From NCBI GenBank assembly GCA_016839515.1, contig JAEOUE010000116.1, positions 1 through 33,041 of the forward strand: DNA of 33,041 bases. Reading direction: 5' to 3'. Shown piece after piece: positions 1 through 33,041 of this stretch. This stretch comes from Candidatus Hodarchaeum mangrovi (GTDB lineage Archaea > Asgardarchaeota > Heimdallarchaeia > Hodarchaeales > Hodarchaeaceae). How positions within the stretch are numbered: position 1 is the first letter of the stretch; each line of letters begins with the position of its first letter. The notes below the pieces were generated by a model. That model did no database searches and had not been told where the DNA came from. It saw only the letters and a list, made by a program, of their open reading frames with translations. Position numbers and translations under genes: made by a program.

Positions 1-198
1 TATCAATTTTCTATTATGTTCAGACCTCCTCTGATTTAAGGCAGCTAGGAATGTAATTATTTCCTGAATAATGTTAAAGATCATTATTTATTAAATAAGA
101 AAATCCAAGAATTTTATGTCAAAATTATAATTATCGAGAAGCTATCCAAGCAATAAAAAATTTTTAGATCAACCTTTCCTATTCTTTTCAATAATATC

Positions 199-1110
199 TT
201 ATAAAACAATTCTTAGAAGTCGCAAATTTTCTTCATAATATTCTTTAATTTCATTTGAAAAACTAGCTAATGGAGCTATTTCAACACCTTTTTCGAGCTT
301 ATCTAACATCGATTCAACTGCTGATAAATGTCTTGTATTAAGTTTGAGTCCATGGCTCATTAGGGTGATTATTTGGTTTTCAAAATTTTCATCATAAATA
401 TCCCTTGGGAAAATATCGCATAGTTGTAAAAGGATTTTAACAACAGTTTGATAACTAGAATGGGCATTAACAAGGAATGGAACGATGTTATTTGGATTAA
501 ATAATCTACACGCTTCCTCCCACTTGCCTTTAGCTTCTAAAACTGATGTTTTAATTTCTGGTGAAAGATTAGATTCATTGAAATCCTTTATAATTTCTAA
601 TTTTTCCAGAAAGATTTCAAGATTCTTCTTCTTTTGTTCATGCTCTTGAATAGAAAGTTTTATTTTCTCAAGTCGTTCCTTCTCATTTCGTATTTTTGAG
701 GAGGCACGTTTAACCTTATTATGTTGTTGTTTTACAAGTAAAATTTGTTTCTCATGATTTGATTTCTCTTGTTTTAAAGCTTTAATTTTCGTTTCGATGA
801 TGTTTCCTTCAGATTTCATTTCTGCAAGTTGGTCTTGAAGCTGAGTAATTTCTATTTTGAGAATTGGAATAATTTTTTCAAGTTTTTCTACAGTAAAGAG
901 TAATTCCTCATAATTTTCTGTTTGTTTCGGAGGAATTCCACCTGTTTTAATGTATTCTTGAATTTCTCTGATTTTTTCTCTTATAATAAATTTTTGAGAT
1001 TCAATGTCTTTAATTTCACGTGTAAGATCAGCTTTGTATTTTAAATGGGATTCGAATTCCTGATGGATTACCTCGTTTAATGAAAGAATGTCGCCAATAA
1101 GATTGTTCAC
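199..1110 (-). CDS. Hypothetical protein: long coiled coil with a C-terminal helical domain
   Basis: 303-aa ORF with GTG start. Residues ~15-180 are K/E/Q/L-rich heptads, followed by a more hydrophobic helical region. It lies 5 bp downstream of the 1116-1670 ORF on the same strand. Confidence 0.75.
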   Translation of the reverse strand: MNNLIGDILSLNEVIHQEFESHLKYKADLTREIKDIESQKFIIREKIREIQEYIKTGGIPPKQTENYEELLFTVEKLEKIIPILKIEITQLQDQLAEMKSEGNIIETKIKALKQEKSNHEKQILLVKQQHNKVKRASSKIRNEKERLEKIKLSIQEHEQKKKNLEIFLEKLEIIKDFNESNLSPEIKTSVLEAKGKWEEACRLFNPNNIVPFLVNAHSSYQTVVKILLQLCDIFPRDIYDENFENQIITLMSHGLKLNTRHLSAVESMLDKLEKGVEIAPLASFSNEIKEYYEENLRLLRIVL

Positions 1111-1115
1111 TAGAT

Positions 1116-1670
1116 TTATCCCCTCAAATGTATTTTTTGTTGTAATGATTCAATTTGATCATTTAGTTCCTTAAATTCATTGGAAATTCGATGAAATTCT
1201 TGAGTAAGAATAGCTAATTCAGCAAGCTCTGATTGGTCTTCAGCATCTTCAGTTAATATATCCGTCTCATCATCTAAATTTATAATATCCTCCTCTAAAT
1301 TGCTTTGTTCTTCAATCATTTCTTTCAAATGTTCTTGCTGATCTTTTATTGATTTTTCTACCTGAACTTTAGTAATTTGTAAGGCTGAATAAGTACTTTC
1401 CAATTCATTCTTCTGAGTAATTAGATGTTTAATTTTTGAGTCGTCAAATCCTTCTTTTACGACATTTAACTCTGGATGAACATCTATTAATTGAGTAAGT
1501 TGTGTGTTTAACTCTTCAAGTTCGTGTTGATTCTTCTTTAATTTTCTCTCTAACATTGTTTTAATCCGTCTATTTTTCGCTAATTTCTCTTCAAAATCTT
1601 TTTTTAGATTTTGATATATTTCTTGAAGCTCACTTTCAGAAAGAGATTCTAAATGTTCTTTTTTATACAT
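1116..1670 (-). CDS. Hypothetical coiled-coil protein
   Basis: 184-aa ORF, almost entirely E/K/Q/L heptads with an acidic patch (DDETDILTEDAEDQ). Confidence 0.75.
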   Translation of the reverse strand: MYKKEHLESLSESELQEIYQNLKKDFEEKLAKNRRIKTMLERKLKKNQHELEELNTQLTQLIDVHPELNVVKEGFDDSKIKHLITQKNELESTYSALQITKVQVEKSIKDQQEHLKEMIEEQSNLEEDIINLDDETDILTEDAEDQSELAELAILTQEFHRISNEFKELNDQIESLQQKIHLRG

Positions 1671-1869
1671 TTAACACAGCCTACTATGAAAACTTTACTT
1701 GTGATAAATTGCAGGAGTTACTTCATTATTTATTTCTGCTTATTTTAAAAATTTCTAACTAAATACTAAGAATTTGTATTCTTTAAAAATTTGAAGACTT
1801 AATCAATTTGAAAATCTTAAGGTGTTTAAAAAGTATTTTGTAAATAATTTCACTAAATTTTTATTCAAT

Positions 1870-3024
1870 TTAAACTAAGGTATCAATAACTTTTAAAAAG
1901 GATTTCAAATGATTTTTAGTTGTTGATGGCATAATAACTAAACGTAAAAATCCATTAACTATCGATGTAGTCCAATTTTTTTCCCACAATGAAGCATGTA
2001 ATTCTTCAGTTGTAAGAGAAGACGCAGGAGGAATAACTCCTAAGATATTGATAACAGGTTTAATTGGAATAAAAAAACCACGTTCTTTTAATTCTTGTGC
2101 CAAGAATTTAGTATTTTCTACACATTGAAGAGCATTTTCTTTAAACCACGAATAACCATACTTATTCCATAGAACCGAGAAAGCAATAGCTGCAGCACCT
2201 GATCTAGTCCCAGACATTGTATATTGTTCAGGTTTTCCTGCTAGATATGGCAATACAAATTTAATTGCATCTGGATAAGATCTATCACGCCATAATAATA
2301 CTCCACCATTAATTGGTATTCTTCCCATCTTATGTAAATCAACAGTCATTGATGATAATGCAGGAAGAGTAAAAGAAAGGGAGTAGTTATCAGAATCTGT
2401 TAAAAATGGAATAACAAATCCTCCAAACGCTGCATCAATATGTAATAAAAGATTATGAGTTAAACAGATATCATTTAATTCTTTAAGGGGATCAATTGTA
2501 CCTAAACTGGTCGTCCCAGCGACTCCGACTACAGCGACTGTATTATCAGTTATTGAATCTTGAAGGATTTTTAAATTAATTTGATATTTATCAGTAACTG
2601 GTATTTTTACTAAATCTATGTTTAACAAATCTGCAGCTTTATCAACCGAAACATGAACCGATTCTGGCGCTAAAATTTGAAAATTGGTTGTTTTTCTTTC
2701 AGATTTTATTTTGTTACGAATTGCCCAAAGAGCAGTTATATTGGCTTCTGAACCTCCTGACAATATGACACCAATACCAGATTCGGGTAAAGAAAAAAGT
2801 TTTCCAACAAAATTGATACAATCCCGCTCTATCAAGACTGTTCCTGGAAATAAAGCAGGATCTCCAAGATTTCTTTGAACATTTTGTTGAAACACTTGAA
2901 GTGCAAGTGGATCTGCTTCTGTATTCATAGAACTTAATATTTTCCCTTGTGAATAGATATGATCCTTTGCTAATAATAATTCCACATCATAGCTATTCTT
3001 ATTGGAAGTCAATCTCTGATTCAT
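1870..3024 (-). CDS. mfnA: Group II PLP-dependent decarboxylase, archaeal L-tyrosine/L-aspartate decarboxylase MfnA-like
   Basis: Motifs ILSSM, NLGDPALFPGT, SGGSEAN, HVSVDKAA, AGTT..G.ID, HIDAAFGGF, DLHK (PLP lysine) and GTRSG. Confidence 0.88.
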   Translation of the reverse strand: MNQRLTSNKNSYDVELLLAKDHIYSQGKILSSMNTEADPLALQVFQQNVQRNLGDPALFPGTVLIERDCINFVGKLFSLPESGIGVILSGGSEANITALWAIRNKIKSERKTTNFQILAPESVHVSVDKAADLLNIDLVKIPVTDKYQINLKILQDSITDNTVAVVGVAGTTSLGTIDPLKELNDICLTHNLLLHIDAAFGGFVIPFLTDSDNYSLSFTLPALSSMTVDLHKMGRIPINGGVLLWRDRSYPDAIKFVLPYLAGKPEQYTMSGTRSGAAAIAFSVLWNKYGYSWFKENALQCVENTKFLAQELKERGFFIPIKPVINILGVIPPASSLTTEELHASLWEKNWTTSIVNGFLRLVIMPSTTKNHLKSFLKVIDTLV

Positions 3025-3275
3025 TAGAAATTTTCCACCATAGAATACAAAAAATCTCTCAAATGAGATATAGGAGAAAAGTTATAGTATCTTTCTAATG
3101 AAACAGTATATACCTGTATAATTTTTATTTTTACACAATAACCCTAGAGAATTTATCCGAGTATTTTAATTTGGAATGGATTAAGAATGAGTGTTTTGTT
3201 GATAACTTCATCATGATTTGAAATTTTTATACTCAACCATAATTCTATGAATTACTGCGTTCTCTTCTTAAACCA

Positions 3276-6200
3276 TTGAATAAGACGAAGGATCAGAGAC
3301 ATATGAGTTGTAAGATAATGAAATTGGGTAAATATTTAATCGTTTCAATATTAGGTCTCCAAATTATAGCTAGTGCCTTAATTTTATCCATTAATAATCC
3401 TGTAGTTGTAGGAGAATTCTCTAAACATCTACTAAGGGGATTAGAGTATCCTAATAATTTAGAAGAAAGTGTATACCATTCAGTTCCTAGATTAATGAAT
3501 GAATCCTTGGATTCTTATTCTTTGGTTAAACAAGAAACTTCTACTCCTTTAAAACCAAAAATTCTTGATTCATTTTCATTGCCAAGCTGGAACGGCTTAG
3601 GATTCTCATATCGAAAAAATATCACTATAAATCCAGCTAATATACCAATTGATTTATTAAATTTTCCAGTATTGATTGATTTAGAATCAGATCCTGATTT
3701 GGCAGGCATACAACAAATAAATGGAAATGATTTATTTTTTACCGATGCTCAAGGGAACAAACTGGCATTTGAGTTAGAATATTTTGATAAACAAAATCTC
3801 AATCTTAAAGCATGGGTAAAAACAGATATATCTAGCTCAAGTCCAACAGTAATTTCAATGTATTTTGGAAATTCAACCGTTAGTTCTCAAGCAAATCCAA
3901 CCGGAGTTTGGGGAGCTGATTATATGGGAGTTTGGCATTTAAATAACAACCCTGTAGGAGGCACAATGTTCGATAGTACCTCAAATAATAACGATGGTAC
4001 TCCAGGGGGAAGTATGACATCCAATGATCTTATCAAGGGATTAATAGGAAAAGCCATTGATTTTGATGGATCGAATGATTTAATTAATTTAGGAAATATT
4101 AATTCGAACCTTTGGACAGGAATTACAGTTGAGGCATGGGTTTTCCATGATGTTTTAGGAGATGATCGAGTGATATGTAAATCACCTGATTCAGTAACTG
4201 CTAATCATATTTTTTCTTTAGCCATTGAGACCAGTAACAGATTAAGAGTACGACTTTCAACAGATGGAACTGGTGGAACAGTAGCTTCGAGTTTAGACTC
4301 TTCTGGAACCATTTCTCTTGGAACATGGCATCATATTGCTTTTACATGGAGTAGTACATCTGAAAGGGTCTATTTATATATTGATGGAGCTCAAGATATA
4401 AATAATTTTGCCAAAGACGGTGATTCAATAATGGATTCTACAGTTCCAGTTATAATTGCCAATGTAAATAGTGGAACTGAGAACAGATATTTCGATGGAT
4501 TAATTGAAGAAGCGCGAATTATTAAATCAGCCTTGCCCTCTTCTTGGATAACTGTAGAGTATTTGAATCAGTTTAATCCCTATAAATTTTATTCAGTAGG
4601 AAATCTTGAAAGACCTAGCACATATGATCTCTTTAGATATTCAAAACAACTTACAATAGATCATTCTAAAGTTATAGGAACAGCTGACCATAATCTAATT
4701 AATATATTATTTGATATTTATGATCCAGATTTACGAGTTACTGGGAAATTACCAAATAATGGTGAAAATTTGGTATTTACAAACATCGATACAAAAAATA
4801 ATCTTTATTATGAAGTAGAGGAATGGAATCCGACCTACAATTCTACTCACGCAAGACTACGTGTATGGGTACAAGTTGATACACTTTTTGTGGATAAAAA
4901 TACTCATATCAAGATGTTCTATGGAAACCAAGCAAATTATGGATATTATAGACCTGATATTGTTTGGTCAGATTATTTAGGAGTATGGCATTTAGGTGAA
5001 TCAGTAATTGATGAAGGATCAGCTGTAAATGTGCATATAGATTCATCTACAAATAGTAATCATGGTAACCAGCATGGCAACGATGATATCACAGGAATGA
5101 GTGGATTAGCACAGAATTTAGATGGGACTAATGATTATATTGAAATGGGTGATCTTGATATTCTTGAATTACAAGGAGACCAATTTTTTACTTTATCTGG
5201 ATGGTTTTATCGAGATACTGCAACAACATCAGATGTAATAATCGATAAATTTTATCCACAAAGCCCAGATTATACTGGCTACTTGATTTACATTGATGAA
5301 ACAGATGGATTACTTCATTTTTATCAAGGAGATGATGATGATGATGGAATTCATATGGCTTCCTCAACAAATTTTAATACTGCACCTTCTGGGTGGTACA
5401 GCTTTTATATAACTTTTGATACAGGAGTTAATTCTGACACCTCGTCTTGGAATATTTATATTAATGGAAATGATGACACAGCAATCCGTGAACTATGGGG
5501 AATTGGAGCTCCAAGTTATTCAGGTAATGATGATTTCTATTCATCAAATAATCTTGCATCTTTTACAATTGGAGCACATCATAATCTTTCTAATTATTTT
5601 GATGGAAAGATAGATGAAATTCGCTTTATCCAAGAGGAGTTATCATCTGATCGAGTAGCAACAGAATATAACAATATAAAATCACCAGTTGAATTTTATA
5701 GTATAAGCAATGAACAAGAAAACGAAAATTGGTGGATCGATAGCTCATTCGGGAGGAAAAAGGATATTATTCTTGATAATTCTTATTTTGGATCAAATGA
5801 AGAAATGATTTTTCAATATCCTCGTGCACCTGGTTATACTGAAACTTGGAATCACTTTTCGAAGACTGGTGGAACACAGGATTATCAAACATATGACGAA
5901 CAAGTAGCTGATGATGATTCATCCTATATTTACACTACTGTTAATGATTCTTACCGCTACACTTCTTTTTTCATTAAGGGAATAAGTGATTTAGAAGGAG
6001 ATATAATAAGTTTAAGTGTAAAAACTCGTACAAGACGAACAGGGTCTATAATATCAGGGGAAACACGAAGTTTCATCCGATTAAACAATAATAATTACTA
6101 TGGAAGTTCACGTTGGCCATCATATAGTTATTCTACATTTACTGATACATGGACAACAAACCCATTAACATTATCTAGCTGGACATGGGACGACCTTGCA

Positions 6201-9200
6201 AATCTTCAGCTAGGAGTAAGAGGGAGGATAACCTATACTTCGACTATTCAGCTAAGAATCACACAAGTTTATGTAGAAATCAAATATAGTAATAATGGAC
6301 AGTTGTTTGATTATCCTTTATTGGTTGATATTAAAGATAGTGATTTAAAAACTGATATACAATCGAATGGAAAAGATATTGCCTTTTACGATAGTACAGG
6401 AACTAAATTAACCCATGAAATTTCAATCCTAGATCAAGACTTTAACTCTACACATGCTCATCTTCAAACTTGGGTAAAAATGAAAACACTTTCACTTAGC
6501 AGCAGTACTGTTCTCTCGATGTATTATGGCAATAGTACTATTGAAAGTCAAGAACAGAAATATGATACATGGAATTCTTTTAAAGCAGTTTATCATCTTG
6601 AAGAATCACCAGTAGGACAAATAGTTGATGATTCATTAAAAGGATTCAATTTGACCTCATCTGGTAGTATGAGTTCCGGTGACCTTGTTTCTGGTAAAAT
6701 TGGCAATGCAATAGATTTTGATGGCATCAACGATCAGCTATATTCAACCCAGAATATGCAATTTAATAGCTTTAGTATTTCAGCATGGATTAATTTTGAA
6801 AATGGTAATGGCTGGAGAACCATTTTGAACATTGATCGAACTGCGTCTTACCCTAACTGGCTTCAATTAGCAATTACAGATTTTATTCCGACAATAGATG
6901 ATTCTTCAGGTTCATATACATTTGGTAGTGCTTTAAGTACTTATACTTGGTATTATATCACATATATCTATGATAATAACACTAATGAATTACGTGTTTA
7001 TGTCAATGGGGTTCAAGCAGGTTCTATTAGGTTTTTAGTAATTTCTGAAAGAAATGATGATTATGCTCTTGGTGCATGGGGAACTTCAGACTGGTTTGAT
7101 GGACGAATTGATGAATTACGAATTGGATCTATTCCATATGAAAACGCTTGGATCAAGATGGATTACATTACCCAAGTAAATCCTGGTTCAGTTTTACATA
7201 TCGGAAATGAATATGACCATGAAGCACCCCTTATTAATGATTTTGGAGTTGACGATTTCGGTCAGGGCACTCCAATATTTTGGGCAAACGTAACAGATTG
7301 GGATTCAACTACCTCTGGTGTTAAAATACAAATCAACGAAACAGAATATTCTATGACAAAAAATGGAACAGGAATCTGGATTTACCAAGCTACAGTTGCA
7401 TATAATGATTATATTGAATATGCTATTAGTAATTCAACTGATAATAAAGGAAACTATCTCACTAAACCATCTAATACTAAATCAGTCACTTTTAATTACG
7501 ATACGATTAGCCCAACAGTAGTTGACTGGATTTATCTTACTGATACCAAAGAATTTAGAGCTAATGTATCAGATAGTTGGGGAATCATCGATACAGTTAT
7601 TCTAAATGTTACCTACCATGAAAATATGGGAGATCTGACTGATCTATGGGCTGTTATGAGAAATACAACTTATGGATATGTAAATGATACTATTTTTATG
7701 ATAGAAGGAACAATTAACTTTGTTGTGACTGTAAATGACACAAATGGAAACACATTCACTTCAGCTACTCATCCAGGATATGTAGCAAATAACCCGCCAA
7801 GTATCTCGAATCTTCAACTTTCTAAAAATCCTTTAACTTTAGATTTACCTGTAACAAGTAACGATACTCTATTTGTTTTATATGATTATGCTGATACCGA
7901 GAATGATCTAGAATTTGGGACGGAAATTCGATGGGAAAAATGGAACGGTTCACATTGGATCCTGCAATCAGCTTTCAATGATCGCAAAAATATTACTGCA
8001 GCTTCATTAATCCGTGGAGCAATTTGGCAGGTTCAGGTACACCCAAAAGACGGCAAAGATTTTGGTAATTGGGGTATAACAGGAAATATAACTATTCAAA
8101 ACTCAATCCCAATTGTAACAGGGATTTCTTTAACTCCAAGTGCCCCTATTACCTCCTCTAATTTAGTTGCTGCTTATGTCTGGTTAGACGCAGATACTGG
8201 AGATACTGAACAGGGAAGCCAAATTAGATGGTACCTTGATAATGGAAATGGATCTGGATATTTTTTGTTAACAGCATATAATAATCTAAAAACCTTACCT
8301 TTTAGTGTAACTAGCAAAGGTTATCAAGTTTACTTCAATGTTACCCCATCAGATGGAATTGGATTAGGTAATCAAGTCAAATCACAGATTATTACTATTC
8401 AAAATAGTCCTCCAAGTCTTATTGTTAAAATTAATGGCTTTTCAACTCCAGGAACTGTAGATAATGTTACAGATCTAAATGGAAGTTATATTTATACTGA
8501 CATCGATCTTGACAGTATCAATATTTCATCGTTGGAAATACGATGGTGGCGATATAATTTTTCAAGTAGTCAATTTGAAAATTATGTCAATAATACCTTT
8601 ATTATATCGAATACAATTACTAAAACAACTGATTTATGGCGTGTGGAAATGCGAGTAAGTGATGGCACTACCATAAGTTCGTGGTTTTCTTCTGCCACAA
8701 TAAGTATTGGCGTATCTCCCAATACTCCTCCTGAAGCTTTATTTGTAAACCTTACATCAAGTAATCCAGTCGCTGGGGGTTATCTGTATGCGAATTATAC
8801 CTATTATGATTTAAATGGAGATCCTGAAGCCAGTACAACATTTAAATGGTTTAGAAATGGAGTTCACCAGCCTCAATTTGATGGAATGCAGCAGATTTCT
8901 ACGTCTCTAATAAAAAGTGATAATTGGACTGTTTCAGTTCGTCCACAGGATATTTATAATGATTATGGAAACTGGAGTACAAGTGAAATAATTAAAATTT
9001 TAAATACAGCTCCTACAGTAATAACAGCGACAATATTTCCAGCTTCTAACGTGTATACATCAAATATTTTATTAGCTAATTTTCAAGTTGATGATATTGA
9101 TGAAGATAGTGTTACTACCTATTCAATTGTATGGTTGAATGGAACAAAAGAAATTTCAGAACTAAATAACCATACTGAAGTAACAGTAGCATTTACTAAG

Positions 9201-12200
9201 AAAGGAGAGGTATGGAAATATATTGTAAGAGTTTATGATGGAGAAGCATGGTCAAATAACTTTACTTCATCTTCAATAACAGTTTTAAACTCATTATCTT
9301 ACTTAGAAAGTGTTACTTTAATTGGTGGTCGTAACACCTCTCAAGATGTAGGATTTATTTACTCCTTCAAGGATATTGATAATGATATTATTGATACTGG
9401 AAAAACTAAGATTAATTGGACAATTGAATTTGAGGGTGGGGGGAATATTACTGTTAATGGAGTTTGGACACTCTCACATGTATATTTCTCGGCAGGTGAT
9501 TATATTACAATCCAAATCACTCCTCATGATGGAGAAAGTCTTGGATTGGTTTGGGAAAGTTATAGAGTAAGATTAATTATCGGAAATGCAATTCCTCAAG
9601 TTCAAGGACAGCCTAATATTCTCGCTCCTAATAATAGTACAATTTATTACGCATCAGGAAAATTATCTCTAAATTATTCAGCATATGATGCTGATTTTGG
9701 GGAAAGTAGTTCTTTATATAATCTTGATTTCGATCTTGAAGGATATGTTGTAGGAGCACAATACCGTTGGTATCGTAATGGAATTTTAATGTCTGATTTA
9801 ACTACTCCAACCGTTTCTGTTAATTATTTAGCAAGAGGACAAATATGGAAAGCTGGTGTTCGTATTAGAGACCGATTTGGAAGCTACAGCAAATGGGTAA
9901 ACTCTTCATCAATTTTAATCATTAATAGCTTACCATATATTACTTCGTTCCAAGTTTTAAATCCAAATGTTAGATCAGATCAAAATCTTGATATTAAATT
10001 CTCATTTTATGATTACGACCTAGATACAATAAACATTTCTAAAACACTCATTTATTGGTATAAGAATTCTTTCCTTATTTCAGGAACAGAAAATTCAACA
10101 GTAATCTCAGTAGAACAAGGGATAAATCTTTATTACGTGACTATCAGGCTTTATTCTGATTATTACATTCGAGGAGATAATATAACTGTAGAGGTCCAGC
10201 CTCACGATGGTCTTAACTGGGCTATTGTGGTCAATACAAGTTCTACAATTATGATTAGGAATGCAAAACCAACTGCTTATAACGTAAATCTATTAGCTAA
10301 TGGAACATCATCCATTGCTTATACTATTGATCCATTGAATGTTTCTTGGGCTTATTTTGATCTAGATAATGATCCTGAAGTTTCTATGGAAGCAAAAATC
10401 ATCTGGCGGAATAAAGGAATAATTCAACCAATGTTTGAAAATTTTACTTCTATTAATCCTATAAATACCCTAAAAGGAGACATTTGGAGTGTAGAAGTTC
10501 TTGTTTATGATGGATTTGAATGGTCTAGCATTGGGAAGAGTTCTCCACCAATATCAATAATTAATAGTCCACCAGTAGTATTTTCTGTCATAATAGAAAG
10601 TAATTCCCATAATAGGACAGAAACATATGCAGATACTGATTTAGTCTTAGATTTATTGGATAATGTGAATTTTACTGATGTTGATGGAGATTTTATACTC
10701 TGGTATGAATCAGACATTAATTGGTTTAGAAACTCAATTTATATTCCGATGTATGATAATTTAACAATCCTACCTAGTACTGCAACTACAAAAGGAGAAA
10801 TTTGGTATGCAGTCTTAAGAATTACTGATGATCTCAAGATCTGGTCGTTAAATATCTCTTCTCAAACGATTTTAATTGTAAATAAAGCTCCTATAGTTTT
10901 AGGCGTTTCACTTGATGGAAATGAATATAGCGGTTTCTTTGTGGAAGACGAAAACATCACGATAATTATTAATTTATTTGATGTAGACATTGGCGATAAT
11001 GATTCCTCATATCTCTATTGGAGTGTAAATGGAAATTATTTATCACAATTTGATAATCTTCGTACTATTTCAAGTAAATATACTACTCCAGGAGATATTT
11101 GGAGTTTAGAAGTAATTGCATCAGATGGTTTTAGAAATGCTACAACAATTTTTCCCTTTAGCTTTGATATTGAAAGCCGTCCAAGCATTGAAAATATTAC
11201 CACGGAGATTCTTCAAGAGTCTGATGGACAATATTTGATTTCATCACTTATAACTGATGCATTAAATCATTCTATTGAATTAGTTAGGTATAATTTATTT
11301 ATAAATGGAGCAATATTATCTGATTCTGGGTTTATGGCACCTAATTCTACAGGACATTGGAGATTTTCATATGATTTATTAAGCAATGAAAATAACAGCT
11401 ATTTTGGCACGATAGCGACTGTTTACATTACTGCACGATCAAATATAGGAGTAACAACTGTACAAAGTTTTAATTTCACTTTAATTGATGGAGTTGCTCC
11501 ACGAGTGTCTAAATCAGCTGGATCACTTGGTGTTTATTTCAAACCAGATAAAGATACAAATCCAACAAACTTGACTTTCTTTGCTGAAATTGAGGAATAT
11601 GGTTCAGGCGCTGAACAAATACTTCTTTTCTACTATTTTGAGCTAATAGAGGAAGGAGAAGGAGCTTTCTTAGCACAAGAAGATTATAATGTTGTAGAAA
11701 TGATATATCAACGAACTGTAGGTTTAGTACAGATTTATTCAGTAAGCATACCTTTTTCAGCTAATGGATCAAATTTTAATGTCTTATACTATGTTTCTAC
11801 ATTGGATTTGTCTGGAAATCTTAATGAAAACGCATTTGATATTAGAAATTATCCTGATCGAATAGAAAATGAGCGATTAATATATAGGGTACCAGGATTA
11901 CCTGAATGGGTTCTTTTAGTTGCAGGATTAGCTGTATTTCTAGTAATTATTGGTAGTATAGTTTATGTCAAATTTATTCGAAAACCTGAAATAGTAGGAC
12001 TTGATAAAGAACTAGTAATAGCAAAATTAAAAAACATCATAGATTCTGATGTTGTGAACGCTCTCGATACTCATACTATAGGAGTAGTTGTATCCTTTTT
12101 CGACCAACGTCATGGACCAATCCCAATAATCGTAATTCCTGAGATCCTAAAGGATAATTTTGCTAAGCTTGTTGAAATGTCTGATCGATCATTCAGCGTT

Positions 12201-12566
12201 ACAGGATTCTCTGAAGATTTTGAAATCGAAGTGCCTTCAGGTTATGATTTTGTTTTAGCCCTAGGTACTAGAATTAGTGTTTTAACCTATGGTTTTTCAC
12301 TTGAGCGTCCTGAAGCTAGAGGAGGAAGAGAAAATATCACTGTTAATTTTCTGATTCATAAAGAACTCTTCCCTCTCGTTAATCAATTTGTCCCTGAAAT
12401 TCAAAAAGAAGTACATCAAATACATATCATCATGGATAAGGAACCCAATGAAAAAGAAAAGATCTTAAAGAATATTTTTGAATTACGAAAATATCTTTCA
12501 AAGATTATTCTGTCTTATCAAGAAATTTATGGAACTACAGAGCTTTTATTAAGTGAGGAAAAATGA
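3276..12566 (+). CDS. Giant single-pass surface protein: 3x (DUF2341 + LamG/ConA-like), Ig/cadherin-like repeats, TM helix, cytoplasmic longin/uDENN-like domain
   Basis: Uninterrupted 3096-codon ORF; the true start is probably ATG 3303 or 3318. N-terminal hydrophobic signal (KYLIVSILGLQIIASALIL). Three units show YRK.ITI..FPVL.D..WV..MY.GN..W...WHL..DFDG.ND..FDG.IDE. About 11 NxxP/DxDxD/W/DG repeats follow, with many NxS/T sequons. TM WVLLVAGLAVFLVIIGSIVYV at 11907-11969 is followed by KFIRK and a ~200-aa tail. Confidence 0.9.
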   Translation: MNKTKDQRHMSCKIMKLGKYLIVSILGLQIIASALILSINNPVVVGEFSKHLLRGLEYPNNLEESVYHSVPRLMNESLDSYSLVKQETSTPLKPKILDSFSLPSWNGLGFSYRKNITINPANIPIDLLNFPVLIDLESDPDLAGIQQINGNDLFFTDAQGNKLAFELEYFDKQNLNLKAWVKTDISSSSPTVISMYFGNSTVSSQANPTGVWGADYMGVWHLNNNPVGGTMFDSTSNNNDGTPGGSMTSNDLIKGLIGKAIDFDGSNDLINLGNINSNLWTGITVEAWVFHDVLGDDRVICKSPDSVTANHIFSLAIETSNRLRVRLSTDGTGGTVASSLDSSGTISLGTWHHIAFTWSSTSERVYLYIDGAQDINNFAKDGDSIMDSTVPVIIANVNSGTENRYFDGLIEEARIIKSALPSSWITVEYLNQFNPYKFYSVGNLERPSTYDLFRYSKQLTIDHSKVIGTADHNLINILFDIYDPDLRVTGKLPNNGENLVFTNIDTKNNLYYEVEEWNPTYNSTHARLRVWVQVDTLFVDKNTHIKMFYGNQANYGYYRPDIVWSDYLGVWHLGESVIDEGSAVNVHIDSSTNSNHGNQHGNDDITGMSGLAQNLDGTNDYIEMGDLDILELQGDQFFTLSGWFYRDTATTSDVIIDKFYPQSPDYTGYLIYIDETDGLLHFYQGDDDDDGIHMASSTNFNTAPSGWYSFYITFDTGVNSDTSSWNIYINGNDDTAIRELWGIGAPSYSGNDDFYSSNNLASFTIGAHHNLSNYFDGKIDEIRFIQEELSSDRVATEYNNIKSPVEFYSISNEQENENWWIDSSFGRKKDIILDNSYFGSNEEMIFQYPRAPGYTETWNHFSKTGGTQDYQTYDEQVADDDSSYIYTTVNDSYRYTSFFIKGISDLEGDIISLSVKTRTRRTGSIISGETRSFIRLNNNNYYGSSRWPSYSYSTFTDTWTTNPLTLSSWTWDDLANLQLGVRGRITYTSTIQLRITQVYVEIKYSNNGQLFDYPLLVDIKDSDLKTDIQSNGKDIAFYDSTGTKLTHEISILDQDFNSTHAHLQTWVKMKTLSLSSSTVLSMYYGNSTIESQEQKYDTWNSFKAVYHLEESPVGQIVDDSLKGFNLTSSGSMSSGDLVSGKIGNAIDFDGINDQLYSTQNMQFNSFSISAWINFENGNGWRTILNIDRTASYPNWLQLAITDFIPTIDDSSGSYTFGSALSTYTWYYITYIYDNNTNELRVYVNGVQAGSIRFLVISERNDDYALGAWGTSDWFDGRIDELRIGSIPYENAWIKMDYITQVNPGSVLHIGNEYDHEAPLINDFGVDDFGQGTPIFWANVTDWDSTTSGVKIQINETEYSMTKNGTGIWIYQATVAYNDYIEYAISNSTDNKGNYLTKPSNTKSVTFNYDTISPTVVDWIYLTDTKEFRANVSDSWGIIDTVILNVTYHENMGDLTDLWAVMRNTTYGYVNDTIFMIEGTINFVVTVNDTNGNTFTSATHPGYVANNPPSISNLQLSKNPLTLDLPVTSNDTLFVLYDYADTENDLEFGTEIRWEKWNGSHWILQSAFNDRKNITAASLIRGAIWQVQVHPKDGKDFGNWGITGNITIQNSIPIVTGISLTPSAPITSSNLVAAYVWLDADTGDTEQGSQIRWYLDNGNGSGYFLLTAYNNLKTLPFSVTSKGYQVYFNVTPSDGIGLGNQVKSQIITIQNSPPSLIVKINGFSTPGTVDNVTDLNGSYIYTDIDLDSINISSLEIRWWRYNFSSSQFENYVNNTFIISNTITKTTDLWRVEMRVSDGTTISSWFSSATISIGVSPNTPPEALFVNLTSSNPVAGGYLYANYTYYDLNGDPEASTTFKWFRNGVHQPQFDGMQQISTSLIKSDNWTVSVRPQDIYNDYGNWSTSEIIKILNTAPTVITATIFPASNVYTSNILLANFQVDDIDEDSVTTYSIVWLNGTKEISELNNHTEVTVAFTKKGEVWKYIVRVYDGEAWSNNFTSSSITVLNSLSYLESVTLIGGRNTSQDVGFIYSFKDIDNDIIDTGKTKINWTIEFEGGGNITVNGVWTLSHVYFSAGDYITIQITPHDGESLGLVWESYRVRLIIGNAIPQVQGQPNILAPNNSTIYYASGKLSLNYSAYDADFGESSSLYNLDFDLEGYVVGAQYRWYRNGILMSDLTTPTVSVNYLARGQIWKAGVRIRDRFGSYSKWVNSSSILIINSLPYITSFQVLNPNVRSDQNLDIKFSFYDYDLDTINISKTLIYWYKNSFLISGTENSTVISVEQGINLYYVTIRLYSDYYIRGDNITVEVQPHDGLNWAIVVNTSSTIMIRNAKPTAYNVNLLANGTSSIAYTIDPLNVSWAYFDLDNDPEVSMEAKIIWRNKGIIQPMFENFTSINPINTLKGDIWSVEVLVYDGFEWSSIGKSSPPISIINSPPVVFSVIIESNSHNRTETYADTDLVLDLLDNVNFTDVDGDFILWYESDINWFRNSIYIPMYDNLTILPSTATTKGEIWYAVLRITDDLKIWSLNISSQTILIVNKAPIVLGVSLDGNEYSGFFVEDENITIIINLFDVDIGDNDSSYLYWSVNGNYLSQFDNLRTISSKYTTPGDIWSLEVIASDGFRNATTIFPFSFDIESRPSIENITTEILQESDGQYLISSLITDALNHSIELVRYNLFINGAILSDSGFMAPNSTGHWRFSYDLLSNENNSYFGTIATVYITARSNIGVTTVQSFNFTLIDGVAPRVSKSAGSLGVYFKPDKDTNPTNLTFFAEIEEYGSGAEQILLFYYFELIEEGEGAFLAQEDYNVVEMIYQRTVGLVQIYSVSIPFSANGSNFNVLYYVSTLDLSGNLNENAFDIRNYPDRIENERLIYRVPGLPEWVLLVAGLAVFLVIIGSIVYVKFIRKPEIVGLDKELVIAKLKNIIDSDVVNALDTHTIGVVVSFFDQRHGPIPIIVIPEILKDNFAKLVEMSDRSFSVTGFSEDFEIEVPSGYDFVLALGTRISVLTYGFSLERPEARGGRENITVNFLIHKELFPLVNQFVPEIQKEVHQIHIIMDKEPNEKEKILKNIFELRKYLSKIILSYQEIYGTTELLLSEEK
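7788..11170 (+). repeat. About 11 tandem ~100-aa Ig/cadherin-like protein repeats within the giant ORF
   Basis: Units start NNPP, NSIP, NSPP, NTPP, NTAP, NSLS, NAIP, NSLP, NAKP, NSPP, NKAP. Each has an aromatic-x-x-x-D-x-D/N/E-x-D-type loop, a conserved Trp strand and a late V-x-P/V-x-DG strand. The units are diverged at DNA level. Confidence 0.8.
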
Positions 12567-12571
12567 TTTAT

Positions 12572-14827
12572 TCAATTATCCTCTAAAAGAGCTAGGTAAT
12601 GCTTTAATTTTTCAGAAGTCTCATCAACTTCCTTTTCTTTTTTATCAACTTGTTCTGGTATGAATTTAGGGATACGATCTTTCCAACTTTTCTTCTGTTT
12701 AGCGGTAGCTTGAATAAATGTCTGAAGAGAAGCATGAATCAACCGGCTTGCAAAATCAAAAGCTCCATCAGTTTCAAGAGGGATTTGCATTCTATCTTTA
12801 ATTAAGTGACTAATTCCTTCAATAGATAGGCTTCCATCAATTTCAACATTTCCAATGGGATGTCCTCTCTGTAGAAACGATAAAATGTAATTAGCATTAC
12901 CATTTGGTTTTGGTTCTAAAGTAAATGCAACACCTTGACTATCTGGTAATAGAAGGTAGTTACCTTGAACCTGAACTTCCAATGGAACTTTGAATTCGGA
13001 TAACGGGATTTTTTTAATATCCATCGATCCTTCTTTCGGAGACGTAACTAAATCTTTTGTTGATTTTAATTTTTTGACTTTTAGACTCTGGATTGCCTTA
13101 TGAATAATATTCGCTGCAAAATCGAGAGAAGCTTTTCCACCTTCAAAGATTCCCAAAGTTAACATACTCAATTCATAAGCCATAAAGTAGATGAGCTCAT
13201 TTATTGTTACATTTGGTGAAAGAATTGACCCACCAATAAGCTCATATTTATTTTGACCAGTAAAGATATAGAAATTTAATTGAACATTCACAGCTTCCTC
13301 CCCAGCTAACTCTATTCTAAATCCGAGGTCACGAGTATCTGGCAAAGTTATTATCCCCTCAATATTTTCTGAAATCACAGGAATATCGATACTAGCTTTT
13401 TCAATTGGCTTTTCTTTGGCTGGAGGTAGGACAATTTCTTCTTTAACTTTCTCTTTCTGCTTTTCTTTTACTTTTCGCTCTTCTCTTAAATCCTTTAAAT
13501 AACCCTCAGCAATTTGTGCTATAGATAAATTCGGACGTTCTGTAGCAATAACTAAACATTGAACCATCTCATCTTCAGCGATTAAGTTTTTAAGATATGC
13601 ATTAAAAAGTTCCGTAATTCGAAATTTATTCAGAGTACTAATATGTTTTAATTTTTGGTTCTTAACAAATGGGATGTATTTTAATATGACATTTAGTACT
13701 AGAGGAACAGGGATCCCAGATCTAGCTGCCATTTCAAAGAGATCAACATACCCAGAATTCATTAAATCAATTGCTTGTGCTTTTTCAATACGATAATAAT
13801 CAATAAGATGAACAATTTGCTTATTTTCTAATTCTTTCTCAATGGTAAGAGATTCAGAGGAAACAACTTTTATTTCTTCCGTTACAGTCTCAGGTTGTTT
13901 AGGAAAGGAGGATTGGTATGTAGAAGAAGATTTACTGGCTTCTGAAATAAAATTTTCATTTTGAACTGGCTCTGGTGTCATTTTATTATTTAGGGAATTT
14001 TCCGCAAAAGCTTTAGCTTCAGCTTGAGGTTTATTAGTAACAGCAGTGGACAAAAGGGATTGGAGGCGTTGTAAAATGGCAGGATCTCCAGCTTTAGATT
14101 TATCAGCTTGCATTATTGAAATTGTATGTGATCCAACAGGTTGATCTGAAGTTATTGCTGCTTCTGGTTTCTTTAAAATAATTGAACTATCAGCATATTC
14201 CTCAATCAAACCGATTTTACGCCCTTCTACAAATTCACTCTCTGAAAGCGAAGGCATTACGAGTTCAAAGATTCTTCCAAATGCATCAATAACTGTTTCA
14301 GGTTTATAAATCGTCGTTCTAAAAAATCTTAATGATTTAGGATTATATTCAAGTTGAAATTGTTCCTTTAATTGAGAATGAATACTTTCATAATTTGGGC
14401 TAGCACGAAGTAAATCATTTTTATGAAGAAAAACAAAGACTTCCGCTTCAGGTGAAAAAGTATTCAGTTTTTCTAAGCATGCTGCAAAATATTGAATCGA
14501 ATTATTTCGGGTTGTTTTATTTGCAACATCAATTAAATAAATAAAAGTTTTTACAGAAGAAAAAACAAACGGACTAAAGCCGCTTAGAAACCTCTTTAGA
14601 AAAATCTTCTGTCCTCCAAGGTCAACGATGTTAATTGGAGTATCTTTCACATTAAGTGATAGTCTTTCATAGTTTATTGTAGCAGATAGGGAACTAACTT
14701 CCTCAGTTCTCTTTTTTAAAAAGAAAATACGTTTAACCGCTGTTTTACCTGCTTCAGAAAGACCAGCGATTAGAATCTTATAACCTAACCTTTGAGTAAT
14801 TTCTGAATCCGAAACCCATTCGCTCAC
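12572..14827 (-). CDS. Rag/Gtr1-family small GTPase with a ~560-aa C-terminal extension
   Basis: G1 GLSEAGKT, G2 ATINY, G3 DLGGQ, G4 HKND (Rag-type His), G5 TTIY. GTG start. A low-complexity linker, a helical region and a duplicated C-terminal domain follow. Confidence 0.85.
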   Translation of the reverse strand: MSEWVSDSEITQRLGYKILIAGLSEAGKTAVKRIFFLKKRTEEVSSLSATINYERLSLNVKDTPINIVDLGGQKIFLKRFLSGFSPFVFSSVKTFIYLIDVANKTTRNNSIQYFAACLEKLNTFSPEAEVFVFLHKNDLLRASPNYESIHSQLKEQFQLEYNPKSLRFFRTTIYKPETVIDAFGRIFELVMPSLSESEFVEGRKIGLIEEYADSSIILKKPEAAITSDQPVGSHTISIMQADKSKAGDPAILQRLQSLLSTAVTNKPQAEAKAFAENSLNNKMTPEPVQNENFISEASKSSSTYQSSFPKQPETVTEEIKVVSSESLTIEKELENKQIVHLIDYYRIEKAQAIDLMNSGYVDLFEMAARSGIPVPLVLNVILKYIPFVKNQKLKHISTLNKFRITELFNAYLKNLIAEDEMVQCLVIATERPNLSIAQIAEGYLKDLREERKVKEKQKEKVKEEIVLPPAKEKPIEKASIDIPVISENIEGIITLPDTRDLGFRIELAGEEAVNVQLNFYIFTGQNKYELIGGSILSPNVTINELIYFMAYELSMLTLGIFEGGKASLDFAANIIHKAIQSLKVKKLKSTKDLVTSPKEGSMDIKKIPLSEFKVPLEVQVQGNYLLLPDSQGVAFTLEPKPNGNANYILSFLQRGHPIGNVEIDGSLSIEGISHLIKDRMQIPLETDGAFDFASRLIHASLQTFIQATAKQKKSWKDRIPKFIPEQVDKKEKEVDETSEKLKHYLALLEDN

Positions 14828-14985
14828 GATAATCCCTTGATTTTATAGCTTATTGAGAAAGTAATTTGTCTATTGAGATGTATTATCATATTTCTATGAG
14901 TTATGAATTATAGATTCTTTTTAATGCAATGCTAACTAATATATTAGAAAAGCTTAATTAAAAGAATATCATTTCAAAAATCAAT
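14828..14985. promoter_or_regulatory. Probable bidirectional promoter region between the two GTPase genes
   Basis: 158-bp AT-rich gap between head-to-head starts, with several TATA-like tracts and the palindrome CTAATATATTAG at 14936-14947. Exact elements cannot be assigned. Confidence 0.45.
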
Positions 14986-15897
14986 ATGGCAACTCTTCAA
15001 ACAATTCAAAAGGTAGTCTTTCTAGGCTTAGGCCATTCTGGGAAATCAAGCATTAAATCAGTTGTTTTTGAAGGTAAAAGCCCAGAAGAGGTTATGGATT
15101 ACGCTGCGACAATTAACTATACCCGTTCGACAAAAGGGGTTTTAGACAGTGCGTTTCAAATATTCGATTGTGGAGGGCAAGAGAATTTTATTTCAGTATT
15201 TGTAGGTGATCAAGCAGAATTTATCTTTTCTGATGTAATCGTGTTAATCTGGGTTGTGGATGTCTCTAATATGGATCAAATTAGTACTAGTAAATTCTAT
15301 TTTGACCATGCTCTTAAGAGACTAAATCAATATTCCCCTGAAGCGGAAATCTATGTTTTTTTTCATAAAAATGATTTGATTATACAAAATCTTCAAAAAC
15401 AAGTAATAGAAACAATGGAACAATATTTTGTTTCTCCTTATGATAATAAAATCACCTATCGTGCAACTTCTATATTTAATCAGTCTATTTATCTTGCGAT
15501 TGGAGAAATTATTCGTACTTTGATGATAAAGTCAACTAAAGCTCAAACTGTAAGCGAGGCTATTCGAGAATTTTTAAAACAGAATAAAGAGCTAGGAGGA
15601 GTCTCGATTTATACAGCAGAAGAGGGTCTTCCAGTTTTTGAGGAAGGCGAACTAGCAGAACAAATAATTATCCCCGCTAATTTGTGTTTAACAACAAATG
15701 AAAGGATTGGGTCTGAATTTAGTGTTACAGATGTTTTTAAAACCACTATTGAAACTAATGACTATATTTTTGTTTTTCAACATTTAAAAACAACTCAAGA
15801 ACTCCTTTTATCAGGGATTGCACGAAAAATTGCCCCCTTGCAATATGTTATGGTAAAAATGGAACAACTAGCAACTATTGTGAAAGAGTTATTATAA
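14986..15897 (+). CDS. Rag/Gtr1-family small GTPase with a C-terminal roadblock/longin-like domain
   Basis: G1 GLGHSGKSS, G2 ATINY, G3 DCGGQ (as in RagA/Gtr1), G4 HKND, G5 TSIF. The C-terminal ~115 aa show a helix, GGVSIYTAEEGLPV, a helix, beta strands and a final helix, typical of the roadblock/profilin-like fold. Confidence 0.88.
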   Translation: MATLQTIQKVVFLGLGHSGKSSIKSVVFEGKSPEEVMDYAATINYTRSTKGVLDSAFQIFDCGGQENFISVFVGDQAEFIFSDVIVLIWVVDVSNMDQISTSKFYFDHALKRLNQYSPEAEIYVFFHKNDLIIQNLQKQVIETMEQYFVSPYDNKITYRATSIFNQSIYLAIGEIIRTLMIKSTKAQTVSEAIREFLKQNKELGGVSIYTAEEGLPVFEEGELAEQIIIPANLCLTTNERIGSEFSVTDVFKTTIETNDYIFVFQHLKTTQELLLSGIARKIAPLQYVMVKMEQLATIVKELL

Positions 15898-15929
15898 TAT
15901 TCTTTCTATTATTCTAACACATGGATACG

Positions 15930-16046
15930 TTAACGGAAATCACTAGCAGCAAGTAATGCTTTTTTTACATCTTCACCATAATCAAAACTTTCAGAAAACA
16001 TAGCTATTTCGATCTGTTCCATGGCTAACTGTAAAAATTGAGCCAT
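15930..16046 (-). CDS. Possible 38-aa small protein or gene remnant (MAQFLQLAMEQIEIAMFSESFDYGEDVKKALLAASDFR)
   Basis: Read manually, below the ORF-track cut-off. It fills the gap downstream of 16111-16548 on the same strand and has protein-like composition. Confidence 0.3.
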   Translation of the reverse strand: MAQFLQLAMEQIEIAMFSESFDYGEDVKKALLAASDFR

Positions 16047-16110
16047 ATCATATCCGAATATTTGGAAAAAAAGGAGAGAAGGAAGAATCTGATACTTAGA
16101 ATGCTATTCT

Positions 16111-16548
16111 TCAGTTCACTAAAACTGGGATCAGCAACCCAAACATCAGAAACATCCAAGAGTTAGCAATCAGCTTCATTAAAGGATAGGGAGTCCTTGT
16201 TAAAAATACAGCAAAATCTAATAACAAAGAAAATAAAAGAAAACCTCCAATATACACTAATTTTGGATTTAGACCAAAAATCGATTCCTGAAGCAAGATT
16301 TGCTCATAAAACCACGTAAAAAATGGTCCAATTAGTAAGGCAAAACCTATTACTAATAATAGGGGAAGAAGATATTTAAAAAGGCTATAAAATAACACAG
16401 AGTTAATTAGTTCATCATTTGGAGATTCTTCTCTCATTTCTGTTACTAATTCATCTGAAATATAACCTAATCCTATTGCCATTACAAGTCCAAATAAAAA
16501 ACCTACAATAATTGAATTTAAATTCCATATAAAGATCACATTTTTCAC
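16111..16548 (-). CDS. Hypothetical membrane protein (~4 TM)
   Basis: 145 aa with four hydrophobic segments; GTG start; divergent from the Lrp/AsnC regulator. Confidence 0.75.
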   Translation of the reverse strand: MKNVIFIWNLNSIIVGFLFGLVMAIGLGYISDELVTEMREESPNDELINSVLFYSLFKYLLPLLLVIGFALLIGPFFTWFYEQILLQESIFGLNPKLVYIGGFLLFSLLLDFAVFLTRTPYPLMKLIANSWMFLMFGLLIPVLVN

Positions 16549-16557
16549 CTCATATTT

Positions 16558-16582
16558 TAAAACTAATTAATACTTAGTTTTA
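16558..16582. promoter_or_regulatory. Inverted repeat TAAAACTAA-N7-TTAGTTTTA, candidate operator
   Basis: Perfect 9-bp arms just upstream of the membrane-protein start, in the divergent gap with the Lrp gene. It is AT-rich, so chance is possible. Confidence 0.3.
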
Positions 16583-16708
16583 GGGTTTAATCAAGGTTTA
16601 GGCAATTAGGAATTCACTTTTAGGAATAAAGCTAGGACAAAATTCCCAGAAATCGAAAGAAAACTTTAAGATTCTAGTAACCTTCAATTTTAAAAGAGTG
16701 TAAAAAGA

Positions 16709-17644
16709 TTGGATTTACTCGATAAATCTATTTTATTTGAATTAAGCTCAAATTGTCGGGTATCTTTTACTTTTCTTGCTCAAAAATACGGAGTTACATC
16801 TAATACAATCAAAAATAGAGTGAAAATTTTAGAAGAACAACAAATCATAAAGAAATATATTGTAGAGCTAAATCCTAAATTATTAAATCTAAATACTGCC
16901 ATTATTTGGATAAAATTTCCCTCTTTAATTAATACGGATACTTTTTTAAAACTTGGCCAGAATGAAAACATTTCTGCCATAGGAATAGGATTAGATTCGG
17001 CGTTTTTAATTATTAACTATCTATCAAATAATGAATTAGCACAAATGAAAGATTTAGTTTTGAAACAAATAGATACTGAAGAGATCATCGTATTTCCAGT
17101 TTTACCACCTCTTTCTATCAAAACCCTGATTCCTAAAAGGAATTTAGAAGAAATTAATGATATTGAATGGTATATTTTATCTCTTTTACGGCATAATGCA
17201 AGAATAACCTTGAGTAATCTTTCTAGGAAAACAAATCTTTCAGTAAAAACCCTCAGACGAAGAATCGAAACACTCCATTCCGATTCTATTGCTTTTTTTA
17301 CAATTCAAATGAACCCAAGTGTTCTTAAGAAAGGATTAATGGTAATTTTTGCCCTTGAGCTTAAAAAATTAACTTTAGAATCTCAAACCTTGATAGAAAA
17401 GGAGGTAAGAAAAAAATTAGGTGAAAAATTTTGGGTTAGTTGGCAAGTTGTAGATAGACCAATTATTCTTCTCGCATTTCAAGCCAATAATATGTTAGAA
17501 GTATCAAACATCTCTAAAACCTTATCTGCTATTGAAAAAAACCCTATATCTATTCAAAAATTAATAGGAGAAAAATTTGAATATTTTTCAGATCTATTTG
17601 ACCATTTATTAGATAAAAAAATAAACAAAATTAAAATAAACTGA
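16709..17644 (+). CDS. Lrp/AsnC-family transcriptional regulator with two tandem wHTH-effector modules
   Basis: MDLLDKSILFELSSNCRVSFTFLAQKYGVTSNTIKNRVKILEE and a second copy, IEWYILSLLRHNARITLSNLSRKTNLSVKTLRRRIETL. Confidence 0.85.
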   Translation: MDLLDKSILFELSSNCRVSFTFLAQKYGVTSNTIKNRVKILEEQQIIKKYIVELNPKLLNLNTAIIWIKFPSLINTDTFLKLGQNENISAIGIGLDSAFLIINYLSNNELAQMKDLVLKQIDTEEIIVFPVLPPLSIKTLIPKRNLEEINDIEWYILSLLRHNARITLSNLSRKTNLSVKTLRRRIETLHSDSIAFFTIQMNPSVLKKGLMVIFALELKKLTLESQTLIEKEVRKKLGEKFWVSWQVVDRPIILLAFQANNMLEVSNISKTLSAIEKNPISIQKLIGEKFEYFSDLFDHLLDKKINKIKIN

Positions 17645-17654
17645 AAATATGACC

Positions 17655-18323
17655 TTATTTTTGATTTCCGCTACTAAAACAATGTGAGATTTTAGTATAC
17701 CATGAATCTTCATCCAATAATATAAGGAGGAGCCTCAGAGTATCTAATAATGACTCTATATTTTTCCAATTCAACTGACTCACTAAATCGGCAAGACTTT
17801 TATCAGCATTTCTAATTAAATTTTGAGCTAATTCCCCCTTTGCTGAGAATAGGTCTATCAAATTGTTTCTAAAACATTCTACATCCACAATTTTGTTCAG
17901 ATGAGATTCCAATACTTTAGCCACTCCTGTATAATAGAGATACTTTTGTTTTTCAGTCTCTTCACACACCTCTTCAGATTTTGTTTTTACAAAAAAGATT
18001 TTTGCAGTTCTCATATAAAGGGTTTGGGTATTACGCTTTCCTTTGTAGGGAAATTTTCGCATTCCAGCTGATACAACTAATTTATAGTTTTCCAAAATTC
18101 CTAAATGCCTATAAATAGTTTTTTTAGACTTTTCAACACCTGAAGCATCAAGTTCTCTTTTTAAATCATCAACAGTCATAGGATTATTAGTTTTTCGAAG
18201 GATATTCAGAATATTATTGAGATTAGGGTCTTGAAACAGCTTAAGAACTTCAGGGTCAGTAATATCTTTGACAAGTGGCTGTAAATAAGAAATCTCATCA
18301 ACAAAATTATTTTCAGAGTTCAA
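17655..18323 (-). CDS. Winged-helix (ArsR-like) transcriptional regulator
   Basis: FQDPNLNNILNILR..PMTVDDL..KSKKTIYRHLGILENYKLV..TLYMRTAK. Confidence 0.8.
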   Translation of the reverse strand: MNSENNFVDEISYLQPLVKDITDPEVLKLFQDPNLNNILNILRKTNNPMTVDDLKRELDASGVEKSKKTIYRHLGILENYKLVVSAGMRKFPYKGKRNTQTLYMRTAKIFFVKTKSEEVCEETEKQKYLYYTGVAKVLESHLNKIVDVECFRNNLIDLFSAKGELAQNLIRNADKSLADLVSQLNWKNIESLLDTLRLLLILLDEDSWYTKISHCFSSGNQK

Positions 18324-18382
18324 TTTAATCTCTCCAATTTTTTTTCATATAAGAGTTGCCACAAAAAATATTTTTTTAAAGT

Positions 18383-18408
18383 GTCTCAGCTATATGAGAC
18401 TAATCTCA
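18383..18408. promoter_or_regulatory. Candidate operator GTCTCA-N6-TGAGAC with overlapping TGAGA-N4-TCTCA
   Basis: Dyad in the divergent gap between the wHTH regulator and the GNAT-like gene, directly after a TTTTTTAAA TATA-like tract ending at 18380. Confidence 0.4.
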
Positions 18409-18440
18409 TTTATTTGAGTTTAAATGTTTTGAGGTTAGAA

Positions 18441-19346
18441 ATGATGAATATTCAATATTTTGATTGGGAACCTGAAAAAGGATTAGAAGAATATCAAGCC
18501 CGAATTTATAATGAAACAAATAACCCTACCCCTCCAATTACCCCAGAGTCAATCATTCAACGAAATAAGCAGGAAAAACCTGTTTTTTGTAGAATCGCAT
18601 TAACTGAAGAAAAAGAGCCTTTGGCTTATGTACAAGCACGAGACTATCCTGCTATTAAAGAAACTCACATCGGCTTTCCATGGGCTTTAACAAACTGCCC
18701 AAAAGGAGTACAAGATCGTCTTTTCGATGAAATGGTAACTTATGTAAAAAATCGAAAGGAATCAATGACAATAAGAGCAAATGCAGCATCTGAAAGAAAA
18801 GAAATTCTAGAATTCTTTAAGAAAAAAGGGCTAAAGGAAAAAACAAGAAGCTATCGATATGATATTGAGTTAAAAAAACTTAATGAAGCGAAATTCGAAG
18901 GTTATACCACCCAACTTGCAACTCTTGACGATATTGATAAGCTGGTTGAATTAATTCGCGAAGATGGCCGATTTGATGGCCAATTTCCCACTGATGAAGA
19001 CGTAAAAACGTATTTTACGGATAGAGTATTTGCTACAGGACATTGTATTCTTGTGTATAAAGATGACAATCTAGTTATGGCTTCAGCTCCTCTTATTTAT
19101 AAACTGCCTCCAGAAAATAAGGATACTCTTATTTTACGATTTCATTCGTATAGAAAAGGATCAGAAGGAGCTTATAGGCCTTTATTGGTAGAAATGGCGA
19201 AAGAATGCTTAAAAGCAAACTACGGAACACAATTTCCTATTAGTACTTTTGTTTCCCCATCTAGTGAAGAGATTTTCGCAACAATTTTAGATGATTTTGA
19301 TCCAGTAAAAACAGTTACAGGGTTTAGTTTTGGATTTGAGGAGTAA
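18441..19346 (+). CDS. Tandem GNAT-like (acetyltransferase-fold) protein
   Basis: The ORF track starts at GTG 18381, but ATG 18441 follows a GAGGT SD. FFKKKGLKE (GNAT motif B-like) and LATLDDIDKLVELI (start of a second GNAT domain) are present. Confidence 0.65.
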   Translation: MMNIQYFDWEPEKGLEEYQARIYNETNNPTPPITPESIIQRNKQEKPVFCRIALTEEKEPLAYVQARDYPAIKETHIGFPWALTNCPKGVQDRLFDEMVTYVKNRKESMTIRANAASERKEILEFFKKKGLKEKTRSYRYDIELKKLNEAKFEGYTTQLATLDDIDKLVELIREDGRFDGQFPTDEDVKTYFTDRVFATGHCILVYKDDNLVMASAPLIYKLPPENKDTLILRFHSYRKGSEGAYRPLLVEMAKECLKANYGTQFPISTFVSPSSEEIFATILDDFDPVKTVTGFSFGFEE

Positions 19347-19359
19347 ATTACTCCTCAAA
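19335..19359. repeat. Perfect 12-bp inverted repeat over the stop codon (TTTGAGGAGTAA-A-TTACTCCTCAAA); possible terminator/stability hairpin
   Basis: The two arms are exact reverse complements with a 1-nt centre. Confidence 0.6.
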
Positions 19360-19612
19360 ATTCTCATGTTTCATTCTAAAATTAATTGGCTGGCTTACAA
19401 ATCACAATATTACTCGAGTATATCTTGCAGAAAAAGCAGCAGCAGCTCTCGAGAAGGCTGAAGACCATATTCTCTCATATTAATTAATGTTACAATATTT
19501 CCAAATAATCTAGACCAAAACTTGAATAATTCTCCAAGCAAAATGGGATTCTATCTAAGTAAGGAATGCTTATAATTTCATCAATCGATGTCATATTAAA
19601 TGGTTGATAACC

Positions 19613-20683
19613 ATGGAAATTAAAGTAGTTCCCCTTGCTAAGGAAGAATTAAAGCCAAAATATGAATCAGAGGAAAATCTCGGTTTTGGTCAAATATTTA
19701 CTGATCGAATGTTAGTTTCTCATTATCATGAGGGTTGGAGTGATCCTATTATCCAAAAATATGAACCATTAGTATTGGATCCTGCCGCAATTTGTTTACA
19801 ATACGGACAAAGTATTTTTGAAGGACAAAAGGCTTATCTTTCACGATCAGGGTCGATAAATCTTTTTAGACCTAATAAAAACGTTGAAAGATTTAAAGCT
19901 TCGGCTGCACGAATGGTTATGCCTTCAATTGATGATAATATTTATTTTGAAGGATTAAAAGAACTACTTCGATTAGAAAAAGACTGGATTCCATCATCAA
20001 TTGGTTCTTCTCTCTACATTCGCCCTACAATGTTAGGAATCGATGGTCGACTAGGTGTTCAACCTTCAAAAAAGTTTCTTTTTTACATAATATTATCTCC
20101 TTCAGGTTCTTTTTTCCCAGAAGGGTTTAAACCAGTCAAAATCTATGTTTCAGATTTCTGGATCCGAGCTGCACCTGGAGGGACAGGTTTTGCTAAAACT
20201 GGAGGAAATTATGGAGCTAGCTTATTAGTTGGGGAAGAAGCTACAAAAAAGGGATGTGATCAAGTTCTCTGGTTAGATGCTATACATAAAAAGTACGTTG
20301 AAGAAGTTGGGGCAATGAATATCTTTTTCATTATTGATGACGTGATTTATACAGCTCCATTGCAGTCAGGAACTATTTTAGCGGGAGTTACTAGGGAAAG
20401 CCTTATTTATATGGCAAAAGATCTAGGATATAAAGTAAATGAGGAAGCACTTTCTATTGAGCGAATTATTAATTGTATTAAAAACAAAACATTAACTGAG
20501 TGCTTTGGAAGTGGGACTGCTGCATCTATTGCTCCTGTAGGGGCGTTAACTTATAAAACGGAAGAATATGTTATTGATAACTTTGAAATTGGTCCTATTT
20601 CTCAAACCTTATATGATAAATTAATTGGAATTCAATATGGGCTAATCTCTGATCCTTATAACTGGATTGTGACTATTAATTAA
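19613..20683 (+). CDS. ilvE: Branched-chain amino acid aminotransferase (class IV)
   Basis: LGFGQIFTDRM, LQYGQSIFEGQKAY, LYIRP, GGTGFAKTGGNY (PLP lysine), EEVGAMNIFF, ILAGVTR, FGSGTAA. ATG 19613 is preferred over TTG 19604. Confidence 0.95.
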   Translation: MEIKVVPLAKEELKPKYESEENLGFGQIFTDRMLVSHYHEGWSDPIIQKYEPLVLDPAAICLQYGQSIFEGQKAYLSRSGSINLFRPNKNVERFKASAARMVMPSIDDNIYFEGLKELLRLEKDWIPSSIGSSLYIRPTMLGIDGRLGVQPSKKFLFYIILSPSGSFFPEGFKPVKIYVSDFWIRAAPGGTGFAKTGGNYGASLLVGEEATKKGCDQVLWLDAIHKKYVEEVGAMNIFFIIDDVIYTAPLQSGTILAGVTRESLIYMAKDLGYKVNEEALSIERIINCIKNKTLTECFGSGTAASIAPVGALTYKTEEYVIDNFEIGPISQTLYDKLIGIQYGLISDPYNWIVTIN

Positions 20684-20717
20684 TTTAAAAACTTATTTAA
20701 AATAGCAGGTTTTTCTT

Positions 20718-21842
20718 TTGAAATTAAATGAATTTAAGCTTGAACGTTATTTTGCAAAATATGAGTTTAAGACAGCTTATAATTTATGCGCCTCAGATTG
20801 TGAACCTTTGACAATCAATGATCTTTTAGAAATGGAAGAAGGATCTTTATCAGCTCTTAAAAAGCAAGGATTGGGCTATACTGAGTCAGCAGGAGATCCT
20901 GAATTATTAGAATTAGTCTCAGGGCTATATACTACTATTATACCTGACCAAATTCTAACTTTCTCTGGTGCAGAAGAAGCTATTTTTATTTTCATGAATG
21001 TTTTATTAAATCCAGGAGATCATATCATCGTACAATTTCCTGCGTATCAATCTCTTTTTGAAATCGCTCAGACCATTGGATGTAAAGTAACTCTATGGGA
21101 ATTGGACTCTCTAAATGATTGGGAGCTTGATCTTCAAGTTTTACTCGATGATATTAATCCTAGAACACGAGCTATTATCATTAATTTTCCTCATAATCCG
21201 ACTGGTACTCATATTTCGAGACAAAAACTAAACCAAATCATCGATATTGCACAAGAAAACAATATTTATCTATTTTCTGATGAAGTATATCGACTATTAG
21301 AATATAATTCTTTGCAAAGATTACCAGCAGTTTGTGATCTTTATGACAACGGAGTGTCACTAGGGGTCATGTCAAAAGCTTTTGGATTAGCTGGACTTCG
21401 TATTGGTTGGATTTCTTCACCTAATAGAGAATTATTAAAGCAATTATCTATGTTCAAAGATTATACAACTATCTGTAATAGTGCTTCAAGTGAATTTTTG
21501 GCCAAAATTGCATTAAAACAAGTAGATACAATAGTAGAACGCAACTTAAATATCATCAATCAGAATCATGAATTATTTTCTGAATTTTTTGCCAATTTTA
21601 AGGAATTTTTTAATTATATTCCTCCTAAAGCTGGTTCAGTTGCTTTTCCCTGCTTCAAATCAGACTCTTCATTTGAACAATTTTATATTGATCTTGCCAG
21701 AGAAAAAAATGTATTGCTTCTTCCTGGTTCAACCTTTAATTACCCCAACCGTTATTTTAGAATTGGATTTGGTAGAAAAGGAGTAGCTGGAGCTTTGGAT
21801 TTATTAAGTGAATTTATTAATTCATCTTTTTTGGTAAAATAA
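20718..21842 (+). CDS. Class I/II PLP-dependent aminotransferase
   Basis: FKLERYFAKYEF, GAEEAIF, NFPHNPTG, DEVYR, MSKAFGLAGLRIGW, FRIGFG. Confidence 0.92.
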   Translation: MKLNEFKLERYFAKYEFKTAYNLCASDCEPLTINDLLEMEEGSLSALKKQGLGYTESAGDPELLELVSGLYTTIIPDQILTFSGAEEAIFIFMNVLLNPGDHIIVQFPAYQSLFEIAQTIGCKVTLWELDSLNDWELDLQVLLDDINPRTRAIIINFPHNPTGTHISRQKLNQIIDIAQENNIYLFSDEVYRLLEYNSLQRLPAVCDLYDNGVSLGVMSKAFGLAGLRIGWISSPNRELLKQLSMFKDYTTICNSASSEFLAKIALKQVDTIVERNLNIINQNHELFSEFFANFKEFFNYIPPKAGSVAFPCFKSDSSFEQFYIDLAREKNVLLLPGSTFNYPNRYFRIGFGRKGVAGALDLLSEFINSSFLVK

Positions 21843-21882
21843 GGTAATAATTGGTGATATTGTATTAAATCATTACCTTTTT
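21841..21882 (+). terminator. Possible hairpin plus T-tract terminator after the aminotransferase operon
   Basis: AAGGTAATAATT ... AATCATTACCTT (11/12 complementary) running into a short T-tract. Confidence 0.3.
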
Positions 21883-22055
21883 CACTTGATTCTTAATGGG
21901 GAAACAAATTAGGTTCATATACCATATTTAGTAATGATGGAGAAATAATTTATAAAGGGAAAATCAAATAAATACAGGAGAATTTGCTAACTAAATTCCT
22001 ATATGGATTCCTTACAAAATTATTATCTTATTTCAGATGCTAGAAGGGATATAAT

Positions 22056-22889
22056 TTGTCAAGCACAGAAAATAATTGTATAGAAAATTGTATCACAAAT
22101 GTCTGTCAGGGCTGTACAGATGCTTGCACTGAGCGTTGTGAAGGTAACTGCCAAGATGCTTGCGATCAAGCGTGTGAAAATGCCTGTAATCAAGCTTGTT
22201 CAAATGCTTGCTCAGATGTAACTTGTAGATGTGGACCTTCTACTTTAAATCTTCTTTTCTTCATGAGTGGTACCATCATTATCCCCTTTTTTAGTACCTT
22301 AATTCTTGGAATCTTTCAAGCCTTTGATCCACGGGGACCCTTATGGATGACGATATTTGGGTCAATAATTCTTGCAATTAATCTCTCAGGTATCAAATTT
22401 GGCAATTTCCAACATAAATCAACCTGTAATCTTAGCGATCTGCCCTATACCTCAAAGTTTGGATTTATTAAGATCACACATTCACATCACCCTAAAACAT
22501 TAATTTCAGAAGGCCATGAGCTCCTTTTTAAAGGTAGATATTTTTGCACAGGTTGTTATGGACTTCTAATTGGAACATTGTTAGCAATATTAGTTGCATT
22601 AGGGTATCTTTCCCTTGGATTAGCCCCTCAGATTTTGCCTTTAGTCATTCTATTAATACCGATCTGCTATCTCCCCATAATTCTTCGTTATAGTCTAGGA
22701 AATAGATCTGGAACCATTTTCAGATTTATTTCGAATGCCCTCTTACCAGTCGGAAGTTGTTTTCTCTTTATAGCAGTAGATTTTCTCTACCATGATTGGA
22801 TGTTAAATACACTAACAGTTCTTTTCGTCCTCTTCCTTGCCTCTTTAAGGGGTTTAATTGGTGCAAAGAGTAATAAATTTACTGAATAA
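22056..22889 (+). CDS. Membrane protein with an N-terminal Cys-x3 repeat and a DUF2085-like His/Cys membrane domain
   Basis: 14 Cys in residues 8-59; about 6 hydrophobic segments; HSHH..GHE..YFCTGCYG motif before a TM helix. TTG start. Confidence 0.75.
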   Translation: MSSTENNCIENCITNVCQGCTDACTERCEGNCQDACDQACENACNQACSNACSDVTCRCGPSTLNLLFFMSGTIIIPFFSTLILGIFQAFDPRGPLWMTIFGSIILAINLSGIKFGNFQHKSTCNLSDLPYTSKFGFIKITHSHHPKTLISEGHELLFKGRYFCTGCYGLLIGTLLAILVALGYLSLGLAPQILPLVILLIPICYLPIILRYSLGNRSGTIFRFISNALLPVGSCFLFIAVDFLYHDWMLNTLTVLFVLFLASLRGLIGAKSNKFTE

Positions 22890-23082
22890 CTTTAATTTGA
22901 AAATACAACGAAGATAATTTTAGGATAAAACCACTAATTACAAGGTCATTGTTAATTATTACATCTATTATCTCTTCTAAATATTATTTCCTTTACTCTC
23001 ACTCTGGAGTGCTCTGATTGATCTGACTTATTTTTTAAAAACATTTTCATTTAAATTGATACATTCCTAAGGATGCACTAGG

Positions 23083-23913
23083 TTACTCGATTTCATAAAC
23101 TTCGCCATATAGAGTACCAATGGCATAAATAGTTCCTATCAATACTTTAGGAACATAGATATCCCCATCTATGGAAAGAGAATGGATAACAGAACGAAAT
23201 TCATCTAATGAAACGTCAGAAGCAATCGATAGGTCTCCATATACTTTAAGATGTATTTTTTCATCTCTTTCTATATAAATTTTAAAAAAATCACGGGGAA
23301 GAGAAACATCACCATCAAAGCTTTTTGTAATAATAGTGGGGGGAGTATCACTCGAATATTTTTCGATTTTACCACAGTCACGAGCGATTTTTATAGTAAG
23401 AAGATAAAGATGGGATGGAACAAAAATTTGATCAACATTTCGAAGTTCTTTAACCTTTTTGAACGTTTTACGATCAATATCAGGACCAAAAGTTAATCGT
23501 TTAATATCCACGAATCTAATAGTTTCCTCAAGTTCCATTAAATCCTCTAAACTCAAATCTAAAGAATCAATATTTCCAATATACCCCTCTTCTTGAACTA
23601 AATAGCTATCGATTATCTCATTTAATAAGTCTGAAATTGTCTTTCCTTGCTCTCTAGCTTTTTCCACAATTAATCTATACTTTTGATAATCAAGTCCTCT
23701 TATACCAATTACTTCAGGTATCCTAGGACGACGAGGAGGTTTCGGGGGACGAGGAGGTTTCGGGGGCATAGAGTTCATACCTTCCCAAGATTTAGAAGAT
23801 TTATATTGATGCTTATTAGCTTTATCAGATTCCCATTTTAATTCTTCATCATTGTCATCATCATCTTCCCATTCATCTTCGTTGTAAGATTCTTCATTTT
23901 CTTCCTCTTTCAT
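23083..23913 (-). CDS. Hypothetical protein with acidic N-terminus, Pro-rich linker and ribbon-helix-helix-like DNA-binding segment
   Basis: EEENEESYNEDEWEDDDDNDEE; PPKPPRPPKPPRRP; IGIRGLDYQKYRLIVEKAREQGKTISDLLNEIIDSYL (beta-helix-G-helix); then two similar ~80-aa units. Confidence 0.75.
   Translation of the reverse strand: MKEEENEESYNEDEWEDDDDNDEELKWESDKANKHQYKSSKSWEGMNSMPPKPPRPPKPPRRPRIPEVIGIRGLDYQKYRLIVEKAREQGKTISDLLNEIIDSYLVQEEGYIGNIDSLDLSLEDLMELEETIRFVDIKRLTFGPDIDRKTFKKVKELRNVDQIFVPSHLYLLTIKIARDCGKIEKYSSDTPPTIITKSFDGDVSLPRDFFKIYIERDEKIHLKVYGDLSIASDVSLDEFRSVIHSLSIDGDIYVPKVLIGTIYAIGTLYGEVYEIE
23731..23766. repeat. Perfect 18-bp tandem duplication (ACGAGGAGGTTTCGGGGG x2) encoding PPKPPR x2
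   Basis: Seen directly; in-frame and GC-rich in an AT-rich background. Confidence 0.9.
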
Positions 23914-23948
23914 ATTTGCATACTTCCTTGATTGATATCCTTCTAACC

Positions 23949-24158
23949 TTAAAAAAATCGAAGAAGGTGAAAATATACGATTTCACATTTAGGGTTTGTT
24001 TTATGGGGATTTGGAGTTACCAATCTATGATTTTTACGATGGAAATCCTTGTGTGCAGTTTTATTGTATTTTTCAACAATATTTTTTACCATCTTTACAT
24101 ATTTTTCTGGATATAGAAGAAAAAATTCCTGTTCAATGCGCTCCAGCATTTTTTCCAT
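23949..24158 (-). CDS. Small hypothetical protein (69 aa), probably the first gene of an operon with the RHH-like gene
   Basis: ATG 24158 is preceded by AGGTTG. It lies between a TATA box/repeat array and the RHH-like gene, 35 bp downstream. Confidence 0.5.
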   Translation of the reverse strand: MEKMLERIEQEFFLLYPEKYVKMVKNIVEKYNKTAHKDFHRKNHRLVTPNPHKTNPKCEIVYFHLLRFF

Positions 24159-24163
24159 CAACC

Positions 24164-24236
24164 TGTTAGTTCTGTGTTAACAGAATTATCATTGTTTAAA
24201 AATGTTACTATTGTTATCAATGTTAACATATATAAG
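24164..24236 (-). promoter_or_regulatory. TATA box followed by an array of TAACA-core direct repeats (candidate operator)
   Basis: Minus strand reads CTTATATAT (24236-24228), then GTTAACATT GATAACAAT AGTAACATT (9-bp period), TTTAAACAAT, and further TAACA cores. On the + strand TGTTA occurs at 24164, 24175, 24203, 24212 and 24221. Confidence 0.55.
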
Positions 24237-24447
24237 CTAGATTCTAAACCTACTTCTAGGTAAATAAAGCTAAAAATTTGTTTGATTTAACCATGAAAAA
24301 TAATTTATCTCTACTGCATCAAAGTAATAGTTATTTAAAGGAAGTATAAACTTTTAAAGAAGAAAATATGAAAAAAAAAATAACTTGCATTCTTCCTAAT
24401 ATAAAAATAAGGCAAAAAGAGAAAGATCTAGGAAGATGGATAGTCCC

Positions 24448-25305
24448 TTATTTATGCTTCAGAAAAGTACCTTGTCGATATTCCTCAAACGCTAATTGCA
24501 ATTCTGCTTGACTATTCATCACGATTGGCCCAGCCCAGGCAATAGGCTCCTTTAAAGGCATTCCACTAATAAATAGAAATCTGAATCCATTTTTACCTGC
24601 TTTTGCGTATATATATTCCCCATCATCAAAGGTGACTAATTGAGTGTCCTTAATTTGTTTAACGGACTGTTCATCAAAATATCCTTCACCATCAATTGCA
24701 TATGCTAAACAGGTGAACCCTTTATTAGTATCTAGAGTGAATGAGATTTCAGGTGGTATTGTAACATCTAGATATGTTGGTTCAACGACAATATCTTTGA
24801 CAGGTCCCTTTGTTCCATTTAAATTCCCTGCTATTAACTTTATTTCTATATTATTAGGAAAATGCAACTTAGGAATTTCTTCTTCCTTAATTTCTTGATA
24901 TCGTGGAGCCATCATTTTTGATTTTGCAGGAAGGTTCACCCATAATTGAAATCCTCCCATCCTTCCAGTTGAGGATGGTTGAGGCATCTCACTGTGGATT
25001 ATTCCTGAACCTGCAGTCATCCACTGTACATCACCAAGTCCAATAATTCCTCCATTACCTAAACTATCTTCATGTTTTATTTTCCCTTCGATCATATAGG
25101 TTACTGTTTCAATACCACGGTGTGGGTGCCAAGGGAATCCTGCAATATAGCTTTCTGGATTGTCTCCACGAAAATCATCCAGTAATAAGAATGGATCGAG
25201 TAGTTTTGCTTCATTATGAGCAAAAGCTCGTCTTAACCTAACTCCAGCACCTTCTAGGGTTGGTTGACTGTTTTTAACAGCGTTTATCTTGCGAAGTTGT
25301 TTCAT
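24448..25305 (-). CDS. Pirin family protein (bicupin)
   Basis: EGAGVRLRR, DPFLLLD, GFPWHPHRGIETVTY, QWMTAGSGIIHSE, FQLWVNLP, GPIVMN. Confidence 0.95.
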   Translation of the reverse strand: MKQLRKINAVKNSQPTLEGAGVRLRRAFAHNEAKLLDPFLLLDDFRGDNPESYIAGFPWHPHRGIETVTYMIEGKIKHEDSLGNGGIIGLGDVQWMTAGSGIIHSEMPQPSSTGRMGGFQLWVNLPAKSKMMAPRYQEIKEEEIPKLHFPNNIEIKLIAGNLNGTKGPVKDIVVEPTYLDVTIPPEISFTLDTNKGFTCLAYAIDGEGYFDEQSVKQIKDTQLVTFDDGEYIYAKAGKNGFRFLFISGMPLKEPIAWAGPIVMNSQAELQLAFEEYRQGTFLKHK

Positions 25306-25367
25306 AAATAGACATATTTCTAGATGATTTTATATTTCTCTTTTCTTGATTCGCAAGTTTATTTAAA

Positions 25368-25778
25368 TTAAATCTCTCCATATAAGCGAAAAACAAAATC
25401 CTCGACCTCATGTGTAAACTTATTAATAAACTGGTTAAACATTTTATAATATGGGCAATAATCATCACTTATGACTTTATGCTGTTTCATATCCCAGATC
25501 AGTGGATAAAAAGTACAACCTTTCGGTCGTAGATCATAGATTGAACATAAACCTTCATTATTTAGGAAAAAACAAACTAATTCTCCATTATTTCGTTCTT
25601 TATTCCTTAATACTTTTAATCCATCTTCGGTTTTCATTGAAAATTGCGCTGGGTCTTTCTTCACCAGATCAGATATTCGTTTGATATCCTCTGGAGATAA
25701 AATCATTTCAGTTTCAACACAACAATGAAAACATTTTTTCTTTAAACAAATATCTCCCTTAACATTTAGCTCTTTCAG
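25368..25778 (-). CDS. YkgJ-family (CxxCxxCC) Zn/Fe-S cluster protein
   Basis: C-terminal CFFL....LCSIYDLRPKGCTFYP..C. The N-terminal CLKKKCFHCC is in frame but upstream of the called ATG 25706. The start is tentatively placed at CTG 25778, 7 nt after AGGTGA. Confidence 0.8.
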   Translation of the reverse strand: MKELNVKGDICLKKKCFHCCVETEMILSPEDIKRISDLVKKDPAQFSMKTEDGLKVLRNKERNNGELVCFFLNNEGLCSIYDLRPKGCTFYPLIWDMKQHKVISDDYCPYYKMFNQFINKFTHEVEDFVFRLYGEI

Positions 25779-25799
25779 GAATTGTTCACCTAATTATTT

Positions 25800-26549
25800 T
25801 TAGGCATCAAAAATTTTATTACTTTCTGAATTATAGTACACATATTCTTCAACAAGAATAGATAAATCTTTACTATTCTTTGATAAAAAAGTGAATATAT
25901 CATCTACAAACTTCATTAATGCAATCTTTGCTCTAGAATCCATTGGTAGAGGAAACTCTTTTAGTATTTTATTTTTTAGGAAGATCAATTTTTTTCTATC
26001 GATTTCTGATTGAATCTTTCGTACTTCGGAATCGAAATCCGTCTCACGTAACCATGGATAATATAGAAAAAGCTCACTTCCCATTGTTTTGTTTGAAAAG
26101 CTATCTTCAAAATCAATTGCCCAAATTTGGTCTGAAGTTATAAGATAATTAGCCCCATGCCGATCTAAAGCTCCTATCCAGGCCTCAAATACAATTAATT
26201 CCTTTAACTTTGTTTCTATCCTGTTTCTACTCTTCTGTAATTCTTCACCTCCCTCAATCCAAAATTGGAGTAAGCCATAAGAATGTCCTATTTTTGATAA
26301 TATAGATTGAGGAATTGGTATTTCAAGAAATTGGGCTAATATGGAAATAATATATTCAGTTAAAAGAATTTTAGGACTTAACTTTTTCCATAACCATTTA
26401 TTATTTTCAGTATCAGTAAAAACAAAGGCTTTTTTTTTATAATTTGTTCCTCTGACAGAAATTGTATCGATGGAGTCCACTAATGAGAGAATTTTCTCGT
26501 GTGAGAATATTGGATAGATTTTGATGTCTTCTTGAGTGGAACCTTCCAT
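25800..26549 (-). CDS. HipA-like / PI3K-PI4K-superfamily atypical kinase
   Basis: WLWKK (beta3 Lys), TEYIISILAQFLEIPIP (alphaC Glu), FEAWIGALDRHGANYL (catalytic loop) and WAIDFEDSF (Mg-binding). Confidence 0.75.
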   Translation of the reverse strand: MEGSTQEDIKIYPIFSHEKILSLVDSIDTISVRGTNYKKKAFVFTDTENNKWLWKKLSPKILLTEYIISILAQFLEIPIPQSILSKIGHSYGLLQFWIEGGEELQKSRNRIETKLKELIVFEAWIGALDRHGANYLITSDQIWAIDFEDSFSNKTMGSELFLYYPWLRETDFDSEVRKIQSEIDRKKLIFLKNKILKEFPLPMDSRAKIALMKFVDDIFTFLSKNSKDLSILVEEYVYYNSESNKIFDA

Positions 26550-26696
26550 GATAGGTCACCAGGAGCATTTTTTAGCACCCTAAAGGGTTAGGGAACGATT
26601 TACTTAGCATATTGAAATTTTTGTAAGTTATTTTTATTATTATTCTAGTTTATTTCCCAGATTGAAATAAATTTCAATTAATTGTGTAAAACATTT

Positions 26697-27215
26697 CTAT
26701 TGTTGGAACAATTTAGGTCTTGAATTAGATTCTGTATTAATAATTGCTTCAAATTTATTTAATTCTTCTTGGATTTCTGCGATATTGGCCCTAAGCTTCT
26801 CAAAACCCACCATAAAACGTAATGCGAGACCCATAATAAAATTTGCAAAATGAATTTCCCCACAATAACCATATAATGATAAATGATAACCAAGATTCAT
26901 TTTGAGAAAACTTAAAGCTTGACGCCCTTCAGCTGTGTCTCGTCTGTTTAAATATTCATAAAGAATTTGACCAACATTATATCCCCACATTTGAGCAATT
27001 TGGTCTTCAGAGCCTGAAACTGACATTATTGCGTTTAACGCTTCCTCATAGGAACGTTCTAGCTGTTTTTTCACTCCAAGTGCAACTTCATCAGTAATTC
27101 CTAATCGCTCTTGAACATGTTCAACTTTATCCATTAAATTAGTTAGCTCTTCTGTTGCCTCTGTGGTTTCAGACTCTTTTTTAAGCTGTTCGAGAAGCTT
27201 TGTACCTTCTTTCAT
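26697..27215 (-). CDS. Hypothetical helical protein
   Basis: The ORF track gives 27266, but ATG 27215 (MKEGTK) looks more likely. Terminal coiled-coil segments flank a helical core. No family recognised. Confidence 0.7.
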   Translation of the reverse strand: MKEGTKLLEQLKKESETTEATEELTNLMDKVEHVQERLGITDEVALGVKKQLERSYEEALNAIMSVSGSEDQIAQMWGYNVGQILYEYLNRRDTAEGRQALSFLKMNLGYHLSLYGYCGEIHFANFIMGLALRFMVGFEKLRANIAEIQEELNKFEAIINTESNSRPKLFQQ

Positions 27216-27359
27216 AATAAATGACCCCAAGATTATAATTAAACTAATTGTTAGAAATATACACATTCATATTATTTTATGATTTTCTAGAAAAAAAATC
27301 CGAGAATTAAACTCATCTCATCAAGACATTAGAGAATAAAAAGAAAAGAAGAACAAGAA

Positions 27360-28868
27360 TTAAAATCCATATATTTTGGAATATTTTTTCTCGAGATACT
27401 GAATGAAATACTTAGGATTAATTTCCTCTCCTGTAATCCTTTTCATTAGTTCAGGAGGGTCATACATGTTAGCTGGTTTATGTACCTTCTCAATCATCCA
27501 ATTGATAATAGGTGATAACTGGCCGGTTTTAATCAACTCTTTAAAATTGGAGAGATCTTTGAGCATGGCATTTAACATTTGAGCGTTGTAAATATTGCCT
27601 AATGCATAGGTGGGAAAGTACCCGAAGGCACCACCAGCCCAATGAGTGTCTTGCATCACCCCTTCAGTATTATCTTCAATATCGACCCCTAAATAGTCTT
27701 TATATTTTCTATTCCAAACCGAAGGTAATTCATCAACAGAAATCTTACCTGTTAATAAATCACGCTCTATTTCAAACCGGATTATAATATGCAGACAATA
27801 AGTCACCTCATCTGCTGTTACCCTTATTTTTGATGGTATAACCCGGTTGAGGGCATGAACTAATGAATGTGTTTTAACATCAGAAAAGATCTCTCCTGTG
27901 ATCTTTTTGAAGATTGGTAAATAGTATTCCCAAAATTCTGGTGAACGCCCAAGAATATTCTCAATAAATCGACTTTGTGACTCATGAATTCCTAAACTAC
28001 AATAATTTCCTACAGATGTATAAAGAAAATCACGATTCAAATTCTGCTCATATAAAGCATGACCCGCTTCATGCATGACTGAATAAAATGAATCTACAAA
28101 ATCATTTTCATAATAATGTGTTGTTATTCGTACATCATCATAATATCCTGTTGTAAATGGATGCTCGGTTTCATCAATGGATCCTCGTTCAAGATCATAG
28201 TTAACAATGGATGCAATGGAGGTTGATAACCTTTTTTGAATTTCTATTGGGCAGTTTCGTTTAAGTAGCGAAATATCTGGCTGGTTTGAAGATGTAATAC
28301 ATTTTTCAATCAGGGGTATTAATCCAGCTTTCAGTTCATTAAATAATTTGGTAATAATATCAGAAGTCATTCCTGGTTCAAACTCATCAAGCAATACATC
28401 AAATGGCTCTAGATTAGGATTAATATAATGGGCTCTTTTCTTCGTAAGTGCTAAAATTTTATTTAATTCAGGTTTATAAAGTAGATAATTCTTTTCCTTT
28501 TTTGCTTCTTTCCATACTTGAATTGTCTTTGCTGATTGTGCTGCAATTTCTGCCACTAATTCGGATGGTACTCGAGTTTCTTTATCATATTCTCGCTTTA
28601 TAAGATAGAGATTCCTTTTTTCGATGTCTGTGAGGGTTCTATACTCAGGATGTTCCATTATTGTTTTCAATAAATTTCCAATAATGGGATCTGTTGTTTT
28701 TTCGTGAGCTACTTTAGCTAGATAAGCAAATTGTTTTGCCCTTTGCTCCACCCCTTTGGGAGGCATATAAGTTTCAAAATCCCAATTTAGAATATTTTGA
28801 ATTGTCCCAATCAATAAAGTTTCTTCTATAAGAGAAGTTAATTTATTGTAAGATTCTTTGAGTGACAT
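27360..28868 (-). CDS. Carboxypeptidase Taq family (peptidase M32)
   Basis: WDFETYMP, HPF, DVRITT, HEAGHALYEQ (HEXXH), HESQSRF, IRVTADE, GVMQDTHW, GYFPTYALG. Confidence 0.95.
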   Translation of the reverse strand: MSLKESYNKLTSLIEETLLIGTIQNILNWDFETYMPPKGVEQRAKQFAYLAKVAHEKTTDPIIGNLLKTIMEHPEYRTLTDIEKRNLYLIKREYDKETRVPSELVAEIAAQSAKTIQVWKEAKKEKNYLLYKPELNKILALTKKRAHYINPNLEPFDVLLDEFEPGMTSDIITKLFNELKAGLIPLIEKCITSSNQPDISLLKRNCPIEIQKRLSTSIASIVNYDLERGSIDETEHPFTTGYYDDVRITTHYYENDFVDSFYSVMHEAGHALYEQNLNRDFLYTSVGNYCSLGIHESQSRFIENILGRSPEFWEYYLPIFKKITGEIFSDVKTHSLVHALNRVIPSKIRVTADEVTYCLHIIIRFEIERDLLTGKISVDELPSVWNRKYKDYLGVDIEDNTEGVMQDTHWAGGAFGYFPTYALGNIYNAQMLNAMLKDLSNFKELIKTGQLSPIINWMIEKVHKPANMYDPPELMKRITGEEINPKYFIQYLEKKYSKIYGF

Positions 28869-28991
28869 TTACAGTTCTTACCTCTAATATTTTTCTATAA
28901 AACCCTTATTTATTTCTAAAATTATAACAGCTAGGGTAAGCAAGGCTTTTTGTAGTTCTTTTTTTCTCTTTGCCTCGAGGTAAAATTTCAG

Positions 28992-30110
28992 ATGGATTGG
29001 GATTCAATTAAATTTCCCACATTAATTATTGATGAAAAGAAAATTCGACAAAATATTCACAGAATCGCGACGAAAGCGGCTAATTCCAATGTTGTATTCA
29101 GGCCACACTTTAAAACACATCAGTCAAGAACCATTGGCACTTGGTTTAGAGAAAACCAAGTAAAAAATATCACTGTCTCCTCAGTTCGAATGGCAGAATA
29201 TTTCAGTACTGAATGGGATGATATAACGATAGCTATTCCAGTTAATACAAGGGAAATATCAAATATCAATAAACTAGCTGAAGTTATTAACTTAAATCTC
29301 CTATTAGAATCTAAATATACAGCTAAAAAAATAGAATCTAGTTTGATCAAACCTGTTAATGTATTTGTAGAGATTGATGTCGGTTATGGGAGAACAGGGT
29401 TATTATGGAACGATTTCAAAAATATTATTGACTTATTAAATTATATTAAATCATGTAAGAAACTAAAATTGAAAGGGATCTTAACTCATGCTGGTCAAAC
29501 CTATAATACTAAAACAAAAGAGGAAATCATTGAAATTTATCATGAAACCTCAAAAAATTTAATTCAGCTCAAAGAAGTTTTAAATAGAGAAGGGTTTCCA
29601 AATCTTATAATTTCAGTTGGAGACACACCAACAGCAAGCACATTAGATTCTTTTCCTTATGTTCATGAAATTCGTCCTGGAAATATGGTTTTTTTTGATT
29701 TACAACAAGGATTTCTAGGATCTTGCCATGAAAGTGATATAGCAATGTGTATTGCCTGTCCTATAATTGCTAAATATCCAGCTAGAAATGAGATCGTGAT
29801 TTATGGAGGCGCAATTCATTTATCAAAAGATTATATAGAGACTTTAATACAAGGTAATATTCAAAAAATCTATGGTAAAATTGCCCTTCCTACTGAGTCA
29901 GGTTGGACAGAATCTGTTCCTAATGCTTATATTAGGTCAATCTCGCAGGAACATGGGATAATTTCTGTGAATGACTCTAAATTAATGGAAAATTTAGCCA
30001 TTGGAGATGTAATTTTGATTTTACCAGTCCATTCTTGTTTAACTGCTGATCTATATTCCTATTATCTTACTCTAGATAATAAAAAAATTGAACGATTACG
30101 ATTAATCTAG
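28992..30110 (+). CDS. Fold-type III PLP enzyme, D-threonine aldolase / D-serine dehydratase-like
   Basis: PTLIID, RPHFKTH (PLP lysine), EIDVGYGRTG, HAG, GDTPT, EIRPGN, SQEHG, PVHSCLT. Confidence 0.88.
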   Translation: MDWDSIKFPTLIIDEKKIRQNIHRIATKAANSNVVFRPHFKTHQSRTIGTWFRENQVKNITVSSVRMAEYFSTEWDDITIAIPVNTREISNINKLAEVINLNLLLESKYTAKKIESSLIKPVNVFVEIDVGYGRTGLLWNDFKNIIDLLNYIKSCKKLKLKGILTHAGQTYNTKTKEEIIEIYHETSKNLIQLKEVLNREGFPNLIISVGDTPTASTLDSFPYVHEIRPGNMVFFDLQQGFLGSCHESDIAMCIACPIIAKYPARNEIVIYGGAIHLSKDYIETLIQGNIQKIYGKIALPTESGWTESVPNAYIRSISQEHGIISVNDSKLMENLAIGDVILILPVHSCLTADLYSYYLTLDNKKIERLRLI

Positions 30111-30117
30111 GTTGAAT

Positions 30118-30717
30118 TTACCTCCTAGTCCCAGGTTTCCAATGTTTTAAAAATTCAGCCCATTCTGGAATTGACATTACAAGATCTAATAGTTTTTGAG
30201 CAAGTTCTCTAATTTCCCATTGAGCCTCTGGTTTTAATCGTTGTTCTAAAAACCAAATCAACGAACTCATATTAAAGGTCCAGGTGATGGTCGTTTTGCA
30301 GGCATTAGGTAAACAAAATCTTGCATCTTCTTTTGGAATTTTATTATCAAGATAAAATCGATATTCCTCAGCTTCTTTCTCCCTAGCCTCAATATAGTAT
30401 TTTAAAAGCTCAGGACTATTCCGAATGCGAGGAGGAATAATAAACCAATCAGGGTCTGTTAAAGGATCAAAATACCTTTGTGACTCCTGCGTATAGGTGT
30501 TTCCAATCCGATGTCTCACAAGCTGGTGAGTGCATGCTCTACTTATTCCACTTATTTGAACAGTCATAGAAGAGTGTTCTAATACTGACCAATGTCCCCA
30601 ACTGAAGACTTTAAATGGAATATTCTCAATTTTTTCTCTTCGACGAGAAGTTGACATTCCTTTTACTATTCCATTAGTTCCAGTTGCTTGAATTAGTTTA
30701 ATTTCCACTTTTTTCAC
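30118..30717 (-). CDS. thyX: FAD-dependent thymidylate synthase
   Basis: GHWSVLEH, ISRACTHQLVRHR...QESQRY, EDARFCLP, AQWEIRELA. Confidence 0.95.
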   Translation of the reverse strand: MKKVEIKLIQATGTNGIVKGMSTSRRREKIENIPFKVFSWGHWSVLEHSSMTVQISGISRACTHQLVRHRIGNTYTQESQRYFDPLTDPDWFIIPPRIRNSPELLKYYIEAREKEAEEYRFYLDNKIPKEDARFCLPNACKTTITWTFNMSSLIWFLEQRLKPEAQWEIRELAQKLLDLVMSIPEWAEFLKHWKPGTRR

Positions 30718-30733
30718 CTAATAAAAATTTAAA

Positions 30734-31447
30734 TTAGTATAATGCATCTAGTGGCACTTTAATATCTTGATAGCGAAAAGAAAGTATATGTCTGGTTGTT
30801 TTTGGTGCAAATGGTTTTCTTGCTATTGCATTATCTATTACATCTTGCTTAGTCACATTTCTTCGAAGTAACGCAAATTTAGCTTTCCCTTTCTCCACCA
30901 TAGAGATTGAATAATCAACAGTTTTTGAATATTCAAAGCTTTTGGGATTAAAAGTATTAAGGAATTTATCAAAAATATCCTGTTGTGGTCCCTCTAAACG
31001 AAATCTCTTATTAGATGTGATTAAGGTAAATCCATACCTTGGATCAGCTAATATAGAAAGATCAAAAGTATCAATCGCAATCCACGTTATATTCAGCTTT
31101 GTTAGAACTTCAGGAAAAGTTACTCCCTCTAAATCCCCTGTATAAAGCGGATGCCAGGTATCAAGCGTGATTTCTTCATTTTCTAAATAATCGATTTCAA
31201 TACAAGGGATTTTTTTCCCTCCCAGCTCTTTTAAAGCTTCTACTCTGTGATGTCCATCAAGTACAACATTATAACCCTTTGCAACTAAAATAGGTCTAAA
31301 AAAATAGCCTAGAGTTTGTAAATTTTCTTTTAACCAATCAATTTGACTTCGAACGGTTTGTTCATGTCCAAATAAATCATCTATAGAAATCAATACAATT
31401 CTTTGCTGAATCAATGGACGTTCTAGAAACTCTTCATTGTTTGTCAT
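30734..31447 (-). CDS. ParB/Srx N-terminal-domain protein, possibly SerK-like kinase
   Basis: L.GHEQ, RPILV, VLDGHHRVEALKELG..KIP, C-terminal PKTTRH; no HTH. Confidence 0.7.
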   Translation of the reverse strand: MTNNEEFLERPLIQQRIVLISIDDLFGHEQTVRSQIDWLKENLQTLGYFFRPILVAKGYNVVLDGHHRVEALKELGGKKIPCIEIDYLENEEITLDTWHPLYTGDLEGVTFPEVLTKLNITWIAIDTFDLSILADPRYGFTLITSNKRFRLEGPQQDIFDKFLNTFNPKSFEYSKTVDYSISMVEKGKAKFALLRRNVTKQDVIDNAIARKPFAPKTTRHILSFRYQDIKVPLDALY

Positions 31448-31649
31448 TGTATTCCCTTATTACGTTCCAAACTAGCAGGATGATAAAAGGATCCTTTTTA
31501 TAATGATTCAACGAGGATTTTTAGTTATTAGGAATAATCAATCCTTAGGTAGGATCTCTTAAACTCATTACTTCCTATTTTTAGAGTAATCATTTCTTCC
31601 TTTAGATTTCTCAAAAATATTTTGCTTTCTAGAATCATATTCTTTTTGT

Positions 31650-32429
31650 TCATATAAACCAAAATATCCAAATTAATAGTGTTCCAATAAATAATTTAAG
31701 CAGATCTTTTAAATAAAAAGGTGTTTCAAATAAGTAAGTTCGTTCAGAATAGCAACCAAACCCTCTTCCCTCCATACTGATCGTTATATCTTTAATACGT
31801 TCTAGTGTTGATCCAATCAAAGGAATTAATGTGTATCTTAACAAGTTTACTAAACCTCGAAAGGTATTTGGATTTGTATTCAATCCACGAGCACTTTGAG
31901 CTTTTTGAATAATATTTGTTTCAATTGTAAAAACTGGGGCAAAGCGTAACGATAATGCCATTGTGTAGGCAATTCTATATGGAATTTTGAGTTTAATAAG
32001 AGATCGTGCAAAGGAAAATGGATTGGTGGAATTGACAAAAACCCAGCTAATTGCAATAATTCCAATAAATCGACCTATTATTAATAATCCATTAAATAAA
32101 CCCATTTCATAAACTGGGATAAAGGGACCAAAAATACTAATATTTGGGATGAGATAGAATAAAAATTTTCCATCGTGTACAAAAAGAACCTGTACTATTA
32201 AAATAAATGTTGAGAAAATTATCATCATTCTTATACGAGGTTTTGCTACATTGTATGGAAACTTACCCACTTTATAATAAGCTAAAATCAAGATTAAAAT
32301 CGAATATATTTTGATAAGATCATATAAATTGAATAATAAAATGGATAGAAAGAAAACAAAGATGAATTTTACTAATGGATTGGTCTCCTTAACTACAACT
32401 CTAGAATCCTCATTAAATACAAGACTCAT
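31650..32429 (-). CDS. ecfT: ECF transporter transmembrane component
   Basis: NPLVK, several TM helices, LSLRFAP, AQSARG and MEGRGF (two X-R-G motifs). 4-bp overlap with the upstream ATPase. Confidence 0.9.
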   Translation of the reverse strand: MSLVFNEDSRVVVKETNPLVKFIFVFFLSILLFNLYDLIKIYSILILILAYYKVGKFPYNVAKPRIRMMIIFSTFILIVQVLFVHDGKFLFYLIPNISIFGPFIPVYEMGLFNGLLIIGRFIGIIAISWVFVNSTNPFSFARSLIKLKIPYRIAYTMALSLRFAPVFTIETNIIQKAQSARGLNTNPNTFRGLVNLLRYTLIPLIGSTLERIKDITISMEGRGFGCYSERTYLFETPFYLKDLLKLFIGTLLIWIFWFI

Positions 32430-33041
32430 TTATTTTCCTCCTCTTTATTTTTAGCAGAATACCAATTTTTTAGAATCCCTTTTTTAAATAGAAGTAAATA
32501 ATCAGAAAAGGACTCGAGAAGAGAAATACGATGAGAAACAATTATTGTTGTAAGTTGATTTTCTTTTCTTAGCTTTATTCTTTCCAAAATATATTTAATA
32601 TTTCCATAACTCTGACCAATGAATGGTTCATCTAATAAAAGTATTTCGGGTTCGTACACTTCGACTGAAGCTAGATTTAACCGTCTTTTTTCTCCATATG
32701 ATAAAGTGAAAGGTGAGAATTGTTTATATTGTTCTAAAGCGGCCTGTTGCAGAAGATTATCAGCAATTTCATGAGATTCAGAAATTTTAAAATTTTTAGG
32801 AGCGAATAAAACTTCATCAAAAACAGTTTTTTCAAAGATCTGATGATTTGGATTTTGAAAAATAATTCCTATTTCTTTAGCTAATTTATGACTGGGGATA
32901 TTTTTTAAATTAACACCTTTAAAGAATATATTTCCATTATATGAAATTAAATTGGCTAATGTTAGAAGGAATGTCGATTTCCCTGCTCCATTTCTACCTA
33001 TTATGCCATATATATAACCTTTTTTTATTTTAAAAGAAATA
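32426..33041 (-). CDS. ecfA: ECF transporter ATP-binding protein (5' part outside the window)
   Basis: The frame stays open to the window edge: Walker A GRNGAGKST, IIFQNPNHQIF, signature LSYGEKRR, Walker B LLLDEP and SH switch. The ORF track shows only the last 77 aa. Confidence 0.88.
   Translation of the reverse strand, partial: ISFKIKKGYIYGIIGRNGAGKSTFLLTLANLISYNGNIFFKGVNLKNIPSHKLAKEIGIIFQNPNHQIFEKTVFDEVLFAPKNFKISESHEIADNLLQQAALEQYKQFSPFTLSYGEKRRLNLASVEVYEPEILLLDEPFIGQSYGNIKYILERIKLRKENQLTTIIVSHRISLLESFSDYLLLFKKGILKNWYSAKNKEEENK

Follow-up and report, generated by a model that had tools for sequence, protein, structure and literature searches.

A longin-tailed giant surface protein linked to Rag-type GTPase genes is a candidate membrane-anchored Rag GAP in Asgard archaea

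Several eukaryotic complexes regulate small GTPases through longin domains. FLCN-FNIP (yeast Lst7-Lst4) is a longin-domain GAP for RagC/D (Gtr2), GATOR1/SEACIT (NPRL2-NPRL3-DEPDC5; Npr2-Npr3-Iml1) is a GAP for RagA/B (Gtr1), and C9orf72-SMCR8(-WDR41) is a longin complex that acts as a GAP on Arf (and Rab) GTPases. The GAP sites of the eukaryotic longin complexes are composed of two longins. Rag heterodimers are anchored to lysosomes by Ragulator (LAMTOR1-5).

Asgard archaea also encode longins, and the available text of PMC12290439 leaves open whether the partner GTPase of the Asgard GP-motif longins is Arf-related or Rag/Gtr (section 2.6). According to the accessible part of PMC10933270, gene order in MK-D1 does not pair GTPases with regulators, and GTPase genes generally do not lie beside longin genes. 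In our literature searches, no paper dealt with transmembrane longin receptors encoded next to Rag genes: longin, Rag, roadblock and folliculin are all absent from the main text of PMC10307638, 10.64898/2026.10.28.762692 yielded no relevant passage, and 10.1101/2024.02.28.582541 yielded no synteny statement.

Here we describe a three-gene module from the Heimdall group of Asgard archaea in which, we propose, a surface protein with a longin tail acts as a membrane-anchored Rag GAP for the neighbouring GTPases. We put the probability of this reading at roughly 55%, on the basis of the observed gene order, topology, fold, motifs and conserved linkage, and of longin fusion to Rag-type G domains.

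A giant surface protein beside two Rag-type GTPase genes

The window analysed is the whole 33,041-nt stretch of contig JAEOUE010000116.1 from Candidatus Hodarchaeum mangrovi (GCA_016839515.1), and the module occupies positions 3,276-15,897. Its features are as follows.

3276..12566, plus strand: gene for a giant single-pass surface protein (3,096-aa ORF, TTG start)
3327..3395, plus strand: hydrophobic segment at the N terminus, aa 18-40, either a signal peptide or an anchor (hydropathy scan)
3720..4550, plus strand: first DUF2341 plus Laminin_G_3 (ConA-like lectin/glucanase) module, aa 149-425 (Pfam)
7773..11075, plus strand: array of ~100-aa repeats, about ten in tandem, spanning aa ~1500-2600; every unit has a V/I-x-P-x-D-G-like motif (read from the sequence)
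11898..11972, plus strand: single transmembrane helix, aa 2875-2899 (hydropathy), with K-F-I-R-K next (positive-inside)
11982..12563, plus strand: cytoplasmic tail, aa 2903-3096 (194 aa); a longin domain (beta-beta-alpha-beta-beta-beta-alpha-alpha-alpha) preceded by two short helices
12567..12571, no strand: spacer between the convergent stop codons of the giant and the long Rag (5 nt, TTTAT)
12572..14827, minus strand: gene for the long Rag/Gtr-type GTPase (751 aa, starting with GTG)
12674..13402, minus strand: the long Rag's two beta5-alpha2 repeats, in tandem at aa ~476-585 and ~609-718 (predicted fold)
13433..13840, minus strand: long Rag helical domain, aa ~330-465, like the GatB/GatE helical tail domain
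14228..14827, minus strand: long Rag G domain, aa 1-200, with GLSEAGKT at 22, DLGGQ at 69 and HKND at 135
14828..14985, no strand: divergent spacer separating the two GTPase genes (158 bp, AT-rich)
14986..15897, plus strand: short Rag/Gtr-type GTPase gene (303 aa, with a ~110-aa C-terminal part)

The database copy of the giant starts at an ATG at 3303 in place of the TTG at 3276, giving 3,087 aa. Pfam identified three Laminin_G_3 and three DUF2341 stretches in its ectodomain (coordinates above are for the best stretch only), and the repeat motifs fall between residues 1588 and 2514. N-x-S/T sequons number 2.29 per 100 aa in the ectodomain versus 0.52 in the tail. An earlier note on this DNA had read the gene product as a type-I membrane protein of ~3,090 aa with a lectin/adhesin-like ectodomain, its stop codon 5 bp from that of a Rag-type GTPase that is itself head-to-head with a second one. 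The single transmembrane helix and the LamG/DUF2341 modules confirm this description, and the ORF coordinates, the TTTAT spacer and the 158-bp divergent gap bear out the layout. Because the receptor and long Rag genes are convergent, their co-transcription is excluded at this locus.

Both neighbours are Rag-type GTPases, as the earlier note had also held. Each has Gtr1_RagA (PF04670) as its best Pfam family, scoring 106.9 and 133.1 bits (cut-off 22 bits), with Arf second at 41.8 and 37.4. Both carry GxxxxGK[ST], DxGGQ and HKND, which in the short Rag read GLGHSGKS at 14, DCGGQ at 61 and HKND at 127. The best PDB sequence matches of both GTPases are Gtr1 and RagA (E 1e-18 to 1e-21), with RagC/Gtr2 at 1e-5 to 1e-10. 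We considered a pairing of one RagA-type with one RagC-type GTPase and dropped it, both proteins being nearer RagA/Gtr1 than RagC/Gtr2.

Fold prediction for the long Rag's C-terminal portion covered aa 330-751. This region gave nothing at E ≤0.001 in Foldseek, and a wide structure search returned only 3kfu_I, a GatB-like helical match at Z 8.5, besides weak hits for the beta5-alpha2 repeats, which have no clear solved match. No roadblock chain was among the matches listed, and the tandem repeats lack the roadblock element order. The predicted-element pattern of the C-terminal ~110 aa of the short Rag appears roadblock-like by eye only.

Fold and conserved motifs of the cytoplasmic tail

The tail model (aa 2903-3096) has a pLDDT of 94.9, a pTM of 0.90 and longin topology, with predicted elements E32-41, E45-52, H54-74, E84-91, E97-108, E116-126, H127-134 and H137-153. 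We searched it for structural matches using all-against-all Z-scores over 48,161 chains. The top match was the Lokiarchaeota longin 8yqg_B (Z 13.7, rmsd 3.0, 141 aligned), followed by the folliculin complex chain 6nzd_H (Z 11.9, rmsd 2.6, 135 aligned), C9orf72-SMCR8 7o2w_A (Z 11.4) and the Lst4 longin 4zy8_C (Z 11.2), with GATOR1 8fw5_B (Z 10.8) and the SEA complex 8adl_S (Z 10.2) further down. Scores were lower for DENND1A (8.7), TRAPP (8.2), VAMP7 (7.9), AP/COPI small subunits (7.5-7.8) and Mon1-Ccz1 (7.4), and roadblock chains reached only Z 5.8-6.3. The subunit to which a chain of a matched PDB entry belongs (e.g. 6nzd_H, 8dhb_J) is presumed here. Foldseek by itself was noisy, placing LOV/PAS chains among longins at E 1e-4 to 1e-2; Z-scores separated the two, and Z-scoring of the Foldseek list gave an identical ranking, with 8dhb_J of the active FLCN GAP complex at Z 12.8.

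At the level of sequence families, the tail had no Pfam hit, with none to Folliculin PF11704 or NPR2 PF06218 even at E ≤10; NCBIfam gave nothing informative, and the tail profile matched no PDB sequence. As a separate observation, PF06218 NPR2 is present on 19% of the members of one Atlas neighbour cluster, which we note as a lead only. The giant ends ~10 residues past the last longin helix, leaving no DENN domain, and no second longin gene lies within the window. We also considered the tail as a DENN-domain Rab GEF and rejected this candidate: the longin part stands alone, with neither core DENN nor dDENN, and DENND1A/B score Z 8.6-8.7, below the GAP longins. The model supports placing the tail structurally among GAP-type longins (the FLCN/NPRL2/SMCR8-C9orf72 kind), outside Pfam sequence membership.

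Two elements stand out in the alignment of tail sequences.

12114..12119, plus strand: G2947-P2948, the GP motif opening longin strand 2; positions 45-46 of the tail (model and alignment)
12318..12320, plus strand: candidate arginine finger R3015, nearly invariant, at position 113 of the tail; it lies in the ARGG loop that connects strands 4 and 5

Among 104 tail sequences, G45 and F40 are conserved in 104, and P46 and R113 in 103 each; all four positions are invariant between families whose tails share 19-26% identity. In the available sections of PMC12290439, the GP motif occurs only in GAP-type longins, at the end of the beta1-beta2 loop or the start of beta2, beside the arginine finger. 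G45-P46 of the tail open strand 2, the same place. In longin topology, the beta1-beta2 and beta4-beta5 loops share one end of the sheet, making R3015 a candidate arginine finger, which we liken to those of FLCN, NPRL2 and SMCR8 on that topology, from aligned ranges only. The longin fold proposed for the tail by the earlier note is thus upheld by the pLDDT 94.9 model and its Z-scores of 10-13.7 to Asgard and GAP-complex longins, and the fold ranks, the GP motif and the conserved arginine place it, as that note had suggested, with folliculin-like longins and not with a generic one.

A longin beside Rag genes need not be a GAP. The tail might bind the Rags as a membrane anchor or platform, in the role that Ragulator plays for Rags on lysosomes, or as an exchange factor, so that they are recruited or activated at sites of the surface protein. 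The linkage and fusion evidence described below would apply equally to such a role, the tail lies directly at the membrane after the transmembrane helix, the structural resemblance to DENN and TRAPP longins is still clear (Z 8.2-8.7), and longin/roadblock dimers are, in the accessible part of PMC10933270, chiefly GEFs and platforms. However, an Asgard longin and chains from the three GAP complexes make up the eight best structural matches, scoring 1-3 Z units higher than the GEF longins, and the GP motif – absent from non-GAP longins in the available sections of PMC12290439 – and the loop arginine are the most conserved residues of the family. We regard an anchor or exchange factor as unlikely, and favour a tail that acts as a GAP.

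Linkage of tail and Rag genes across Asgard genomes

The earlier note called for a survey of gene neighbourhoods, which we carried out on loci of close relatives and of other families; a scan of the phylum for the tail used a tail-only profile (ectodomain columns excluded). Among close relatives, a Rag-like ORF lies ≤200 bp from the tail gene in 11/40 loci and ≤10 kb in 14/40, in three different arrangements. The remaining 26/40 have no visible Rag-like ORF; 7 of the 40 have <2.5 kb of downstream flank, and the gene start is present in only 12. For the other families of the class we chose 20 distant loci blind to Rag content, and Rag-like genes adjoin the tail gene in 16, with no Rag gene at the other four. 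The counted loci include kin, so these are not independent observations. All 13 of the neighbours tested have Gtr1_RagA as their best Pfam family. In a tree, the long and short Rag forms fall into separate clades, and long-Rag G domains drawn from three families group together in a single clade, moderately supported (91/77).

In the other families the usual order is the tail gene, then a long Rag on the same strand (~20-100 bp apart), then a convergent second Rag. The earlier caveat that receptor and GTPase are convergent rather than operonic holds in this window and is softened by those families, where the genes are mostly co-directional. The Hodarchaeum genome itself has 8 strong Rag-like ORFs in 4.0 Mb, which by our own arithmetic gives a chance expectation of ~4% for a ±10 kb window; two more of its tail genes adjoin Rag genes (on contig C112, and on C235 with C186). 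Tail-Rag linkage is far above chance: it well exceeds the expectation from Rag-gene density and is kept through rearrangement between families.

Closed genomes provide a complementary view. The 3.08-Mb genome G015 has a single tail gene; of its 4 Rag-like genes, 2 lie ≤2.8 kb downstream of that gene. Its closed sister G016 has no tail gene and holds just the other 2 Rag-like genes, so that the three module genes are jointly present in one and jointly absent from the other. Four more tail-less genomes of genus g9 (84-90% complete) likewise have no module-type Rags. Of the 5-6 tail genes in closed genome G066, only 1 has a Rag pair ≤10 kb away and none is adjacent to one; the corresponding counts are 1/5 in G074 and 2/8 in G071.

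These copy numbers bear on a second alternative, in which control runs inside-out: the tail would give the Rags a handle for positioning, clustering, trafficking or removing the giants in adhesion, protrusions or motility, much as MglA/MglB steer Myxococcus adhesion complexes, and the ectodomain would be cargo. One tail type terminates proteins of 200 to 5,809 aa with diverse ectodomains, preceded by a transmembrane segment in 101/114 rows; genomes of the Hodarchaeum genus carry 5-8 tail genes of which only 1-3 are Rag-linked, which fits one GTPase set serving many tails; and the ectodomain looks adhesin-like. Genomes of other families, however, have only 1-4 tail genes, and the adjoining GTPases at 16 of the 20 sampled loci suggest a dedicated pair rather than a general handle for sorting. 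The observations would fit either direction of control; we rate the inside-out role as improbable.

We observed further support for a longin-Rag association in five genomes from other Asgard families, where the tail profile matches best to ORFs that begin with a longin and continue into a GTPase domain. The GTPase domain is Gtr1_RagA in 4/7 of these ORFs and Ras-type in 2/7. Aligning tails with fused longins by hhalign gave a probability of 98.75% (E 1.5e-16), brought the GP and ARG columns into register, and indicates that the two are homologous at profile level. Pfam Folliculin scored 18.7-22.5 bits on 5/7 fused ORFs, all 4 Rag-type ones included, just below its cut-off of 23.3. A third alternative, that the genes are neighbours through common regulation or history, their products not touching, while the tail works with another partner, for instance an Arf-like or Ras-like GTPase encoded elsewhere, would suit the majority of tail genes that have no Rag neighbour, the two Ras-type fusions and the general lack of GTPase-longin operons in MK-D1 (in the accessible part of PMC10933270), but we consider it very unlikely because linkage persists between families despite changes of order and strand, the three genes come and go together in closed sister genomes, and four of the seven ORFs join a homologous longin to a Rag-type G domain.

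Proposed mechanism and comparison with known systems

The reading of the tail as a Rag GAP implies the following mechanism. The giant would expose a variable, glycan-rich LamG/repeat ectodomain and hold its conserved 194-aa longin tail in the cytoplasm. At the membrane, the tail would dock onto the G domain of one or both neighbouring Rag/Gtr-type GTPases, and R3015, beside G2947-P2948, would enter the nucleotide pocket and speed GTP hydrolysis. Since eukaryotic longin GAP sites consist of two longins, we propose receptor pairing as the coupling to the outside: ligand- or contact-driven pairing would assemble an active two-longin site. Tail-GTPase binding, GAP rather than GEF or scaffold activity, the choice of substrate, receptor pairing and the direction of signalling are all parts of the mechanism that we infer.

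Some observations count against the GAP reading. Most tail genes have no Rag linkage, the tail has neither a Folliculin/NPR2 Pfam match nor a PDB sequence match, both GTPases are RagA/Gtr1-like, no roadblock domain shows in aa 330-751 of the long Rag, and the receptor and long Rag genes are convergent in this window. In addition, according to the available text of PMC10933270, a longin domain serves as a GEF platform more often than as a GAP.

The module offers a matched candidate pair of GTPase and regulator, joined by three independent lines of genomic evidence (synteny through rearrangement, joint presence and absence, and domain fusion elsewhere), and it puts a GAP-type longin at the inner end of a surface receptor. 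It makes the question of the origin of Rag and nutrient signalling bench-testable with three small soluble pieces – the tail and the two G domains – and represents a candidate pre-eukaryotic receptor-to-GTPase switch from the group closest to eukaryotes. A more far-reaching version, which we think improbable, holds that giant plasma-membrane receptors paired by contact or ligand form a two-longin arginine-finger GAP that turns off its dedicated Rag pair, and that this arrangement shares an origin with folliculin and GATOR1. If this version is true, it would be the first prokaryotic receptor fused directly to a eukaryote-type small-GTPase regulator. The lysosomal Rag-GAP machinery would then share its origin with an archaeal cell-surface sensing device; ancestry is the weakest link of this version.

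Compared with known systems, the tail resembles the longins of FLCN-FNIP in its scores (8dhb_J Z 12.8, 6nzd_H Z 11.9, Lst4 longin Z 11.2-12.2), in the GP motif at strand 2 and a conserved loop arginine that may be its arginine finger, and in its genomic association with Rag/Gtr-type GTPases. It differs in having no DENN domain, no Pfam Folliculin match and no FNIP-like partner gene that we could see, and whereas FLCN-FNIP is soluble and recruited to lysosomes, the tail is fused to a transmembrane helix and a giant ectodomain. GATOR1/SEACIT likewise provides longin matches (9o5a_H Z 11.5, 8fw5_B Z 10.8, 8adl_S Z 10.2) and acts on RagA/B (Gtr1), the GTPases to which both neighbours here are nearest in sequence (RagA/Gtr1); unlike it, the module is membrane-integral and has neither NPRL3 or DEPDC5 counterparts nor sequence-level membership. 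C9orf72-SMCR8 shares the fold (Z 10.3-11.8) and the GP motif, but it targets Arf, forms a soluble heterodimer whose chains contain DENN domains, and has a WD-repeat partner for which we found no counterpart here.

Ragulator is similar in providing a membrane-attached alpha/beta platform associated with Rag GTPases, although it does so through roadblock domains and a lipidated scaffold that bind the C-terminal roadblock dimer of the Rags, in place of a longin on a transmembrane protein. The Myxococcus polarity switch MglA-MglB also ties a small GTPase and a GAP of the roadblock/longin superfamily to surface adhesion machinery, but MglA is not of the Rag family, and MglB is a soluble roadblock dimer that is not fused to a surface protein. 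Closest in motif and fold are the Heimdallarchaeia GP-motif longins of PMC12290439, with whose 15 Asgard longins the tail family may overlap, and the Asgard longin-GTPase fusions of PMC10933270 (8yqg), which share the motif pair and the fold with the tail. As described in the available parts of those two papers, these longins are soluble or GTPase-fused, whereas the longin described here forms the cytoplasmic end of a giant surface protein and is syntenic with a Rag pair.

The giant protein and its locus

The window is contig C28 of the source assembly, which comprises 4.0 Mb in 348 contigs and is 91% complete, and the MAGs that carry close relatives of the window's proteins are labelled Hodarchaeota, Hodarchaeales or Heimdallarchaeota. 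ORF calling confirmed, at the same coordinates, the three ORFs that an earlier note had proposed to form a receptor-GAP/Rag-GTPase-pair module: a giant single-pass surface protein and two GTPases, referred to here as the long and short Rag. Because the long Rag stop codon follows that of the giant at the positions below, the two convergent genes are separated by a 5-nt spacer.

Features of the module and its 3' flank
3276-12566, + strand: giant, 3,096 aa
aa 18-40 of the giant: hydrophobic N-terminal segment
aa 2875-2899 of the giant: its sole other TM-grade segment, with KFIRK directly after
aa 2903-3096 of the giant: C-terminal tail
12564-12566, + strand: TGA stop of the giant ORF
12572-14827, - strand: long Rag, 751 aa (stop at 12572-12574)
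between the two GTPase genes: divergent spacer, 158 bp, AT-rich
14986-15897, + strand: short Rag, 303 aa
16709-18323, 3' of the module: two helix-turn-helix regulator genes, encoding a double AsnC-type protein (311 aa) and, on the opposite strand, a winged-helix protein (222 aa)

The remaining genes of the window, which has a G+C content of ~32%, are unrelated housekeeping genes (aminotransferases, pirin, M32 carboxypeptidase, ThyX, ECF transporter). A 249-aa ORF (25800-26549, - strand) has a weak, sub-threshold PI3_PI4_kinase match (E 8.8e-4, 19.7 bits, cut-off 27.1).

Pfam identified Laminin_G_3 (E 1.7e-38) and DUF2341 (E 9.9e-18) in the giant, each in three stretches, and this part is followed by ~ten repeats of ~100 aa. 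The database copy of the protein begins at ATG 3303 and has 3,087 aa. Sequons number 65 in the 2,834 residues of the ectodomain (2.29 per 100), compared with a density of 0.52 per 100 for the tail and of 0.53 and 0.66 per 100 for the GTPases – a distribution that fits a glycosylated, outward-facing ectodomain and an inward-facing tail. Within the source organism's own genus, ~300 extracellular juxtamembrane residues (window 11043-11897, + strand) are conserved along with the TM helix and tail, and profile matches for this combined region span positions 6-494 of its alignment (A1).

A predicted longin tail and its conserved residues

The tail has zero Pfam matches. Scanning 1.84 billion representatives identified 148 homologous proteins at E ≤0.001 (127 at E ≤1e-10), and all named members are annotated 'hypothetical protein'. 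The domain is C-terminal in host proteins of about 200 to 5,809 aa, immediately preceded by a TM-grade segment in 101 of the 114 rows examined.

The tail had been read as longin-like in the earlier note, and structure prediction from an alignment of 37 homologues (pLDDT 94.9, pTM 0.90) agrees: the model has two short helices followed by beta-beta-alpha-beta-beta-beta-alpha-alpha-alpha, the longin order, and its best structure matches are longins. When the model was aligned with each of 48,161 representative chains, the top match was a Lokiarchaeota longin (Z 13.7), followed by the folliculin complex (11.9), C9orf72-SMCR8 (11.4 and 10.3), the Lst4 longin (11.2), GATOR1 (10.8), the SEA complex (10.2) and a second folliculin-complex chain (9.3). 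Ranked lower were DENND1A (8.7), TRAPP (8.2), VAMP7 (7.9), AP/COPI small subunits (7.5-7.8) and Mon1-Ccz1 (7.4). Which subunit each matched longin-complex chain represents is presumed; the Rag chains among the PDB sequence matches are identified by name. Re-alignment of the top 1,000 Foldseek matches gave a ranking that agrees, with Z 12.8 (rmsd 2.7, 135 aligned) for 8dhb_J, a chain of the active FLCN GAP complex.

In the consulted sections of PMC12290439, FLCN, NPRL2, SMCR8 and C9orf72 are described as carrying a GP motif where the beta1-beta2 loop ends or beta2 begins, with an adjoining arginine finger; FNIP2, NPRL3 and non-GAP longins are described there as lacking the motif. The same sections report Heimdallarchaeia longins that have both the GP motif and the arginine finger and whose partner GTPase is unknown. 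Strand 2 of our tail model opens with G45-P46 (G2947-P2948 of the giant). Of 104 near-full-length tails, 104 have the glycine and 103 the proline; the preceding F40 is kept in 104, and R113 (R3015 of the giant), part of an ARGG loop that connects strands 4 and 5, in 103. These four residues are invariant even between families at only 19-26% identity. Judged by the topology of longins, the beta4-beta5 loop would be next to the beta1-beta2 loop, at the same end of the sheet. The GP/Arg signature favours a GAP over a GEF or a scaffold.

The two Rag-type GTPases

Gtr1_RagA is the best Pfam family of both GTPases (106.9 and 133.1 bits) and Arf the runner-up; both have complete G motifs, HKND included. 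In PDB sequence searches both matched Gtr1 and RagA best (E 1e-18 to 1e-21), and less well two Lokiarchaeota Rag-like proteins (1e-9 to 1e-12), RagC/Gtr2 (1e-5 to 1e-10) and Arl proteins. Since both are nearest to Gtr1/RagA, they do not form an obvious A-type and C-type pair.

In the long Rag, a highly conserved G domain is joined by a variable linker to a helical domain; two tandem repeats come next and match one another at E 6e-5 (BLASTP). Folded alone, aa 330-751 gave a model with pLDDT 75.5. In structure searches its helical part resembled the GatB/GatE helical tail (3h0l_B, E 0.015; 3kfu_I, Z 8.5), in agreement with a far sub-threshold NCBIfam GatE match; the beta5-alpha2 repeat units gave zero clear matches, and no roadblock chain was among the matches listed for aa 330-751. 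We observed that the GatB/GatE-like domain and the two repeats (window 12674-13840, - strand) occur in place of a recognisable roadblock domain, and that the final 15 residues (ETSxKLxxYLxLLE) are kept across relatives. In a tree of 53 G domains, long Rags from families f1, f32 and f4/f7 group in a single clade (support 91/77; the tree has long-branch warnings), and short Rag forms fall in separate clades.

Linkage of tail genes and Rag-type GTPases

The source genome contains six further tail copies. On contig C112, a 2,141-aa copy has the 3' end of a short-Rag gene before it and, 75 bp after it, a 321-aa Rag gene. On C235, a copy and the 3' end of a long-Rag gene converge; the remainder of this Rag gene is found at the edge of C186, together with a divergent short Rag, so that the window's arrangement occurs a second time, divided between two contigs. 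The copies on C261 and C289 are without a Rag neighbour. The genome has 26 matches to PF04670 at E ≤0.001, eight of them at ≥79 bits, and simple arithmetic from 8 strong matches per 4.0 Mb gives a chance expectation of ~4% for a Rag-like ORF within a ±10 kb window. We give no P-value because kin loci are not independent.

Other genes were observed at these loci. On C112, the gene of a 905-aa HEAT/TPR-repeat protein (8186-10900, + strand; HEAT E 3e-32, weak ChAPs Arf1-binding match) separates a Rag gene from a second tail gene in convergent orientation; the 132-aa ORF directly before it looks like a further helical repeat of the same sort. On C186, a tubulin/FtsZ-family ORF (3043-4377, - strand; PF00091, E 5.5e-18) immediately follows the paralogous short Rag, and at the end of the contig a 425-aa ORF (9922-11196) matches the long Rag outside its GTPase part. 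On C98 (1430-5201, + strand), three Rag-like genes are clustered on one strand without a tail gene nearby; comparable three-Rag clusters occur in the own-genus genomes G066 (4152038-4158498), G074 (C52) and G071 (C30).

A pattern scan of close relatives, with one genome per species, yielded 40 loci, all from Heimdall-group MAGs. A Rag-like ORF lies ≤200 bp from the tail gene in 11 of these loci and ≤10 kb away in 14.

Arrangements in close relatives
Convergent long Rag and divergent short Rag, as in the window: L043, L051, L052, L054, L055, L056, L057
Short Rag 54 bp downstream, same strand as the tail gene: L037, L041
Long Rag just upstream, same strand as the tail gene: L027, L032

No Rag gene is in view at 26/40 loci; 7/40 have <2.5 kb of downstream flank, and only 12/40 include the gene start. 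Nearly all long-Rag genes with visible context lie ≤10 kb from a tail gene. Linkage is looser in the own genus: closed G066 encodes 5-6 tail genes and nine Rag-like genes, and only one of its tail genes lies 6-9 kb from a long/short pair; Rag genes adjoin one of five tail genes in G074 and lie near two of eight in G071. These counts imply that the tail family has expanded and that some members only are linked to Rags.

In f4, f7 and f32, other families of the same class, 20 loci with tail-part matches were chosen by contig room, blind to neighbours. Rag-like genes adjoin the tail gene in 16; the other four (L070, L082, L083, L085) have no Rag gene by it. The commonest order is a ~1,600-aa tail gene, a gap of ~20-100 bp, a same-strand 500-670-aa Rag and a convergent 410-445-aa Rag, and Gtr1_RagA was the best family for 13 of 13 neighbours checked in Pfam. 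In f4 (L073 on G022:C160, L068, L076, L081), tail genes of this size are often in tandem, two or three together, and the last alone adjoins the Rags.

Presence and absence follow the same pairing. The closed 3.08-Mb genome G015 has one tail gene and four Rag-like genes (E ≤1e-12), two of which lie downstream of its tail gene, at 0.2 and 2.1 kb; its closed sister in the same genus, G016, has zero tail genes, and of the four Rag-like genes it carries only the remaining pair, whose ORF lengths match those in G015. Likewise, four genomes of genus g9 without a tail (84-90% complete) also lack the long and 445-aa Rag types of a tail-bearing g9 genome.

We surveyed 400 genomes of the phylum with a tail-only profile. 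Strong matches (E <1e-28) occur in f1 (19/21 genomes), f2 (1/2), f4 (22/31), f7 (9/12) and one f32 genome, and weak ones (1e-9 to 1e-14) in a further six families, f20 (46/135) among them. Among seven weak-match ORFs sampled from five genomes, six join an N-terminal longin to a GTPase domain – Gtr1_RagA in four (E 1e-20 to 1e-24 in three; 4e-9 in one cut by the locus end, with Arf as its best family) and Ras-family in two – and the seventh is a longin without a GTPase. Pfam Folliculin matches just short of threshold (18.7-22.5 bits vs a cut-off of 23.3) came from five of the seven longins, including all four Rag-type fusions. Tails and weak-match longins align with 98.75% probability (hhalign; E 1.5e-16, 144 columns), and their GP and ARG columns coincide. 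Fusions of longins with GTPases are known in a cultured Lokiarchaeon, according to the portion of PMC10933270 consulted.

Several lines of evidence point to a functional, and probably also a physical, connection between the tail longin and Rag-type GTPases: the fold, the GP and arginine motifs, synteny that persists through rearrangement, genes that are present or absent together, and the longin-GTPase fusions. As to the target GTPase, the pairing of two tails and an outside-in or inside-out flow, we can only infer. The excerpts of PMC12290439 and PMC10933270 already place GP-motif Heimdall longins and longin-GTPase fusions, respectively, in print. A receptor-anchored longin and its synteny with a Rag pair were not found in the literature searched.

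Follow-up and report, generated by a model that had tools for sequence, protein, structure and literature searches.

The question raised by this locus of Candidatus Hodarchaeum mangrovi is what the short cytoplasmic tail of a giant surface protein might do when its gene lies immediately beside two genes for GTPases of the Rag family. The window, by which we mean the whole stretch of DNA analysed here, comprises 33,041 nucleotides, and an earlier note on it had read the tail as a membrane-anchored, folliculin-like GAP domain.

In eukaryotes the Rag and Arf GTPases of the lysosome are under the control of longin GAPs, namely FLCN-FNIP, GATOR1 and C9orf72-SMCR8, which are relevant to mTORC1 signalling, Birt-Hogg-Dube syndrome and ALS/FTD. 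The arginine fingers of these systems are R164 of FLCN, R78 of NPRL2 and R147 of SMCR8. One study identifies Arg164 of FLCN as the catalytic finger on RagC (PMC9473554). Longins with the same Gly-Pro (GP) and arginine motifs as the tail are already known from Asgard archaea, and the 2025 report describing them (PMC12290439) asks whether Arf-related or Rag GTPases were the ones served. According to two further papers, Asgard GTPases are seldom paired with regulators in genome layout (Tran et al. 2024, PMC10933270), and a conserved Asgard operon for a DENN protein, compared by its authors with the FLCN complex, holds a Rab-like GTPase and not a Rag, whereas the neighbours of the tail are Rags (Liu et al., 10.1101/2020.10.19.343400). 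Our literature search found no paper describing a receptor-like longin fusion or the linkage of one to Rag genes; a member of this family might be among the 15 Asgard longins of PMC12290439 (Data S1).

The giant gene and the parts of its product preceding the tail are the following:

3276-12566, forward strand: giant open reading frame of 3,096 aa, a predicted type-I surface protein, with the TTG start as listed
3336-3392, forward strand: N-terminal hydrophobic segment, aa 21-39, a signal peptide or anchor
3720-4550, forward strand: first DUF2341 plus Laminin_G_3 module, aa 149-425 (Pfam)
7713-11084, forward strand: about 11 tandem ectodomain repeats of about 100 aa, aa 1480-2603 (jackhmmer self-search)
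11907-11963, forward strand: sole transmembrane helix (Kyte-Doolittle), aa 2878-2896, with KFIRK after it

The predicted product of the giant ORF is a single-pass cell-surface protein, whose ectodomain runs to about 2,850 aa and is joined by one transmembrane helix to a tail of 198 aa. Averaged over 19 residues, Kyte-Doolittle hydropathy reaches its maximum for the whole protein (2.82) in the transmembrane segment and its second highest value (2.50) at aa 21-39, with the next segments at 1.33 or below; the membrane anchoring claimed by the earlier note is borne out by the strongly hydrophobic aa 2878-2896 and the KFIRK after it. In the ectodomain, Pfam recognises Laminin_G_3 (1.7e-38) and DUF2341 (9.9e-18) in three stretches each, and 8 of the 11 repeat units have a domain E-value < 1e-3 in the jackhmmer self-search; self-BLAST of the protein for repeats returned 0 rows. 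In-frame Met codons follow the TTG at residues 10, 15 and 16.

Within and around the tail we distinguish these features:

11970-12563, forward strand: cytoplasmic tail, aa 2899-3096, a conserved C-terminal domain family
12006-12074, forward strand: two juxtamembrane helices, tail residues 13-35 (13-22 and 25-35), predicted by AF2
12075-12530, forward strand: longin core, β-β-α-β-β-β plus three C-terminal helices, tail residues 36-187 (AF2, VIA-align)
12114-12119, forward strand: Gly-Pro motif, G2947-P2948, codons GGA CCA, in the β1-β2 hairpin
12318-12320, forward strand: AGA codon of R3015 (numbered from the TTG at 3276), which lies in the β4-β5 loop and is a candidate arginine finger
12486-12488, forward strand: R3071, a fully conserved arginine of the final long helix (tail residues 162-187)

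Translation of 12075-12566 on the forward strand gives TIGVVVSFFDQRHGPIPIIVIP... and ...TYGFSLERPEARGGRENITVNFLI..., with the G codon of the GVVV motif beginning at 12081. This reproduces the residues and motif positions quoted previously, and the codon at 12318-12320 is indeed AGA, encoding R3015. A search of 1.84 billion representative proteins with the tail yielded 150 matches at E<=1e-3, of which 107 span the whole domain. Among 108 aligned tails R3015 is kept in 107, which sustains the earlier emphasis on this residue, and the motif between strands 36-45 and 49-56 is equally constant (G2947 in 108, P2948 in 107). Further conserved columns are F2942, P2950 and R3071 (108/108 each), E3019 (104/108) and N3020 (100/108), while tail residues G10 (95/108) and D12 (97/108) lie directly upstream of the juxtamembrane helices, at nucleotides 11997-12005. 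All 15 divergent class-level tails retain the arginine, in the form (A/M)RGG, and Gly-Ala replaces Gly-Pro in three divergent relatives. The tail motifs far exceed chance expectation.

Modelled by AF2 from 34 sequences, the tail attains a pLDDT of 93.1 and a pTM of 0.88 with the strand order of a longin; the single-sequence AF2 model (pLDDT 41.9) was unusable. The core elements of the model are strands 36-45 and 49-56, helix 58-78, strands 88-95, 101-112 and 120-130, and helices 131-138, 141-157 and 162-187, the R3015 loop being placed between strand 101-112 and the last strand, 120-130. As modelled, the tail is a member of the longin superfamily, having a five-stranded sheet, the β-β-α-β-β-β order and the C-terminal helices. 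The earlier note had started the domain at 12075, and this holds for the longin core; the folded unit as a whole begins earlier, with the predicted juxtamembrane helices.

We compared the model by VIA-align with 48,161 chains, considering the best 50 rows of this wide search, and a second look added further chains. The best match is 8yqg_B, a Lokiarchaeal longin (Z 13.8, rmsd 3.0 Å, 141 residues), and the second look contributed 8dhb_J (Z 13.1, rmsd 2.7 Å over 135 residues). The next ranks of the wide search are 6nzd_H (12.1), 7o2w_A (11.6), 4zy8_C of Lst4 (11.3), 8fw5_B (11.1), 6lt0_B (10.5), 8adl_S (10.5) and 6ulg_N (9.3). We take 8dhb_J and 6nzd_H to be the FLCN chains from their residue ranges, the entries being given by title alone. 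Ranks 1-16 of the best 50 rows are longin chains, as are about half of those 50, and the lower ranks include roadblock, GAF and LuxR-type ligand-binding domains. Chains of FLCN-FNIP2, Lst4, GATOR1/SEA and C9orf72-SMCR8 score between 9.3 and 13.1. Among other longins, DENND1A reaches 8.7 in the wide search, and TRAPP, COPI zeta, VAMP7 and AP sigma reach at most 8.2. Overall, the longins of DENND1, TRAPP, COPI zeta, VAMP7, AP sigma, SNAREs, adaptors and Mon1-Ccz1 stay at Z <=8.9, against 12.1-13.1 for the FLCN-complex chains; the match to the longin class of FLCN, SMCR8 and NPRL2 is significant.

At the level of sequence, direct searches of the tail against Pfam and solved-structure sequences returned nothing significant: PF11704 (Folliculin) gives no match to the tail at E<=10, and HMMER profiles of the tail and of alignments A1 and A3 did not find FLCN, NPRL2 or SMCR8 chains among solved-structure sequences, where alignment A4 likewise found no longin GAP subunit. 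The best such match of the tail, MAPK8 (E 0.024), was regarded as chance, and that of alignment A3 was reverse gyrase (0.024), with no longin GAP subunit. PF11704 does occur below threshold on 3 of 34 tail relatives (E 5e-4, 1e-3 and 0.1; 20.3, 19.4 and 12.8 bits against a cut-off of 23.3), at model positions 43-105, but such sub-threshold matches are also present in 8 of 14 control genomes. A sequence link is provided by P0154: this product of the same genome is 422 aa long, passes Pfam Folliculin at 28 bits (cut-off 23.3) and has 0 matches among solved-structure sequences. Alignment by hhalign of the tail family with that of P0154 yields a probability of 87.4% (E 3.7e-6, 123 columns) and pairs FDQRHGP with FDEEHGP, EARGG with RARGK, and R3015 with R94 of P0154; both arginines fall near position 61 of PF11704, provided that the short stretches are ungapped. 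Pfam finds nothing on a weak longin candidate elsewhere in the genome (contig C168). In the protein atlas, an archaeal cluster bears Pfam NPR2 on 19% of its members (score 0.87), an observation of value as a lead only.

These figures also bear on the idea that the resemblance is an accidental motif match on an unrelated α/β domain. The empty direct searches speak for it, as do Foldseek E-values of merely 2.6e-4 to 1e-3 with LOV/PAS domains intermixed. The confident AF2 model, Z values of 12-13 to FLCN-complex chains, 2-4 units above other longins, and the matching of both motifs by hhalign speak so strongly against it that we hold it to be extremely improbable. The Foldseek LOV/PAS matches (E 4e-4 to 7e-3) were discarded for their rmsd of 8-33 Å and low VIA-align rank: no LOV domain occurs among the best 50 rows of the wide search, and the best LOV-containing chain of the second look, 4r3a_A, stands at rank 38 with Z 6.5.

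Both signature features are kept, the Gly-Pro hairpin and R3015 in the β4-β5 loop, and the evidence supports placing the tail in the GAP-type longin class of FLCN, NPRL2 and SMCR8 as a whole, the class that supplies eukaryotic longin GAPs with their catalytic subunits, without assignment to one branch. FLCN (yeast Lst7; 8DHB, 6NZD, 6ULG), which is the catalytic subunit of the FLCN-FNIP GAP for RagC/D, shares with the tail the longin fold, the GP motif in the first hairpin, a conserved arginine in a loop that precedes the final strand and an association with the Rag family, as a partner in one case and as a genomic neighbour in the other. It differs in several respects: identity is about 16%; the tail has neither a Pfam Folliculin match nor a DENN domain, its chain stopping 11 residues past the last long helix, and no FNIP-like partner was identified; and FLCN is a soluble protein recruited to lysosomes, whereas the tail is part of a giant transmembrane surface protein. 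The 107 full-domain homologues similarly stop 0-15 residues past the domain, with no C-terminal DENN. Lst7, too, is not known to carry a DENN domain. The folliculin-type reading of the earlier note is supported: of the refuting conditions named there, those that were put to the test, on the fold and on the conservation of R3015, all turned out in its favour.

NPRL2 (of GATOR1/SEACIT, a GAP for RagA/B and Gtr1) and SMCR8-C9orf72 (an Arf GAP) likewise combine the GP motif with an arginine finger according to PMC12290439, and the tail scores Z 10.5-11.8 to chains of GATOR1, SEA and C9orf72-SMCR8, at 4-12% identity; unlike the membrane-bound tail, they work in multi-subunit soluble complexes. The Asgard longins described in the same paper come from the same organismal group and carry the same motifs, with a profile-profile similarity of 87%. 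As described, they are free proteins, unlike the present longin, which forms the end of a membrane protein of 3,096 aa and lies beside Rag genes. The best structural match, 8YQG, is archaeal too and is titled a dimer, but it shows 14% identity and derives from a Lokiarchaeota Roadblock-Longin protein and not from a membrane protein; the literature search found no paper on it.

The neighbouring genes are:

12572-14827, reverse strand: Rag-family GTPase of 751 aa, convergent with the giant gene and 5 bases from its stop (PF04670 Gtr1_RagA, 1.4e-30)
14986-15897, forward strand: Rag-family GTPase of 303 aa, transcribed away from the 751-aa gene across a 158-base spacer (PF04670, 1.4e-38)

Both belong to the Gtr1/RagA family, with PF04670 scores of 133.1 and 106.9 bits for the two neighbours (cut-off 22). 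In the 751-aa protein the GTPase domain occupies aa 17-194 and its closest solved structures are RagA/Gtr1 (4.1e-19); for the 303-aa protein the closest is Gtr1 (2.3e-21), and its Rag motifs H127-K128-x-D130 (HKxD) and D61-C-G-G-Q65 (DCGGQ) are invariant across the 47 sequences of alignment A5. A C-terminal extension follows the GTPase domain in both. The long one of the 751-aa protein contains no recognised family, and the protein atlas gave no usable match to its 422 C-terminal residues; nor did the tail model detect a related longin in either neighbour. Both resemble RagA/Gtr1 more than RagC/Gtr2, and since FLCN acts on RagC/D, calling the tail 'folliculin-like' may be too restrictive.

The arrangement recurs. 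Among 45 related loci, gathered with the 7-sequence alignment A2, a Rag-like gene lies <700 bases from the giant gene in 11, and within 700 bases in 8 of the 15 with both flanks visible; at 13 distant class-level loci, 10 of 15 giant genes have one no more than 112 bases away. PF04670 was the best family for all 14 neighbours tested. On a tree of 65 tails, 24 are Rag-adjacent, 14 are not and 27 are not assessable, so that a Rag neighbour accompanies 24 of the 38 that can be judged; both deep clades are represented, and the gene order takes several forms. In one complete genome (G026) there are no more than two Rag-like matches, and each is <3 kb from the single tail gene; in the genome studied here the arrangement occurs a second time, spread over contigs C235 and C186. 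In L068 the two are fused: its longin matches the tail model at E 2.4e-14 and its GTPase domain matches Gtr1/RagA at 2.4e-20. A similar joining of the same longin type to a Rag-type GTPase is seen in the Asgard longin-GTPase-roadblock proteins described by Tran et al. (PMC10933270); these are single soluble chains, whereas here the genes are separate and the longin is membrane-anchored. Giant genes are also frequently in tandem, and one may speculate that this could supply heterodimer partner longins.

The linkage is not universal: 14 of the 38 genes that can be judged are without an adjacent Rag gene, and the complete genome G256 has 6 tail matches and 7 Rag-like matches but no adjoining pair, the nearest two being 6.4 kb apart. 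The tail might instead act on an Arf- or Rab-like GTPase, or independently of GTPases through tail-tail dimerisation, sorting or turnover, with Rag adjacency secondary. SMCR8-C9orf72 does target Arf, PMC12290439 leaves Arf-related or Rag GTPases as possible partners, and 8yqg is titled a longin dimer. Yet no other GTPase family appears in the 32 ORFs downstream at 18 of 23 Rag-less loci (those not followed directly by a further giant ORF), and the recurrence of adjacency in several gene orders and both deep clades, with the Rag-type fusion, makes us consider this quite improbable.

The linkage supports binding but not catalysis, and a further reading makes the tail a non-catalytic binder of the Rag-like GTPases, a tether or a GEF-type platform whose arginine and GP motif would serve binding or folding. 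By construction the tail is a membrane anchor. Scaffold or GEF roles are the commonest for longin/roadblock platforms (Tran et al., PMC10933270), and GEF activity has been proposed for the Asgard DENN-protein gene module (Liu et al., 10.1101/2020.10.19.343400). A tether would recall Ragulator, anchored by LAMTOR1, which is likewise a membrane-anchored module of the longin/roadblock superfamily that could hold Rags; Ragulator is lipid-anchored and lysosomal, consists of roadblock domains and lacks an arginine finger, and we claim no homology with the tail. [quoted passage not shown] The tail retains both almost without exception, and it is structurally nearer to the longins of GAP complexes than to those of the GEF-type TRAPP, Mon1-Ccz1 and DENND1. 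A purely non-catalytic role therefore seems to us unlikely, if less so than a different target.

We consider it probable, with some reserve, that the tail of the giant surface protein is a membrane-anchored regulator of the adjacent Rag-family GTPases, and most likely an arginine-finger GAP with R3015 as its finger. Its support is computational; the conserved loop arginine could be structural, and eukaryotic longin GAPs are longin-DENN heterodimers that include a second, non-catalytic longin subunit (FNIP, NPRL3, C9orf72), whereas neither a DENN domain nor a partner longin was found for the tail. The computations establish the topology, the class of fold, the conserved motifs, the linkage of the genes and the one fusion of a longin of this type to a Rag-like GTPase; binding to the Rag proteins, a catalytic role of R3015, the direction in which signals run and possible dimerisation are inferences. 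If the tail is such a GAP, a Rag-type switch in the cell membrane region would be tied to the state of the ectodomain, be it ligand, contact or clustering. A bolder version is possible but doubtful: a transmembrane receptor-GAP whose giant LamG/Ig-like ectodomain senses a ligand or contact and whose arginine-finger longin tail directly sets the nucleotide state of the Rag pair at the membrane, the FLCN/GATOR1-Rag axis by which eukaryotes signal nutrients having descended from a pre-lysosomal surface module.

What the locus offers is a named pair for testing, a tail that is short and folds well together with the two Rag-type GTPases next to it, in an architecture that puts the module at the cell membrane beneath a huge extracellular domain, so that an R3015-dependent GAP mechanism becomes directly testable with recombinant proteins. 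The linkage between giant and Rag genes recurs across deep divergence, and it poses the evolutionary question of whether Rag control was originally a surface-signalling device, and whether the mechanism of the eukaryotic switch may be older than the eukaryotes themselves.

The open reading frame at 3276-12566 (+) codes for 3,096 residues when numbered from the TTG at 3276, and translation of 12075-12566 (+) returned the peptides quoted in the earlier note, with codon 12318-12320 (AGA) encoding Arg 3015 as it had stated. Near the N-terminus, Pfam recovered Laminin_G_3 (1.7e-38) and DUF2341 (9.9e-18) in three stretches each, and a self-search listed 11 tandem repeats of ~100 residues across residues 1480-2603, 8 of them with a domain E-value below 1e-3. 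Strong hydrophobicity is confined to two segments, residues 21-39 (2.50) and 2878-2896 (2.82), the third-best reaching 1.33, and the second is directly followed by the motif KFIRK; on sequence grounds the product is therefore read as a type-I surface protein with a cytoplasmic tail:

11970-12563, + strand: cytoplasmic tail, residues 2899-3096, 198 aa

A model of the tail from its single sequence was poor (pLDDT 41.9), and one built from 34 aligned sequences reached a pLDDT of 93.1 and a pTM of 0.88. Its predicted elements, in tail residues, are:

13-22, 25-35: helices before the longin core
36-45, 49-56: strands, followed by helix 58-78
88-95, 101-112, 120-130: strands
131-138, 141-157, 162-187: C-terminal helices

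The order of strands and helices in this predicted model is that of a longin domain, with the Gly-Pro (GP) motif G2947-P2948 (tail residues 49-50) placed in the first hairpin and R3015 (tail residue 117) in the loop linking strands four and five. The top Foldseek match was 6ulg_N (E 2.6e-4), with LOV domains of high rmsd interspersed. Across all 48,161 representative chains, VIA-align ranked a Lokiarchaeal longin first (8yqg_B, Z 13.8), next 6nzd_H (12.1), 7o2w_A (11.6), 4zy8_C (11.3) and 8fw5_B (11.1), and then 6lt0_B (10.5), 8adl_S (10.5) and 6ulg_N (9.3), with other longins lower (DENND1A 8.7; TRAPP, COPI, VAMP7 and AP at most 8.2). This separation and the order of elements bear out the longin-type fold that had been proposed from motifs in the tail. 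In a second VIA-align look, 8dhb_J, from an entry named 'Active FLCN GAP complex', gave Z 13.1 (rmsd 2.7 A, 135 residues, 16% identity); structure matches name entries and not subunits, and we take the matched chains covering residues 2-268/273 to be folliculin (FLCN).

Among 1.84 billion representative proteins, a match to the tail at E<=1e-3 was seen in 150, and 127 of these reach E<=1e-10. Whole-domain matches number 107, the longest protein among them having 5,809 aa, and in every one (107/107) the domain ends 0-15 residues from the C-terminus. The candidate arginine finger R3015 is indeed conserved among homologues, being kept, like P2948, in 107 of 108 aligned tails; F2942, G2947, P2950 and R3071 are invariant (108/108), the last a second arginine (window 12486-12488) in the last long helix, followed by P2955 (105/108), E3019 (104/108) and N3020 (100/108). 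The same genome holds seven clear copies of the domain and weaker ones besides. Of 301 sampled genomes of the phylum, 50 carry the domain at E<=1e-10; they include 19 of the 20 genomes from the window's own family and, for two further families of the same class, 20 of 29 and 7 of 11 genomes, with none in the two largest other families (0/76 and 0/68); copies per genome reach 10 and frames 10,431 aa. The 45 related loci come from MAGs labelled Hodarchaeota, Heimdallarchaeota, Promethearchaeota, Hermodarchaeota and Thorarchaeota. A head-to-tail tandem arrangement is frequent among the giant genes of this family (own-genome contig C289, 3-9173; loci L058, L060, L018, L022, L026, L033, L043), and in three class-level relatives (L056, L057, L066) Gly-Ala replaces Gly-Pro with the arginine retained. 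DNA nearly identical to window 10500-16000 (69-97% of sampled words) occurs in 20 metagenome runs (sediment, soil and other) of 8 studies, one of which may be its origin.

Two genes follow the giant gene:

12572-14827, - strand: 751-aa Rag-like gene, ending 5 bases past the giant gene's stop
14986-15897, + strand: 303-aa Rag-like gene, divergent from the start of the 751-aa gene

Gtr1_RagA is the best Pfam family of both (751-aa 1.4e-30, 303-aa 1.4e-38), and their closest solved relatives are RagA/Gtr1 (4.1e-19 and 2.3e-21, respectively); DCGGQ and HKxD are conserved throughout the 303-aa family, and both proteins look more like RagA than RagC. Residues ~200-751 of the 751-aa protein gave no Pfam family, atlas match or tail-model match; its last ~140 residues are shared with a paralogue on own-genome contigs C235/C186 (42% identity). 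Elsewhere in the window, a 249-aa ORF (25800-26549, -) matches PI3_PI4_kinase of Pfam weakly and below threshold (E 8.8e-4, 19.7 against a 27.1-bit cut-off), and two adjacent ORFs of 303 and 184 aa (199-1110, - and 1116-1670, -), Glu/Lys/Leu-rich and coiled-coil-like in appearance, gave no Pfam family.

Searched directly, the tail gave no match in Pfam or among solved-structure sequences. PF11704 (Folliculin) is the Pfam family touched by more tail relatives than any other (3/34, each at model positions 43-105, best E 5.2e-4), with the tail family below its cut-off. A free protein of the same genome does pass it:

L009:652-1920, - strand (contig C238): P0154, 422 aa, Pfam Folliculin at 28 bits against a 23.3 cut-off, FDEEHGP and RARG kept

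Of its 77 listed Hodarchaeales homologues, 58 carry the Folliculin Pfam label. Aligned by hhalign, the tail family (51 rows) and the P0154 family (26 rows) match at 87.4% probability (E 3.7e-6, 123 columns), pairing FDQRHGP of the tail with FDEEHGP and EARGG with RARGK. A protein atlas offered leads only: a fungal LST7 cluster (0.77) and an archaeal cluster in which 19% of members carry NPR2 (0.87). On contig C238, a Rag-like ORF lies ~4.3 kb from P0154, and two genes upstream, beyond a 120-aa ORF, is a 160-aa ORF (L009:2309-2791, -), roadblock/LC7-like by eye. The folliculin-like assignment of the earlier note is supported: the P0154-family alignment and the FLCN-complex structural match favor it. 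The failed Pfam cut-off and lack of a DENN domain count against it, and since the neighbours are more RagA-like than RagC-like, folliculin in particular, as against NPRL2 or SMCR8, is not established.

The Rag association recurs. In the same genome the arrangement is repeated across contigs C235 and C186, whose ends have 41 identical residues in common, and on C112 a giant gene is flanked by Rag-like genes on both sides. In other genomes a Rag-like ORF is present in 14 of 45 loci, at most 700 bases from the giant gene in 11, and, among the 15 loci with at least 1 kb visible on each side, adjacent in 8; the Rag-containing loci show four different gene orders. At five of the 23 Rag-less loci examined another giant ORF comes next, and of the 32 ORFs scanned downstream of the other 18, those with a Pfam match were unrelated housekeeping genes, none of them from a GTPase family. 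In 13 distant-relative loci (~30% identity to the window's tail), a Rag-like gene lies within 112 bases of 10 of 15 giant genes. PF04670 was found in 14 of 14 neighbours tested. In the complete genome G026 the two Rag-like matches both lie within 3 kb of the single tail gene, whereas the complete genome G256, where none of seven Rag-like matches adjoins any of six tail matches, runs counter to this pattern. Both deep clades of a tree built from 65 tails include cases of adjacency (24 tails adjacent, 14 non-adjacent, 27 with a hidden flank). In another family of the phylum the two domains are fused: residues 1-143 of a 469-aa protein (L068:9951-11357, +) match the tail model (E 2.4e-14) and carry GP and ARG, ahead of a Gtr1/RagA domain. 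At two class-level loci (L058, L060), the last giant gene of a tandem pair is the only one with the Rag-like gene directly behind it. Own-genome contig C98 (1442-5201) bears a pair of Rag-like genes, of 336 and 309 aa, separated by a 313-aa ORF of P-loop-like start, and no giant gene on its visible extent.

FLCN-like proteins have already been published for Heimdallarchaeia (Liu et al. preprint, 10.1101/2020.10.19.343400), and Asgard longins with GP and arginine are already in print (PMC12290439); in the literature searches made and the passages covered, we found neither fusion of such longins to giant membrane proteins nor their linkage to Rag genes. According to the portions consulted, the finger inserted into RagC is FLCN Arg164 (PMC9473554), and a GP motif beside the finger is present in FLCN, NPRL2, SMCR8 and C9orf72 and absent from other longins (PMC12290439). 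The tail has its GP motif and loop arginine at the secondary-structure positions corresponding to those of FLCN/NPRL2/SMCR8-class longins. Counted against the proposed folliculin-type Rag-GAP role are the missing DENN domain, the sub-threshold Folliculin score, the lack of any identified second longin subunit and the missing Rag linkage in 14 of 38 assessable genes; the main rival, in which the tail is a non-catalytic tether or platform, appears improbable to us. Because GP and arginine occupy matching positions and the genes are tied to Rag-type GTPases, we consider the most likely reading, and a reasonably probable one, to be a membrane-anchored tail that regulates Rag proteins as an arginine-finger GAP. 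Rag binding, catalysis, dimerisation and signalling direction are each inferred. The longin tail, held at the membrane on its cytoplasmic side, would on this reading regulate Rag-type GTPases, with R3015 as the putative finger through which it may act as a GAP upon them.

What the first reader, a model, noticed from the sequence alone, without database searches (positions are those of the whole stretch)
12572..15897. Head-to-head paralogous Rag-like GTPases: a possible proto-heterodimer
Seen: both share ATINY, D[LC]GGQ..F, FS.V...I...DV, SPEAE.[FY]VF.HKNDL and T[TS]I[YF], both keep the switch-II Gln, and they are divergent across 158 bp. Only the short one has an obvious roadblock-like tail. 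Established: eukaryotic Rags heterodimerise via C-terminal roadblock domains. Inference: a duplicated, co-regulated pair with asymmetric roles, one switch and one scaffold-fused.
Basis: partly seen in the sequence, partly recalled or inferred. Interest (0 to 1): 0.72.

Follow-up and report, generated by a model that had tools for sequence, protein, structure and literature searches.

The report
Linked long and short Rag-like GTPases
An Asgard (Hodarchaeales-type) archaeon keeps two anciently diverged Rag-type GTPase genes head to head, one ordinary and one with other domains where the usual pairing domain would be, beside a giant membrane protein with a folliculin-like tail. The set is a testable relative of the eukaryotic Rag switch, but probably not a RagA/RagC-style dimer.

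Summary
ORFs 12572-14827(-) (751 aa) and 14986-15897(+) (303 aa) are both Gtr1/RagA-family GTPases, 35% identical over 175 residues and 158 bp apart. The short one is a GTPase with a roadblock-like tail (moderate profile support). After its GTPase domain the long one has a disordered linker, a GatE-like helical domain, two copies of an unclassified strand-plus-helix domain and a conserved acidic end helix. No roadblock was detected in it. The head-to-head pair recurs in 21 of 29 related loci, and the two genes have matching histories (Mantel r 0.82). They belong to two old subfamilies; an exclusive sister relation is rejected (AU p 0.004). Their relation to eukaryotic RagA is unresolved, and no RagC/Gtr2 sequence could be sampled. 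The long family's closest relatives seem to keep a roadblock-like tail, so the long form looks derived rather than "proto". Large membrane proteins with a folliculin-like longin tail abut Rag-like genes repeatedly, also in other Heimdallarchaeia families. Part of the shared motif (SPEAE..HKNDL) comes from a local gene-conversion tract. Whether the two proteins touch is untested. The scan reached similar conclusions on orthologous DNA from other genomes.

The parts
12572..14827 (-). Long Rag-like GTPase gene (751 aa, L-type)
   Evidence: ORF; PF04670 at 106.9 bits; 17 full-length orthologues, 42-53% identical
14228..14827 (-). GTPase domain of the long protein (residues 1-200): GLSEAGKT, ATINYE, DLGGQ, HKND, TTIY
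   Evidence: best solved relatives RagA 85.6 bits, Gtr1 85.1 bits
13844..14221 (-). Low-confidence linker (residues 203-328) holding one conserved helix (249-263, AGDPAVLxKLQxLM)
   Evidence: AF2 pLDDT under 50 for 203-248 and 263-328; consensus
13436..13855 (-). Helical domain (residues 325-464) with weak similarity to the helical region of GatE
   Evidence: AF2 helices, pLDDT 74-89; PDB 1zq1_C E 5.1e-4 and 0.006; NCBIfam GatE E 1.4e-5, far under its cut-off; no Pfam family
13076..13402 (-). First copy of an unclassified five-strand, two-helix domain (residues 476-584)
   Evidence: AF2 of the C-terminal part, pLDDT 79.1, pTM 0.70
12698..13003 (-). Second copy of the same domain (residues 609-710)
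   Evidence: best row WNK1 CCT-like domain 5g3q_B, Z 7.1, rmsd 3.2, 77 aligned: middling
12578..12622 (-). Conserved acidic C-terminal helix (DETSEKLKxYLxLLExD)
   Evidence: the same ending in many long-family representatives
14828..14985 (.). AT-rich divergent intergenic region, 158 bp; presumably holds both promoters (not mapped)
   Evidence: gaps of 192-579 bp and no obviously conserved motif in 18 related loci
14986..15897 (+). Short Rag-like GTPase gene (303 aa, S-type)
   Evidence: ORF; PF04670 at 133.1 bits; 15 sequences, 59-68% identical to the first
14986..15531 (+). GTPase domain of the short protein (residues 1-182): GLGHSGKS, ATINYT, DCGGQ, HKND, TSIF
   Evidence: Gtr1 115 bits, RagA 102 bits
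15532..15894 (+). C-terminal roadblock-like domain of the short protein (residues 183-303)
   Evidence: hhalign of 30 S-type tails against 7 roadblock proteins of this genome: probability 59.5%, E 9e-5, 93 columns; weaker with the narrow alignment; language-model lead only
14412..14468 (.). Arm 1 of the 57-nt inverted repeat (G4 region of the long gene)
   Evidence: covered without differences by independent metagenome contigs
15321..15377 (.). Arm 2 of the inverted repeat (G4 region of the short gene); likely gene-conversion tract
11898..12566 (+). Context: membrane helix and longin-like cytoplasmic tail of the 3096-aa surface protein, convergent with the long gene and 5 bp from it

Best explanation
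The two genes are a stably linked pair from two old subfamilies of archaeal Rag/Gtr-like GTPases. I call them L-type (the long gene) and S-type (the short gene). They most likely act in one membrane-proximal switch module together with the folliculin-like longin tail of the neighbouring giant surface protein. Shown here: both have complete GTP-binding motifs; the pair is kept, inherited and duplicated as a unit; L-type genes sit beside a second Rag-like gene and beside longin-tailed membrane proteins in several Heimdallarchaeia families. Inferred: the S-type protein (GTPase plus roadblock-like tail) dimerises or docks through that tail as Rag proteins do. The L-type protein, in which no roadblock was found, would couple its GTPase to other partners through its helical domain, its tandem domains and its acidic end helix. 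The longin tail would tether or regulate one or both GTPases at the membrane. The long form is read as a derived version of an older pair in which both partners had roadblock-like tails, so any contact between the two proteins would not be the canonical tail-to-tail Rag dimer.
For: Family: PF04670 for both. Linkage: the divergent short partner is present in 21 of 29 loci that encode a long homologue; 2 more loci have another S-type gene plus a HEAT-repeat gene upstream, and 1 is cut by a contig end. One contig of G004 holds two long genes 50 kb apart, so several pairs per genome are real. Co-inheritance: GTPase-domain distances of long and short partners over 21 pairs correlate (Mantel r 0.82; 0 of 5000 permutations as high), and the nearest neighbours match, including the second pair of this genome on C186. 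Old subfamilies: long family 100/98, short clade 100/98, L superclade 97/93. Recurrent pairing of an L-superclade gene with another Rag-like gene: the window, C186, C98/L065, L069 (tandem, 10-nt overlap), and L062-L064 and L067. Longin tails: homologous tails end the giants that converge on the long gene in 7 loci, plus a 93-aa remnant. At least 19 of 105 tail matches in 41 genomes abut a Rag-like match (hand comparison). In 4 of 5 fetched loci of families f3 and f4 a tail-bearing ORF lies directly upstream of the L-type gene. Derived state: tails of the long family's sister group align with the S-type tail profile (probability 48.8%, E 1.8e-4, 89 columns), whereas the long protein's own tail gives under 1% against all three profiles.
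Against: Physical contact and a shared pathway are inferred from gene order alone. Five of 28 informative loci have no Rag-like partner within the fetched flank (L037, L042, L044, L045, L047). Related genomes are not independent, so the linkage counts and the Mantel test overstate. The roadblock assignments rest on hhalign probabilities of 36-60%, and no structure of the short protein was predicted. Most longin-tail matches (at least 81 of 105) are not next to a listed Rag-like match. The intergenic region shows no conserved promoter or operator. The function of every non-GTPase domain of the long protein is unknown.
Confidence: 0.55

Rival explanations
1. Canonical Rag-type heterodimer, the first reader's reading: the two proteins dimerise through C-terminal roadblock domains like RagA/B-RagC/D or Gtr1-Gtr2, and one of the long protein's domains is a cryptic roadblock.
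For: Both are Rag-family GTPases and the pair is conserved. An operon-encoded Rag-like pair of MK-D1 was predicted to dimerise through roadblock domains (PMC10933270, passages read). The two tandem domains of the long protein pack into one confident unit (pTM 0.70) and could serve as a platform.
Against: Profile comparisons of the whole long protein, its linker and its C-terminal part against roadblock proteins of this genome, S-type tails and L-sister tails all give under 1% probability. The modelled order of elements, five strands then two helices, twice, differs from the roadblock order as I recall it. Both profiles score best on RagA/Gtr1 and much lower on RagC/Gtr2: short 115/102 against 60/45-59 bits, long 85 against 25/23 bits. 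So there is no A-like/C-like split.
Confidence: 0.1
2. Functionally separate GTPases: the two genes are neighbours through shared regulation or inertia of gene order and act in different processes. For example, the short one would form homodimers, while the long one would work with the tubulin-like or giant-protein neighbours.
For: Homology stops at the GTPase domain. Five of 28 informative loci lack a partner. The wider neighbourhoods differ: giant protein, tubulin-like trio or HEAT protein. The genes are divergent, not co-transcribed.
Against: Linkage survives duplication of the pair, rearrangement of the surroundings and change of orientation across families: divergent in this genus, tandem in G023, convergent in f3 and f4. 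That is hard to explain without selection for keeping the two together.
Confidence: 0.22
3. GTPase plus regulator: the short protein's roadblock-like tail acts on the long protein's GTPase domain as a platform, GAP or GEF in the manner of MglB on MglA or Ragulator on Rags, rather than forming a symmetric dimer.
For: Roadblock and longin domains are known GTPase platforms (PMC3747258, abstract seen in the listing; PMC10933270, passages). The long GTPase domain is far more conserved than the rest of the protein: most of the invariant columns lie in residues 1-210. This fits a constrained interaction surface.
Against: No test here. The short protein has its own complete GTPase motifs, so it is not merely a regulator.
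Confidence: 0.13

Closest known systems
Eukaryotic Rag heterodimer (RagA/B-RagC/D; yeast Gtr1-Gtr2)
   Same: The same Pfam family for both proteins. Rag-type G4 motif HKxD and DxxGQ. The best solved relatives are RagA and Gtr1. Two different family members are kept together. The short protein has the Rag layout of a GTPase plus a roadblock-like tail.
   Different: No roadblock was detected in the long protein. Neither partner is RagC/Gtr2-like by score. Long and short families are not exclusive sisters (AU p 0.004). In the best tree eukaryotic RagA/Gtr1 groups with another archaeal group of about 400-aa proteins (98/84), but alternatives are not rejected (p 0.26 and 0.33). No TOR, Ragulator or lysosome context.
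Operon-encoded Rag-like pair of 'Ca. Prometheoarchaeum syntrophicum' MK-D1 with an AF2-predicted dimer through roadblock domains (Tran et al. 2024, PMC10933270; passages read)
   Same: Adjacent genes for two different Asgard Rag-like GTPases, read as partners. G023, of the sister family, has such a tandem pair: 362 and 308 aa, 10-nt overlap, both with tail-profile matches.
   Different: Here the genes are divergent. One partner carries a linker, a GatE-like helical domain and two unclassified domains in place of a detectable roadblock. That paper lists GTPase fusions to longin and roadblock domains; in the passages I read it does not mention this architecture.
Longin-domain GAP complexes for Rags (FLCN-FNIP, GATOR1) and the FLCN/SMCR8-type Asgard longins (PMC12290439; passages read)
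   Same: A longin-like tail containing HGP (FFDQRHGPIPI) is encoded right beside Rag-like GTPase genes, repeatedly. That paper asks whether Asgard Rag/Gtr GTPases are the partners of such longins.
   Different: Here the longin is the cytoplasmic end of a giant LamG-rich membrane protein, not a soluble two-subunit complex. I did not test GAP activity or the arginine finger.
MglA-MglB (bacterial Ras-like GTPase with a roadblock GAP)
   Same: The general logic of a small GTPase working with a roadblock-fold partner.
   Different: No separate roadblock gene lies on this contig: the 9 Robl_LC7 matches of the genome are on other contigs. Both proteins here are Rag-type.

Membership tests
Rag/Gtr GTPase family (Pfam PF04670 Gtr1_RagA) | GTPase domain scoring above the family's curated cut-off | tested here: met
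   Long 106.9 bits and short 133.1 bits against a cut-off of 22; PF04670 is the best family for both.
Rag/Gtr GTPase family (Pfam PF04670 Gtr1_RagA) | Complete nucleotide-binding motifs: P-loop GxxxxGK[ST], switch-I Thr, DxxGQ with the switch-II Gln, Rag-type G4 HKxD (motif definitions recalled) | tested here: met
   Long: GLSEAGKT, ATINYE, DLGGQ, HKND. Short: GLGHSGKS, ATINYT, DCGGQ, HKND. These columns are invariant in 17 long and 15 short sequences.
Rag/Gtr GTPase family (Pfam PF04670 Gtr1_RagA) | C-terminal roadblock domain after the GTPase domain: short protein | tested here: inconclusive
   Leans towards yes. hhalign of 30 S-type tails against 7 roadblock proteins of this genome: probability 59.5%, E 9e-5, 93 columns. 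With the narrow alignment: 34%, 29 columns. A PDB profile search with the tail found nothing. No structure was predicted for it.
Rag/Gtr GTPase family (Pfam PF04670 Gtr1_RagA) | C-terminal roadblock domain after the GTPase domain: long protein | tested here: inconclusive
   Nothing found. hhalign of the whole protein, linker and C-terminal part against roadblocks, S-type tails and L-sister tails all give under 1%. AF2 shows a linker, a helical domain and two five-strand, two-helix domains. A very derived roadblock cannot be excluded.
RagA/B-RagC/D (Gtr1-Gtr2) heterodimer | One partner orthologous to RagA/B, the other to RagC/D | tested here: inconclusive
   Both profiles score best on RagA/Gtr1. 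In the tree of 86 sequences, 12 eukaryotic RagA/Gtr1 lie outside both families, but joining them to the S clade or the L superclade is not rejected (p 0.26, 0.33). No RagC/Gtr2 sequence could be obtained.
RagA/B-RagC/D (Gtr1-Gtr2) heterodimer | Stable dimer through the two C-terminal domains, with coupled nucleotide states | not testable with these tools
   Needs purified proteins or a solved complex.
Asgard operon-type Rag-like pair (Tran et al. 2024) | Two different Rag-like genes encoded side by side and kept so in relatives | tested here: met
   21 of 29 loci; Mantel r 0.82 over 21 pairs.
Longin regulator plus Rag module (FLCN-FNIP / GATOR1 kind) | Longin-domain protein associated with the Rag GTPases (here: genomic association only) | tested here: met
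   Tail homologues converge on the long gene in 7 loci plus one remnant. At least 19 of 105 tail matches abut a Rag-like match. 4 of 5 loci of families f3 and f4.
Longin regulator plus Rag module (FLCN-FNIP / GATOR1 kind) | Catalytic arginine finger and GAP activity towards the GTPase | not tested
Only the HGP motif was seen in the tail sequence.
MglA-MglB | Separate roadblock-only gene next to the GTPase gene | tested here: not met
   None of the 9 Robl_LC7 matches of the genome is on contig C28.

The most novel reading that the evidence does not exclude
The pair and the neighbouring giant protein form a transmembrane signalling device. A huge LamG-rich surface protein would report through its cytoplasmic folliculin-type longin tail to two coupled Rag-like GTPases. 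The long one would have swapped its dimerising roadblock for a peptide-binding-like tandem module that recruits effectors, such as the tubulin-family proteins encoded beside the pair in sister loci. That would be a prokaryotic longin-Rag switch at the cell membrane, a living relative of the FLCN/GATOR-Rag logic that predates lysosomes and TOR.
Probability: 0.2. Interest if true: 0.85.

Novelty: new variant of a known kind. Interest (0 to 1): 0.55.

Why it matters
Rag GTPases and their longin-domain GAPs are core parts of eukaryotic nutrient sensing, and their pre-eukaryotic roles are unknown. Hodarchaeales are among the candidate closest relatives of eukaryotes. This locus offers three defined proteins whose genes stay together across Heimdallarchaeia: a short Rag-like GTPase, a long one without a detectable roadblock, and a membrane-anchored folliculin-like tail. 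The question raised in print, whether Asgard longins act on Asgard Rag/Gtr GTPases (PMC12290439), could therefore be tested directly with recombinant proteins. The locus also shows that archaeal Rag-like pairs can change their way of pairing, which warns against reading every such pair as a RagA/RagC forerunner.

Tried and rejected
1. Complex prediction (long 1-268, long 325-751 and the short protein as partner, with alignments A1 and A2): no verdict, scores 0.26 and 0.24 against a mark of 0.32; controls were not run. This is evidence neither for nor against binding.

2. The look-up of sequencing runs: no RNA holder listed, so co-expression and transcription starts could not be examined. Read laying on four DNA runs served only to confirm the assembly.

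3. Fold searches with the C-terminal model. Foldseek against the PDB gave no match at E 0.001 or better. VIA-align against 48,161 chains gave a best Z of 7.1, to a WNK1 CCT-like domain, which is within the range the tool calls common for models without a clear match. No roadblock or longin entry was among the 50 rows shown. That absence is not evidence that the fold differs.

4. Pfam on the isolated long C-terminal part, helical domain, short tail and giant tail: nothing significant. A PDB profile search with the short tail found nothing.

5. RagC/D or Gtr2 sequences for the tree. None appeared among the 120 listed homologues or the 150 listed representatives. Two candidates, P0241 and P0259, proved to be RagA-type.

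6. Papers on PDB entries 8YL2, 8ZLA and 9M28 or on 'LokiRagO': none found in the library. Vargova et al. 2025 is not held.

7. Conserved promoter motifs in the intergenic region: none obvious by eye in 18 related loci. The sigma-70 scanner was not used, because this is an archaeon.

8. A recent local duplication as the origin of the pair: rejected (AU p 0.004).

9. Assembly artefact or contamination as the source of the second pair: unlikely, since other genomes hold two pairs, once on a single contig.
Full report
OBSERVATION. The window holds two divergent ORFs. One lies at 12572-14827 on the minus strand (751 aa). The other lies at 14986-15897 on the plus strand (303 aa). They are separated by 158 bp of AT-rich DNA. 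Both match Pfam Gtr1_RagA far above its cut-off, at 106.9 and 133.1 bits against 22. They are 35% identical (62 of 175 residues, E 9e-31), and only within the GTPase domain. Profile-profile comparison of their orthologue alignments confirms this: 99.6% probability over 172 columns and nothing beyond.

ORGANISM AND FAMILY SIZE. The window is contig C28 of a 4.0-Mb assembly of 348 contigs, 91% complete and 6% contaminated by the tool's figures. The GC content is about 32%. Public records that encode relatives of the long protein are titled Hodarchaeota, Heimdallarchaeota and similar Asgard names. The genome has 26 PF04670 matches at E 0.001 or better, 8 of them strong. These include a second head-to-head long/short pair on contig C186.

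THE SHORT PROTEIN. Fifteen sequences are 59-68% identical to the window copy along the whole length. The profile's best solved relatives are Gtr1 (115 bits) and RagA (102 bits). RagC scores 55.9-60.2 bits and Gtr2 41.7-59.4 bits. I aligned residues 183-303 with 29 other S-type tails and compared them with seven roadblock proteins of this genome. The alignment covers 93 columns, with probability 59.5% and E 9e-5. The narrow alignment gave only 34% over 29 columns. A language-model look-up gave eukaryotic Gtr1_RagA fragments at 0.82 and a Robl_LC7 cluster at 0.75, which are leads only. I read the short protein as a canonical Rag layout, GTPase plus roadblock-like tail, with moderate support. No structure was predicted for it.

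THE LONG PROTEIN. Seventeen full-length orthologues are 42-53% identical overall, but most of the invariant columns lie in residues 1-210.
- The AF2 model of the whole protein (pLDDT 65) shows the GTPase domain (1-190) and a low-confidence linker (203-328) with one conserved helix (249-263).
- It also shows a helical domain (325-464), two units of five strands then two helices (476-584 and 609-710), and a terminal helix (736-750).
- The C-terminal 282 residues folded alone give pLDDT 79.1 and pTM 0.70.
- The best structural rows are WNK CCT-like domains (5g3q_B: Z 7.1, rmsd 3.2, 77 aligned; 6fbk_A: Z 6.0). The tool itself rates this level as common for models without a clear match.
- The helical domain has weak similarity to the helical region of GatE: PDB 1zq1_C at E 5.1e-4 and 0.006, and NCBIfam GatE at E 1.4e-5, far below its cut-off.
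- Profile comparisons of the whole protein, the linker and the C-terminal part against roadblocks, S-type tails and L-sister tails all give under 1% probability.
- The tandem domain was found in 18 of 400 Asgard genomes from 85 genera, all in this genus (17 of 21 plus the window's own genome; 0 of 378 outside it). It always lay in open frames that also hold, or are fragments of, long Rag-like genes.

LINKAGE. Twenty-nine loci from public genome contigs encode a long homologue.
- 21 have the short partner divergently adjacent.
- 2 (L043, L046) instead have a C112-type S-type gene and a 1022-1065-aa gene upstream on the same strand (HEAT repeats by Pfam in L043).
- 1 (L049) is cut 318 bp upstream by the contig end.
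- 5 have no partner within the flank.

Several genomes hold two or three such pairs, once on a single contig (G004:C168). Over 21 pairs the GTPase-domain distances of the long and short partners correlate (Mantel r 0.82; 0 of 5000 permutations as high). Nearest neighbours agree, so the pair has been inherited and duplicated as a unit. Related genomes are not independent, so this shows stable linkage and not binding.

PHYLOGENY. A search of 1.84 billion representatives with the short protein gave 927 proteins at E 0.001 or better, 274 at 1e-10 and 23 at 1e-30. Eukaryotic Gtr1/RagA representatives were recognised by source names (Tilletia and Tieghemiomyces gtr1, a choanoflagellate protein) and by PDB scores. 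I took 183 sequences. Twenty with fewer than 150 matched profile positions (or no match) were dropped. I then chose 86 of the remainder, leaving out long-branch and motif-less rows. The tree (203 columns, LG+C20+F+G4 by PMSF) shows the following:
- A Rag core, supported 100/99.
- Eukaryotic RagA/Gtr1 (100/100) joined to an archaeal group of about 400-aa proteins (98/84).
- A remaining archaeal set (89/88) that is an unresolved mix of the short clade (100/98), other S-type genes (95/87) and an L superclade (97/93).
- Within the L superclade lie the long family (100/98), its sisters, the C98a group and the 460-631-aa proteins of other Heimdallarchaeia.

Long plus short families as one clade is rejected (AU p 0.004). 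Eukaryotic RagA joined to the S clade (p 0.26) or to the L superclade (p 0.33) is not rejected. No RagC/Gtr2 sequence could be obtained. So the pair is not a recent duplication, and its relation to the eukaryotic A/C split stays open. These groups were named after a first tree had been seen, which weakens the AU tests.

AN OLDER PAIR. L-superclade genes sit beside a second Rag-like gene in the window, on C186, in C98/L065, in G023 (362 and 308 aa, overlapping by 10 nt), and in four loci of families f3 and f4 (490-604 aa L-type genes convergent with 406-407 aa genes). The tails of the long family's sister group align with the S-type tail profile (probability 48.8%, E 1.8e-4, 89 columns). So do the tails of the ~407-aa partners (36%). 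The tails of the C98a and IDSGGQ groups do not. The simplest reading is that both partners originally had roadblock-like tails and that the long family of this genus replaced its tail. This rests on moderate probabilities.

NEIGHBOURS. The 3096-aa LamG/DUF2341 protein ends 5 bp from the long gene. Its end consists of a membrane helix and a tail containing FFDQRHGPIPI.
- Homologous tails end the giants that converge on the long gene in 7 related loci, and one locus has a 93-aa remnant.
- In 41 genomes there are 105 tail matches. By hand comparison, at least 19 abut a Rag-like match within 330 nt, and at least 5 more giants abut one with their 5' ends.
- In 4 of 5 fetched loci of families f3 and f4, a tail-bearing ORF lies directly upstream of the L-type gene.
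- In this genome, C112 has a 2138-aa tail-bearing protein 87 nt upstream of an S-type gene, and C235 has a tail gene convergent with a long-gene fragment.
- A tubulin-family gene, a gene of about 1140 aa and a gene of about 311 aa flank the pair in L035, L047 and L055 and on C186; L041 and L043 show the first two within the DNA held.

GENE CONVERSION. A 57-nt inverted repeat joins the G4 regions of the two genes. Its core 12 codons are 92% identical in nucleotides and 100% at third positions. At this place the window's short protein carries long-like residues (VF, HKND) that its orthologues lack. Six other pair loci have no such repeat there. Independent metagenome contigs cover both arms without differences (X8 record 23; X5 records 16 and 18).

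HOW IT MOST LIKELY WORKS. Shown here: two intact Rag-family switches of different subfamilies are kept together, often with a longin-tailed membrane protein. Inferred: they form one membrane-proximal module. The short protein would use its roadblock-like tail to dimerise or dock. The long protein would couple its GTPase to other partners through its added domains. The longin tail would tether or regulate them, by analogy with FLCN and GATOR1 acting on Rags (PMC12290439, passages read). I give this 0.55. I give a canonical tail-to-tail heterodimer 0.10, separate functions 0.22, and a regulator-type action of the short tail on the long GTPase 0.13.

KNOWN OR NEW. Asgard Rag-like GTPases, their fusions to roadblock and longin domains, and one operon pair with a predicted roadblock-mediated dimer are in print (PMC10933270, passages read). 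My searches found no description of the long architecture or of its linkage to a short Rag and a longin-tailed giant. Supplements were not read, and Vargova et al. 2025 is not held. Earlier notes of this scan on orthologous DNA reached the same main points: e1-5416155, e1-5649359, e1-5649370 and e1-5455416. I read them after my own analysis, except that they prompted me to follow up the GatE hits.

LIMITS. There is no expression data, no model of the short protein and no RagC/D in the tree. The roadblock calls have moderate support. The adjacency counts were partly made by hand from two tables.

Noticed in passing
window 14412-14468 and 15321-15377: A 57-nt inverted repeat between the G4 regions of the two GTPase genes, with 100% third-position identity over 12 codons. 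It is a probable gene-conversion tract, specific to this lineage among 7 pair loci examined.
   Followed up: yes
G000 contigs C186 (L074:1-3010) and C235: A second head-to-head long/short pair. The long gene is cut at the contig end. C235 starts with a fragment like the long protein's C-terminus, convergent with a longin-tail gene, so the two contigs are probably neighbours (not verified).
   Followed up: partly
L074:9895-11196 (G000 C186): A third long-like copy: a 425-aa frame matching residues 138-591 of the long protein at 38% identity, with two stop codons in its tandem-domain match. It may be a decaying copy.
   Followed up: no
L074:3040-8795; L035:8265-14023; also L047, L055 (L041, L043: first two genes only): A conserved trio beside the pair: a tubulin/FtsZ-family protein of about 441-448 aa (PF00091, E 5.8e-19 in L035), a protein of about 1140 aa with no known family, and one of about 311 aa.
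   Followed up: partly
G000 C112 (L072); L043 and L046: A 2138-aa protein with a longin-like tail lies 87 nt upstream of an S-type Rag-like gene (C112 type), followed by 125-aa and 893-aa ORFs. In L043 and L046 a C112-type gene, a 1022-1065-aa gene (HEAT repeats by Pfam in L043) and a long Rag-like gene stand in tandem.
   Followed up: partly
window 12578-12622 and long-family representatives: The extreme C-terminus of long-family proteins ends in a conserved acidic amphipathic motif (..KLKxYLxLLExD). It looks like a short docking motif. The partner is unknown.
   Followed up: no
window 14986-15897: The window's short protein is the most divergent of 21 compared: its nearest GTPase-domain distance is 0.31, against 0.24 or less for all others. 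It has His in the P-loop (GLGHSGKS) where orthologues have Ala.
   Followed up: no
window 25800-26549 (-): A 249-aa ORF with a weak PI3_PI4_kinase match (E 8.8e-4, 19.7 bits, below the cut-off of 27.1).
   Followed up: no
window 16709-17644 (+) and 17655-18323 (-): A protein with two AsnC-type HTH domains and an ArsR/Fur-like winged-helix protein lie just downstream of the short gene's neighbour. They are possible local regulators. They are not conserved next to the pair in related loci.
   Followed up: no
L062-L064, L067 (families f3 and f4): A fixed three-gene order in other Heimdallarchaeia: a large ORF ending in a longin-like tail, then an L-type Rag-like gene (490-604 aa), then a convergent Rag-like gene of 406-407 aa.
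   Followed up: partly
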